The notes: generated by a model from the sequence alone, not told the origin. 55,930 bases of DNA from Candidatus Poseidoniales archaeon (GCA_038105035.1 JAYOBT010000008.1:1-55930); one strand, 5' to 3'. Shown: positions 1-55,930, numbered from the stretch's first letter. Numbers and translations: made by a program.

Positions 1-198
1 TAATCGATTCGGATAAGTTGCAAGGGGTCATCCGAAACCCCTTTGCATTTTATTTCCCGATACAAAGGGGATTCAGTGGGTCGATACAGACGCTACCCTC
101 TGATTTACAGACTGAAGATTCAAAATCACCCCGCAAAAAGAGGTATGGCCAAATCATTCGGGACAAACCTTAGATGGTTACCGTCGAATAAAGGCAGC

Positions 199-1254
199 AT
201 GGAAGAATTGTCCAAGGTTGGTATTGATTCGAAGAGGACAACAGCTGCAAGCGTTGCTATCGTTGGTTTAGTAGTCTATCTTTCAATGATCCATTTGCAA
301 TCTATTTTGATGCCGTTAGCCATTGCAATCTTGCTTTTCTTTATGATTAAGCCACCTGAACAATTCATCTATGAGAAGGTCGGAAATCGGTTCGTATCGT
401 ATGGAACAGTCCTTCTGACGTTTGTTGTTACAGTCTATTTCACGTCACTGTTTTTGTATGACAATCTTTCAGATTTTATTGAAGAAGTCCCACGAATCAC
501 AGAAGCATTTGAAGAAAAGAGGGCGAACTTAGCGGATTCGAATCTTTACGGACTCGAGGTCATTTTTTCAGATGCTGAACTCCTTGCCAGTGTTGCATCA
601 CCAAGCAATATCGAAACCTTTGTTCTCGGCATCTTGGGCACATTAAGTGGATTCTTTGGTACGATGATTACCGTTCTGATTTTCCTTTTGTTCATCGTCA
701 TGGAAGAACACACAATCGCACAACGATTTGGGGCAGCGTTTCCAAATTCGTACGATAGAGCCAAGAAAATTGTTAGCGAATCGACTGAATCAATCCAAGC
801 ATATGTTGTCTCAAAGGTGACATGCAGTGCAGGGCAAGCACTCGTCATGGCCATTATTCTCTATGGTTTTGACATTCCAGGATGGTTTTTGTTTGGAATT
901 TTGTGCTTTTTGTTGGATTTCATTCCAATCTTGGGTGCCTTGTTTGCGACAATTCCTCCAGTCATCATTGGTGTTATCTTACTCGATCCCGGAATGGCTC
1001 TCCTCATGATTGCCCTCCTCATTGGAAATCAGCAAGTGTTTGGGTCGTTTGTTGAACCGAATCTCTCTGGATCAAAGATTGGAATTTCTCCATTCGTTTT
1101 GTTGTTAACTGTGATGTTGTTCTCACAGGTCTGGGGCATTGCTGGAGCGATTATTGGCGCTCCGATCATCATCATTGCACGACTAATCCTAGATGAGAAC
1201 GAGCGAACTCGACCGGTTGCCCTCATGATGGCCAACGATGTTGAAGAAGAATGA
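199..1254 (+). CDS. AI-2E family (PerM/TqsA-like) transporter
   Basis: Multi-TM protein with family-like motifs LDFIPILG and FVEPNLSGSKIGISP...WGIAGAIIGAP. Start placed at ATG 199; the ORF-track extension from 43 looks non-coding. Confidence 0.85.
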   Translation: MEELSKVGIDSKRTTAASVAIVGLVVYLSMIHLQSILMPLAIAILLFFMIKPPEQFIYEKVGNRFVSYGTVLLTFVVTVYFTSLFLYDNLSDFIEEVPRITEAFEEKRANLADSNLYGLEVIFSDAELLASVASPSNIETFVLGILGTLSGFFGTMITVLIFLLFIVMEEHTIAQRFGAAFPNSYDRAKKIVSESTESIQAYVVSKVTCSAGQALVMAIILYGFDIPGWFLFGILCFLLDFIPILGALFATIPPVIIGVILLDPGMALLMIALLIGNQQVFGSFVEPNLSGSKIGISPFVLLLTVMLFSQVWGIAGAIIGAPIIIIARLILDENERTRPVALMMANDVEEE

Positions 1255-1259
1255 ATAAT

Positions 1260-2516
1260 TCATTGGTTGTTGAAGGTTTCAATCGCTTGAACAACTTCGG
1301 CGTCGTCCATCAATCGCCGCTGTGATTTAGCAACATCGAAGAGATGAGCAACAAGATCATCAGAGACCTCATAGTTGCGTTGTTGGAGCCACCAGATGAT
1401 GTTTGAACGTCCAGCCATGTGACCGATTCGAATGACTTGTTCCAGACCAAATTCTCCTGCTGGAACTCCAGAATAAACACGGTCAGCAAGCCAGTGATCT
1501 CCTTTCTTCATGGCCTTGATAACGGCAGAAGCGTGAACTCCAGTACCTGTCTCAAACGCGTCTTGCCCAAAGACAGGATAATTACGTGGTAGAGGAACTT
1601 CGGTGTATTCGTGAGCTTTTTGCATGTACTCGCCAAGGACTGTGAGATCGTTATCGATGGCCCCCATCAATTTGAGATTCACAAGCGTCTGATCGAGAGG
1701 GGCATTTCCTGCTCGTTCACCAAGCCCAAGAGCTGTCCCATGGACGACATCAGCACCGGCTTCAACGGCTGCAATGTTGTTGGCAACGCCCAAGCCACGG
1801 TCTTGATGGCCATGCCAGTTGACTTCGATATCTCGACGGTCGTATCCACCATCTTTGATAACTTCTTCATCAATGAAATTAAGCAATTTCTTGACACCGT
1901 TTGGAGTCACGTGGCCGCATGTATCGCAGACACAAATTCGACGAACGCCAAGTTCCATAGCACGTTGGTAGATTTTCTTGATATCTTCAGGGTTTGAACG
2001 GGTTGTATCTTCTGTGACAAACATGACGGGTACGTCGTTTTCAACAGCAAAAGAGACCGCCGTTTCCATGGTTGACAAGAGTTTGTCCATCGTCCACCCT
2101 TCCGCATATTGACGGATCGGACTTGTCCCAAGGAATGCTGAAGCTTGTATTGGTATACCGTGCTTTTCTTGCAATTCAACGAGGGGTTCAATGTCTTGCA
2201 TCAGTGTTCGTACCGCAGCACCAGGGCGGATTTGGTAATCGTTCTCCGTAATGTGGGTGAGCATAGCATCGATGTGTTCGACGTGGAAAGGTCCTGCACC
2301 GGGGAGTCCAAGATCGACCTTCTGGATACCAAGTTTCTCCATATAATCGAGCAATTCTATTTTCTGTTCAATGGTTGGATTACGAGCAGATGGGCTCTGA
2401 AGACCATCGCGCAACGTTTCGTCATCGAACCAAACACCATGTGGATGGTTGTTTGGATTTCTGTTAAACTCGTATTCAATCGTGTTCCAATCGTAAATCA
2501 ATGAACGCTCATCCAT
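1260..2516 (-). CDS. leuA: LeuA-family DRE-TIM acyltransferase (2-isopropylmalate/homocitrate/citramalate synthase-like), short form without the C-terminal regulatory domain
   Basis: DETLRDGLQ motif, HGHQD metal motif, GLGERAGNA. SD-like GGGTGA upstream. Exact substrate uncertain. Confidence 0.75.
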   Translation of the reverse strand: MDERSLIYDWNTIEYEFNRNPNNHPHGVWFDDETLRDGLQSPSARNPTIEQKIELLDYMEKLGIQKVDLGLPGAGPFHVEHIDAMLTHITENDYQIRPGAAVRTLMQDIEPLVELQEKHGIPIQASAFLGTSPIRQYAEGWTMDKLLSTMETAVSFAVENDVPVMFVTEDTTRSNPEDIKKIYQRAMELGVRRICVCDTCGHVTPNGVKKLLNFIDEEVIKDGGYDRRDIEVNWHGHQDRGLGVANNIAAVEAGADVVHGTALGLGERAGNAPLDQTLVNLKLMGAIDNDLTVLGEYMQKAHEYTEVPLPRNYPVFGQDAFETGTGVHASAVIKAMKKGDHWLADRVYSGVPAGEFGLEQVIRIGHMAGRSNIIWWLQQRNYEVSDDLVAHLFDVAKSQRRLMDDAEVVQAIETFNNQ

Positions 2517-2594
2517 AACAATTCACCCACGGAGAAAACCCCCGCACATACCAACCAGTCATGAATCATGTTTGAACTCGTCGATAAGACCGTG

Positions 2595-7527
<4,933 letters not shown>

Positions 7528-7597
7528 TTATTTGAACGTTGGATTCCATCGTGTACCTTCCGTGAGCGTTAAGAAGAAGACGAAGGTCGGTTGATTC

Positions 7598-8395
7598 ATG
7601 CCTGAACCGACCATTTGCGTAGCACTCGACTCAACCAACGTTGATGATATGGTCGATGAGGCCGCTCGTGCATCAACAGCCGGCGCAGATCTCGTCGAGG
7701 TCCGATTCGACCGACTGTACCTAACAAAGCCAGAACCTGTGTTGGTTGAGCAAGAAGAAGGCGAGCCCAAGAGCGTCATGCCTCCTGAAGCAGAATGGCC
7801 CATTTCCGATGCCTCTTCCGTTAACGCAGAAGAGACCATACAGAAGCTCAAAGATTCCATTGCAGTTCCTGTCATCTTTACTGTTCGGCCTCCTCGTGAA
7901 GGTGGGTTCTTCCCAGGCACAGAAGATGAACGGATTACCATTCTTGAGCATGCTATTGCATCGGGCGTAACATGGATTGACCTCGAATCCTCGATTGAGG
8001 AAGGCGCCATGAACAATTTGCTTTCTGCTGCGAAGAACAAGGGCTGCAAAATTGTTTACTCGAGCCACGACATTAACGGCACTCCAAACTCAGAAGATAT
8101 TGCATCATTCGTTCGCGACAACGCTGACAAGGGTGATTTGCTCAAATTCTGCTCCACAGCCCACTCGCATCTCGATGCATTGCAAATCGTCGATGCTGCA
8201 ATCGAGTTGAAAGGAGAAGGTACGGATTACAGCGTCATGGCCGTCAACAGCGGTGGCGACTGGGCACGTATTCACGCACCAGTTCTTGGCGTTTCAATGG
8301 TGTACGCAACACTTTCCATGGAACATCGCATTAGCGATAAGGGCCTCATCAACGTTCGTGATCTGCGTGATGCATGGACCCTGCTCGAGTACTGA
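7598..8395 (+). CDS. aroD: Type I 3-dehydroquinate dehydratase
   Basis: ADLVEVRFD, IFTVR..EGG, WIDLE, YSSHD (His) and DLLK (Schiff-base Lys). Carries an acidic insertion of about 35 aa. Confidence 0.85.
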   Translation: MPEPTICVALDSTNVDDMVDEAARASTAGADLVEVRFDRLYLTKPEPVLVEQEEGEPKSVMPPEAEWPISDASSVNAEETIQKLKDSIAVPVIFTVRPPREGGFFPGTEDERITILEHAIASGVTWIDLESSIEEGAMNNLLSAAKNKGCKIVYSSHDINGTPNSEDIASFVRDNADKGDLLKFCSTAHSHLDALQIVDAAIELKGEGTDYSVMAVNSGGDWARIHAPVLGVSMVYATLSMEHRISDKGLINVRDLRDAWTLLEY

Positions 8396-8396
8396 A

Positions 8397-9425
8397 TCAG
8401 TTCTGATTAAGCGAAGGCATGAGTTGCTTTTCTGCTTCAAGGGAAGGTTCCAAACCGGCACTCATGTATCGTTTGTTGATGAGAATCGGTGCCATGATTA
8501 TTGCCGCAAAGAAGACAAAGAATACAATCGAAACGGTCCAGTTAGGGAGGACGACGGAACGCTCAACGGTCGAGATAGCAACATCTGCTGCAATGATTTT
8601 GTCCTGAGCACCTGCATCGCCTCTTCGGGAGTTGTCCCAAGCATCGATTACGATGAAAAATTCTTGGTACGTCGAACCGGAAAAGAGCGATGAGTGGACT
8701 TCAGGAGCGTCCAAAGCCACGCTCATTACCACGGAATCTGTGTTTTCATAGGTGTGAACATCTCTGTACGTTTTCCACCCTGTGACATCGAATGCAGCCC
8801 ATTCAGGAGAGACTTCCGTGACAAATTCATCCTCACTCAAACTTTCCCGTTCAAACCAGAAATCAAAATCGTTTCCATGCATCCGGTCGTACGACCACTC
8901 GTAGCGTTCGTATTGCGACGTCGTCATCAGGTAAACGTCAGCTTTTGCAGGAAGGGTTGTATTCCCTACAAGCCCCTGAATCTCAACGCAAATGGTTGTT
9001 CGATGAGCACTCGACAGATTGACACGCAGCGCTCCAGCGCTGTCATTACCAACAAGAATCGTGGTAGCGATGTTGGTGGTAAATGGCTCAACAGGTTGAG
9101 GAGAATGATACGAATTGTATGTCCATGGCTCTTCAGGAGAAAGCGATGTATCTACGTTTTCTCCACCGGAATTGATTGGCTCCGATGAGCGCCCTCGATC
9201 ACGCCCATCATCGTCCCAGTCCTCTTCGTAGTAGAACGGGTCCCAATAATTGTTGAAAGGGACTTCAGCATGTTTTGAGATGGTTTCGTTCCACACGATT
9301 GGGGAAAGGCTACCTTGGCAGTCATCGATTGCAGCACGAGCAGAACCATACGATGGTGCGAAGACACCGCTTAGCAACGGCACGAGCAAAATCGAAAGAA
9401 GAAAAACTGCTCTCCTCTGCAACAT
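8397..9425 (-). CDS. Hypothetical secreted protein with C-terminal membrane anchor
   Basis: 342-aa ORF with N-terminal signal-like hydrophobic stretch, C-terminal TM helix and GAGGGTGA SD. Lies downstream of the PKD protease on the same strand. Confidence 0.75.
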   Translation of the reverse strand: MLQRRAVFLLSILLVPLLSGVFAPSYGSARAAIDDCQGSLSPIVWNETISKHAEVPFNNYWDPFYYEEDWDDDGRDRGRSSEPINSGGENVDTSLSPEEPWTYNSYHSPQPVEPFTTNIATTILVGNDSAGALRVNLSSAHRTTICVEIQGLVGNTTLPAKADVYLMTTSQYERYEWSYDRMHGNDFDFWFERESLSEDEFVTEVSPEWAAFDVTGWKTYRDVHTYENTDSVVMSVALDAPEVHSSLFSGSTYQEFFIVIDAWDNSRRGDAGAQDKIIAADVAISTVERSVVLPNWTVSIVFFVFFAAIIMAPILINKRYMSAGLEPSLEAEKQLMPSLNQN

Positions 9426-9474
9426 TGCTTCACCCTCACCCTCAGGTTAACGACGAGGTTCTTGAGACATTCGT

Positions 9475-12400
9475 TTACTCTCGACGTCGCAAGGGCCGGA
9501 TGTAGCCACTTTCGTCGTTCTTACGCTCCTGCTTTGAGAGAATCTTTGGAGCAGGCGGAGGCGAGTGGTGATCCATACCAAGCAGCCCGCCATCATCAGC
9601 GTGCTCAACATCGTACGTTTCTGCATTTTGTTTGGCTTCCTCTTCGATTTCGTTCGGTTGGCGCATAACAAGCCAACCAAGTATCAGAGCAGCGAGAATC
9701 AGCGCAATAAATCCGAGAGCATCGCTTCCTGCATCCGACATCCACGACTTCCATTCATCCCAGCTAAAGTCTGAGAGTGAGGGGTCTGCATCCTGCTCCG
9801 GAAGAACGGTAACATCTGTTTGTGCCTCATCACACAAACCCATGCCGTCACAAACTCTCACTTTGAGAATTGCATCTGTCGGCTCATCCCAGACCACCGT
9901 TGCTAATGTGACAAGTGTGTTTGTGGACACAAACCAGTCGTTATCGACGATTTCATCATCATTCGTGTCCCTGAGGATGTCTTGTTCCCATTCAACCAGA
10001 AGATCGTTGCTGATTGTTTCATCTCTATCGGAGTTGGAGCCATCGAGAACGTTCAGATCTCTATAGAACACCAAATCGGCCAGTGATTCAGCATCGGATA
10101 CATTGACGATTACAGCCGTAGTGAAGTCTTCGTATACTTCATCTGGCAAGTCAATTCCGCCAATTTCTGGTGGTGCATCGATGTGGATGTTGAACTCTGC
10201 TCGTGTGACATCACCCGTTCCAAAGGCATCACGAACTGTCAACTTCACAGTATACAATCCCGGCCTTTCGTAGGAGTGCCAGGGCATTGGGTCGTGGACA
10301 ATCGGTGTTGCGTCACCAAAGTCCCACGTGTATTCAAGCAATCCATTCCAGTCTGGAGATTCTTGCTCAAGTGGAACGTACTTGCCTTCGAATCGCTGAT
10401 CTCCGTCGCGTGTTCCACTCGAATCAAAGTACAACATGGCACCAGGTATCGCAACGTTGACACCGTTCTCATCAAAGGTTCTTGACCATTGATCCGGCAA
10501 TCCATTTTCTGGGAAAACATCTGTATCCATGAGGAGCGTTTCATTGACCCATGCATCGAGGATTTGCAACTGGATAATCGGGAGTGGATTTGCCACCACA
10601 ACAACGATGACCTTTGGCATGCTTTGTGCTCCGTTTTCGTCGGTAACTATGAGCTGAATGATTTGCTCACCGGGCTCCAGGAAGGAATATGCTGGCAAGG
10701 TTTTGTTGCTGAATGTGCCATCTGGGAAGGACCAGTTGAACGTTAGATCGGTGTACAGGCCTGTCGTTCCGTCAACATCGAAACTGGTGCGGCCATCGAA
10801 TGTGTATGGAACATTGACTTGGGCCTCTGTAACGAGGAAATCGATTTGTGGAGAGCCAGTCGCACCTGACTCCTTGACGATGTAATTGGCAACGGGTAAT
10901 TGGTTGATCACATTGACACGAAGTTCTGCAATCGATACGCCTCCATCCTCGTCTGTTACTGTAACAGTGATGTTCTTCTGACCTGGCGAATCCCACGCTG
11001 GAGCAGGATACAACGCCGCAGAGGAGGTTGAGGAAAAGTCGTCATCTCGATCGATTTCAATGCCATCGAGGTTAACGCCGCCTTCGAAGACCCAACCGAG
11101 TGAGAGGTTTTCTCCATCATCATCGGTAAACACATCCGGCATAAGTAACGGCGTGTATGTGTACGTCGTGAGTTCATCTGAGAAGATTTGGTACGGCAAT
11201 CTGTTGTTGACAATGATCTCAATGGTTTTCTGACCTGTGTTGACGCCGTCTGTGACAGTCAATGTGAGGATGTAGGTTTGGTTTGGCCCAACAACATCAC
11301 CCCATTCGTGATTTGCAGTATACAACCCTGTCCCACTTGTCACCGGAGTTCCGTCCCCCCAATCCCATTCAAAGTCCAAGAATTCCAAGGGTACGTTGTC
11401 TGCAGTTTGATAAGCTGAGAAGATAATACGCTGATTGGTAAGAATTTCCAATCGATCTGCTACGACATTGTTGTTGACGGTGATGATTGGAATCGGTTCA
11501 GAATCGTCGGTGATGTTGACTTGATTGATGCTCACATCTGACCATGTTCCTCCTATATCCATGACTCGCAGGGTTGTGTTGTACACTCCGGCTTGTGCAA
11601 AAGAACGCAGTGGTGAACGCAACCCAGAGGTTACATTGTCATCGAAATCCCACGTGTAAGCGATGGGTTCATCGAAATAGGGCAGCGTATTGTTATCAAG
11701 TGACAATCCCCACGCATCGAAACCATCGCCAGTGAACTGGATTTTCTCATAGGTTTGACTGAGGTTGGTCGAAACCGATGCATTCGCTACTGGAGCCATG
11801 TTGCTCAAAGCCTGAGGTGATGTTGTTTCGGTGTCGAGCACAGCGCCCAACATGTTCTTCATTGTGAAACGGACCGTGTATTGATCGTTCTTATTGGCCG
11901 TGAAGTAGACGCTGTTTGGGACGTGAACGCCGCCACCCGCCTGTACACGAGTGGAGATGGTGTCGACGATGGTCCCGTTGCTGTCACGCACAATGGCATC
12001 CACATCAAGGTCCTCAAAGAACGCGTTCGATAGGATGGAATAGTTCACCTGAACTGTATCGGGTGAACCGTCTCCATCACGGTCGCCAAGTGTGGTTCCG
12101 TTCAACATCATGGTGGCTGGGGAAGTGATACGTGCTGCCTCGATGTCGATGGTTCCCTGTGGATACGACGGTCCACAGGAGGTATAATCGCAATCAGCGA
12201 CAGTGCTTGCGTACCAAACGATGGCGTATACTTCATCGGTCAAATTTCCGAAGCCTTGGATGAGTCCTGTTGCAATGTTGTTGTTGAAATCCAAGTCTTG
12301 TGTGGACCACAGACCATCTGCAGTCGACTTGTAGACCAAGACGCCATCAAAGTTCGAGACATCCGACGTAACTCTCAGTGTAAGAGGTGCAGGCGAGGCC

Positions 12401-13653
12401 GCCCCGGGAGTGAATTTGAATGAGCGAATACCCCATCCTTCCATGGTATGACCAGTTGAACTCCAAGGCGTGGACCAATCTGAGTTCGTATCCGCAGGCG
12501 TGATTCGACAGAACGTCGACCCTCCACAAGATGGATTCAAGTCGAGGTTTGAGAAACCGTAGATGCCTTGATCCGAGTCAATGGTTGCGGCGATTGAAAA
12601 GTTGGCAAATATCTCACCCATTGTTCGACCAATCTTGCCGGATTGCCCAGAGACTGGAGAGAGTGCAAGGTTTTCAACACCGAGACCGCCTGTAGCCGAG
12701 TCTTGGACGAGTTGTCGTACAGCTGGCCCACCTCCGAGATGGTCGGCGAGATACATCGTGAAAACAAAACCCGCACCATAATCTGCGTTGCGTTGGTTCC
12801 ACCATCGAACGCTCAAATCGGATTGCTGCGTCCACCCGTTCAGGTGACCTGCGAGAGTCCCATCCGCTCCAAAGCAGAGGTATATCGCGACGTCTGCATT
12901 TCCTTCATCCAACCAGAGATTTTCGTAAGGATCTTGTGCATTGTGAAGAAGATGTTGGAGTTCGTGAGCAATAATTGACTTGCCCCACGCAAGCGTGATG
13001 TCAGCGAAATCGACGTAAACAACGTCTCGTGTGGGTGCTGTTCCAGGCGAAAAATACCCTCCGATGTTGTATGCTCCATCGATATCATAGATGACAATCT
13101 CCACCTGACAGTTGTTGTCGTTGTCTGGAGGTGCTAACCCGCGCCCGTCTTGGTAATCTTTACCGAAGTAAGTGGTCATTGTCGGATAGATGGTTTGGTC
13201 CCATGTCGAAGCGAGGTTTTGCAAGACAGTCGAGGAAAGCGTGCGTCCTGATTGAACTAGGAAGGCAACTGTAGCCGTTGTTTTAGCGACGTAAACGTTG
13301 GTCGAACCACCGGAAATAGGTACCGTCAGTGTATCACCAACCACGTGTTGCGTACAGGTTGAACGTGCCATCGTTGGCTGGTAGCGGATGTCATTGACGC
13401 CCGGACGACCTTCGTCAACCCATGCTTGTTTGATGAACGATGTCGCAGAAACCACAGGTTGGTCTTCTTCAATCAACAGATATTCAGAGCCAGTCTCAAC
13501 ATTGAAGTCGGTTAGATCACCGTAGACAACGCCTATGTCTTCCGCAATATCCTCGACTTCGTTTTGTGTTTCATTGGCAGCTGCTTGACCCAAAACAGAG
13601 GTCAGCATAATGAACACGAGAAAGAGGGCTTGAGTAGAGCGTCGTTCAGACAT
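9475..13653 (-). CDS. Large secreted, membrane-anchored zinc metallopeptidase (M30/M6-like) with multiple PKD domains
   Basis: Signal peptide; IIAHELQHLLH...WLDEG zincin motif; repeated PKD signatures (YTWDFDD, WDWGDG, YTWDFGD...PGLYTVKLTVRD); C-terminal TM helix. Confidence 0.85.
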   Translation of the reverse strand: MSERRSTQALFLVFIMLTSVLGQAAANETQNEVEDIAEDIGVVYGDLTDFNVETGSEYLLIEEDQPVVSATSFIKQAWVDEGRPGVNDIRYQPTMARSTCTQHVVGDTLTVPISGGSTNVYVAKTTATVAFLVQSGRTLSSTVLQNLASTWDQTIYPTMTTYFGKDYQDGRGLAPPDNDNNCQVEIVIYDIDGAYNIGGYFSPGTAPTRDVVYVDFADITLAWGKSIIAHELQHLLHNAQDPYENLWLDEGNADVAIYLCFGADGTLAGHLNGWTQQSDLSVRWWNQRNADYGAGFVFTMYLADHLGGGPAVRQLVQDSATGGLGVENLALSPVSGQSGKIGRTMGEIFANFSIAATIDSDQGIYGFSNLDLNPSCGGSTFCRITPADTNSDWSTPWSSTGHTMEGWGIRSFKFTPGAASPAPLTLRVTSDVSNFDGVLVYKSTADGLWSTQDLDFNNNIATGLIQGFGNLTDEVYAIVWYASTVADCDYTSCGPSYPQGTIDIEAARITSPATMMLNGTTLGDRDGDGSPDTVQVNYSILSNAFFEDLDVDAIVRDSNGTIVDTISTRVQAGGGVHVPNSVYFTANKNDQYTVRFTMKNMLGAVLDTETTSPQALSNMAPVANASVSTNLSQTYEKIQFTGDGFDAWGLSLDNNTLPYFDEPIAYTWDFDDNVTSGLRSPLRSFAQAGVYNTTLRVMDIGGTWSDVSINQVNITDDSEPIPIITVNNNVVADRLEILTNQRIIFSAYQTADNVPLEFLDFEWDWGDGTPVTSGTGLYTANHEWGDVVGPNQTYILTLTVTDGVNTGQKTIEIIVNNRLPYQIFSDELTTYTYTPLLMPDVFTDDDGENLSLGWVFEGGVNLDGIEIDRDDDFSSTSSAALYPAPAWDSPGQKNITVTVTDEDGGVSIAELRVNVINQLPVANYIVKESGATGSPQIDFLVTEAQVNVPYTFDGRTSFDVDGTTGLYTDLTFNWSFPDGTFSNKTLPAYSFLEPGEQIIQLIVTDENGAQSMPKVIVVVVANPLPIIQLQILDAWVNETLLMDTDVFPENGLPDQWSRTFDENGVNVAIPGAMLYFDSSGTRDGDQRFEGKYVPLEQESPDWNGLLEYTWDFGDATPIVHDPMPWHSYERPGLYTVKLTVRDAFGTGDVTRAEFNIHIDAPPEIGGIDLPDEVYEDFTTAVIVNVSDAESLADLVFYRDLNVLDGSNSDRDETISNDLLVEWEQDILRDTNDDEIVDNDWFVSTNTLVTLATVVWDEPTDAILKVRVCDGMGLCDEAQTDVTVLPEQDADPSLSDFSWDEWKSWMSDAGSDALGFIALILAALILGWLVMRQPNEIEEEAKQNAETYDVEHADDGGLLGMDHHSPPPAPKILSKQERKNDESGYIRPLRRRE

Positions 13654-13742
13654 AAGAATTCCTCAGGAAAATGTGATGCTGTATCACAATTGAATGTGTG
13701 GAAATGAGGTATTTAATACCCCGCGTCTTTAGCATCAATACA

Positions 13743-14897
13743 ATGCAGGGTCCAAGGTTGAAGATTTCGTTGATTTTGGCGGCTCTTTTGGTCTCAACCG
13801 TGGCTATACCATGGACGACATCGGCGGAGATTTGCTCAACCATTGAGAAACTTGAGTTCGATGGACAGAACGCAAATGAAAGCGTTACTACCCAGGTAAA
13901 TTTTGGGGCGAGAGTGCCTGGAAGCAATGCCTCTGAAGACCTTCGTAATTGGTTCATGGAGACAAGACCTGAGTTTAATTGGACCTTGGACCCACATCAT
14001 AGAGAGAGTTACAACCTCACCAACCTTGAGGGAAGACTCATCCCTAATGATTCCGATGATGCAGGGCCTGTTGTTGTCCTCGCCGCCCATTATGATTCAA
14101 GAGATCGTGCTGAGAGGGACCCTGATGAAAACATGACGAATGTGCCTATTCCCGGTGCAAACGATGGTGGGAGCGGCGTTGCTGTTCTTTGGGAACTTGC
14201 ACGAATACTCCCAACCATGAACTTGAGTCATGAGGTGTGGATTTTGCTCACCGATGCTGAGGACCAGGGGCCAATTCCATCGATGCTTGGGGCAAAGGCT
14301 TGGGCTGAAAACCGCACAGAAGAAGACATCTCTCGAATCGATGCCTTCCTTCTTGTTGACATGATTGGTGATGCAGATTTGAAAATTTATCGGACCTTCC
14401 CCCCGTATTTGGGAGATGTGGAAGGTGATAGATTGTGGGGTGCTGCTCAAATGCTTGCAGGCCCCCTTGGCCTCGTTGACAACATCACGGATTGCGGAGG
14501 CAACCCTGGACTTGACATTGTCAACTTCTCGGCAACCGATGGCGTCATTGATGACCATGTCCCGATGATCAACGTGGGCATACCAGCTATCGATTTCATC
14601 GACATCCGCTATGGTGAAAATGCAACGGCATGGCAAGGTTACTGGCACACGCATGAAGACACGCCAGACAAGGTCTCTGCTGAATCACTTGCACACATTG
14701 GCCGATTGTTAGAACTCGGACTTCGAGAGGGTTCTTGGTTGAAAATCGAGGTGAATCAAACCAAATCGACACCTTCTCTTGAGGAAAGCCAACCATCGAC
14801 CTACGGCCCTGTGGTCGTTGGGGCAGTGTTCACTGTCATCGCTCTCATTTTCGTCGGTTTCATTGGCCTCCATGAAAGCGTGCGTTTGAAACGGTAG
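13743..14897 (+). CDS. M28 family metallopeptidase / glutaminyl cyclase-like, secreted with C-terminal anchor
   Basis: LAAHYDSR, PGANDGGSG, DAED, LVDMIGD, DDHVP, YWHT..DT. Signal peptide and C-terminal TM helix. Confidence 0.88.
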   Translation: MQGPRLKISLILAALLVSTVAIPWTTSAEICSTIEKLEFDGQNANESVTTQVNFGARVPGSNASEDLRNWFMETRPEFNWTLDPHHRESYNLTNLEGRLIPNDSDDAGPVVVLAAHYDSRDRAERDPDENMTNVPIPGANDGGSGVAVLWELARILPTMNLSHEVWILLTDAEDQGPIPSMLGAKAWAENRTEEDISRIDAFLLVDMIGDADLKIYRTFPPYLGDVEGDRLWGAAQMLAGPLGLVDNITDCGGNPGLDIVNFSATDGVIDDHVPMINVGIPAIDFIDIRYGENATAWQGYWHTHEDTPDKVSAESLAHIGRLLELGLREGSWLKIEVNQTKSTPSLEESQPSTYGPVVVGAVFTVIALIFVGFIGLHESVRLKR

Positions 14898-14964
14898 GTC
14901 TGCGTGCGCGGATATACCGGGGTGCCTTGTTAATCGCGCACTGGGTAATGCAAGAGGGTTCTCT

Positions 14965-15786
14965 ATGGACATAAACGAGCGACGTGAAGCACTCCGTGCA
15001 CGTGTTCGTAACAAATTGTCTGGCGTTGAAGAAGAGCCAGAAGAACTGGTTGTTGAGGAATCTGAAGTCCAAGCTGCGACAACTGAAGGCGAGGATTTAC
15101 TTCTTATCGATGAGTCAAATGGTCTTCTTGCACTTGCTTCATCCCTCATTTTCATTGGAAGCATTCTTGGTATTATCACAGGATTGTTGCTTCTTCAGGG
15201 AAACCCTGCAGAGTTGTTGAACAACACCTTGGAAAGCGATTTGCCCGTTGATGTCTATGGCATTGTTCTTGAAGCTGAAACGGGTGATTCGATGGAAGGC
15301 GTCCTCGTTGAATTGATCGAACTAGAAAGTGGCACCCTCATACAAGAAACACAAACCAATTCCTATGGCTACTACAAATTCGAAAATGTTCTATCACAGG
15401 AACATGTCCTGCGTGTTTCCGTAGACTCCTTCGTAACCATCGAGCGCACGTTTACACCAGAATCAGCCACACAAGCACCGTTTACACTGACCGAAGGAAA
15501 CGGAACCTTGGAAGAAGATTTCAGGCAGGCCAACTCAGGCTGGTCACTGCAAAATGCTGTTGCTCTCTCAACAGGAATTGGTCTGGTAACCATTCTTGCT
15601 GGTGTTGTTGGGCTCAAAGCAGCAGTTGATACACGCAGCGCTAGGAATTATCGCAGAACACAATATCTTGCTGGATTTGCCTTGTTTAGTCGCGGTTTCA
15701 TTATCTTTGGACCGTTTTTGATTCTTTGTGGCATGGGGTTGATGATCCTTGCACGGGATGAATTCCAAGGTTCCGAGGTGGAGTGA
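14965..15786 (+). CDS. Membrane protein with carboxypeptidase regulatory-like (Cna-B-type) beta-sandwich domain
   Basis: VYGIVLEAETGDSMEGVLVEL...TQTNSYGYYKFENV pattern flanked by TM helices. Confidence 0.72.
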   Translation: MDINERREALRARVRNKLSGVEEEPEELVVEESEVQAATTEGEDLLLIDESNGLLALASSLIFIGSILGIITGLLLLQGNPAELLNNTLESDLPVDVYGIVLEAETGDSMEGVLVELIELESGTLIQETQTNSYGYYKFENVLSQEHVLRVSVDSFVTIERTFTPESATQAPFTLTEGNGTLEEDFRQANSGWSLQNAVALSTGIGLVTILAGVVGLKAAVDTRSARNYRRTQYLAGFALFSRGFIIFGPFLILCGMGLMILARDEFQGSEVE

Positions 15787-17141
15787 TGTACCTCATTACC
15801 GTCGAGGGCGGAGATGGTTCCGGCAAAGGAGAAGCTGTACGGATTCTAACCGAACTTCTATCCTATTACCCGTTCAACGAGGTTCATCGAACACACGAAC
15901 CTCGCCGACACAGCGATCTTGGTAAACTCGCACTCGAAGCGGTCAAAGTTGGGGACAAGACCCCTCTCCAAGAAGCTGGGTTGTTTGCTGCAGACCGCCT
16001 TGACCATTCTCACACATGGATCAAGCCAAGACTTGAGAGAGGTGAGGTTGTGGTCTCAGATCGAAACATCCACTCTTCCATCATTTACCAAGGCGTAGTC
16101 GGAGAATTGGGAATCGATACTGTCTGCCAAGTAAATTCCGCATCGATGATACCCGATCTCGTGGTTTGGATTGATTGTGATCCCGATCGGGCCATTGAAC
16201 GCATCAAACACGCAACGCTAAGGATGAGCAGTGACAAACAAGAATACTTTGAGACGCCAGAAATTCAAAAGACCATACGCAAAGGATTCAATGCGCTGTT
16301 CACAGGCGAAATTCAAGTTGCTCCTCCGTTTGACAAGTGCTGTATTGTTGGCCCAATTCTCAACGAAGGAGGCCTTGATGAATTGCGTCAAAAATTAAAG
16401 CGCGAACTTCGGCAATTCTTCAACCGCAGACCTGCTCCTTTGAATGTCGATGCTGACAAAGTGGACAGATACTTACTCAATAAACTGGCACACGATGTAC
16501 AACAACAGACACGACTTCCTGGTGCACCCATGGAACGAACCTCCGTCCACATAGGTTGGCTCAGTGGACAGTCGCCAGCACAGTGGATGCAAACAGCTGA
16601 AGACGAGTGGGATTCTGGACAAGCAAGACAGTCTGATGTACCAAGCAATCCACTCGCACGCTCGAGTTGGTCAGTTCTTGGCACACTCTCGCTGATGGCA
16701 GGATCGTGTGAAATTCCCCGATTGCACAAATCACTCGGACCGCATAGGATGGTCACGCAACGCCACACGCAACGGTTGGTCAAATGGTTGGAAGAAGCAA
16801 ACTGGATTCATCGCCAACAAAATCACATTCCGTTTGCAGAAGGTCAGGTGTTCAAACTTCGCGATGCTTGGATTGGATTTGCTCGATTGACACTCGCCAT
16901 GTGGCCGTTCCGTGTGGCGCTATCTACATGGAGAAAAAACAACCCTGAATCGCCGTGGGAAAAGGCTCTAGAAGACATCCTTGAGCAAAGCAATAGCCAA
17001 CTCAACAAAGCGGTCGAGAACACCATTGAGCGCTTGCACATCCTGACCAGCGGACATGAGAATTGCCCCGTTCCAGAGAATGCAGAACAATTGCTTGTTT
17101 GGTGGTCCATGCCTCCACCCGATCACTCCTCTTCTTCATGA
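15786..17141 (+). CDS. tmk: Thymidylate (dTMP) kinase with long C-terminal extension
   Basis: ITVEGGDGSGK P-loop, THEP, LFAADR, VVSDR, PDLV. TGATG coupling to the upstream gene. About 230 extra C-terminal residues. Confidence 0.88.
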   Translation: MYLITVEGGDGSGKGEAVRILTELLSYYPFNEVHRTHEPRRHSDLGKLALEAVKVGDKTPLQEAGLFAADRLDHSHTWIKPRLERGEVVVSDRNIHSSIIYQGVVGELGIDTVCQVNSASMIPDLVVWIDCDPDRAIERIKHATLRMSSDKQEYFETPEIQKTIRKGFNALFTGEIQVAPPFDKCCIVGPILNEGGLDELRQKLKRELRQFFNRRPAPLNVDADKVDRYLLNKLAHDVQQQTRLPGAPMERTSVHIGWLSGQSPAQWMQTAEDEWDSGQARQSDVPSNPLARSSWSVLGTLSLMAGSCEIPRLHKSLGPHRMVTQRHTQRLVKWLEEANWIHRQQNHIPFAEGQVFKLRDAWIGFARLTLAMWPFRVALSTWRKNNPESPWEKALEDILEQSNSQLNKAVENTIERLHILTSGHENCPVPENAEQLLVWWSMPPPDHSSSS

Positions 17142-17821
17142 GGAGGTCGTTGAAATCGGACGTTGCCTGGCAATTGAACCTGTGATGGCTTGTCGAATTT
17201 GTTCGGTCGTGCACTGTAGGCCGCAGCAAAGAACAATCCCAATCCAAGTCCAAAGGGGATTCCAGTCACCAATCTGAGGAATGCTGTTGATTCCCTATCG
17301 GTCAGAAGTTGTGTGAATCCATCCACAGCCATCGGGACCACGCAGAGAGCACCAATCGTAACAAACAAGATTGTTCGACGGTTTTTCCGGTATATGGGAT
17401 TCAACTGCTCATCCGGTAAAACAGACAGGAATGTGTCTCGTATCGTCCAACGATTGACACCTCGACGTGAATAAATGAAGCCTCCAAGTGCAAGTCCTGC
17501 AAAAATCCCTACATCTCGTACGCAGACAGGCATTTGATTCCCATTGATGGACCACGAACGCTCGTGTTTGTTGTGGCAATTCAAATCTCCAAACGCATAG
17601 ATTGCGGCACTGTAAGCATTCAACTCAGTCCATGTAAAATTTTGATCGTTCTCTTTGTGGAAGTCAAGCATATTGGCTCGTCCGGAGAGTTCACCAATCG
17701 TGTCTGCTTCGACCATAGCAGGAGCAAGGAAGAACGATGCAAGGAAAAAGAAACTGATTCCTCCTATCCAGAGCCCGACCTTCTGATCACGAGTTCGTGA
17801 CTCCAGACCGTTCCGTTCCAT
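17123..17821 (-). CDS. DUF2085-like membrane protein
   Basis: CHNKHERSW..NGNQMPVCVRDVGIFAG and PMAVDGFTQ...LRLVTG motifs with TM helices. Confidence 0.8.
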   Translation of the reverse strand: MERNGLESRTRDQKVGLWIGGISFFFLASFFLAPAMVEADTIGELSGRANMLDFHKENDQNFTWTELNAYSAAIYAFGDLNCHNKHERSWSINGNQMPVCVRDVGIFAGLALGGFIYSRRGVNRWTIRDTFLSVLPDEQLNPIYRKNRRTILFVTIGALCVVPMAVDGFTQLLTDRESTAFLRLVTGIPFGLGLGLFFAAAYSARPNKFDKPSQVQLPGNVRFQRPPHEEEE

Positions 17822-17897
17822 ACCCCTGCCTTCGCTTCGCGTCCTTTAATCCTTGATGAATCGACGGTTTCATCTCATCAGCAATCTTCGAGCGTAC

Positions 17898-18530
17898 ATG
17901 GCGGAGCCTTCAACAGAGCCGGTTGGACTGTGGCTTGGCATACAGGCTGGTGCCTTTCTTGGGCTTTATTTTGGGTTTAGTTTAGCATTGGTATCTGCCT
18001 TGACAAGCCCCGAGGAATTGATGCGTATCGTCTACCTAATCACCATCTTTCCAATGGTTGGAGGTATTCTCCTTGGACCATTCCTTGCAAAGCGAGAACG
18101 CCCAGTGGCCTCAGATATCCCTCCTCTCCAGCGAACCATGGAGGCTCTCGAAGGCATGGACGAAGGACAGGGCAAGTGGCGTATTCTAAGCCATGTTCGC
18201 AGCGATGGTAGGACAGTTCGTATCGATCTCCATGACTCAAGTCGAGTCGAAGAACTCCTCAACCGTACAACCCCTTTGACCAATGAATTCCCCGTTCGGT
18301 ACATGGTTGGTCGTGGCATCAACAACAGTCGTCAACCCGAATTACGAGCAAAAGTCCTCGCCGTTCTTGATAATCAGTTCCCAAAGACGAGACAATCAAG
18401 ATACACATCTGCCATCGAAATATCACCTGAGTTGCCCGAACGGTTACGAAATCAACGGAAAAAAATCAACATGCTCCTGGCTGTTTTCCTACCTATCGCA
18501 ACCTTCCTTGGATGGTTGGAAATGAGGTAA
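17898..18530 (+). CDS. Membrane protein with Smr-like domain
   Basis: Two N-terminal TMs and one C-terminal TM. Central RIDLHD...YMVGRG..S...LRAKV pattern resembles Smr (LDLHG...IITGxG.HS..LK..V). Confidence 0.6.
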   Translation: MAEPSTEPVGLWLGIQAGAFLGLYFGFSLALVSALTSPEELMRIVYLITIFPMVGGILLGPFLAKRERPVASDIPPLQRTMEALEGMDEGQGKWRILSHVRSDGRTVRIDLHDSSRVEELLNRTTPLTNEFPVRYMVGRGINNSRQPELRAKVLAVLDNQFPKTRQSRYTSAIEISPELPERLRNQRKKINMLLAVFLPIATFLGWLEMR

Positions 18531-18575
18531 AGGCCCCGTAGCATCACTTATTTTGAGGAAGGTTGAGTGCTAGCC

Positions 18576-19445
18576 ATGCGGGAGGTATCCTTTTTTTGGA
18601 AAATTGACCGCCTCGCTGCCATTGGATTGGAGGCGATTCCGAAGGTAGCACGTAGGATTGAGTTCCTTTCGTACATCAAACGCGCTCCGAAGGACATACG
18701 TTGTTTGTTCAAATTTCATCTCCATGAAGGACAAAGTGTTGAACATCTGAAAGGTATCGATGCGCTTGAAGTCCTCGAGGTGATTCAGGAAGCTGAACAA
18801 CCTGATGAAGGCCACTTGGTCATTTGCAGGGTCATCCATCCAGTTCCGATCCTCAATGCTCGTACCAATGGAACATTTGCAGTTGCAGGTTCGAAATTCG
18901 ATGAGGAAGGGCTGACTTACATTTTGCAAGGATCCTCAATGAAACTGCGGCTCTTATCGGGTGTGCTCCGGCTCATAGCCAAACCCGATCGAACGAGTGC
19001 ACGAACGCTCAAACTCACCCCGCAGAATCATACTTCAGTTCTAACAGAACGTCAACTTAAACTCGCAAAATTCGCTTACGATCGTGGTTACTATGACCTC
19101 CCCAAGCGCATCAAAATAACCGGTCTTGCCGAGCAACTTGGACTTGCAAGAGCGACAATTTCCGAACATCTCACAAAAATCGAAGGTATTCTCATGGACG
19201 ATTTGTTCTCATCGATGACGGATGTTCGGCTAACGGTTGAGCAAGCCCGGACCATTGTTGAGACCATGGAATCGGACATGGATGAGACAGAAACATACCA
19301 AACAGAATCATTTGCTGGCTTAATCAAACGTATCAAAGAAAACATCGCTGAGGAATTGTCATCAGATATGGAAAACGTCCCAGAACTTGACATCCGCCAA
19401 GACCCTGAAGAGATCCTCAAGCGCATCCAAGAAGACATCTCCTAG
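18576..19445 (+). CDS. Bat-type (HTH_10) helix-turn-helix transcriptional regulator
   Basis: LTERQLKLAKFAYDRGYYDLPKRIKITGLAEQLGLARATISEHL matches the bacterio-opsin-activator HTH pattern. Acidic C-terminal extension. Confidence 0.85.
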   Translation: MREVSFFWKIDRLAAIGLEAIPKVARRIEFLSYIKRAPKDIRCLFKFHLHEGQSVEHLKGIDALEVLEVIQEAEQPDEGHLVICRVIHPVPILNARTNGTFAVAGSKFDEEGLTYILQGSSMKLRLLSGVLRLIAKPDRTSARTLKLTPQNHTSVLTERQLKLAKFAYDRGYYDLPKRIKITGLAEQLGLARATISEHLTKIEGILMDDLFSSMTDVRLTVEQARTIVETMESDMDETETYQTESFAGLIKRIKENIAEELSSDMENVPELDIRQDPEEILKRIQEDIS

Positions 19446-19460
19446 TTCGCTCATGTTTTT

Positions 19461-20429
19461 ATGAGTCAGTGTGGTCAAACACCCATGGAGGAAATGCGGG
19501 AACTTCTCGACCGGATTTCCAATTCAGGTATTGAGGTGCCACAAACGGTAAGAGATGCTATGTGTGATCTTCATCTTGATCAGTTCACAACCTACGACTT
19601 TGATGGATTTTTTCACGATCGTCCGGTCGTCTTCATGGAAACTGAAAACGGAGGTGTCAAGACCATCTCTGCACCGCACATGATTGTCACGCTCCTCCAC
19701 CACCTTGAATTGGAAAAGGGTCACGAGGTCCTCGTCGTTGGTTCCAAAGGAGGTTACATTGCAGCGCTTATTGCAACCATCGTCGGTGAGCAAGGGCGTG
19801 TTATTGTCGTCGATCCATCTGAAGAAGTCATTCGCCATACTGCAAATGCGCTGAATGGTTGGCCAACAATTGACCTTCGACACGTCGAATCGATTGATGT
19901 TGCTCCCATCGAACTTCCTGGTGACCTCAGCCGAATCCTCATCACAGGAAGTGTTCTTGGTGTACCAAGTTGGATGGAAGAGCGAATCGTTGAGGGTGGT
20001 TTCGTCATTGCGCCTATTGGCGATCATCATCATCAGGAGTTGATGAAAAATGAACGTCAGTTCGATGTCCTGCTCCCCACCTCGCTTGGGCCGGTTTCGT
20101 TTGGACCCGTTGACATTGTTGAAAGCGAGCCGCAACCACTGACCGCGCTAGAAATTGCTGATTTGATTGAAACATTGATCGAAACATGTCACGAAATGGA
20201 CCTCTGTGGAGCTGAGGAACTGCAACAACTTGGAACGATCGCTGATGAATTACGTACGATGATGAATGCCGATGAAGGTGAATTAGAGGCATTCATTACC
20301 GCAAACATGCAACATTTTGTTCAATTGTGGCCAATGATACAACTCATGTTCGCGCCGACCCTTGCTCGGCCGGGTGATGTTGATCAAGATGATGCACCAG
20401 GATATCACTTCGATGAATTCAAACCGTGA
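19461..20429 (+). CDS. pcm: Protein-L-isoaspartate O-methyltransferase-like protein (divergent)
   Basis: TISAPHM, VLVVGSKGGYIAALIA..VG..GRV, GGFVIAPIG, VSFGP. Confidence 0.7.
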   Translation: MSQCGQTPMEEMRELLDRISNSGIEVPQTVRDAMCDLHLDQFTTYDFDGFFHDRPVVFMETENGGVKTISAPHMIVTLLHHLELEKGHEVLVVGSKGGYIAALIATIVGEQGRVIVVDPSEEVIRHTANALNGWPTIDLRHVESIDVAPIELPGDLSRILITGSVLGVPSWMEERIVEGGFVIAPIGDHHHQELMKNERQFDVLLPTSLGPVSFGPVDIVESEPQPLTALEIADLIETLIETCHEMDLCGAEELQQLGTIADELRTMMNADEGELEAFITANMQHFVQLWPMIQLMFAPTLARPGDVDQDDAPGYHFDEFKP

Positions 20430-20438
20430 GGCTGGACT

Positions 20439-21431
20439 ATGGTTGCAAACATCCAGTCTGCTATTGCCAAATTAAAGCACAAGGATGTTCGACAGCGAAG
20501 AAGGGCTGTTCGAATCCTCTTCGATTCCGATGCATACGAGAGCGTAGAAGCCTTCTCCCCACTTCTTGATGACAAAGATGTCTGGTTTCGCAACAAGGCT
20601 ATTGAGGCGTATCGAAGATGGGCACCAAAACATGCACCACACCTACTTGAGCAACTTGCGCAAAGCAACCAACTCGATGGTCAACGGTGCGTAGCAGCGG
20701 TGCTCGAATCCATCACAAAAACGTCTGAGGCTGCAAAACTTGCTCGTTTTTTGTTGGACAGCAACGATGATGTCGTCGTTCGACGTGCAGCACATCAGCT
20801 TATCAGCACAAACGAAGCAACTGATTCTGAACTCAAAGCGTTTCTAGAAGCAGAGGATCATGTCGTGCGAACTTACGCCACTGAGGTGAATGAAAATGCC
20901 TCAAATCTGCTCGCATCACTTCAAGACACTCATCCAGATGTTCGCAGGCAAGCAGCTTCTTCCCTTCTGCGAATGGAGTTGACCAGTGAAGAGAATACTG
21001 CACTACAGGACGCCATCGTTCAAGACGATGCCTTATGGAAACTCGCCGTTCCTATTGCTCTTGAGAATCACTTACCCACCTTGCTTGACCTCATGACATC
21101 GAAATCCAATACGCAAAGGAAATTCCTCGTCCAGTCGTTGAAAGATGCAGTAGAAGAGGCGGATGACGAACGACTTCGTACGCTCATTGACGGTGATTGT
21201 ACCTCCATCGTGGCTCGGTGGCTCGTTGGCCGTAACGATGTGAAAAGTGACACGCTACGCACAGAATTATTGTTTGACGATCGTGTTGACAGCATCGATA
21301 AGTCAAGACTTCTTGAGCGATTGTTGCATCGGCAACAGGAACCTGCGATTCAACAACTTGCTGAAAGGCTAATATCGGAATCGAGTGATGAGCTTGTCCT
21401 GAGTGCAGCACAGAACCTATACACTGCATAG
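20439..21431 (+). CDS. HEAT repeat protein
   Basis: Repeated L.D.D..VR..A motifs (LDDKDVWFRNKA, LDSNDDVVVRRAA, LQDTHPDVRRQAA). Confidence 0.8.
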   Translation: MVANIQSAIAKLKHKDVRQRRRAVRILFDSDAYESVEAFSPLLDDKDVWFRNKAIEAYRRWAPKHAPHLLEQLAQSNQLDGQRCVAAVLESITKTSEAAKLARFLLDSNDDVVVRRAAHQLISTNEATDSELKAFLEAEDHVVRTYATEVNENASNLLASLQDTHPDVRRQAASSLLRMELTSEENTALQDAIVQDDALWKLAVPIALENHLPTLLDLMTSKSNTQRKFLVQSLKDAVEEADDERLRTLIDGDCTSIVARWLVGRNDVKSDTLRTELLFDDRVDSIDKSRLLERLLHRQQEPAIQQLAERLISESSDELVLSAAQNLYTA

Positions 21432-21445
21432 AACAAGGATTCACC

Positions 21446-23287
21446 ATGACAGGTTCAAACGTCGTCTTTCGAGTTGATGCCACCGAATCCAGTGACCAAC
21501 GCCTCGATGTGGAAATTGAAGTTGGTGCCCCGTTCACATCCTCTTCATTGAAACTCTCGTTCCCACGCTGGGTTCCTGGTTCCTACTTCTTGCGTGAACC
21601 AATTCAACACGTTTCTCATTTGGAAGCAATGGATGGAGAAGGCAACCCCCTCAACGTGGTACGAAAAGATGTTGATTCTATCTTAGTCAAAGACGTTTCA
21701 TCCCTCAATAAGGTACGCATTCGTTACAAACTGCTCTGTGTTGAAAACACGGTTCGTTCGAATCACCTTGACGAGACACACCTGCACATGATGCCCCCTT
21801 TCACATGGTTTCTTCCAACATCTGGAATCGATGCAGATCGTATGAATGAGATCCACACTGTAGAATTCACTTTGCCTTCCGATTGGAATGTATCAACCCA
21901 ACTCAATTTCCAACGGACATCTCCACATGGCTCTGGACAACGCCATACCTACACGGCAGAGCATAGAGACGCATTGCTTGATGGAATTGCTGAATGCAAT
22001 ACAAACGAGATTCATCAATTCACCGTCGGTGGACGGAATCACTCACTCCATTATTGGGATGCAGGAGGATACAAGCCAAACGAAGTCATGCTGGAGAGGT
22101 TCATTCATGACATGAAAAACATCATTGCAGAGCACCATGCATTGTTTGGCCCTATCCACGAACCGTACCATACGATTCTCCATCTCACCGATGGTGGACG
22201 CGGCGGCCTGGAACACACAAACTCTCAGACATCCATGGTCCCGAGAACATCGCTTCAACCAGGTCATGTTGAGGATTATCGAGATCTTGTCAGTCTGTTT
22301 AGCCACGAATATGTCCACCAATGGAACGTAAAGCGACTTCGACCGAAGATGTTCTTGGATTATGATTTGCAAAGAGAAGTCAATACAGATCTGTTGTGGT
22401 GGTTTGAAGGAGCCACGTCATGGATAGGAGACATCATGTGTCTTCGATCAGGTGCGTGGAGTGCAGAGGATTATTTTGCTGACATGAAGCGGAAGCTAAA
22501 ACGACATCATACGCGTAGCGGATCTTCATGTCAGGCTCTCTGCGAAGCAAGTCATGAAGCGTGGATTCACCTCTATAGAAGCCATGCTTACTCAAGGGAA
22601 ACACAAATCTCCTACTATCTTGAAGGTGAATTAACGATGTTTGCCCTTGATGCAGAACTCAGGAAACGTTCGAAGGGTGAAAACGGTGTCTGCGATCTGA
22701 TGAAAGCGTTGTATGAAAAGCACAACATCCACGTCGAAGACAAATCCATGCGTGGCGTACAATACAAGGACATTCGCAAGGCACTCACGGCGATTACCGG
22801 GGGACGTAGGCTTGGCGGCTTCCTCGATGATATCACAAAGGAAGCAGGTAACCTCGACCTTGCTAGGGCCTTCTCAATCTTCGGTTTGGACTACAAACCG
22901 TCGGATGAACCAAAACGAAAACAGGGAACTGAATCAGTTGTGTGGGAACATTTTGCTCAAGGATGGCTCGGCGTCCACGTTCGTTCTCAAGGAAACAAAT
23001 TGAAAGTGACAAGTCATATGCAAGATTCTCCAGTTCGAGACCACCTGCAAGTTGGTGACGAAATTGTTGCCATAGATGCGATTCGAGTAACAAAAGCTGA
23101 AGAATTGAAATCAACCTTGAAAGGAAAAGTGGGGTCAACGGTTCGAGTGATGTATGCACGAAATTCCGTCATGCACGATGCTACGCTGAATGTTTCCTTG
23201 GAACCAAACTATCCGAAGGTTACAACCAGTGAAGGGAATCGTTTGTGGAAGGCTACGATTCGTTCACGTCAGGCTGACTCGGCGTAA
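21446..23287 (+). CDS. M61 glycyl aminopeptidase family protein with C-terminal PDZ domain
   Basis: PRWVPGSY, GGLEH, SHEYVHQWNVKRLRP, LWWFEG, SYY..G. PDZ-like LQVGDEIVAID. Confidence 0.92.
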   Translation: MTGSNVVFRVDATESSDQRLDVEIEVGAPFTSSSLKLSFPRWVPGSYFLREPIQHVSHLEAMDGEGNPLNVVRKDVDSILVKDVSSLNKVRIRYKLLCVENTVRSNHLDETHLHMMPPFTWFLPTSGIDADRMNEIHTVEFTLPSDWNVSTQLNFQRTSPHGSGQRHTYTAEHRDALLDGIAECNTNEIHQFTVGGRNHSLHYWDAGGYKPNEVMLERFIHDMKNIIAEHHALFGPIHEPYHTILHLTDGGRGGLEHTNSQTSMVPRTSLQPGHVEDYRDLVSLFSHEYVHQWNVKRLRPKMFLDYDLQREVNTDLLWWFEGATSWIGDIMCLRSGAWSAEDYFADMKRKLKRHHTRSGSSCQALCEASHEAWIHLYRSHAYSRETQISYYLEGELTMFALDAELRKRSKGENGVCDLMKALYEKHNIHVEDKSMRGVQYKDIRKALTAITGGRRLGGFLDDITKEAGNLDLARAFSIFGLDYKPSDEPKRKQGTESVVWEHFAQGWLGVHVRSQGNKLKVTSHMQDSPVRDHLQVGDEIVAIDAIRVTKAEELKSTLKGKVGSTVRVMYARNSVMHDATLNVSLEPNYPKVTTSEGNRLWKATIRSRQADSA

Positions 23288-23699
23288 GCAGCGAAAGCCG
23301 CTCGAGCGACACATGAATTGGCGGCAAGTGATCTGAGATACGGTGCCGTGTTGTTTTTGGTGGATACAAATTCGAGGAAAGCGCCATATCGATGACATCT
23401 TGTTTCGTAATGGATTCCAAATTGGAAGCAGGCCATAATTCAAGTTCAACCGAATCGTCTTCCAAATAGTCGATGCAAACGACTGGAATTCGAGCAAGGT
23501 CGAGGCGTTGTGCGACTGCATATCGATGGTGACCGTCAAGGATTGTTCCCGTGGCCTTATCCGCAATCAAAGGCTTGGTGAAACCATCCCAACGTAGCGT
23601 CATCTCAAGGAGTTTCTCCATATTCCTAGGTTTGATTTCTTCATGTGCTTTGAGCCATTCGACGGGTACCAGGCGCACATCCTCTTCTGCCCAAGACAT
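23253..23699 (-). CDS. ParB/Srx N-terminal domain protein, SerK/SbnI-like
   Basis: LKAHEE...FTKPLI...ILDGHHR...IPVVCIDY...ITKQDVI...LYPPKTTRH. Start set at MSWAEED. Confidence 0.8.
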   Translation of the reverse strand: MSWAEEDVRLVPVEWLKAHEEIKPRNMEKLLEMTLRWDGFTKPLIADKATGTILDGHHRYAVAQRLDLARIPVVCIDYLEDDSVELELWPASNLESITKQDVIDMALSSNLYPPKTTRHRISDHLPPIHVSLERLSLLTPSQPDVNES

Positions 23700-23758
23700 G
23701 CTTCGACCAATTGAATCCACAGGATAATGCTTTGTCTTGTATGAACACGCAGGGTTGG

Positions 23759-25081
23759 ATGTCAGACATGGAACCAGCACGCGGAATGGAAGGACTGCCG
23801 CTCCTTCCTTCGCTCTCCGTCATGGTCGAAGAACTACCACAATCCTTGGTAGAGGTCATCGATTGGTTTCACCAAAACAACTCCAATGTTTGGATTGTAG
23901 GTGGTGCGATTCGAAACGCATTATTGGGAACGAAGATTCTCGAATTCGATTTAGCAACAACAATGACGCCCGATGATATGAAAGCCTATCCAGATACAAT
24001 ACCTACGGGTGAACGGTACGGTACAATCACATTTCGAAACAGCGGCGATTGCTATGAAGTTACAACACTTCGAACAGAATTCGGATACAACGATGGAAGA
24101 AGGCCAGACGAAGTCCAGTGGGGAAATTCTCTGCTTGTTGACCTCTCCCGAAGAGATTTGACAATGAACTCAGTTGCCGTTGATCCTGTGAATCAGGTGT
24201 TCTACGACCCATTCGATGGGCATGGTGATTTACAAAATGGACGTATTCGCTCTGTTGGAGATGCAACGAAGCGGTTGTCCGAAGATGCACTACGCATCAT
24301 GCGTACCTACAGATTCATGGACCAAGGCCAGGCGGGCATTTGGTGGCCTGAACGGCAACTTGCAGATGCACTGCGGGCAACCAAACCCATGCTTGGGCGA
24401 ATCGCCAGTGAGCGCATTTGGTCCGAATTGAAACGTATCCTCCTTGGACAACATGCATCAGAAATCGTTCAACGTATGGCAGATGATGGGATTTTGAAAC
24501 AAATTTTGAATCTGGATTGGGAGCAGGACGATCTCCGAATCAAGCTCCTCAATGGGGTTGAGGGAGATGATGTCATCGATCGCTTGATCGTGTTGCTCAG
24601 AGACTTCTCTTCCGAGGATTGTGAACAAGTTGCAGCAACGCTTCGATTGAGTGGACAAGAGAAAAAGAGCCTTCTTTTTCGCCAATCAAAATTAGGTCAC
24701 TTGCCCGAGGATACAGAGTCCAAGATGCGTATCTATGCAGTCGTCATGGGGACATGGGGTAGACAACACCTCGGCATCGAAAGGATGTTTGCACAAACCG
24801 ATTCTTCGCTTGATTACTCTGAGGACGAAGTTCAACGAAGATTGGATCGATTCTTGAAATTAAACATCGATCTCAACGTGCAACCCTTGGCATCTGGCGA
24901 ATACATTATGCAACAAACAAATATGCCACATGGGCCCAAACTTGGAGCATTGAAAGCGTGGCTTTTCTATGAACAAGTCGCACGAAATTTGACCACACTG
25001 GATGAAATCGATACGCTTCTTTGCACCCTTTCATGGCATTCTGAGGATACATCGCGTTGGCCAAAACTTCAATTCCCCTAA
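23759..25081 (+). CDS. cca: Class II (bacterial-type) CCA tRNA nucleotidyltransferase
   Basis: IVGGAIRN..LG...EFDLAT, RTE....DGRRP, DLSRRDLTMN, EDALRIMR..RF, SERIWSEL. Confidence 0.85.
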   Translation: MSDMEPARGMEGLPLLPSLSVMVEELPQSLVEVIDWFHQNNSNVWIVGGAIRNALLGTKILEFDLATTMTPDDMKAYPDTIPTGERYGTITFRNSGDCYEVTTLRTEFGYNDGRRPDEVQWGNSLLVDLSRRDLTMNSVAVDPVNQVFYDPFDGHGDLQNGRIRSVGDATKRLSEDALRIMRTYRFMDQGQAGIWWPERQLADALRATKPMLGRIASERIWSELKRILLGQHASEIVQRMADDGILKQILNLDWEQDDLRIKLLNGVEGDDVIDRLIVLLRDFSSEDCEQVAATLRLSGQEKKSLLFRQSKLGHLPEDTESKMRIYAVVMGTWGRQHLGIERMFAQTDSSLDYSEDEVQRRLDRFLKLNIDLNVQPLASGEYIMQQTNMPHGPKLGALKAWLFYEQVARNLTTLDEIDTLLCTLSWHSEDTSRWPKLQFP

Positions 25082-25125
25082 CTTGATAGTCCAACCACAC
25101 GCAGGTGTCTACAGGACGTGAACCA

Positions 25126-26046
25126 ATGTCTGTCAAGCAAGTCCTTCAAGCAAAAATGGAGAAACACATTCAAGAGATGGTCACAACCAATCCGATGATT
25201 GGTCAATTGAATACCCAATTCACCAGTTGGCTTCTTGGTTCTGGACTGACGGGTACTGAAATCATCCAAATGATTGATTCAAACATGGATGCTGTCATCC
25301 AACCAACAGAACTCTCAAGTGCGCTTCAGCGAACTACTGGGACAGAACCCCCTGGCTGGGTCATCAACGGCCTCATGTCTGTCCTCGACATGGACAAGGA
25401 CGGAAATGTGACTGTCGCAGACCTTCACACCTATTTCGAAACGATAGGTCTGCCGAGTGGAATTGAAGAAGAGCCAGAACCGGAAGAAGACGAATTCGAG
25501 GAACTCGATCAGGAAATAGCGGAAGAAGCTCGCAGACAAGCCGAGGAACTTATCCGTCAGCAAGAGGCTGAAAAACAGCGATTGTTGGAGGAACAGCAAG
25601 CAAAAGAGGCTGCTGAACGAGAAGCAGAAGAACAAGCACGAAGAGAGGAAGAGGCTGCGAAAGCCAAACCAGAACCAATCCTCCTCGAAGAGGATGGGAG
25701 TCCCGTCGGTCATGCACGTTTTATCGAAATACTCCAAGGTATGAAGCTCAACAGTGAACGCCGCAAAGCGATTGCTCAATCACCCACCCAATCCTGTCAA
25801 ATCCACATATCATCAATCGAAATGACCCTGATTGGGCAAGAATCGATGAAAAACGGAATGACAATTATTGGTACGCTCCTGGAAAACAGGGACATTGAAG
25901 TTGAACTCCAACTACCTTCAGAAGCGAACGAGGAAGTTCAGGCATTCCAATCGAATCACTCCATCGAAGTCGTAGCACGAATCAATGGTTGGAACGTTGG
26001 ACGAAAACGAGCGATCCTCACGGCGTCCGATTTCCAGTATTCATAG
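25126..26046 (+). CDS. Hypothetical protein with EF-hand pair and Glu/Ala/Gln-rich coiled coil
   Basis: Loops DSNMDAVIQPTE and DMDKDGNVTVAD flanked by helices; charged helical middle section. Confidence 0.7.
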   Translation: MSVKQVLQAKMEKHIQEMVTTNPMIGQLNTQFTSWLLGSGLTGTEIIQMIDSNMDAVIQPTELSSALQRTTGTEPPGWVINGLMSVLDMDKDGNVTVADLHTYFETIGLPSGIEEEPEPEEDEFEELDQEIAEEARRQAEELIRQQEAEKQRLLEEQQAKEAAEREAEEQARREEEAAKAKPEPILLEEDGSPVGHARFIEILQGMKLNSERRKAIAQSPTQSCQIHISSIEMTLIGQESMKNGMTIIGTLLENRDIEVELQLPSEANEEVQAFQSNHSIEVVARINGWNVGRKRAILTASDFQYS

Positions 26047-27210
26047 AAGGCTTCGGGCAACAACAATTCGTTGCACTTCTTGTGTTCCTTCATAGATTTG
26101 CGTAATTTTGGCATCTCGGAAGAATCGCTCAACTGGGAACTCTTTGGTATAGCCGTACCCACCGTGAACCTGAATCGCACGCTCGGAAACCCACATAGCC
26201 GTGTCTCCTGCGTAAAGTTTGGCCATGCTCGCTTCCTTGGTGTGACGTGGCCCGCCGTGTTCGTAGTGCTGTTGTTTTGCCCAAGACGCCTTGTAGACCA
26301 AAAGGCGTGCTGCATCGATGCGTGTCGCCATGTCAGCGAGATAGCCCATGATCATCTGGTGATGAGCAATTGGTTTTCCAAACGCCTCTCGCTCGTGGGC
26401 GTACTTGAGCGATGCTTCGTATGCTCCTTGGGCAATGCCGAGTGCTTGTGCTGCAATACCGATACGAGAGTTGTCAAGTGCATTCATGGCAATAGGGAAG
26501 CCATTTCCAGCACCCTTGATGATGTTCTCAACGGGAACCTTGCAATCCTTGAGGACGAGCGTGCATGTGTCTGAGGAACGAATACCTAGTTTGTCTTCCT
26601 TTTTGCCGACAGAAAAGCCCTCAAACGATGAATCGACGATGAAGGCCGTTGTTCCACCGTGCCTCTTTACACCGTAATCTGGATGATCAACATCCTTTGC
26701 GAAGAGGACGATGATTTTGGCTTGTGCACCGTTGGTGACCCACATCTTCTCACCATTGAGGATGTAATGTGTTCCATCATCGGATAGTTTTGCTTTGCAG
26801 GTCATTGCTGCAGCATCTGTACCTGCTCCCGCTTCAGAAAGTGAGTATGCACCTACTTCGCCTTCTGCGAGCCTAGGCAGATATGTCTCTTTTTGATAAT
26901 CGTCTCCATGGAGTGCGATGGTCTTCGCACACAATCCAACATGAACGCAGAACATAACTGAGAATGATGGATCAACACGTGCGAGCTCCTCGACGATAAT
27001 CGATTCAGAGATATCATCGACTGGCATTCCGCCATACTGCTCGGGTACAGTGACCCCCTGCAGCCCCAGTTCGAGGAATTGTTGCCATTCCTCTGATGGA
27101 GGGGTTTGCGTTTGGTCTCTGTGTTCAACTGTTGGCGCAAGAACTGTTTCTGCGAAATCGCGCACCATCTCTCGAATCATGTCTTGTTCATCGGTTGTTT
27201 TGAAGTCCAA
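26041..27210 (-). CDS. Acyl-CoA dehydrogenase
   Basis: YSLSEAGAGTD, LNGEKMWVTNG, KLGIRSS, RDAKITQIYEGTQEVQR. TTG start after GGTGAGAG. Confidence 0.95.
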   Translation of the reverse strand: MDFKTTDEQDMIREMVRDFAETVLAPTVEHRDQTQTPPSEEWQQFLELGLQGVTVPEQYGGMPVDDISESIIVEELARVDPSFSVMFCVHVGLCAKTIALHGDDYQKETYLPRLAEGEVGAYSLSEAGAGTDAAAMTCKAKLSDDGTHYILNGEKMWVTNGAQAKIIVLFAKDVDHPDYGVKRHGGTTAFIVDSSFEGFSVGKKEDKLGIRSSDTCTLVLKDCKVPVENIIKGAGNGFPIAMNALDNSRIGIAAQALGIAQGAYEASLKYAHEREAFGKPIAHHQMIMGYLADMATRIDAARLLVYKASWAKQQHYEHGGPRHTKEASMAKLYAGDTAMWVSERAIQVHGGYGYTKEFPVERFFRDAKITQIYEGTQEVQRIVVARSLL

Positions 27211-27329
27211 ACTCTCACCATATGCGCCTAGGTAGGGCCCTCACTTAATGGATGTGCTATGGCCACGTCACCACGAATCTAGCGATGGTTCATATAGGAG
27301 TTGTTTGAGCCGCGTACAGGTGAAATGAC

Positions 27330-27734
27330 TTGGATGAAGAGGTCGTTGAATTTAATATCGCACACAATCGAAAGTACTCAATTGACCATCTCTGGTACCA
27401 AGAGAAGGATGATGAGAAAATCATGGTCGGCATCAGTGAATTCATGGGCGTCGAGATTGGAGAAGTTCTCCGAGTCATCCTTCCGCAAGCAGAAACCATG
27501 GTCGATGAGGGTCAAGACATGTTCTCTCTTTGGACAGGCGATGAGAAAATAGCCTTCACTGCACCGTTCTCAGGAACCATTACGGAAGTCAACGGAGAAG
27601 TCGAGATCAACCCAGACCTCGTCAATGAGTCTGCTTACGATCTTGGCTGGATTCTGGTTCTCCAACCGTTCCAGTTCGACATGGAGAATCTACTCGAACC
27701 TGACGAATATGTCGAGTATCTCTCCGAACTTTGA
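27330..27734 (+). CDS. Glycine cleavage H protein-like (lipoyl lysine apparently absent)
   Basis: YSIDHLW, VGISEF...IGEV, APFSGTITEVN, PDLVN..AY..GW. Canonical ESVK replaced by WTGD. TTG start after CAGGTGA. Confidence 0.8.
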   Translation: MDEEVVEFNIAHNRKYSIDHLWYQEKDDEKIMVGISEFMGVEIGEVLRVILPQAETMVDEGQDMFSLWTGDEKIAFTAPFSGTITEVNGEVEINPDLVNESAYDLGWILVLQPFQFDMENLLEPDEYVEYLSEL

Positions 27735-27751
27735 TGCAACGAAGTGGAACC

Positions 27752-28333
27752 ATGTCAAATCCATTGCAGCGATTGAAGGAATCACTTCTGGCTGCACCCA
27801 TTATCTGGAAAGGCGACTATCCATATTTCATTCACCCTTTGACCGATGGCGTACCTCGTCTCGAACCTTCGGTCCTCACCGCCGTAGTTGAACTGATTGA
27901 AAACGCTGTACACTGGGAGTCGATTGACCTGGTATTAGGTATCGAAGCCATGGGGCTTCCCTTGACAAGCCCTCTTTCAATGAGAAACAACCGTCCGCAA
28001 GTTGTAGTTAGGAAGCGTTCTTATGGACTCGAGGGCGAACTTGCCATCGATCAATCTACAGGCTATTCCAAAGGTGCGATGTTCCTCAACGACATCAAAG
28101 AGGGCGAACGCATACTTGTTGTCGACGATGTATTGTCCACGGGCGGAACGCTCGATGCCATCATCAATGGTATCGAATCCCTCGGTGCGATAATTGAAGC
28201 GATCATTGTGGTTGTCGAAAAGGGGCCTGGATTGTCCCAACTGCAAGAAAAATATCCGCACATTGAAATTTCATCCATTGTTCGACTCCAAATGGAAGAA
28301 GGCAAGGTTGTCCTTCTTGATGAGGTGATATAA
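27752..28333 (+). CDS. hpt: Archaeal purine phosphoribosyltransferase (HGPRT/APRT-like)
   Basis: YPYFIHPLTDG, IEAMGLP, RKRSYGL, VVDDVLSTGGT PRPP motif. Alternative start at 27734. Confidence 0.88.
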   Translation: MSNPLQRLKESLLAAPIIWKGDYPYFIHPLTDGVPRLEPSVLTAVVELIENAVHWESIDLVLGIEAMGLPLTSPLSMRNNRPQVVVRKRSYGLEGELAIDQSTGYSKGAMFLNDIKEGERILVVDDVLSTGGTLDAIINGIESLGAIIEAIIVVVEKGPGLSQLQEKYPHIEISSIVRLQMEEGKVVLLDEVI

Positions 28334-29439
28334 TGGATTTGGACAGACACGATTTTCAACTTGAGGAACTCATTGAGCGCATACAGAAAAATGACAACCG
28401 TCTCGTTGCGCTTCAAGTTCCTGAAGGATTGAAGATGCAAGCACTTGAAATGATGGATGAAATTGAATCTGGCTCTGGAGCAAAGGTTGTTTTGGCCGCC
28501 GATCCATGTTACGGAGCATGTGATTTGGTCCATGATAAAATGAAGATGATGGGTGTAGAGCTCGTTGCCCATATGGGGCATTCGCAGATGAACATCGATT
28601 CAGGTATGCCTACGCAGTTCATCGATGTCACCTACGATGGGGATCCCGAACTTGCACCTGTGATTCCCATGCTCAATGCCCATTTGGAAATCGCAAAAAA
28701 GAGGATGACTGAGCAATCAACCGGCGGTTTGACTGAGGAAGAAGCACAAGAACGCTTCATGGATGCGGTTGGACGCATGACTCCTCTGAAAGACACCAAA
28801 CTCGGATTGGTTGGAAGCATCCAACACTTGCACCTTCTACCAGAATTTCACGACCGCTTGGAACAGGCTGGGTTTGACGTGACGATTCCGATGGGGGGTG
28901 CACGACTCACCTTCCCTGGCCAAGTTTTGGGTTGCAATTATTCTGGTGATGACGACACCATTGGACACTACCTTTTCCTTGGAAGTGGAGATTTTCATCC
29001 AATTGGATTGGTCCTCCATACAGGGAAACCACTTGCCATGCTTGATCCATATTCTGGTGATGCCATCGAGATGTCATTCGAGCGAATTGAACGGATTCTA
29101 CGTCAACGTTTTGGATTGATTATGTCGTCAATGGATGCTGAAAAGTTTGGCATTCTTATCGGTGAGAAACCAGGTCAAATGCGACGAACACTCGCTCTTC
29201 GAATGAAGCGCTTGTTGGAAAAGCATGGAAAGAAGGGGTACCTCTTGGCTCTCGAACACGTTGGACCTGAATTGATTGATTTCTATCCTGTGGATGCTTT
29301 TGTTAACACAGCATGTCCTCGTATTGCCATAGATGATGCTGTCAAGTACGCCAAACCTTTGATTACGCCATTCGAACTCGAAGTTGCACTCGGCGAAAAG
29401 AAGTGGGAACTCGGATATCAGTTCGATGAAATCCCCTGA
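28333..29439 (+). CDS. dph2: Diphthamide biosynthesis enzyme Dph2
   Basis: LQVPEGLK, PCYGACD, GQVLGCN, GDFHP, NTACPRIAIDD (three Fe-S cysteines). Confidence 0.94.
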   Translation: MDLDRHDFQLEELIERIQKNDNRLVALQVPEGLKMQALEMMDEIESGSGAKVVLAADPCYGACDLVHDKMKMMGVELVAHMGHSQMNIDSGMPTQFIDVTYDGDPELAPVIPMLNAHLEIAKKRMTEQSTGGLTEEEAQERFMDAVGRMTPLKDTKLGLVGSIQHLHLLPEFHDRLEQAGFDVTIPMGGARLTFPGQVLGCNYSGDDDTIGHYLFLGSGDFHPIGLVLHTGKPLAMLDPYSGDAIEMSFERIERILRQRFGLIMSSMDAEKFGILIGEKPGQMRRTLALRMKRLLEKHGKKGYLLALEHVGPELIDFYPVDAFVNTACPRIAIDDAVKYAKPLITPFELEVALGEKKWELGYQFDEIP

Positions 29440-29507
29440 ACAACGCTTAATTTTTGGTTGGAAAAGAGCGAGTGTTCAAGAACGGTTGGCATCAAGATGC
29501 AACCAGC

Positions 29508-30692
29508 ATGAGCGACTATCTCGACCGAATCGGTTCAGGATTTATCCTCCTGAACCCTGATCCTCTGGACTTTGACTACATTCCAGAGGCGATGGTAGGG
29601 CGAGAAAGCATTCAACAAACTCTTGCAGGAAAATTTCATTCCATCGCTCATCCTAATGGGAGTGCAAATGTGGTCATCACTGGTCCAGTGGGAAGTGGAA
29701 AAACGCTTCTTGCTCGAACATTCTGCCGTGATATTGAACACCACCTACGGAACAAGCGACCGATAAAAAGCGTTCACATCAACTGTCGAAATGCGACAAC
29801 AAACGTCCGAGTTGCCCAACGTATTGTTCAGTCCCTCGATCCTGGTCATCCAGATCGTGGGCTTTCGATGGGTGAATTGTTGAGCAGTCTGAGAAAACTA
29901 TTGAGAAACAACGGACGACATTTGATCATCGTCTTGGACGAAGTCGATCATTTGTTGCGGAAATCTGGAAACGACCTTATCTATCAATTGCTTCGGATAG
30001 ATGAGGATCAAGACGGAAGTGGTACGCTATCTCTCATTCTCATTAGCCAAGAGCAAGTGCTTGATGTTCTCGAAAACGCTGTCATTTCCAGGTTTGGCCA
30101 CACCAACCATTTGCCTATACCGCCTTACGACATGAAAGGACTTCTTGCGATTGCACGACAGCGTGCTGAAGCTGCACTCAATCCCAAATCATGGGATGAA
30201 GAACTGCTCAAGCTTATCGCTACGTCTGCGGCTCCCTCCGGTGATGCCAGACAGGTGATTGAACTGCTTGGTGCTGCTGTTGAACATGCTGAATCCGATG
30301 GACAAAAGAGCATCCTTCCTGAACACGTTCAGACCAAGGCTCGCGATGTCCCCCAGGTTATGCCAGAGGATGTTCTCGATGAGTTATCTGGCCACTCGAT
30401 GTTGGTCCTCCTCGGCGTTTGCCGACGTTTGCGGAAGGCTGAATTCATGACCAGCAAAGACGTCGAGTCAATTTATGCTGTGGTTTGCGAAGAGTACGAA
30501 GTGAAGCCACGTAGCCATACAACCGTCTGGAAATTCCTCAAGCACATCGAGAGTTTGAACATCATCGCCACCCGTGTCGATACGGTAGGTGAAGGACGTG
30601 GACGAACAACTCACATCTCTATGCCACACGCTCTCCCAGTGGATGTTGCTGCGCGAATTGAAGGTCGTGTTGCTCGGAAACTGAAACGATGA
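29508..30692 (+). CDS. cdc6: Orc1/Cdc6 replication initiator family protein
   Basis: LDFDYIPE..VGRE, Walker A GPVGSGKT, HINC, Walker B VLDEVD, GDARQ, C-terminal winged helix with GRGRT wing. Confidence 0.93.
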   Translation: MSDYLDRIGSGFILLNPDPLDFDYIPEAMVGRESIQQTLAGKFHSIAHPNGSANVVITGPVGSGKTLLARTFCRDIEHHLRNKRPIKSVHINCRNATTNVRVAQRIVQSLDPGHPDRGLSMGELLSSLRKLLRNNGRHLIIVLDEVDHLLRKSGNDLIYQLLRIDEDQDGSGTLSLILISQEQVLDVLENAVISRFGHTNHLPIPPYDMKGLLAIARQRAEAALNPKSWDEELLKLIATSAAPSGDARQVIELLGAAVEHAESDGQKSILPEHVQTKARDVPQVMPEDVLDELSGHSMLVLLGVCRRLRKAEFMTSKDVESIYAVVCEEYEVKPRSHTTVWKFLKHIESLNIIATRVDTVGEGRGRTTHISMPHALPVDVAARIEGRVARKLKR

Positions 30693-30759
30693 AGAACAAA
30701 TAGCATGCGGTGAGGCTAAATAGGGGTCGTTTGTCGCTAGGTTGCTAGAGGAATGCATC

Positions 30760-31275
30760 ATGGCTGATGGAAATTCATTTGTTGCAGTGGTCAACGATAC
30801 CACAACGAAGTTGACTCGTACCACCAAGAACGGTAAGGAGAAGACATACTCCCCGTCGTACAAGACCGTCATTGCTGGAAACAATCACGCTCAATTGCTC
30901 GGTAAGAAAATCGGCGATGTCATCGATGGAATCTTCGTCGGCGAAGGCGAATCCACTCTCACAGGGTACAAACTCGAAATCACTGGTGGTTCAGACAAGA
31001 CTGGAACGCCAATGCGCCGTGATCTTGACGGTGGTTCCCGTCAGGCCATCCTCGTCACCGCTTCGACTGGTTTCAAGGGACACAGCCTCGTCTCCAAGAC
31101 CAAGAAAGGTGAGAAGAAGCGATTCCGTTACAAGCCAGAAGGTATGCGAAAGCGACGTGTCTTCCGTGGAAACACAATTACACAAGACACACGTCAAATC
31201 AATCTCAAAGTTGTCGACGCTGGAAACATCGGCCTTGACAAGTTGCTCGGTGAGGAAGAAGCTGCAGCGGAGTGA
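30760..31275 (+). CDS. rps6e: 30S ribosomal protein S6e
   Basis: LLGKKIGD.IDG, YKLEITGGSDKTGTPMRRD, GMRKRRVFRGN.I...TRQINLK. Confidence 0.95.
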   Translation: MADGNSFVAVVNDTTTKLTRTTKNGKEKTYSPSYKTVIAGNNHAQLLGKKIGDVIDGIFVGEGESTLTGYKLEITGGSDKTGTPMRRDLDGGSRQAILVTASTGFKGHSLVSKTKKGEKKRFRYKPEGMRKRRVFRGNTITQDTRQINLKVVDAGNIGLDKLLGEEEAAAE

Positions 31276-31317
31276 AACCCGAGAGGGTTGAATCGATGAA
31301 CAAGGAGGAAGGGAAGC

Positions 31318-32556
31318 ATGGCACGAACCCTTCCATCCCAACCTGAAGTCAATATTGGTCTCGTCGGCCACGTTGACCATGGGAAAACAACACTCACTCA
31401 AGCACTCTCTGGCGTCTGGACTGACACACACTCCGAAGAACGGCGCCGTGGAATCTCCATCAAACTCGGGTATGCCGATACGGCATTTTACAAGACTGAA
31501 TCAGACCAGTATTATGCCACTGGACGTCACCCTGAAGGAGGGAAAGATGTCGATTCTGAACTTCAACGCGTTGTATCCTTCGTTGACGCTCCCGGTCACG
31601 AGACCTTGATGGCGATTATGATTACTGGAGCATCCATAATGGATGGAGCCATGTTGATGGTGGCTGCGAACGAAACCTGTCCTCAACCTCAAACTCGAGA
31701 ACACTTGATGGCACTCGAAATTGCTGGCATCAAGAACATTGTTATCGTCCAAAATAAAATTGATCTCGTCTCAAGAGAGCGGGCCATGGAATCATACAAC
31801 GAGATCAAGACCTTCCTCAAGGGAACCATTGCAGAGGAGGCGCCTGTTATTCCAGTTTCAGCCCATCATGATGTCAACTTGGACATTCTGATTGAAGCGA
31901 TTGAAAGGACCATTCCTACACCAAATCGAGATGCAGATGAAAGAGCTGTCATGCATATTGCCCGCTCATTCGACGTCAATCGCCCGGGCACTCGGCCTAC
32001 GAAATTGACCGGAGGAGTCATTGGAGGCTCGATTACCGAGGGCACCTTCCGAGAGGGTGATGAAATCATCATCGGACCAGGACGCAAGATTGAGAACGGA
32101 AACAAATCCCACTGGGAGCCTATTGAAACGACCATCACAAGCATGCAAGGTGGCGGTGGAAAGCGTGAGCAAATGACTGCAGGGGGTCTGTGTGGTTTTG
32201 GAACACTGCTTGACCCATCCATCACAACCGCCGACAATCTCTCAGGCCAAGTTCTGGCCAAGAAGGGTGAACTTCCTGAAGTCAGAACGGAATGCTCAAT
32301 TCAAGTCAATTTGATGAAGAACATGGTCGCTGGCGATGGAGAAGCGCCTGAGACAATTCACCCGTTGCGAAACAACGAGATGTTGATGGTCAATGTTGCG
32401 ACGTCAACATCGGTTGGTATTGTCAAAGGTGTCGAGAAGAACAACGCTAAGCTGCATTTGCGCCTTCCAATCTGCGCAGATCAAGGGCAACGCGTGTCGC
32501 TCTCACGTCGTGTTGGAGCACGATGGCGCCTCATCGGTCATGGAACCATTCAATGA
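31318..32556 (+). CDS. eif2g: Translation initiation factor 2 gamma subunit
   Basis: QPEVNIGLVGHVDHGKTT, HSEE.RRGISIKLGYA, DAPGHE, QNKID, SRRVGARWRLIG. Confidence 0.97.
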   Translation: MARTLPSQPEVNIGLVGHVDHGKTTLTQALSGVWTDTHSEERRRGISIKLGYADTAFYKTESDQYYATGRHPEGGKDVDSELQRVVSFVDAPGHETLMAIMITGASIMDGAMLMVAANETCPQPQTREHLMALEIAGIKNIVIVQNKIDLVSRERAMESYNEIKTFLKGTIAEEAPVIPVSAHHDVNLDILIEAIERTIPTPNRDADERAVMHIARSFDVNRPGTRPTKLTGGVIGGSITEGTFREGDEIIIGPGRKIENGNKSHWEPIETTITSMQGGGGKREQMTAGGLCGFGTLLDPSITTADNLSGQVLAKKGELPEVRTECSIQVNLMKNMVAGDGEAPETIHPLRNNEMLMVNVATSTSVGIVKGVEKNNAKLHLRLPICADQGQRVSLSRRVGARWRLIGHGTIQ

Positions 32557-32565
32557 GGTGAATGC

Positions 32566-32940
32566 ATGGGCGAAGTGCTCATTGATGCATGCGGTTGGGT
32601 CGCACTCGTTGATGGATCCTTCAACATCGACACAGCGCTCTCAAATCTGGTAGGGCCGCCACAATTCATCCTCATCGATTTGGTTCAACAAGAACTTGAG
32701 GAGATTGACGCAACCCGTCCACGCGGAAAAAAACTGATGCTTGACCTCTTAATGCAGAGATCTACACGTGTCGATCATCCAACCATGCACACAGACGATG
32801 CACTCCTTGAAGTAGCACTTGAACGGGGAGCCCCGCTACTCACAGTTGATGCCAATCTTAAGAAAAGAGCTCTCGATAATTCTGTTGGAATCCTAGAAGT
32901 TGTTAAAGGTAAGAACATCAGATTGGTCAATGGTCTATAG
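32566..32940 (+). CDS. PIN domain protein (Fcf1/Utp24-like)
   Basis: VLIDA, V..EL, TDDALL, LLTVD..L acidic pattern. Usual archaeal position after eif2g. Confidence 0.82.
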   Translation: MGEVLIDACGWVALVDGSFNIDTALSNLVGPPQFILIDLVQQELEEIDATRPRGKKLMLDLLMQRSTRVDHPTMHTDDALLEVALERGAPLLTVDANLKKRALDNSVGILEVVKGKNIRLVNGL

Positions 32941-33016
32941 AGATTGGACTGCTGAAATATTAAACCTGCTTTGAAAGATTAATAAATTAAATTCTATATT
33001 CTCAATAAAACGTAGG

Positions 33017-33054
33017 TGGAGTTATTATATACGCCCATTTTTCTAATAACTCCA
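33017..33054. promoter_or_regulatory. Perfect 11-bp inverted repeat overlapping a TATA-like box; candidate operator
   Basis: TGGAGTTATTA (33017-33027), N16, TAATAACTCCA (33044-33054). TTATATA about 25 nt upstream of ATG 33054, preceded by an AT-rich tract. Confidence 0.65.
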
Positions 33055-33467
33055 TGGCAGTGAAAATGAGTCACCAGATGAGCAACGAGCAACGATCGCT
33101 TCGAACCAAATTGATTCATCTTGGTGCGAACGAAAACACTGCAAGTGTACTGCTCTGTCTACACCACCACGGGGCCTCGACCTCGAAAGACTTGCAATGC
33201 CATTGCAACATTCGACAACCGGATGTAAGTATGGCAATTGCCGAATTACGTGAAATGAACCTTGTTCATTTTTCTCCACGGACAGAAGCCTCACGTGGCC
33301 GTCCTGCTCACATCTATCGCCTTCGTATGAGCCTTGAACAATCGATTCAGCCTTTCGTCAAGCAAGCAAGGAAACGAGCCAAAGAAATTCTCAACGATGT
33401 TGATGCAATTAGCGAGTTGGTCTCGAAAGTCGAGCCACACCAAAACCGAGAATTCACGGCAGCGTAA
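33054..33467 (+). CDS. Winged-helix transcriptional regulator (archaeal ArsR/TrmB-like)
   Basis: TSKDL....IRQPDVSMAIAELREMNLV...RGRPAHIYRL. Confidence 0.82.
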   Translation: MAVKMSHQMSNEQRSLRTKLIHLGANENTASVLLCLHHHGASTSKDLQCHCNIRQPDVSMAIAELREMNLVHFSPRTEASRGRPAHIYRLRMSLEQSIQPFVKQARKRAKEILNDVDAISELVSKVEPHQNREFTAA

Positions 33468-33759
33468 ACAAGACATCATCTCCATGCCCATCAAGCAGAC
33501 GGAGTTTGACGCCTGCATCAATCCAAGCATGGGCGTAATTGATTGCTCCGAAGGCACGAATAAGATCTCCTTGCTCCATGAAGTACTGTGCATCATTCGC
33601 ATAGTCATCAGCCATCGAAAGCAAGGTGTTGAGCATTGATTCTTGTTCTGGCGTCGACGCAAGAGGTGTGGCTTTCGCCCGAGCCTTCTCTGTAATGGAT
33701 AGATAATGCTTCACGCGTTCAAGTGTGAGGGTTTCATCAGGATTCAGTTGAATCACCAC
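33454..33759 (-). CDS. DUF357 family protein
   Basis: MADDYANDAQYF...GD.IRAFGAINYAHAWIDAGVKL. Start uncertain (GTG near 33759, overlapping the upstream stop). Confidence 0.82.
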   Translation of the reverse strand: MVIQLNPDETLTLERVKHYLSITEKARAKATPLASTPEQESMLNTLLSMADDYANDAQYFMEQGDLIRAFGAINYAHAWIDAGVKLRLLDGHGDDVLFTLP

Positions 33760-34789
33760 CCTTTTGCCTTCGCAAGAGCCGCTGGACATCCTCTTTCCTA
33801 CCCAACGCTTCGTAGAGTTCAATGGCTCGAGACAAGCGTCCTTCATCTTCCGCAGTGAGTGCTCGCTGGAACAATTGACGACGCTCTTCCCATGAACGGG
33901 CTAGTTTAGCATCTGCTGCTTCCTTTCGTCGATGGCGTCGCTGTTCCTCTGCTAGATGAGGAGCTAACCAGCGTCGAATCAACCCATCACGACGACATGT
34001 GACCATTGAATCACGTCCAAGATTGATCAGCATATCTCCGAGTTTCATGCCTTCTCCGACCTTGGTTTCACCGGTTTCAGTGCTCATATGGTCCAAATGC
34101 CCTTCAATGCCGAGCACCCACCAGCCATCACCAGCGCGAGTTGCAACAAGTGGCTCAAGCGATTCAATTTCGATGCGGTCAATCGAATCCCAACCGTAGG
34201 GATGTGGAATTCCGTCCCATAACTGCCCATCTGCGGATTGAAGAAGCATGTGACCCTCATTGAGATGAGAAACCCAACTCCATACGGTCGTATCAACGAC
34301 TCGACGTTTGTCTTGTTGAGCGATTTGACCACAATACACGACTCCGCTTGCATCCTGCCAAAGCAAATGCTCACGGTCAAGCCATCCAATGAGTCGACGA
34401 ACAACACCCGAATGCATGCGCCGTATTCCAACACCATTTGCATCAAAAAGGTGCAGGTTACCATCCCGTCCAGACAAGACCCATCCGCCACCAGGACGGT
34501 TGAGAAGTTGCAAAAAGCCCCCAGGACATGAACGGCCTTCATGGACCATTGAGCCATCAACTGTGTTGAGTAGATAGAAGGCGTGAGCAGCCAAGACCCC
34601 AATCCTCCCATCTGCGTTGCAAATAGCATGAACCTTGAATGGCATACTTCGCTCCCATTGAACCTTGTTTGACTCATCAAACAAGACCAATTCAAGGCCA
34701 TAAGCAACACAAAGATGCCCATTGACCGATTCAATCGCACTCACTCTTGACGGTGCTTGCCAAGACCAACTTACCGACCATGTCATCAT
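33737..34789 (-). CDS. Hypothetical protein, probable beta-propeller with C-terminal helical tail
   Basis: Trp-rich beta-repeat pattern (LFDESNKVQW, GRDGNLHLFD, RRDGLIRRW). ATGA coupling to the upstream gene. Confidence 0.65.
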   Translation of the reverse strand: MMTWSVSWSWQAPSRVSAIESVNGHLCVAYGLELVLFDESNKVQWERSMPFKVHAICNADGRIGVLAAHAFYLLNTVDGSMVHEGRSCPGGFLQLLNRPGGGWVLSGRDGNLHLFDANGVGIRRMHSGVVRRLIGWLDREHLLWQDASGVVYCGQIAQQDKRRVVDTTVWSWVSHLNEGHMLLQSADGQLWDGIPHPYGWDSIDRIEIESLEPLVATRAGDGWWVLGIEGHLDHMSTETGETKVGEGMKLGDMLINLGRDSMVTCRRDGLIRRWLAPHLAEEQRRHRRKEAADAKLARSWEERRQLFQRALTAEDEGRLSRAIELYEALGRKEDVQRLLRRQKGGDSTES

Positions 34790-36504
34790 TCATCACCTCC
34801 AACAATACCCCAAGCAATCAATTGGGCTAACGCACTCCTCGTCAGACCAAACATCCTTGATCGACCAACCATTCGAGCATGTAGGATTCCAGCCTTATGC
34901 AGACGGTTGCAGATTTGAGAAAGACGAGCTCGTTTGATGGAAAGGCGCTCAAGCAGTGCGGCATCTGATGGAGAAATCGTCCGACCCTTTGCTTCGGCAA
35001 CGACAATCGATTCAGATGCAGAAAGTGAACTAAGTACTGCGATACTGAGCACATGCTCTTCCTTCTCTGTCAAACGTGGTCTCGAGATCGCACGGAGTTG
35101 ATCAACGAGATCTTGATTCCCCTCCAATCCCGTTCTTGAGGATTGCAAAACCTGTGTCAACAGATGCGTGAACGTTTCGATGGCATTCATATCGAGATGA
35201 GGCGGCTCGGGCATGTGAATTTCATTTGATTGAACCGAATCCAATGGCTCGTCATAGAACGATTGAGCTTCTTCGATTTCAATTGAATCGACTTCCTTGA
35301 CTTCATCATCCAAGACAGGTGTGGGCTCCTCTGCAGACCAAAATGCAGTACCTTGATCGGTTTCCCTGAACTGGCCTTCAGGAACGGAACTCTTGTCCTC
35401 TATTGCGATAATGTTTCGATTTCGCAATCCTCCAAAAGCACCAACGAAGGGGAGGCTGCGTTCTGTGACATAGGAATCATCTGTAGTCTCCTCTGATTCT
35501 GCCTCAGGCTGTTTCATCGGTTCATCTTCATATTCCTCATCAGGAATTTCGATAGGTTCATCGAGTTTTTCGAAATCAAGATCAAAGCCACTTGCTTCAG
35601 TCATTCCTGGTGTTTGCTCCCATGCCTCCTCTGCCAACTCATCGTCTGATGTTTGAATCTCATCAGCTGGGATTGAAACGTCCTCAACAATTTCTGGCGA
35701 CGAAACGACTTCAGGTGATGGTTCTTCCACAGGGGGCTCATAGGTAGGCTGTGACAATCGACTGCTTGACGTATCTTGGACCCCTGAAACAGCGTTTCGA
35801 AGAACTCGAATCAAAGCACCTGGTTGTCCACTTTGACTCAATTGAAGAAGTCGTTTTGCATCCTCAGTTGACATTTGATATGGTTGAGTAGACACTTTTG
35901 CGATGCGCCTTTCAACCATGGCCTTGATTCCATCTTGTTCCAATTCTGGCATTGTTCGTAGTTCAAAGCGTTGAAGCAATTGTTCAGAGATCAGGGATTG
36001 TTGCTGAGGATTGATAGCGATAATGATCAATGCAGGTAGACTCTCAAAAAAGTGAAGAGATGAGCGTAGACATGCTTCTAGAGAGGAAAAATCGGCCATA
36101 TCTGCATCAATGGTGATGAGAGGTAGCATTTGCCGTGAATCATGGACCATACGACGCAATTCACGGTTTAACTTCGAGTAATCATGAGGTGGTGAACCAT
36201 CAATGAGTTGCGCATACATATCTTTGAGCAGTTCAACACCTGGTTCAGAGAATGCAATCCTGTCAATCTTCAAGTGGAGATTCGTTTTTGAACTCAAACA
36301 TTGCATAAACGATGTTTTTCCAGAGCCAAACTCCCCCACGAGAAGGATACGATTTGCAGATTTGAAGGTGATTTTTCGCTCGAGTTCATCAAACAAGGAA
36401 TGGCGCCCCACCAATAAATCGATTTCATCCTTGTCTAATGGACTGGAGGAAAATGGGTCTTCGCTTAGTGAGGGAAAACCAAAATCGATCGTGTTTCCAT
36501 GCAT
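34786..36504 (-). CDS. AAA+-type P-loop protein with acidic linker and C-terminal winged helix
   Basis: DPF...LLVGR, Walker A GEFGSGKT, degenerate Walker B ITIDAD, long Glu/Asp/Pro linker, LSIKRARLSQICNRLHKAGIL...GRSRMFGLT wHTH. Start set at ATG 36504. Confidence 0.75.
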   Translation of the reverse strand: MHGNTIDFGFPSLSEDPFSSSPLDKDEIDLLVGRHSLFDELERKITFKSANRILLVGEFGSGKTSFMQCLSSKTNLHLKIDRIAFSEPGVELLKDMYAQLIDGSPPHDYSKLNRELRRMVHDSRQMLPLITIDADMADFSSLEACLRSSLHFFESLPALIIIAINPQQQSLISEQLLQRFELRTMPELEQDGIKAMVERRIAKVSTQPYQMSTEDAKRLLQLSQSGQPGALIRVLRNAVSGVQDTSSSRLSQPTYEPPVEEPSPEVVSSPEIVEDVSIPADEIQTSDDELAEEAWEQTPGMTEASGFDLDFEKLDEPIEIPDEEYEDEPMKQPEAESEETTDDSYVTERSLPFVGAFGGLRNRNIIAIEDKSSVPEGQFRETDQGTAFWSAEEPTPVLDDEVKEVDSIEIEEAQSFYDEPLDSVQSNEIHMPEPPHLDMNAIETFTHLLTQVLQSSRTGLEGNQDLVDQLRAISRPRLTEKEEHVLSIAVLSSLSASESIVVAEAKGRTISPSDAALLERLSIKRARLSQICNRLHKAGILHARMVGRSRMFGLTRSALAQLIAWGIVGGDE

Positions 36505-36610
36505 AGCCGACCAACTTTGACCAAGTATATGATATTTCACAGGCTTGAAGCGATTCAGCGACGTGTTATGAAACGTTAATCGATAAGCCAAGCAGGCGTA
36601 TAGTCATAGA

Positions 36611-36665
36611 TTAACGCAAGGTTAACGCAAAAATAACGCGTTAATAGAAGCGTTAAACGCGTTAA
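36611..36665. repeat. Array of TAACGC / GCGTTA direct and inverted repeats
   Basis: TAACGC at 36612, 36623, 36634. GCGTTA at 36638, 36650, 36659. Central palindrome TAACGCGTTA at 36634-36643. Confidence 0.8.
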
Positions 36666-36720
36666 AAACATCCGATTGGTTCATGCATCTCATATCCCTC
36701 GGTCGTTTCGAGGAGAACTC

Positions 36721-38016
36721 ATGCCAGTGGACAATAGCCGCCTCAAAGGCTTCTACAAACTTGATGTCGAGCAACGCCGGCAAATGGTTGCCGAACTTGC
36801 AAATCTGAGTGAAGAGCAGGTCGCAGCTTTGGCTGCAAATGGAGAACTGGATGATGCTTCAGCCGATCGGATGATAGAGAATGTCATCGGAACCATGTCG
36901 CTTCCTGTGGGCGTTGCCACTAATTTCATCGTCGACAAAAAGCACTACATCGTCCCATTTTGCCTTGAAGAGTCGAGTGTTGTAGCCGCGGCATCAAACA
37001 TGGCTAAACGCTGCCACGCAAAAGGTGGATTTACCTCAAACAATGATGGTCCGATGATGATCGCTCAAATACAACTCCTTGATGTAAAGGACCATCAGGC
37101 AGCAATTCAGAGAATTGATGAATGTAAAACTCAATTGATGAATCTTGCAAACAGCCTTCCATCGACGATGATACGTCTTGGAGGAGGTTGTAAGGACATA
37201 ACAACTCGCTCACTTGAGACATTGTCTGGGCCAATGCTCATCGTTCACATCCACGTAGACTGTCGTGATGCGATGGGCGCCAATGCTGTGAATACGATGG
37301 CAGAACTATTGGCGCCTGAATTGGAGAGCATCACATCCGGTCGTTCACTTTTGAGGATTCTTTCAAACCTCGCTACGCAACGACTTGCACGAGTTTCAGC
37401 AACATTTACTCCTGAAGAGATGAGCAATATGGGCGATGTGGACGATGGAAAGAAAATCATCGAAGGAATCCTTGAAGCACATCACTTCGCCATGGCAGAT
37501 CCTTACAGGGCTGCAACTCACAACAAAGGCGTCATGAATGGAATCTCTGCCGTAGCCGTAGCCTGTGGCCAAGATTGGCGTGCTGTAGAAGCAGGATGTC
37601 ATGCATACGTTGCTTACCATCATGGGCGCTACAGTTCAATGACGCACTGGGAGAAGGATGCGGAAGGAAACCTACTCGGTACAATTGAGACACCTATGGC
37701 TGTTGGAATCGTAGGAGGGGCTTCGAAAGTACATCCTGTCGCTCGGGCAAATCTCGAAATTCTAGGTGTTGAGTCTGCCCAAGAGTTGGCTTCAATCATG
37801 GCTGCAGCAGGTCTTGCGCAGAATCTAGGCGCATTGCGAGCCTTAGCAACAAGTGGGATTCAGAAAGGGCACATGCGTCTTCATGCCAAAAACATGGCAG
37901 TGAGTGCTGGAGCCATTGGCGAAGAAATTGAGAAAGTTGCTCAACGATTGATTGCAGAAGAAGGGCCAAAAACGCAAACAAGAGTTGCTGAAATCCTCGA
38001 AGAGATGAGAGAATAA
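36721..38016 (+). CDS. mvaA: Class II (bacterial-type) hydroxymethylglutaryl-CoA reductase
   Basis: NSRLKGFYKL, MIENVIG, EESSVVAA, DAMGAN, RAATHNKG, GIQKGHMRLHA. Confidence 0.94.
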   Translation: MPVDNSRLKGFYKLDVEQRRQMVAELANLSEEQVAALAANGELDDASADRMIENVIGTMSLPVGVATNFIVDKKHYIVPFCLEESSVVAAASNMAKRCHAKGGFTSNNDGPMMIAQIQLLDVKDHQAAIQRIDECKTQLMNLANSLPSTMIRLGGGCKDITTRSLETLSGPMLIVHIHVDCRDAMGANAVNTMAELLAPELESITSGRSLLRILSNLATQRLARVSATFTPEEMSNMGDVDDGKKIIEGILEAHHFAMADPYRAATHNKGVMNGISAVAVACGQDWRAVEAGCHAYVAYHHGRYSSMTHWEKDAEGNLLGTIETPMAVGIVGGASKVHPVARANLEILGVESAQELASIMAAAGLAQNLGALRALATSGIQKGHMRLHAKNMAVSAGAIGEEIEKVAQRLIAEEGPKTQTRVAEILEEMRE

Positions 38017-38616
38017 TCACTCTTCTTCAAGCGGTAATGTCGCTTGGATGAGTCCATCTTCGCCTACATCTTTCAATGCCTCAGAATCCATTCCATCGAA
38101 CAATCCTGCCTCAGAGACCTGTTCTCTGAACCATTTCCGTACTTTTCGAAGATCCGTATGAGGGCATCCAAATGCCTCAGAGAATCGCCTGGTTGTTGTC
38201 AAACGTCGTGTGTTACCATCTCTCCTTCGCATAATCATCCCATACTGAGAGAGCTCACGTACGTAATCGTAGGCCTTCTGACCGAGAAGTTCAACGAGAC
38301 GCGATTGAGGCATAGGCTGGTGATAGGCAATCAATGCCGCCGCTTTGAGGAGTTTCTTTGGCATTTCCGTCTTGGTTTCTTTTGGCAAGTGTTCCGCAAC
38401 ATTTGGGCGTACTTCCATGGCCCATTTCCCGCCGATCTCTACGATTCTTAAGGCTCCACTTCGACGTCGTTTTATCGTGCCTTGAAGAGAAGTAAGAGCC
38501 TCAATAATTTCTTCCTCTTCATATCCAAGCGATTCAGAGAGTTCCTTGATTGAAAGAGACTTACCAGAACCAAATAAGGTAGCCTCAAGGAGCGTTTCTA
38601 ATTCTAGTTCAGACAT
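38017..38616 (-). CDS. scpB: SMC-Scp complex subunit ScpB
   Basis: LEATLFGSGKSLS, ALIAYHQP, LTTTRRFSEAFG. SD GGTGAG before ATG 38616. Confidence 0.9.
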   Translation of the reverse strand: MSELELETLLEATLFGSGKSLSIKELSESLGYEEEEIIEALTSLQGTIKRRRSGALRIVEIGGKWAMEVRPNVAEHLPKETKTEMPKKLLKAAALIAYHQPMPQSRLVELLGQKAYDYVRELSQYGMIMRRRDGNTRRLTTTRRFSEAFGCPHTDLRKVRKWFREQVSEAGLFDGMDSEALKDVGEDGLIQATLPLEEE

Positions 38617-38624
38617 CTTCTCAC

Positions 38625-39815
38625 CTACTCGACCAACCATTCGTGATCGCTTAATTCCATGGCGACTTTTTGCTGTTCTTCTTCAAGCTTCAACCTCGCC
38701 TTTTCTTCTGCAAGACGTGCCTTTTCAGCACGCTCTTGAAGACGTTCTGCATGTAATTCGGAACCAGTCTTGGAATCATCACGTGCAATCTGCGCCTCTT
38801 CATCAGCTTCGAGCGTCGCAGCGAGAACATCCTCAAAGGTCGACAATTGTGGCCAAAGGTCCTCAATCATAATGACATCATTGAGGTTGTTTCCTTGTGT
38901 AATCGAAGCCATTCCCTTGTGCGTAAGGAACAACCCTGCGATGAAGGAACTAACGCGAGCATCGTCATCGTATCCTTCAGGGATGGTACCAAAAGCGGAT
39001 TCTAGGATTGGCACGAGCGTTTGGATAACAGATTTGAGTGGTACATTTTTGCTTCCCATCGCTTGGGTCGTTTGACGCAAGGCGTTCCAACAACGCTCAA
39101 TGTCTCCATCAAGATCTTCGTTGTGCATTCTACCGCCAACGTTTGAAATCATCTCTTCAACTTCAATGGCATGAGCGATGCGGTTCTTTTCTCGTAACTT
39201 CTGTGCATCTGCATCATCAGCGGCATCTTTCAGTGCTGAAAGCAATTCACCGAGGGTCACGGGCCGTCCCTCTTCACGCCGAACACGTTCATCAAAGAGA
39301 TTCTCTAAGACGTCGTCAGCATCTCCTTGCAACACCGTGTTTGTGAAATGAAACTCGTGATCATCGTATTCCGCTTCCCATCCAAAATCAAAACTCGTAT
39401 CCCAATCATCCTCGCCATCTTGATACTGAATTCGATCAAAGAGGTGCGCAGCCTGATAGTTCAGAACTTCCCAAGCCATGCGGATGAGGCGCCCACAAGC
39501 AGGCAAATCCAACTGACTTGCCTGTGATTTGACCCGCTTCATAAATTGTCGCAGAAACGACGTCAAATCGATGTTCCAGGCATCAAGGCCTTCGCTACTT
39601 ACGAGGGAGAGGACGAGAGCAACACTCCTGTCAAATGGGTCCTCAAGTGTCTGATGCTCCGCTTCTTCGGTTTGAGCAATCATGAGGATACGGTCTGCAT
39701 AAGCGTTGATTCCTTCGATGTCGTCGTCCCCGCTTTGCAGGAGTTGATCGATAACATCTTGCCGCAAAAACCACTGGTCGAGTCCTTGCTGCATCATTTC
39801 AAACACCTCATTCAT
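38625..39815 (-). CDS. scpA: ScpA-like kleisin
   Basis: PFD....LVSSEGLDAWNIDL, RPVTLGELLSALK, SSFIAGLFL...G..ITQ. Lies between smc and scpB. Confidence 0.8.
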   Translation of the reverse strand: MNEVFEMMQQGLDQWFLRQDVIDQLLQSGDDDIEGINAYADRILMIAQTEEAEHQTLEDPFDRSVALVLSLVSSEGLDAWNIDLTSFLRQFMKRVKSQASQLDLPACGRLIRMAWEVLNYQAAHLFDRIQYQDGEDDWDTSFDFGWEAEYDDHEFHFTNTVLQGDADDVLENLFDERVRREEGRPVTLGELLSALKDAADDADAQKLREKNRIAHAIEVEEMISNVGGRMHNEDLDGDIERCWNALRQTTQAMGSKNVPLKSVIQTLVPILESAFGTIPEGYDDDARVSSFIAGLFLTHKGMASITQGNNLNDVIMIEDLWPQLSTFEDVLAATLEADEEAQIARDDSKTGSELHAERLQERAEKARLAEEKARLKLEEEQQKVAMELSDHEWLVE

Positions 39816-42800
39816 TCAACTCAATGCTCTCTTCAGAAGCTTCTCCAGTAGATTCATCCAACTCAGATATGGCGTTCGCCAGTGCCGTTCGTTCCTCAAT
39901 GTCCTCATTGGTTTCAGCCGTTCGCTCGGCCAGCGAAGTCATGCTCTCGTCATCTTTCATGTGTTTCAACAATCCACCAAGGCTCTGTGGTGCTGGAAGT
40001 GCATCTGGAACCAAAGGCATCTCTGCAAGTGTTTCTCGCTCTTCCTTGGCACGTTGTTCGTTCTTCGCTGCAGCGGATTCTGCTTCTTTGAGTGCTTGTT
40101 CACCAAGAGCGATGGCTTGCTCTTGGTCAAAGTCAATGATTCGACGACTGCAACCGTCACCACCGTGGGTAATTCCAATGTGATGGTCGGCCAGTTGCAG
40201 AGAGACCTTCCGCAATGTAACCATGATGAATTGAGCCGCCTTGCTCCGCTCTCGACACATCTTTGCAATGCATTCAGCATTGACACTGTCGAGGTTTTGA
40301 TCAACCTCATCGAAGTAATAGAACGGACTTGGGTCGTAGTCTTGAATCGCGAAGATGAGGGCAAGTGCTGCAACCGATTGCTCTCCACCAGACAATTGAT
40401 GTCGAGTTACGTTCGAAGACTTACCTTTGGGTTGGGCCCAGAGCTCAAGACCTCCCTTGAAAGGCTCTTCCTTATTCTCGAGATAGAGTTCTCCGCGACC
40501 ACCATTGCTGAGGGATTTGTAGACTTTCTTGAAATTCTCATTGACTTTTTCAAGCACATTGATCAGGCGCACCTTTCGTTGCTCTTCGAGGCGTTCTGCA
40601 ACATCGATGAGGTGCTTCTTTCGTTCTTGGAGCTTCTTGAAATCCCCAGCCATTTCTGCAAGACGTTGCTCAACAGCATCGTATTGTTCAATGGCCCGCA
40701 TGTTGACGGCTCCGAATTCTTCGAGTCGGCGCTCAAGGCGTCGAATACGGCGGTCGATATCGGCAACAGAGTCGAGTACGGTACCATCCTCTGCAGGTTG
40801 AATGCCAATGGACCCCATTTCCATCTCAACATCGTACAATTCCTTCCGCTTTGCCTGGATGGTTCGCTCAAGTTCAATCGACAGCGTTCGATGACTGCGT
40901 GCCTGATTGGCTTTCTGGGTCAACGTTGAATTGAGACTGGCTCGCTCTTCGACGAGTTCGATGCGCTCATCCTCAAGACCCTTGTTTTCCTCAAGGAATT
41001 GCGCTCGTTCGGCCTCCTTTTCAGCAAGAATCGTCTCATTCTGTTGAACATCACGCTTGAGCGTGGCGACGTTTTCAGTGCGTTCATCGACAGCACGATC
41101 GATCTGTTCTAAGCGTTCTTTTTCGCTTGCAACCGTCGAAGTGAGTAATGTCTTACGTTCTGAAATCGAGTGCAAAGAAACCTCAGCATTGGAACGCATG
41201 CCTTCAGCTTGCGTGCGTTTGACTGTGCATTCGTGAAGACGATCTTTGAGGTGCTGCGGGCTCGCGTCCTCAAGTGCTGACTGAGCACTTGCTCTGAGGA
41301 CCTCCCCATCTGCAACCTTCGATTCTGCCTCATCGAGAGCTTCCAACTGTGAACTTGCCAATCCTTCAAGGCGTTGCAAATCTTCTTTCAAGGCTTGGAC
41401 TTCTCCGATATTCTTCGAGTGAGCCTTCTTGAACGTCGTCACTTCTGCTCGAAGTGTTTCTCTTCGAATTGCTCCGTCTTCATTGGCCAATTCGTTGATC
41501 TGTTGTCGTAGTGAACGCTGTTCTTTACGAACATCAGCAAGTGCTGCTGAAACCGTATCCGACATCAAGCGAAGACGGTCTATTTCCGCACTCAAGCGTT
41601 CAACCTCCTTTGCTCCAGCAATTCCGCCTCCAAAGCTGACGGACATGCGTTGGCGAGAACCGCCAACCATCGCACCTCCAGCCTCTGTCACATCACCACG
41701 CATGGTAACGAGACGAACACCACCCATGTTCTGACGGGCAATATCCATACTTTGAACAATCAACGTGTTGCGTAATGCAAACTTGATGGCCGTGTCGATT
41801 CGCGGATCGTACTCAAGCAATTCATAGGCGAAACCGATGACGCCTGGCTTTCTAGCAACCATCATTGCCTTTCCACCAGCACGGCTCGTCGAGAGTTTAT
41901 TCAACGGAAGGAACGTTGCTCGACCTGCTTTTCGTTGTGCTAGCCAACGTATCGCTTCTGCAGCCACCTCATCCGAATCAACAACAACCGAGGTCATTGC
42001 TCCGCCGAATGCGGTAGCAAGTGCAGTTTCATGTTCCGAATCAATCGGAGCGCACAACTCGGCAATCGTACCAATGATTCCCCTTATCTCACCACGGTCA
42101 CGAGCGCCAAGAATCGCCGCAGCTCCTCCAGCCATACCCTTCGAATTTGATTTGTTCTCCAATTCTGCTCGTGCAGAACGAAGCTGTCGTTCAGTCTCAG
42201 TCATTTTCTTCTCAACGGCTGCAGACTCTTCGAGGAGACGTGATTCAGCACGTTCTGCGTCGAGAATCTCTTGTGTTAACGAAGAACGGTCGACCTTTTT
42301 TCCTGCAGATGCTTCTTTGAACTCAGCTTCCTTTTCTTCAAGTTCCAGTCGGGATTCCTCAGCCGTTTCTTGCGCCTTTGCGAGGTTTGCTTCAACGAGT
42401 TCTGCTTGGGCTGCAGTTCTGTCGACATCAGATTGTGCGGAAGCAACGGCCTGCTTTGCTGTCTCAAGTTGTTGGATAGCGTCGCTCAAGGCTCGATTAA
42501 GTTCGGCGTGATTCTTTCCTGAGCCCTCGAGAAGAGCCCTAACCTTGTCTTCCTCAGTCTGGGCTTCTTCCAAGAGTCTTTGCGCTTCAGCCATTTGTGC
42601 TTTGCTTGATTGTACCTCTTCAAGGAGTGCTGCCAAAGCGGCTTCTGCTTCTTTGTAGCGATCAAGCACCTGTTCACGCTCTTGAGCATCATCGATGTTC
42701 GCCTGCACTGAATCTTCGATTCGATCTTTGTCACGATCAATTTGAACTCGCAGATCATGGATTGCTTGGGATAAGCCATCGCCTTCATCGCCGAGGAGTG

Positions 42801-43680
42801 CATCGATTTGTTTCTGAATCTCTCCAATTCGATCATCGAGTTCAACCAACTTTCTGCTCCCAGTTTTGACCTGTTCTTCAAGCGTTGTTGCTTCCTCAAC
42901 GAAGCGTAATTGTTCAGCGATTTGGTGTTCCAACTCCATCCCTAGACTTGCGAACATGGCCTGGTAGCGTTGAGAACGGGACGTAAGAAGTTCATCCGTG
43001 ATTGATTGAGCTTTCATGGCCACTTTGCGTTCTTGTTCAAGTTCCTTGAGACGTGCTTGTTGCTCTTCTTCAAGCATACCAATTCTTTCGATGTAAGAGT
43101 CAACGCTTTCTTTTTGTTTCTTGGCTTTCCGAATCTCGTCATCGTATGAGGTTACACCTGCAACGCCATCAAGCACCTTGCGGCGTTCAATCGGCGTCAT
43201 TCGTGCCAGCCCGGTTACGTCGCCTTGGAGAACAATGTTGTAGCCGTCTGGGCGAGCGTTTGCAGCATTGAGAAGGCGATGAAAGGACTTCTGTGAAGAT
43301 TCCTCACCATCGAGCAAGTAACTGGAAACCACGTTATCTGAAGCAGTGAGACGTATTGAACGGGTCATTCTCACCTCATCGCTTTCAATTGGTAATCGAC
43401 GGCGACCACTGGAGAGCACTGGATTTCCAAAAACGAGAGTTACGGTACAACCTCGAGCGGGTTTGTAGCCTTCTGCACCGTTGAAAATCAGTTGCTTAGT
43501 GTTCTGCGCACGTATGGTGCGTGTCGATTTTGGACCAAGAACAAACTGAATGGCGTCTCCACAATTGGACTTCCCTGACCCGTTTGGACCAGTGATTGCA
43601 GAGAAACCCCGATCAAGAGGGATGACCACTTCTCCACGGAATGATTTGAAATTCTCCATCTCCAGTGCCTTTAGAAACAT
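39808..43680 (-). CDS. smc: Chromosome segregation protein SMC
   Basis: ENFKSF, GPNGSGKSN, VLQGD, hinge GRATFLPL and GAMVGG, LSGGEQ, FDEVD, long coiled coils. Confidence 0.96.
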   Translation of the reverse strand: MFLKALEMENFKSFRGEVVIPLDRGFSAITGPNGSGKSNCGDAIQFVLGPKSTRTIRAQNTKQLIFNGAEGYKPARGCTVTLVFGNPVLSSGRRRLPIESDEVRMTRSIRLTASDNVVSSYLLDGEESSQKSFHRLLNAANARPDGYNIVLQGDVTGLARMTPIERRKVLDGVAGVTSYDDEIRKAKKQKESVDSYIERIGMLEEEQQARLKELEQERKVAMKAQSITDELLTSRSQRYQAMFASLGMELEHQIAEQLRFVEEATTLEEQVKTGSRKLVELDDRIGEIQKQIDALLGDEGDGLSQAIHDLRVQIDRDKDRIEDSVQANIDDAQEREQVLDRYKEAEAALAALLEEVQSSKAQMAEAQRLLEEAQTEEDKVRALLEGSGKNHAELNRALSDAIQQLETAKQAVASAQSDVDRTAAQAELVEANLAKAQETAEESRLELEEKEAEFKEASAGKKVDRSSLTQEILDAERAESRLLEESAAVEKKMTETERQLRSARAELENKSNSKGMAGGAAAILGARDRGEIRGIIGTIAELCAPIDSEHETALATAFGGAMTSVVVDSDEVAAEAIRWLAQRKAGRATFLPLNKLSTSRAGGKAMMVARKPGVIGFAYELLEYDPRIDTAIKFALRNTLIVQSMDIARQNMGGVRLVTMRGDVTEAGGAMVGGSRQRMSVSFGGGIAGAKEVERLSAEIDRLRLMSDTVSAALADVRKEQRSLRQQINELANEDGAIRRETLRAEVTTFKKAHSKNIGEVQALKEDLQRLEGLASSQLEALDEAESKVADGEVLRASAQSALEDASPQHLKDRLHECTVKRTQAEGMRSNAEVSLHSISERKTLLTSTVASEKERLEQIDRAVDERTENVATLKRDVQQNETILAEKEAERAQFLEENKGLEDERIELVEERASLNSTLTQKANQARSHRTLSIELERTIQAKRKELYDVEMEMGSIGIQPAEDGTVLDSVADIDRRIRRLERRLEEFGAVNMRAIEQYDAVEQRLAEMAGDFKKLQERKKHLIDVAERLEEQRKVRLINVLEKVNENFKKVYKSLSNGGRGELYLENKEEPFKGGLELWAQPKGKSSNVTRHQLSGGEQSVAALALIFAIQDYDPSPFYYFDEVDQNLDSVNAECIAKMCRERSKAAQFIMVTLRKVSLQLADHHIGITHGGDGCSRRIIDFDQEQAIALGEQALKEAESAAAKNEQRAKEERETLAEMPLVPDALPAPQSLGGLLKHMKDDESMTSLAERTAETNEDIEERTALANAISELDESTGEASEESIELNE

Positions 43681-43694
43681 CCCAATCCCCGTTC

Positions 43695-43742
43695 GGTCAA
43701 ACTTGACCTTAGGTCAATCACCGCACATCGAGGACATTTAAA
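43695..43742 (-). promoter_or_regulatory. Candidate smc promoter/operator: TTTAAA box plus GGTCAA/TTGACC palindromes
   Basis: GGTCAA-AC-TTGACC-TTA-GGTCAA at 43695-43717. TTTAAA at 43737-43742. Confidence 0.5.
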
Positions 43743-43804
43743 CAATCGGTTGATTATGCGTCGGAGCATCTCGTTTTTGGGGTCAAAAAAGAACGCCGAT
43801 TTGC

Positions 43805-44563
43805 TCAAACAACGCCTGTCATTCGACACTCTTTGCAACCGCCACCTTTGCAGTATGGACAAGTAGCTCGAATTTTGGGTGAATTGCGTGTTCGAAACGG
43901 CACCAGTTGAGCGTCCCGATCGAGCAAGCGGCTACGGCGAGCGACCCCCTCCCTTGATGCCGACATTGAACGTGCTTTTTCATTGAACACCTCTTGAACT
44001 CGGCGCTCTTTCTCACGGCTGTGTTCCAATCTTTGATAATTTTCTTCAAACTCAGAGAGTTCGTATTTCGGACCTCGAATCAAAAGCGTACCAGCGATTG
44101 CGAAGAGAATCTGCACCATCCATGGCTCGAAAGGTAAGGGGATCACATCGGCGATGCTCTCCGAATTCGCTGATGTTGGTAGCCACTGAAGACGATCGAG
44201 TATCGCTAACCCGAACAAAACGATTCCTGAGGTGAACATCACACGTCGAATGCGCTTTGCAAGACGTGGGTCTGAAGGCATCCTAAATCGCCCGGCTGTA
44301 ACGATCAAGATTCCCCAAAACAACAGAAGAATATCTGCCGTGCCCCATGTTCCTTTCTCACTCAAGCAAAAGGCAGTACCCGTTTCTTGGATTTCTTTCT
44401 CCATTTCAGGGATTGTGCACCCAGGATCGGCAAGACGTAGGACATCCAATCGTGAAGAGCCAGCTCCTTCGACAACGTTCTCAGCAACAACTCCGAAGTG
44501 AACATTGGCAATGACAAAGACAATCGTTGCAAGCCCGAGTAAGCCGATGAGCTTCCGCAACAT
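43805..44563 (-). CDS. Membrane protein with C-terminal CxxCxGxG-type zinc finger
   Basis: About 4 TM helices; ends in CPYCKGGGCKECRMTG. Alternative GTG start at 44587. Confidence 0.7.
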   Translation of the reverse strand: MLRKLIGLLGLATIVFVIANVHFGVVAENVVEGAGSSRLDVLRLADPGCTIPEMEKEIQETGTAFCLSEKGTWGTADILLLFWGILIVTAGRFRMPSDPRLAKRIRRVMFTSGIVLFGLAILDRLQWLPTSANSESIADVIPLPFEPWMVQILFAIAGTLLIRGPKYELSEFEENYQRLEHSREKERRVQEVFNEKARSMSASREGVARRSRLLDRDAQLVPFRTRNSPKIRATCPYCKGGGCKECRMTGVV

Positions 44564-44646
44564 GTTAATCGCTGGAATGCGCAACACATAGCCCTATCGC
44601 TGCGACAACCGATGTCATCAAGAACAGCCAACCTTTGGGCTCAAAC

Positions 44647-46251
44647 ATGCCTCGTGTACTCATCATCGGCACGGGCATTGCTGGACTCTTTGCAGCCTTA
44701 CGTCTTGCGAACGAAGGCTTCGATGTCGAAATCATAACCAAACAACGACCAAAGGACTCCTCGACCAATTGGGCGCAGGGAGGTATTGCTGCAATTCTTG
44801 ATAAAACCAATCTCCATGAAATCGATGGTCACATCAAGGACACTCTCGATGCGGGCGACGGTTTATGCGATCAGAAGATTGTTCGTATGGTCGTTGAAGA
44901 AGCAGGTGAGCGAATCTTGGATTTGCTTTCAATTGGTGTTGAATTTGAGCGAAACAAGGATGGAGCGTTCCAACTCGCTCAAGAAGGAGGGCATTCCTCG
45001 AGACGGATCTTGCATGCGAAAGACGCTACTGGAAGAGAGATTGAACGAGCACTTACGACGGCCGCTCAAGATCATGAGCGAATTACGATGCGTCCGAACA
45101 CGCTTGCAATCGACCTCATTCAACGGCAACACAAAACACCGAGCGAAGGTATTTGCGGCGTTTGGGCACTTGATCAGGACACGAATCAGGTCATGACCAT
45201 TCTTGGCGATGCAGTGATCCTTGCAACAGGAGGCGCAGGGCAACTTTGGGAGAAAACGACAAATCCATCTGTTTCAACAGGCGACGGTATTGCAATGGCC
45301 TATAGAACAGGTGCCTCCGTAATGAACATGGCATTTGTACAATTTCATCCAACAGCACTTGTTGTTGAAGGAGAGCGCCCCTTTCTGATTACTGAGGCAT
45401 TGAGAGGAGAAGGAGCGGTCTTACTCGATCAAGAAGGATATCGGTCATGGAAGGAAAGTGGCAAGGAAGATCCCACACCATTTTCATTTACATTACAAGC
45501 CTCAGCGCTCGGTTCGATGGCGACACGCGATGTTGTTGCAAGAGCCATTGATCAGCGCTGTGCAGAGACTGGCGCCTCTCATGTCTACTTGGTCACTGAA
45601 CATTTGGACAAGCAGCATCTCAACGATCGATTTCCAATGATTGCACATCGCTTGAGCAAAGATGGCCTCAAGCTTGGAAGCAATCCTCTTCCCGTTGCTC
45701 CAGCAGCACATTACATCGTTGGAGGCATCGAAGTGGATGATGTAGGTTCAGCATTGCTCGCAGATTCAAAAGAGACTATTCCGGGATTGTTTGCCATCGG
45801 TGAAGTGGCATGTACCGGCATGCATGGTGCGAACCGACTTGCCTCAAACAGTCTCTTAGAAGCGGTTGTATTTGCTCACCGCTGTTCATCGCATCTCATT
45901 GCAGAAGGGATCTCGGAGCACAACTGCTCGCCTCCAAGTTGGCGGTCCGATGGTTTGGATGAACTCCAAGAACATGGTCCAGTCGCTCACGACCGAGCAG
46001 CACTCAACCAAACCATGCGATTCGAAGTAGGCGTTTCAAGACGTTTTGCTCGATTGCAAAGGGCAATTCGCCGATTGAATCTGCTTGAAACAGAGATCGA
46101 TTCCATATGGAAATCGAGTCTTCCAACACGTGAAATCGTCGAATTGAGAAATATGATCCTTGTTGGAATCCTAGTTGCAGAAGATGCGAACAAGCGACGT
46201 GAAAACAGAGGCCTGCACTTCAACAAAGATCTCAACGAAGATGTTGAATGA
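44647..46251 (+). CDS. nadB: L-aspartate oxidase
   Basis: IIGTGIAG, STNWAQGGIAA, EGGHSSRRILH, QFHPT, LITEALRGEG, HGANRLASNSLLE, RRENRGLH. Confidence 0.95.
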   Translation: MPRVLIIGTGIAGLFAALRLANEGFDVEIITKQRPKDSSTNWAQGGIAAILDKTNLHEIDGHIKDTLDAGDGLCDQKIVRMVVEEAGERILDLLSIGVEFERNKDGAFQLAQEGGHSSRRILHAKDATGREIERALTTAAQDHERITMRPNTLAIDLIQRQHKTPSEGICGVWALDQDTNQVMTILGDAVILATGGAGQLWEKTTNPSVSTGDGIAMAYRTGASVMNMAFVQFHPTALVVEGERPFLITEALRGEGAVLLDQEGYRSWKESGKEDPTPFSFTLQASALGSMATRDVVARAIDQRCAETGASHVYLVTEHLDKQHLNDRFPMIAHRLSKDGLKLGSNPLPVAPAAHYIVGGIEVDDVGSALLADSKETIPGLFAIGEVACTGMHGANRLASNSLLEAVVFAHRCSSHLIAEGISEHNCSPPSWRSDGLDELQEHGPVAHDRAALNQTMRFEVGVSRRFARLQRAIRRLNLLETEIDSIWKSSLPTREIVELRNMILVGILVAEDANKRRENRGLHFNKDLNEDVE

Positions 46252-47158
46252 TGGATGAGAGTGCTTGATTCAACGGTGTTTGGATGCCAAGCATCTCCCC
46301 ACGACGACAGATTTCTGCATTGAGGGCGTTAATTTCGGTCTCACGCCCTGAACGGATGTCTTGCAACATGGAACATAGATTGCTTTGAGTCGCTTCAAGA
46401 ACAGTTCGTAAGCGTTCAACAAGAACATCATCGTCGTCGAGACGTACCCCCTCCGCACGTGCGATCATAGCTCCCTCGAGCATAACGCCCACAGCAGATT
46501 CAAACAATGTTGGCTCAAGCAACGCCCCGTTTTCTTTTCCCAACAATCCTGCAATCGGATTGATGGCAATGTTGAGCAACATTTTGTTCCAGAGCAAAAC
46601 GCGTCCATCCTCTTCCCAATGAGGCTGAAGTCCTGCATTGGAGAGGAGTTGCATAAACAATTCAACCGATTGTTCGGTGTGATGGTGCATAAATGGCCCA
46701 ATGGTGACATGTCCAAGACCTGCCCAGTGCACGTGCCCTGGCTCTGGACGATACGCGCCGTGTGTTGTAGTCGCAGCAATAACACGATGTGCTCCAAATG
46801 TCTGAACCAATCTCTCCTCCTGGCCGAGACCATTGGCAAGCGAACAAACGATTCCATCGTTGCGGAGCAAATGTTTGGCTACAACAAGATGTTGATCAAA
46901 CGCAGTGGTTTTACCGGTCATCACAACCACATCACAAGAGGATTCTACTGATTCTGGAAGAGCTTGTTCCTCGAGAAGAATGTCCCACTGTTCTGCTGAG
47001 ATGGAGTGTTCTTTGACGCCTGAAATGGTCAGACCTTCAACTGTAAGGTGAGCAGCATGAAGTCCACGCCCGTAGAGGAGCAAGTCGCTAGAGGTTGACG
47101 CTAAACTTCCAGCAAAAAGAGATCCTATCGAACCAACACCAACGATGCCGATTCTCAA
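46232..47158 (-). CDS. panE: 2-dehydropantoate 2-reductase (ketopantoate reductase)
   Basis: GVGSIG, LANGLG, WNKMLLNIAINPI, SMLQDI..GRETEI..LN. TTG start after GGAGG. Confidence 0.92.
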   Translation of the reverse strand: MRIGIVGVGSIGSLFAGSLASTSSDLLLYGRGLHAAHLTVEGLTISGVKEHSISAEQWDILLEEQALPESVESSCDVVVMTGKTTAFDQHLVVAKHLLRNDGIVCSLANGLGQEERLVQTFGAHRVIAATTTHGAYRPEPGHVHWAGLGHVTIGPFMHHHTEQSVELFMQLLSNAGLQPHWEEDGRVLLWNKMLLNIAINPIAGLLGKENGALLEPTLFESAVGVMLEGAMIARAEGVRLDDDDVLVERLRTVLEATQSNLCSMLQDIRSGRETEINALNAEICRRGEMLGIQTPLNQALSSIIQHLR

Positions 47159-49632
47159 GATTGAGCCTCCATATACGCTCCAAATGTGACGAGAATGGCT
47201 CCATCTTGGTGCGTGAACTGATACGTATTGAACATGGAATCAGGAACATCGAGTGTAAAATTATTCCAACCACTGGATAGCATACTCGGTAGTGTTGTTA
47301 GGTCCCAATCAACGTTACCAAAGGCGTTGTGTCGCAAGACGACATCCACTTCATTGCTGTTGTATAGTGCGATTTCGAGTTGTGACGTATTGGAGGTCAT
47401 TGGCCGGTCCCATAGTCGGAGTGTCTGGTCGTTCTGATGCAAGATCAAATCTGGACCTTCTTGAACCAAAAATTTGGTTGCGATCGCATCGTCTTGATTG
47501 CAAAAGACATAGACATCTGAGGGCAATTTCAGATGGAGACTTTCATTTCCTTCAACGGACGGAATTCTGTGTTTTGGCCGAATACCCAAATCCCATGACC
47601 AGTTGTTGTTGCCTGATTGAGGTGGTGATTTCAAAAATTCAGTATCAGGGCAAGATGAAGCATTCTCTTGATACAACGTACCTCCTTGGTCGAACGGAGC
47701 ACCCCATGCATGCGTTCCATCGATCAACCATCCTTGCTCAGATGAGGAAATAATGTGCGGCCAAGTAGCATCAAAACCGAGCATAAACGAGAGATTTCCA
47801 ATGTTAACCGATTGGAGAAGCGATTGGGCTTGAAACGGGAGAGCTTGGTCGACACCGTTCAAGCAGACAACAGTGTCCTGAGTCGTCAGTGCTTGTGTAA
47901 GGCCTGCTTGTCCATCCAGCCAGAGGAATGGCAACCATTCATCTCCCAAATCAGGGAATGAAATGTTCGTCGTGAAATCTTCCTGAACGTAGAGATCGAT
48001 ACAAGTGAGTACGTTGTCATCGGTTCGAACGTGTCGCCACTCAGACCCAACTGAAGCATTGAGCTCTGGATGAATTGTTCCAATCTCCTCAAACACATTG
48101 GAATCGTCGAAAACAATGTTCAGTTCGTATTCGATTGAAGTGGGTTGATGCGACAGATTCTCATGCATCATTTCAAATTCCAATTCCAAGGATTCCCCCG
48201 GTTGCAATATGCCTTCACAATGGTCATTTCCGCACGAGAGAGCGGACGACCAGAGAGTGCTGCCAACAAGAGCCCCAGAAACACTGAACGAGCGGTCTTG
48301 CATGGATGGATTTGAAAGTTCGATTGTCACCAATGCATTCCAAGCATCATCCAGTTCAGCGAACTCATCTACAGCAATCGTATACGTTGCGTCTGCATCC
48401 CACCTTTCCACGGGTTCGACTGGAAACTGAGCAGGAATAGCAAACAAAATCGCAACAAAGAGAACTATACCTAATCTTCGATGATTGTCCTCTGACAATG
48501 GTCGATCACCATCCATCATAACAGGGATTCGAGGGTCGCCGCCCATGAACATCAGGAGCGGAATCAGAACCGACAACACTGGAATCCATATGGTGAATCC
48601 ATTAAACGCATCAAAAATGAAGAAAGCGGCCGTAATGAGGAGCATGAACATCAGGATTTGCGTACCCGTGCTTCGAGCTTCATCAAGTCCCATCCGAGCC
48701 ACAAGGAGCCGACCACCCGGGAAAGTCGGGATTGGAAGCATCAGCAGCCAACCCACCAAGGTCAGGAATCCAGCAGCAAAGAAGAATGGATGTCCCCAGT
48801 CGAGTGTGTTTGAAAATGAAACATCGAAACCGGAACTGATGAGTTCAATCAAGAACGGTGGGTTTGCACGATACGGTTCACTTGACAACGTGTATGGGTC
48901 CATTGTAAAAAGCAAACCGAGTGTCCAAAACACAAAACCTGAGATAAGCATCACAATCGGAACGGACACAGAAGTCCATGCTAATGACGCTCGATCAGGC
49001 CATGGCCTCGCATCCATTCGTGGTAATGTTGGGATAAAGAAGATGCCAAATGGCCAGATGAAATACGATGTTGACAATCCCGAAAACAGCCACAACAGGA
49101 CTGAAGGGTCTGGAATGGGAAGAATATGACCACTACGTACACCGTATTTTGCAGAAACTCTGGTTTGAACGAACGATGCGAGGAGGAGTGTTCCAAGAAT
49201 TGGAAGTACGAATCCAATCAAACCATCAAGATAGACGGAACTCGTAAACCAGCCACCACTTGGTCGGCCACTGTCCATCCACCGAACGGCTGAGAGAAGA
49301 AGTGTAATGATGGAAGCTGTCCACATGTAGACGTGGATTCGTGACCCAGGAAATTGGCGATGTGGCAATGGAAGGGTCGTTAATTGAATCACATCCCCTC
49401 GACGCAACCGAGCCATCCATCCAAGACGCTCAAGATAGGTATTCAATTCGTTAAAATTCTCATCGAGTTGTTCGGATTCAATTTCCCAAGTGGGCCACAG
49501 GCCTCCAACATGGGTGCGAACAGTGACGTACCTCTGAACGATGCCTTCGAGCAGGTCTTTTTGGTTCCAAGCGTCCTTGTGTGCAGTAAGTTGGGGCAAC
49601 TGTGCATCATCCGAATCAGACATGTAAGTCAA
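47155..49632 (-). CDS. Large membrane protein, degenerate site-2 protease (M50)-like, with C-terminal soluble domain
   Basis: M50-like topology (SAKYGVR, WGHPFFFAAGF..LVGWLLMLPIPTFPGGR), but HExxH and LDG are absent. Alternative ATG at 49623. Confidence 0.6.
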   Translation of the reverse strand: MTYMSDSDDAQLPQLTAHKDAWNQKDLLEGIVQRYVTVRTHVGGLWPTWEIESEQLDENFNELNTYLERLGWMARLRRGDVIQLTTLPLPHRQFPGSRIHVYMWTASIITLLLSAVRWMDSGRPSGGWFTSSVYLDGLIGFVLPILGTLLLASFVQTRVSAKYGVRSGHILPIPDPSVLLWLFSGLSTSYFIWPFGIFFIPTLPRMDARPWPDRASLAWTSVSVPIVMLISGFVFWTLGLLFTMDPYTLSSEPYRANPPFLIELISSGFDVSFSNTLDWGHPFFFAAGFLTLVGWLLMLPIPTFPGGRLLVARMGLDEARSTGTQILMFMLLITAAFFIFDAFNGFTIWIPVLSVLIPLLMFMGGDPRIPVMMDGDRPLSEDNHRRLGIVLFVAILFAIPAQFPVEPVERWDADATYTIAVDEFAELDDAWNALVTIELSNPSMQDRSFSVSGALVGSTLWSSALSCGNDHCEGILQPGESLELEFEMMHENLSHQPTSIEYELNIVFDDSNVFEEIGTIHPELNASVGSEWRHVRTDDNVLTCIDLYVQEDFTTNISFPDLGDEWLPFLWLDGQAGLTQALTTQDTVVCLNGVDQALPFQAQSLLQSVNIGNLSFMLGFDATWPHIISSSEQGWLIDGTHAWGAPFDQGGTLYQENASSCPDTEFLKSPPQSGNNNWSWDLGIRPKHRIPSVEGNESLHLKLPSDVYVFCNQDDAIATKFLVQEGPDLILHQNDQTLRLWDRPMTSNTSQLEIALYNSNEVDVVLRHNAFGNVDWDLTTLPSMLSSGWNNFTLDVPDSMFNTYQFTHQDGAILVTFGAYMEAQS

Positions 49633-49700
49633 GCCCCCTAGGTTGAACTGAACACCACTCCCACATCAATCATGCCCTTTTAACAGGGCAAAATGTGAAC

Positions 49701-50318
49701 TCACTTGTTCTTAAATCGCTTGAGACGGAACGTCTCCTCACGCTCCATTTCTTCAAGTCGAAGCTGGATGAAGACCTTCGCTTCTTCCAGTTCTGGAATG
49801 ACCTTGAACTCAAGGGCGTTAACACGTCGCTTGGTTGCTTCAATTTCTTCGAGGAGCCGCTTCAATGTCGCTTCCATTTCAGACGCCTTAACGATCTTTT
49901 CAATCAATTCGCTGAAACTGTCACTCGCTTCATCGATGTAAGGTGATGAACCGATGAAACCGACACCACGCTCTGCAAAGGTCGATTTGAGGTTCGTTCC
50001 ACTTACGCTTGGAACGACAACACCCATGATGTTTCGTCGCTCGACTTCAACCTCAGGATGTGCACTGTTAGCAATGGCGGCTGCACGTACAGCGAGTCCA
50101 CCTTCGATGGCGTTTGCAAGGTCGATTCGTTGCTTGGCCAAACGGAATGCTTCTGTAATCTCTCGCTTTGCTTCAATCATTTCAGCGAGAAGTTGTCGGA
50201 ACTCATGGAACAGACCATCACGCTTCATTTTGAGAAGTTTGTAACCGTTTTTGGTTTGCTTGATGCGACCCTTGAGTTTGATCAACTCACTTCGGGTTGG
50301 TTTGATGTCAAGCGCCAT
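49701..50318 (-). CDS. atpD: A/V-type ATP synthase subunit D
   Basis: IKPTRSEL, LLKMKRDGL, TKRRVNALE. Confidence 0.96.
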   Translation of the reverse strand: MALDIKPTRSELIKLKGRIKQTKNGYKLLKMKRDGLFHEFRQLLAEMIEAKREITEAFRLAKQRIDLANAIEGGLAVRAAAIANSAHPEVEVERRNIMGVVVPSVSGTNLKSTFAERGVGFIGSSPYIDEASDSFSELIEKIVKASEMEATLKRLLEEIEATKRRVNALEFKVIPELEEAKVFIQLRLEEMEREETFRLKRFKNK

Positions 50319-50334
50319 GGTTTCACCTCAGGAT

Positions 50335-51714
50335 TCAAGCCTTGTTCTCTGGATGGTACTTCTCAATCCACTTCTGGTCAAGACGGACGAGATATTTGGT
50401 GTCAATGGATGACATCAATTCCCAGCAAAGGTCGAGTGTTTCATCGATGGAACGGTCCTCGTCACGAGACTGACGTAGGAAACGGTCTTCGAAGACACCG
50501 GAGAAATCGAGCAGTTGCTTGTCACGCTCGTTCAATGCATCTTCACCGACAATCGCAACAAGTCCACGAAGTTCACGGCCTTGGGCATATGCAGCGTACA
50601 TTTGGTCGGAAACAGATTTGTGGTCTTCGCGTGTGGTTTCAGCGCCGATACAGGAACCCATCAATCGAGAGAGCGAAGGAAGAACGTTGATCGGTGGATA
50701 GATACCTTGTTGGTGAAGTTCACGAGAGATAACAATCTGTCCTTCAGTAATGTAACCAGACAAGTCAGGAATTGGGTGCGTAATATCGTCACCAGGCATG
50801 GTCAGAATTGGGAATTGAGTAATCGATCCCTTCTTGCCCTTTACAATTCCAGCACGCTCGTAGAGCATAGCAAGGTCCGTGTACATGTAACCAGGGTAAC
50901 CACGTCGTCCAGGAACTTCTTCACGTGCAGCACCGATTTGTCGAAGTGCGTCACAGTAGTTGGTCATGTCCGTGTAGATAACCAGAACGTGGTAATCGTG
51001 CTCAAATGCGAGGTACTCTGCGGCCGTCAATGCAAGACGGGGCGTAATGATTCGCTCGACAGCAGGGTCGTCTGCAAGATTGACGAACAATGCAGCATTT
51101 TCAAGCGCACCAGTTCGCTCCAAATCGGAGCGGAAGAAGTTGTATTCTTCAGCAGTGATACCCATAGCACAGAAAACGACAATAAATTGCTCATCGCTTC
51201 CCTTCAACTTGGCTTGACGAGCGATTTGCAGTGCAATGTCGTTGTGTGGAAGACCAGAAGCCGAGAAAATTGGCAACTTTTGTCCACGGACGAGTGTTGT
51301 ACAGCAGTCGATAGCAGAAATTCCAGTCTGGATGAAATCGTGTGGGCTCTGTCGGCTGTATGGGTTGATTGCAGCACCGATAATGTCGGCGTTCTCTTCA
51401 GCAACGATATCAGGTCCACCGTCACGAGGTCGCCCTGCACCATCGAGAATTCGACCGACGAGGTCTTTGCTTACTGGGAGTTTGAAAACATCGCCCATGA
51501 AGGTTACACCAGCGGTTCGGTCAATCTTTGCAGTTCCTTCGAAAACTTGGACGATAACGAGGTCGTCTGAAGTATCGAGAACTTGTCCGTTCTTGATGGA
51601 TCCATCTGCAAGGCGGATGGTAACGATTTCACCAAAGGCAACTGGTTCGGTCTTGTTCAAGAAAACCAGTGGTCCCTTGACGTCGGTAATGGTTCGGTAT
51701 TCTTTTCCTGTCAT
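50335..51714 (-). CDS. atpB: A/V-type ATP synthase subunit B
   Basis: [45 protein letters not shown]. Confidence 0.97.
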
Positions 51715-51725
51715 GATATCACGTC

Positions 51726-53465
51726 CTAGTTGTCCTCCACGGTGTCAGCGATTTCATCGACCATGGCCTTGACCATGTCATCGATGGTATCGATGTATCC
51801 CTTTTCGAATCGACCACGCATGAGGGCGGTTCGTGCTGGAACGTTGACAACATCGTTGAGTTGTGCGCCAGCAGCCATAGCGTTCTTTGCAGCTTCTTGG
51901 AAACTGAGAATGGCCTTGGACATGGAGTACTGCAAATGGATGTCGCAGTATGCGTCAACCTCGTGGAATCCATTTTGTTGCAAGAAGAATTCACGAATCA
52001 TACGAGCAACTTCCAATGTAAGTTGCTGGTCGACAGGCAGTGCATCGGAACCAACAAGTTGGACAATCTCTTGCAACTCGGATTCAATTTGCAGCAAACC
52101 GCTGATCTGAGTTCGAATCTCAGGGAAATCTTGTGCAATATTGTCACGGAACCATTGGTTGAGGCTCTGAGGGTAGAGTGAGTACGAGTTGAGCCAGTTG
52201 ATCGCAGGGAAGTGACGTTGTCGAGCAAGACCGGCGTCCAATCCCCAGAAAACCTTGACAATTCGGAGCGTACCTTGAGAAACAGGTTCGGAAATGTCAC
52301 CACCTGGTGGGCTGACCGCACCGATGACAGTGACCGATCCGTCGTCGCCATTCTTGGTTTCAACTCGACCAGCACGTTCGTAAAACTCTGCAATTCGAGA
52401 TGAAAGGTAAGCAGGATATCCTTCTTCACCAGGCATCTCTTCAAGACGAGAGGAAATCTCACGCATTGCTTCAGCCCATCGAGAGGTTGAATCCGCCATT
52501 AGAGCAACGTCGTAGCCCATATCACGGAAGTACTCAGCGATGGTAATTCCAGTGTAAACAGATGCTTCACGAGCAGCCACAGGCATGTTGGATGTGTTAG
52601 CAATCATGACCGTTCGGTTCATCAGAGGCTTACCGGTGTTTGGGTCAATCAAGTGAGGGAACTCGTCCAATACTTCTGTCATCTCGTTTCCACGCTCTCC
52701 GCAACCGATGTAAACAACGATTTGAGCGTCGGAATACTTCGCAAGCGATTGTTGTGTAACCGTCTTTCCTGAACCGAAAGGTCCAGGAATCCCTGCTGCA
52801 CCACCCTTTGCGAGTGGGAAGAGGAAGTCAAGAATTCGCATACCAGTGATCAATGGTGTATCTGGTGCGTACTTCTGTCGGTATGGACGAGGAGTTCGAA
52901 CAGGCCACTTTTGCATCATCTGGATTTCGGATCCATCTTCGAGCGTACAAACGGTTTCTGTGACATTAAAGTCACCGGACTTGATGTCCTTGATGACACC
53001 GTTCATGGTTGGAGGAACCATGATCTTGTGGACGATGGTTTCGGTCTCTTGGACGTGCCCAATGACTTGTCCGCCTTCAACAGCAGCACCCTTCTCAATA
53101 ACAGCTTCGAAGGTCCACTTCTTTTCGAGGTCAAACGCATCTGCATCGACACCACGAGTGATGAACACACCCATGACTTCTTCCAAGGTTGGAAGAGGTC
53201 GCTGGATACCGTCGTAAATCTGCGTCAGCAAACCGGGTCCAAGAGAGACAGAGAGTGTTTCTCCTGTATTGATAACTGGTTCACCGGGTCGAATACCCGA
53301 CGTATCTTCGTATACTTGGATGACAGCTTTATCACCGTGTAATTCGATGACTTCTCCCATCAGTCCTTCATTGCCCACACGGACAACGTCATACATTCCT
53401 GCGCTCATTCCCGTTGCGGTAACCACAGGTCCCGAAATTCGGTAAATTACTCCTTCTTTGCTCAT
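51726..53465 (-). CDS. atpA: A/V-type ATP synthase subunit A
   Basis: [40 protein letters not shown] precedes ATG 53465 (alternative 53480). Confidence 0.97.
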
Positions 53466-53489
53466 GTTCTTTTCCTCCATTTTGGAACG

Positions 53490-53789
53490 TCATTTCCATA
53501 GGTCGACTCCGATTGCTCGTCGAATAGTTTCTCGGAGCGTGTTGTCTTCATCCGTACCGATTCCAAGAACCGTCGGTGAGACAGAACCAGACAATTGCGA
53601 GCGCAATCGATCTGGCAAGGATGCAAGAACTGCGGAGTCAACCACAACAATTCCAACATCCTTTGAGTTGAGAAGGTCACGGAACACTTTGATGCGTTCC
53701 TCTTCACCTTCTGGATTGTAGAGATTCGAAATTCCAGCAAGCTGGAATCCGAGGGTAAATTCAGGTGTTCCTACGACTGCAATTTCCAT
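53490..53789 (-). CDS. atpF: A/V-type ATP synthase subunit F
   Basis: IAVVG..EFTLGFQLAGI, IRRAIGVDL. Operon position. Confidence 0.94.
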   Translation of the reverse strand: MEIAVVGTPEFTLGFQLAGISNLYNPEGEEERIKVFRDLLNSKDVGIVVVDSAVLASLPDRLRSQLSGSVSPTVLGIGTDEDNTLRETIRRAIGVDLWK

Positions 53790-53798
53790 GTTTTCACC

Positions 53799-54842
53799 TC
53801 ATAGAATGTGAGCCTCTAGGATTTCAGGCGGCAAACCTGCGAGTCGACCTCGAACAATCATTCGTAGGTCTGTGACTTCTTTGACCTTCATAGCAATGAA
53901 GTGAACAATTGGTAGTGCGGATACAGGGTACAGATAACTCATCTTCTGCATCTGAGCGTGTTCTCGGGCATGAAGCCAAGTGACAACAGCGTCTAAGGAA
54001 CGCTCTTCGTTGGCTTGCTGCAAGGCTTGTTCAAATCCACCGATATCGAACTTCGCATTCGTTCTCAAAACGTCCATCATGGCGCTTCGGCCACCGTTGG
54101 CAACAGAAGCGAGTGCTCGACGTGGCATCAATTTGCCACCAGGAAGTAGTTCTTCGAGCAAAGCGTTGCCTTCGATTCCAAAGGCAGCGGCTTCAAGGAC
54201 GTTCAATATGTTGCGATGGTCAATCTCGGTCGCTAAGATGTTTCTTAGGTAACGTGCATCGTTGCTGCTGTGTGAAAGCGCCTTCAGCGATGACGAGAAA
54301 TAATGACGGTCAAGAGCGTCTTCGTAATGCGAAAGTCTGGCGTCTTCTGGAAGGTTCAGCAGTGCAGGTCCAAACGGCTTGCGGCGCATTTGCTGTGCTG
54401 CTGAACGAAGATCGTCTGCGCTTTCAAGAATCTTGATCCAAGGCGTGTTGATTTCGTTCAAGTCCGGAAGAATGTCTTTGCCGAGTTTCTCTGCTTCAAT
54501 GTCGTTTGCAACAGCACGTAACACAGCCTTCGCATTCTGATATTCATACCGGCTTGAGTAAATCTCAACGATTTTCCGTACCTTACCTCGGCAATGAGAG
54601 AGCATGTTCTCAAGCTCATTCTCGAGATTGTGCGTGAGCGCAGCCTCAATCAAATCGCCACCAGAGTAGCGGGATGCGTAGAGGTTCACCTCGTTTTGAT
54701 ATCCGCTGTCGGCAACGGTATTGATCAATTGATCCGGTGATTGATTGATGAGTTGACGTAGTCGAGCCTTGTCCATCAGTCCTTGTCGACGAGCCTTGGC
54801 TCGTGATGCGACATATGGTACGTTCCCCGACAACATTCTCAT
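53799..54842 (-). CDS. atpC: A/V-type ATP synthase subunit C
   Basis: YVASRAKARR..L, EIDHRNI, EVTDLRMIVRG. Operon position. Confidence 0.92.
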   Translation of the reverse strand: MRMLSGNVPYVASRAKARRQGLMDKARLRQLINQSPDQLINTVADSGYQNEVNLYASRYSGGDLIEAALTHNLENELENMLSHCRGKVRKIVEIYSSRYEYQNAKAVLRAVANDIEAEKLGKDILPDLNEINTPWIKILESADDLRSAAQQMRRKPFGPALLNLPEDARLSHYEDALDRHYFSSSLKALSHSSNDARYLRNILATEIDHRNILNVLEAAAFGIEGNALLEELLPGGKLMPRRALASVANGGRSAMMDVLRTNAKFDIGGFEQALQQANEERSLDAVVTWLHAREHAQMQKMSYLYPVSALPIVHFIAMKVKEVTDLRMIVRGRLAGLPPEILEAHIL

Positions 54843-54845
54843 CCC

Positions 54846-55409
54846 TCATCCAAACAGTGTTTCATTGATCGCTGCACGCTCTTCGACCCAAGTTCGATCA
54901 AGAAGCGACTCAAATCGGAAATCAAACGATACCGAACCATCAGCAGCTTCCATCATGAACCCTCCGAGTCCATCGATTTCATCGCCGATGGAGCGAGAGC
55001 CTGCTTCTTTCTTCAATGCAGCCGCATCGACAGAGACAGGTCGGATAATGAAATCTTTTCCAGAAACATCGTTCGCACGCTTGAGCAAGGATTTGAGGAG
55101 CGTTGCACGCCCCTTCATGCCTGGGTCAGCAAGTTGCGACTTTGCTGCATCGTAAGTAGCGTCAAGGACGCCACGTCGTGCGATGAGCAATTCTTTCTGG
55201 TTGCCTTGCCGAGCGCTGGCGACCATCTCTTGAGAGATTTGGTCTGCTTCACGATCGGCTCGGGTTTGAGCTTCGTCACGGATGGACGCAGCCTTTGTTT
55301 CAGCATCTCCGACAATTGCCTTTGCTTCTGCTTTCGCTTCTTTGAGCATTGCTTTCGCCTGTGCTTCAGCCGATGCAGCAATGTCTTTCGCAAGTGTTTC
55401 AAGTGTCAT
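54846..55409 (-). CDS. atpE: A/V-type ATP synthase subunit E
   Basis: N-terminal EA-rich coiled coil, LGGFM..ADGSV.FD..FESLL. Operon position. Confidence 0.92.
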   Translation of the reverse strand: MTLETLAKDIAASAEAQAKAMLKEAKAEAKAIVGDAETKAASIRDEAQTRADREADQISQEMVASARQGNQKELLIARRGVLDATYDAAKSQLADPGMKGRATLLKSLLKRANDVSGKDFIIRPVSVDAAALKKEAGSRSIGDEIDGLGGFMMEAADGSVSFDFRFESLLDRTWVEERAAINETLFG

Positions 55410-55459
55410 AGTATCATCTCCTTAGGTACAACAGAACGGGTCTGTTTTGGAGCCAATCT

Positions 55460-55771
55460 TCAGAGGAAGAGTGGCAATGCACCGAGAATAACAATCGACT
55501 CAGGAAGAGCCGTGAAGATGAGTGCAGGTCCGAATTTGGATCCGTCTTCTGCAATCATGCCAACAGCAGCGCTACCGATAGCTGCTTGGGAGAAACCAGC
55601 ACCAATGGCTGCGAGTCCCAATGCTAGGCCAGCTCCCATAGGAGTGCCCCAGTTGTCATCGGCGGTTGTTGCTGCATCGTCTTCAGCTGCTGCAGCGCCC
55701 TGAGCGATCAGGACGAGTGCGCCGAGTACGATCATCATTCGTAGGCTTGTCTTTAGGGTATTCTTGTTCAT
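55460..55771 (-). CDS. atpK: A/V-type ATP synthase proteolipid subunit K (c)
   Basis: GLALGLAAIGAGFSQAAIG, IFTALPESIVILG. N-terminal signal-like extension. GGAGG before ATG 55771. Confidence 0.93.
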   Translation of the reverse strand: MNKNTLKTSLRMMIVLGALVLIAQGAAAAEDDAATTADDNWGTPMGAGLALGLAAIGAGFSQAAIGSAAVGMIAEDGSKFGPALIFTALPESIVILGALPLFL

Positions 55772-55801
55772 ATTTTCTACCTCCATTTTATGTCCAGTGG
55801 A

Positions 55802-55930
55802 CTATGCTTTCCCCTCCACGTGGAGAGGTTGGCCACCAAGCGGGGAAAAGACCCTGCCTGAGCCGTCGTAAAACTTGCCCATCCATTCCACAAAGTGGAG
55901 ACGGGCTGCGTGAATTGATGGTGAAAGGAG
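55802..55930 (-). CDS. atpI: A/V-type ATP synthase subunit I, C-terminal fragment (truncated by window edge)
   Basis: Manual translation [32 protein letters not shown]...KA* matches the subunit I RLHxVEF..KFY.G.G..F.P motif. Confidence 0.9.

Follow-up and report, generated by a model that had tools for sequence, protein, structure and literature searches.

Beside the HMG-CoA reductase gene of a Candidatus Poseidoniales archaeon lies a divergent gene for a protein, here called A, in which an Orc1/Cdc6-like AAA+ module with a degenerate catalytic set is followed by a long acidic linker and an ArsR-type winged helix, and the spacer between the two genes holds the only cluster of TTAACGC repeats in the genome. 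Tentatively, and with confidence a little short of even, we propose for A the role of a nucleotide switch or scaffold that does not hydrolyse; it would bind this array and control the promoter of A itself, and possibly that of the reductase. Binding of the array by A, transcription control by the complex, and contacts of A with the products of the two following genes (B and C) are all putative.

The A-B-C operon and its distribution

The window is the whole stretch of DNA analysed, 55,930 nt in length (Candidatus Poseidoniales archaeon, GCA_038105035.1, JAYOBT010000008.1:1-55930), from a genome of 1,861,139 bp. Its relevant features are as follows.

34786-36504 (stop included), minus strand: gene A, ORF for a 572-aa AAA+ / acidic linker / winged helix protein
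35764-36504, minus strand: A residues 1-247, N-terminal NPF segment with AAA+ base and lid, Orc1/Cdc6-like, with a degenerate catalytic set
35191-35763, minus strand: A residues 248-438, acidic linker, predicted disordered, with three conserved short motifs
35410-35451, minus strand: linker motif P-x-x-G-x-F-x-G-L-x-x-R-x-[RK], A residues 352-365, from column counts
34789-35190, minus strand: A residues 439-572, two helices and the ArsR-type winged helix-turn-helix
33737-34789, minus strand: gene B, 350 aa, beta-propeller (1-275) and four C-terminal helices (277-343)
33454-33759, minus strand: gene C, DUF357 protein (PF04010), GTG start taken
36562-36666, no strand given: TTAACGC / GCGTTAA array
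36525-36539, minus strand: TATA-like element TGAAATATCATATAC, 22-36 nt upstream of the A ATG
36721-38016, plus strand: HMG-CoA reductase gene, divergent from A (PF00368, E 7.5e-110)
29508-30692: canonical Orc1/Cdc6 of the window
33054-33467: MreA-like gene, a small wHTH regulator

The first-pass annotation had described three coupled minus-strand genes, and all three ORFs are present where it placed them. The TGA stop of A and the ATG of B overlap at 34786-34789 (ATGA), and the 3' end of B is shared with the DUF357 frame, an overlap of ~20 nt if C starts at GTG 33759 or 33756. Since there is no in-frame ATG past the B stop, C starts either at one of these GTG codons or at an upstream ATG (33789 or 33846); alignments of its relatives start at residues 2-11 of the GTG form. 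The A start (ATG 36504) is also used by 572-aa homologues, and the start taken for the reductase, the ATG of MPVDNS, was chosen from the beginnings of relatives' alignments. The distance of 1.5 kb between A and scpB-scpA-smc also holds, with the reductase gene lying between them.

A is present in 120 of 121 Poseidoniales genomes, and a full-length match was found in 0 of 87 genomes of other Thermoplasmatota. Among 19 other Poseidoniales genomes the order is HMGR, A, (B), C in all 19, with the reductase gene divergent from A and with C after B, or after A if B is missing; at the B-less loci C stands directly after A (3/3). Co-conservation of the three genes, on which the first-pass annotation made its reading depend, is not uniform and fails for B: it is found in just 77 of the 121 genomes, and A and its motifs persist in the 44 where it is not found. 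A canonical orc1/cdc6 gene is found either 3-7 kb away from A or adjacent to C (15/15 loci), and smc-scpA-scpB lie beyond the reductase gene, 1.5 kb away (15/15 loci).

The model of B (pLDDT 88, 28 strands) bears out its earlier description as a beta-propeller. Foldseek returns generic BamB, WD40/WDR5 and COPI propellers (E 1e-11 to 1e-13, TM 0.5-0.64) and its ESM Atlas neighbours are generic WD40; B has no Pfam or NCBIfam match, and neither WD40 nor PQQ Pfam models match it at E up to 0.1. Complex prediction with full-length A and B scored 0.05 and 0.00, the mark being 0.32, and gave no answer either way. C, correctly assigned at first pass, is a regular DUF357 member (68.9 bits, cut-off 29.4, covering profile positions 2-73 of 73), with 2pmr and 2oo2 as PDB relatives (2e-7 and 5.5e-7). 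At 5 of 8 loci read in other Thermoplasmatota (two recognised by Pfam, three by eye) the DUF357 gene is preceded by one for a HerA-like DUF87 ATPase, whereas in the Poseidoniales A or B takes that place. DUF357 is a pan-archaeal core marker (PMC12680538), not specific to the A operon.

Architecture of A

The AAA+ base and lid of A are of the initiator type, as judged by profile-profile and fold comparison. Aligned with hhalign to 13 Poseidoniales Orc1/Cdc6 sequences, the AAA+ module scores 95.3% (E 2.1e-8, 213 columns), and one structural alignment to 2v1u covers both the AAA+ module and the winged helix. A plain HMM of the module run against 4,796 ORFs of the genome finds, after A itself, Cdc48 (3e-6), an ABC-F ATPase (3e-5) and the window Orc1/Cdc6 (5e-5); as these matches are all weak and P-loop driven, this ranking alone does not pick out Orc1/Cdc6 as the relative of the A module, and the profile-profile and fold results do. 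An Orc1/Cdc6 profile run on the genome did not recover A at E up to 0.01. Searches of Pfam and NCBIfam agree with the earlier view that the family is uncharacterised, neither having a model for it, and in the ESM Atlas A groups only with its own unnamed family clusters, one of which carries the automatic name 'putative Orc1-like AAA ATPase domain-containing protein (Fragment)'. An SRP-receptor or small-GTPase identity (SRPRB E 0.0036; one JGI label 'GTPase SAR1 family') was rejected because the fold of A is that of an AAA+ protein with a lid.

Read directly from the translations, Walker A is GEFGSGKT and Walker B is ITIDAD in A, where the true Orc1/Cdc6 has VLDEVD, as noted at first pass. Loss of the catalytic Glu extends to the whole family, with the Walker B Asp in 42 of 42 members and Glu as the next residue in none (0/42); that position is most commonly Tyr, Phe, Ala, Val or Leu, followed by Pro in 30/42. 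The Walker A Lys of the window protein is present in 7 members, and the other 35 of 42 have Arg. A putative Arg finger (QRF) had also been proposed: the Arg is present in the window protein, but the aligned box VII Arg occurs in just 8/42 members. The sensor 2 Arg is likewise unconserved, the GDAR position of Orc1/Cdc6 reading G-x-P-x in A. At the N-terminus P17-F18 are found in 42/42 and the P-loop glycines are invariant, a pattern in the sequences that fits a retained nucleotide pocket.

A shares with Orc1/Cdc6 proteins (S. solfataricus Orc1-1, 2qby_A; A. pernix ORC1, 2v1u; the window copy) the AAA+ base and lid, an N-terminal segment before the P-loop and a C-terminal winged helix, and the genes are neighbours. 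It differs in the missing catalytic Glu, the unconserved Arg finger and sensor 2 Arg, the mostly Arg-substituted Walker A Lys, the acidic linker between lid and winged helix, and the ArsR type of the latter. Sulfolobus Orc1-2 is an Orc1/Cdc6 paralogue that acts as a DNA-damage transcription regulator, and so provides a precedent for a protein of this type serving as a sequence-specific transcription factor and not as an initiator. Orc1-2, however, is canonical and active-looking, carries Cdc6_C and regulates many promoters, whereas A is degenerate, tethered and ArsR-like, with one candidate target locus. PMC3914693 assigns uncultured Marine Group II to its Orc1-2 cluster. The literature searched, including passages of PMC3914693 and PMC12680538, holds no description of the A family or of the TTAACGC repeat, and the homologue table of PMC3914693 might list A as a divergent copy.

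The acidic linker, put at about 200 residues in the first-pass annotation, comprises 191 (248-438), with Asp+Glu at 29% and Lys+Arg at 5%. It is predicted to be disordered (pLDDT mostly <50) and ranges from 138 to 552 residues across the family. Within it F307 is conserved in 25/42, L360 in 41/42, R363 in 42/42 and W389 in 40/42, and a short helix is predicted at 358-371 (pLDDT ~70-77). The motif at 352-365, which includes the invariant Arg363, is retained in the B-less genome G007.

The C-terminal domain is indeed a winged helix (pLDDT >95, residues 490-560), but of the ArsR/BigR and not the Cdc6_C type. Its profile matches BigR (3pqj, E 9.5e-6 over 75 positions), ArsR (3f6v, 1.7e-4) and HlyU (1.4e-3) in the PDB, with Cdc6 chains absent at E up to 1; PF09079 (Cdc6_C) reaches E 0.086 and 13.3 bits against a cut-off of 25.1, and NCBIfam HTH_metalloreg just E 0.037. 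The C-terminal 75 residues align with BigR, like HlyU an ArsR/SmtB-family regulator, over its helix-turn-helix and wing. In an alignment of 16 sequences that are elsewhere 33-70% identical (A4), the helix and wing residues SPSD, R-x-R-L-S-Q and the wing G-R-x-R are invariant. ArsR proteins are stand-alone dimers of ~100 residues, whereas in A the domain terminates a protein of 572.

The repeat array in the A/HMG-CoA reductase spacer

A repeat array had been reported ahead of the operon, and its existence is confirmed: the window contains 11 copies of GCGTTAA where 2.8 are expected, and none of 100 shuffles attains that count. Five copies fall within 55 bp (36611-36665). The array consists of two opposed arms with 11-bp phasing joined at the palindrome TAACGCGTTA, together with a promoter-proximal pair of TAACG-type half-sites (36562-36580) just upstream of the TATA-like element of A. 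The genome holds 82 copies of GCGTTAA, with the sole cluster in this spacer, as well as 5 of its 9 close pairs of the 6-mer and its single TAACGCGTTA. A genome-wide regulon search for further pairs or clusters of TTAACGC gave nothing beyond chance-like single pairs.

All 19 other genomes examined carry the array between the HMGR and A genes. At 15 other loci 47 of 48 GCGTTAA copies fall in this spacer, and at six more, of which three come from B-less genomes, the array is likewise present there. Neighbouring sites of the same orientation are spaced by 11 bp in 20 of 42 pairs. In the window the spacer is 216 bp long and 58% AT, with a maximum of 70% AT in any 40 bp. A similar TATA-like element stands at an equal distance from A in 6 of the 7 family f1 loci examined, with an analogous GCGTAAAYATGTTAA in the f3 loci, and TGAAATATCATATAC is the probable promoter of A, with a short or absent leader.

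Proposed role of A and its alternatives

We envisage A as a Poseidoniales-specific derivative of an Orc1/Cdc6-type AAA+ module with its pocket apparently kept and its hydrolysis residues lost; it would therefore stay bound to nucleotide and act as a switch or scaffold that is static or slow. The acidic, disordered tether would connect this module to the ArsR-type winged helix, which would recognise the TTAACGC sites, probably in dimeric form at the TAACGCGTTA palindrome; a palindromic core site would fit dimer binding of the ArsR type. Further copies of A may then line a single face of the DNA along the two opposed arms with their 11-bp phasing, and the nucleoprotein complex, lying just upstream of the A and divergent reductase promoters, would control one or both. 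The conserved short motifs of the tether may recruit partners, with B an optional and C a constant candidate, both presumably made from the same transcript as A.

A lone dense target next to the gene for a protein that binds DNA typically marks a local (auto)regulator. Any conserved factor might instead bind the array, and because the array motif and the recognition helix of A are both invariant there is no covariation to link them. An unlikely alternative, though one of some weight, is that the array is the operator of another transcription factor for HMG-CoA reductase, the operon or both, and that A does not bind there, its winged helix having another target or binding non-specifically and the protein serving mainly as a scaffold through its tether motifs. 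The array is equally close to the reductase and A promoters, the tie between A and the array is putative, and some genomes encode small wHTH regulators close by, the MreA-like gene at 33054-33467 being one example. This gene, however, adjoins the operon at only 6 of 15 loci, the genome has no second target cluster, and A is the sole DNA-binding protein whose gene always adjoins the array (19/19 other genomes).

The AAA+ module, the long motif-bearing tether and near-universal retention in streamlined genomes of 1.3 Mb are not obviously needed by a dedicated autoregulator, and synteny with orc1/cdc6 and smc-scpA-scpB fits a role in chromosome biology at least as well. It seems rather improbable that the iteron arms are part of a chromosomal origin or its control element, with A as a lineage-specific initiator accessory or a negative regulator oligomerising beside orc1/cdc6. 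This would suit the Orc1/Cdc6-like AAA+ module, the nearby orc1/cdc6 (15/15 loci), the uniqueness of the array in the genome and the likeness of its opposed arms of 11-bp period to the oppositely oriented low-affinity DnaA-site arrays that E. coli oriC carries. Against it, A lacks the hydrolysis and Arg-finger residues and has an ArsR-like winged helix instead of Cdc6_C, the genome already encodes two canonical Orc1/Cdc6 proteins, and the 216-bp spacer holds two promoters and no strongly AT-rich stretch. A large AT-rich spacer was also sought beside the second orc1/cdc6 (contig C11) and none was found (190 bp, 57-59% AT). GC skew, AT skew and ORF-strand bias in 40 samples of 20 kb from a single-contig genome (G003) are noisy, with no clear switch at the locus (~695 kb); the AT skew in these noisy samples changes sign near 750 kb and 1215 kb.

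A bolder idea, to which we give only a small chance, is that A is a chromosome-landmark protein of Marine Group II, a nucleotide-frozen Orc1/Cdc6 descendant that polymerises from the palindrome along the iteron arms, between orc1/cdc6 and smc-scpAB. It would mark or gate an origin or centromere-like locus, recruit partners (the DUF357 protein, the propeller, perhaps parts of the replisome or condensin) through the invariant Arg and Trp motifs of its tether, and couple this to expression of HMG-CoA reductase, the gate of the lipid pathway. For the initiator-like or nucleoid-organising role of A raised in the first-pass annotation, or its tie to Smc, the basis is synteny alone.

A split STAND-like switch is distinctly improbable. 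A would be the nucleotide-binding oligomerisation module with an HTH effector, as in proteins of the MalT/AfsR type, and B, with its propeller and TPR-like helices, a separate sensor switching DNA binding by A; STAND proteins typically carry WD40 and TPR sensors. Of the 42 A members, 39 match AAA_16 (PF13191) at E up to 0.01 (best 2.6e-8) and 13 match nSTAND1, and the structural matches of A include chains of CED-4 and plant NLRs. STAND hallmarks include a helical-domain G-x-P and a Walker B with two acidic residues. The lid of A has the former (G226 41/42, P228 32/42) at the GDAR position of Orc1/Cdc6, but a second acidic residue in Walker B is found in 1 of 42 members. Furthermore, the AAA_16 matches that were checked are all below the Pfam cut-off (for the window protein, 16.3 bits against 32.6), and in contrast to STAND proteins the repeats would reside on a separate and dispensable protein, A and its motifs persisting in the 44 genomes where B is not found. 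A centromere-like or condensin-loading landmark, bound by A to help load or position Smc-ScpAB or segregate the chromosome, is very improbable in spite of smc-scpA-scpB past the reductase gene at 15/15 loci and of unique iterons with an 11-bp period like that of the plasmid parC sites bound by ParR, since domain searches find no ParA- or ParB-like partner in the operon, the smc link is gene order alone, and the array overlaps promoter-proximal positions of A, a placement that suggests transcription control.

The Poseidoniales, still uncultured, rank with the most abundant surface-ocean archaea, and to our knowledge almost nothing has been learnt about their control of replication, chromosome organisation or lipid synthesis. 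A, for which we keep to the proposal of a nucleotide-binding regulator of its own and possibly the reductase promoter, defines a near-universal Poseidoniales family without a match outside the order in the genomes sampled, and the array is a unique DNA element conserved order-wide beside its gene, so that A and the 216-bp spacer form a concrete, testable protein-DNA pair. Through the operon DUF357, which belongs to the pan-archaeal core and has no known function, also gains a genomic partner. As far as its sequences indicate, the A family would be a clear natural example of an initiator-type AAA+ module with its pocket kept and its chemistry lost, and it bears on the evolution of pseudo-ATPases into regulators.

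Organization and distribution of the A-B-C operon

The window derives from a genome of the Poseidoniaceae (Marine Group II) that is 1.86 Mb in length and 86% complete. Reading of the open reading frames confirms the three coupled minus-strand genes described in the first-pass annotation, with an ATGA shared by A and B and an overlap between B and C.

Features of the A-B-C locus
29454-30692, true Orc1/Cdc6 gene, neighbor of the three reading frames
33054-33467, plus strand, MreA-like winged helix-turn-helix (wHTH) gene, convergent with the DUF357 gene
ending at 33454, minus strand, C, DUF357 frame overlapping the end of B
33737-34789, minus strand, B, 350 aa, its ATG and the stop of A sharing ATGA
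34786-36504, minus strand, A, 572 aa counted from the ATG
36505-36720, spacer separating A from the reductase gene, 216 bp
36611-36665, five exact GCGTTAA/TTAACGC copies, split two and three between the strands and converging at TAACGCGTTA
up to 38016, HMG-CoA reductase gene, divergent from A

A TTG extension of A reaching 36591 is unused among its homologues. Since C has no in-frame ATG past the stop of B, its start is GTG 33759, GTG 33756 or an ATG farther upstream. For the HMG-CoA reductase gene (36676-36721 region), the TTG start as listed is probably too early; alignments of its relatives begin at the ATG of MPVDNS (36721), and we therefore place the start there, which widens the spacer to 216 bp. 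The scpB-scpA-smc genes lie beyond the reductase gene. The product of 33054-33467 is an MreA/Lrs14-like wHTH regulator (NF053756, E 3e-21, 75 bits where the cut-off is 100); its listed reading frame shares 14 nt with the 3' end of the DUF357 frame, and the gene adjoins the operon in just 6/15 related loci.

At E up to 1e-3, A matches only 76 cluster representatives among 1.84 billion. It is present in 120 of the 121 sampled genomes of the order, and no full-length match occurs in 87 genomes from the rest of the phylum, where two matches (E about 1e-6) cover only 61-80 profile positions. Co-conservation of the three genes is uneven: B is found in 77/121 genomes, and C directly follows A in all three B-less loci read. 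By family, B is in 59/59 genomes of f1 (the window's own genome left out), 2/2 of f2 and 15/59 of f3; a B profile does not detect it in five of five small f3 genomes (92-94% complete), and B is in 0/87 genomes outside the order. In 15/15 B-containing loci, smc-scpA-scpB, the reductase gene and A-B-C follow one another in this order, with an orc1/cdc6-S6e-eIF2gamma-PIN block, in either orientation, on the other side of A-B-C. The orientation of this block relative to A-B-C flips between families (loci L014-L028), and orc1/cdc6 directly adjoins the DUF357 gene in f2 and some f3 genomes.

The model of B (pLDDT 88) has 28 strands, consistent with seven four-stranded blades, and four C-terminal helices; B matches generic propellers only, and has no match in Pfam or NCBIfam. 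C is a helical DUF357 protein (68.9 bits in Pfam/NCBIfam; PDB relatives 2pmr and 2oo2), a family named among Anvi'o's 76 archaeal single-copy markers in PMC12680538. DUF357 is found in 52/61 Thermoplasmatota genomes and in all four archaeal control genomes. Outside Poseidoniales its gene follows one for a HerA-like DUF87 ATPase in five of eight Thermoplasmatota loci read (two confirmed by Pfam, three by eye), suggesting a general partnership of DUF357 with a P-loop ATPase. The two genes are translationally coupled in other Thermoplasmatota (loci L045:9-1758 and L030:1462-3202), with an 8-nt overlap in L045. The window's genome has its own DUF87 gene at another place.

An Orc1/Cdc6-like AAA+ module in protein A

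An AlphaFold model of A, made with a 42-sequence alignment, has two confident domains, residues 10-245 (pLDDT >90) and 485-565 (>95), separated by residues 248-438, which are disordered except for short helices at 311-314 and 358-371. An AAA+ base and lid make up the N-terminal module, whose Foldseek matches include yeast Cdc6, Drosophila Orc1, MuB, TnsC, S. solfataricus Orc1 and RFC (E 8e-8 to 4e-7). Profile-profile comparison with 13 Poseidoniales Orc1/Cdc6 proteins (95.3%, E 2e-8) aligns 213 columns, beginning at the conserved VGR motif and finishing where the lid ends, and single-sequence comparison again gives 213 columns (90%); in contrast, alignments with Cdc48 and an ABC-F ATPase are limited to the P-loop (39 and 37 columns). 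Plain HMM searches with A are weak, the best PDB match being Drosophila Cdc6 (2.8e-4), and matches within its own genome are P-loop driven. Pfam and NCBIfam return P-loop and HTH matches, all sub-threshold, and an Orc1/Cdc6 profile run on the window's genome finds two canonical copies, A not among them. The second of these, on another contig (C11:9418-10659, locus L066), has Cdc6_lid and Cdc6_C matches both at E about 7e-24, and no large AT-rich spacer lies beside it.

The catalytic residues are degenerate across 42 relatives. The P-loop reads G-x-x-G-S-G-[R/K]-[T/S]-S with invariant glycines, the bracketed basic residue being Arg in 35 and Lys in 7. The absence of the Walker B catalytic Glu, noted at first for the window protein, is shared by all the relatives, with an invariant Asp followed by Glu in 0/42; in 30 of them, Pro comes after this non-Glu position. 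At sensor 1 the residue is Thr, Asp, Asn or Glu, and the GDAR of Orc1/Cdc6 is replaced by G-x-P. The suggested arginine finger (QRF) survives in part: the box VII Arg is present in the window protein, but in just 8/42 relatives. The N-terminal segment L-P-x-L-R-x-N-P-F-x-x-R-P-L is invariant (P11, P17 and F18 in 42/42). Laboratory Walker A Lys-to-Arg mutants of RecA and Rad51 bind ATP and barely hydrolyze it. Judged from the motifs of the 42 relatives, A would retain its nucleotide pocket but hydrolyze little if at all.

The acidic linker is 191 residues long in the window protein (138-552 in the family, median 232), with 29% Asp+Glu (15-34% in the family), and contains three conserved islands.

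Conserved islands of the A linker
Island 1, F-[ED]-L-[DNE]-[LFI], within residues 303-316
Island 2, P-x-x-G-x-F-x-G-L-x-x-R-x-[RK], within residues 352-366, Arg363 in 42/42
Island 3, [LF]-W389, in 40/42, within residues 385-392

Since island 2 persists in a B-less genome, it does not depend on B as an obligatory partner. The winged helix occupies the last 100 residues, with invariant S-P-S-D and R-x-R-L-S-Q and a wing G-R-x-R. Its profile matches BigR (9.5e-6), ArsR and HlyU; none of the matches up to E 1 is a Cdc6 chain, and Pfam Cdc6_C scores E 0.086 on A.

The repeat array and its candidate binder

Besides the five exact copies, the spacer holds weaker ones, and a promoter-proximal pair occupies 36562-36580. 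There are 82 copies of GCGTTAA/TTAACGC in the 1,861,139 bp of the genome, and the spacer array is their sole cluster; it also contains five of the genome's nine close 6-mer pairs and its only copy of the 10-bp palindrome. The 7-mer is rare, since by simple arithmetic a random one would occur about 227 times on the two strands of a 1.86 Mb genome; six lone copies lie outside the array in the 56-kb window. Across 15 other loci, 47/48 copies fall within the corresponding spacer, and the array is present in another six loci, half of them in B-less genomes. Same-orientation neighbors are spaced by 11 bp in 20/42 cases and by 21-22 bp in six. Just downstream of the array is a conserved TATA-like element, 22-36 nt before the ATG of A. 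The spacer shows no marked AT richness, with 58% AT overall and no 40-bp stretch above 70%.

The array is invariant across the order; the identity of A drops to 21-25%. Given a single, dense, phased and invariant target, a gene that always adjoins it and an equally invariant recognition helix, we infer that A is the array binder. Neither the A family nor its architecture nor the array appears to have been described: Pfam and NCBIfam hold no curated model for the family, its members are named 'hypothetical' at source, and the literature searched contains no description of any of the three. A less likely role, in replication or as a chromosome landmark, is suggested by the AAA+ ancestry of A, by orc1/cdc6 and smc as neighbors and by the opposed arms of the array; GC and AT skew along a single-contig relative is noisy and shows no distinct shift near the locus. 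The location of the array points to transcriptional control, in which a putative winged-helix dimer of A would sit on the palindrome TTAACGCGTTAA; A would bind the array and control its own promoter, and possibly that of the HMG-CoA reductase gene too.
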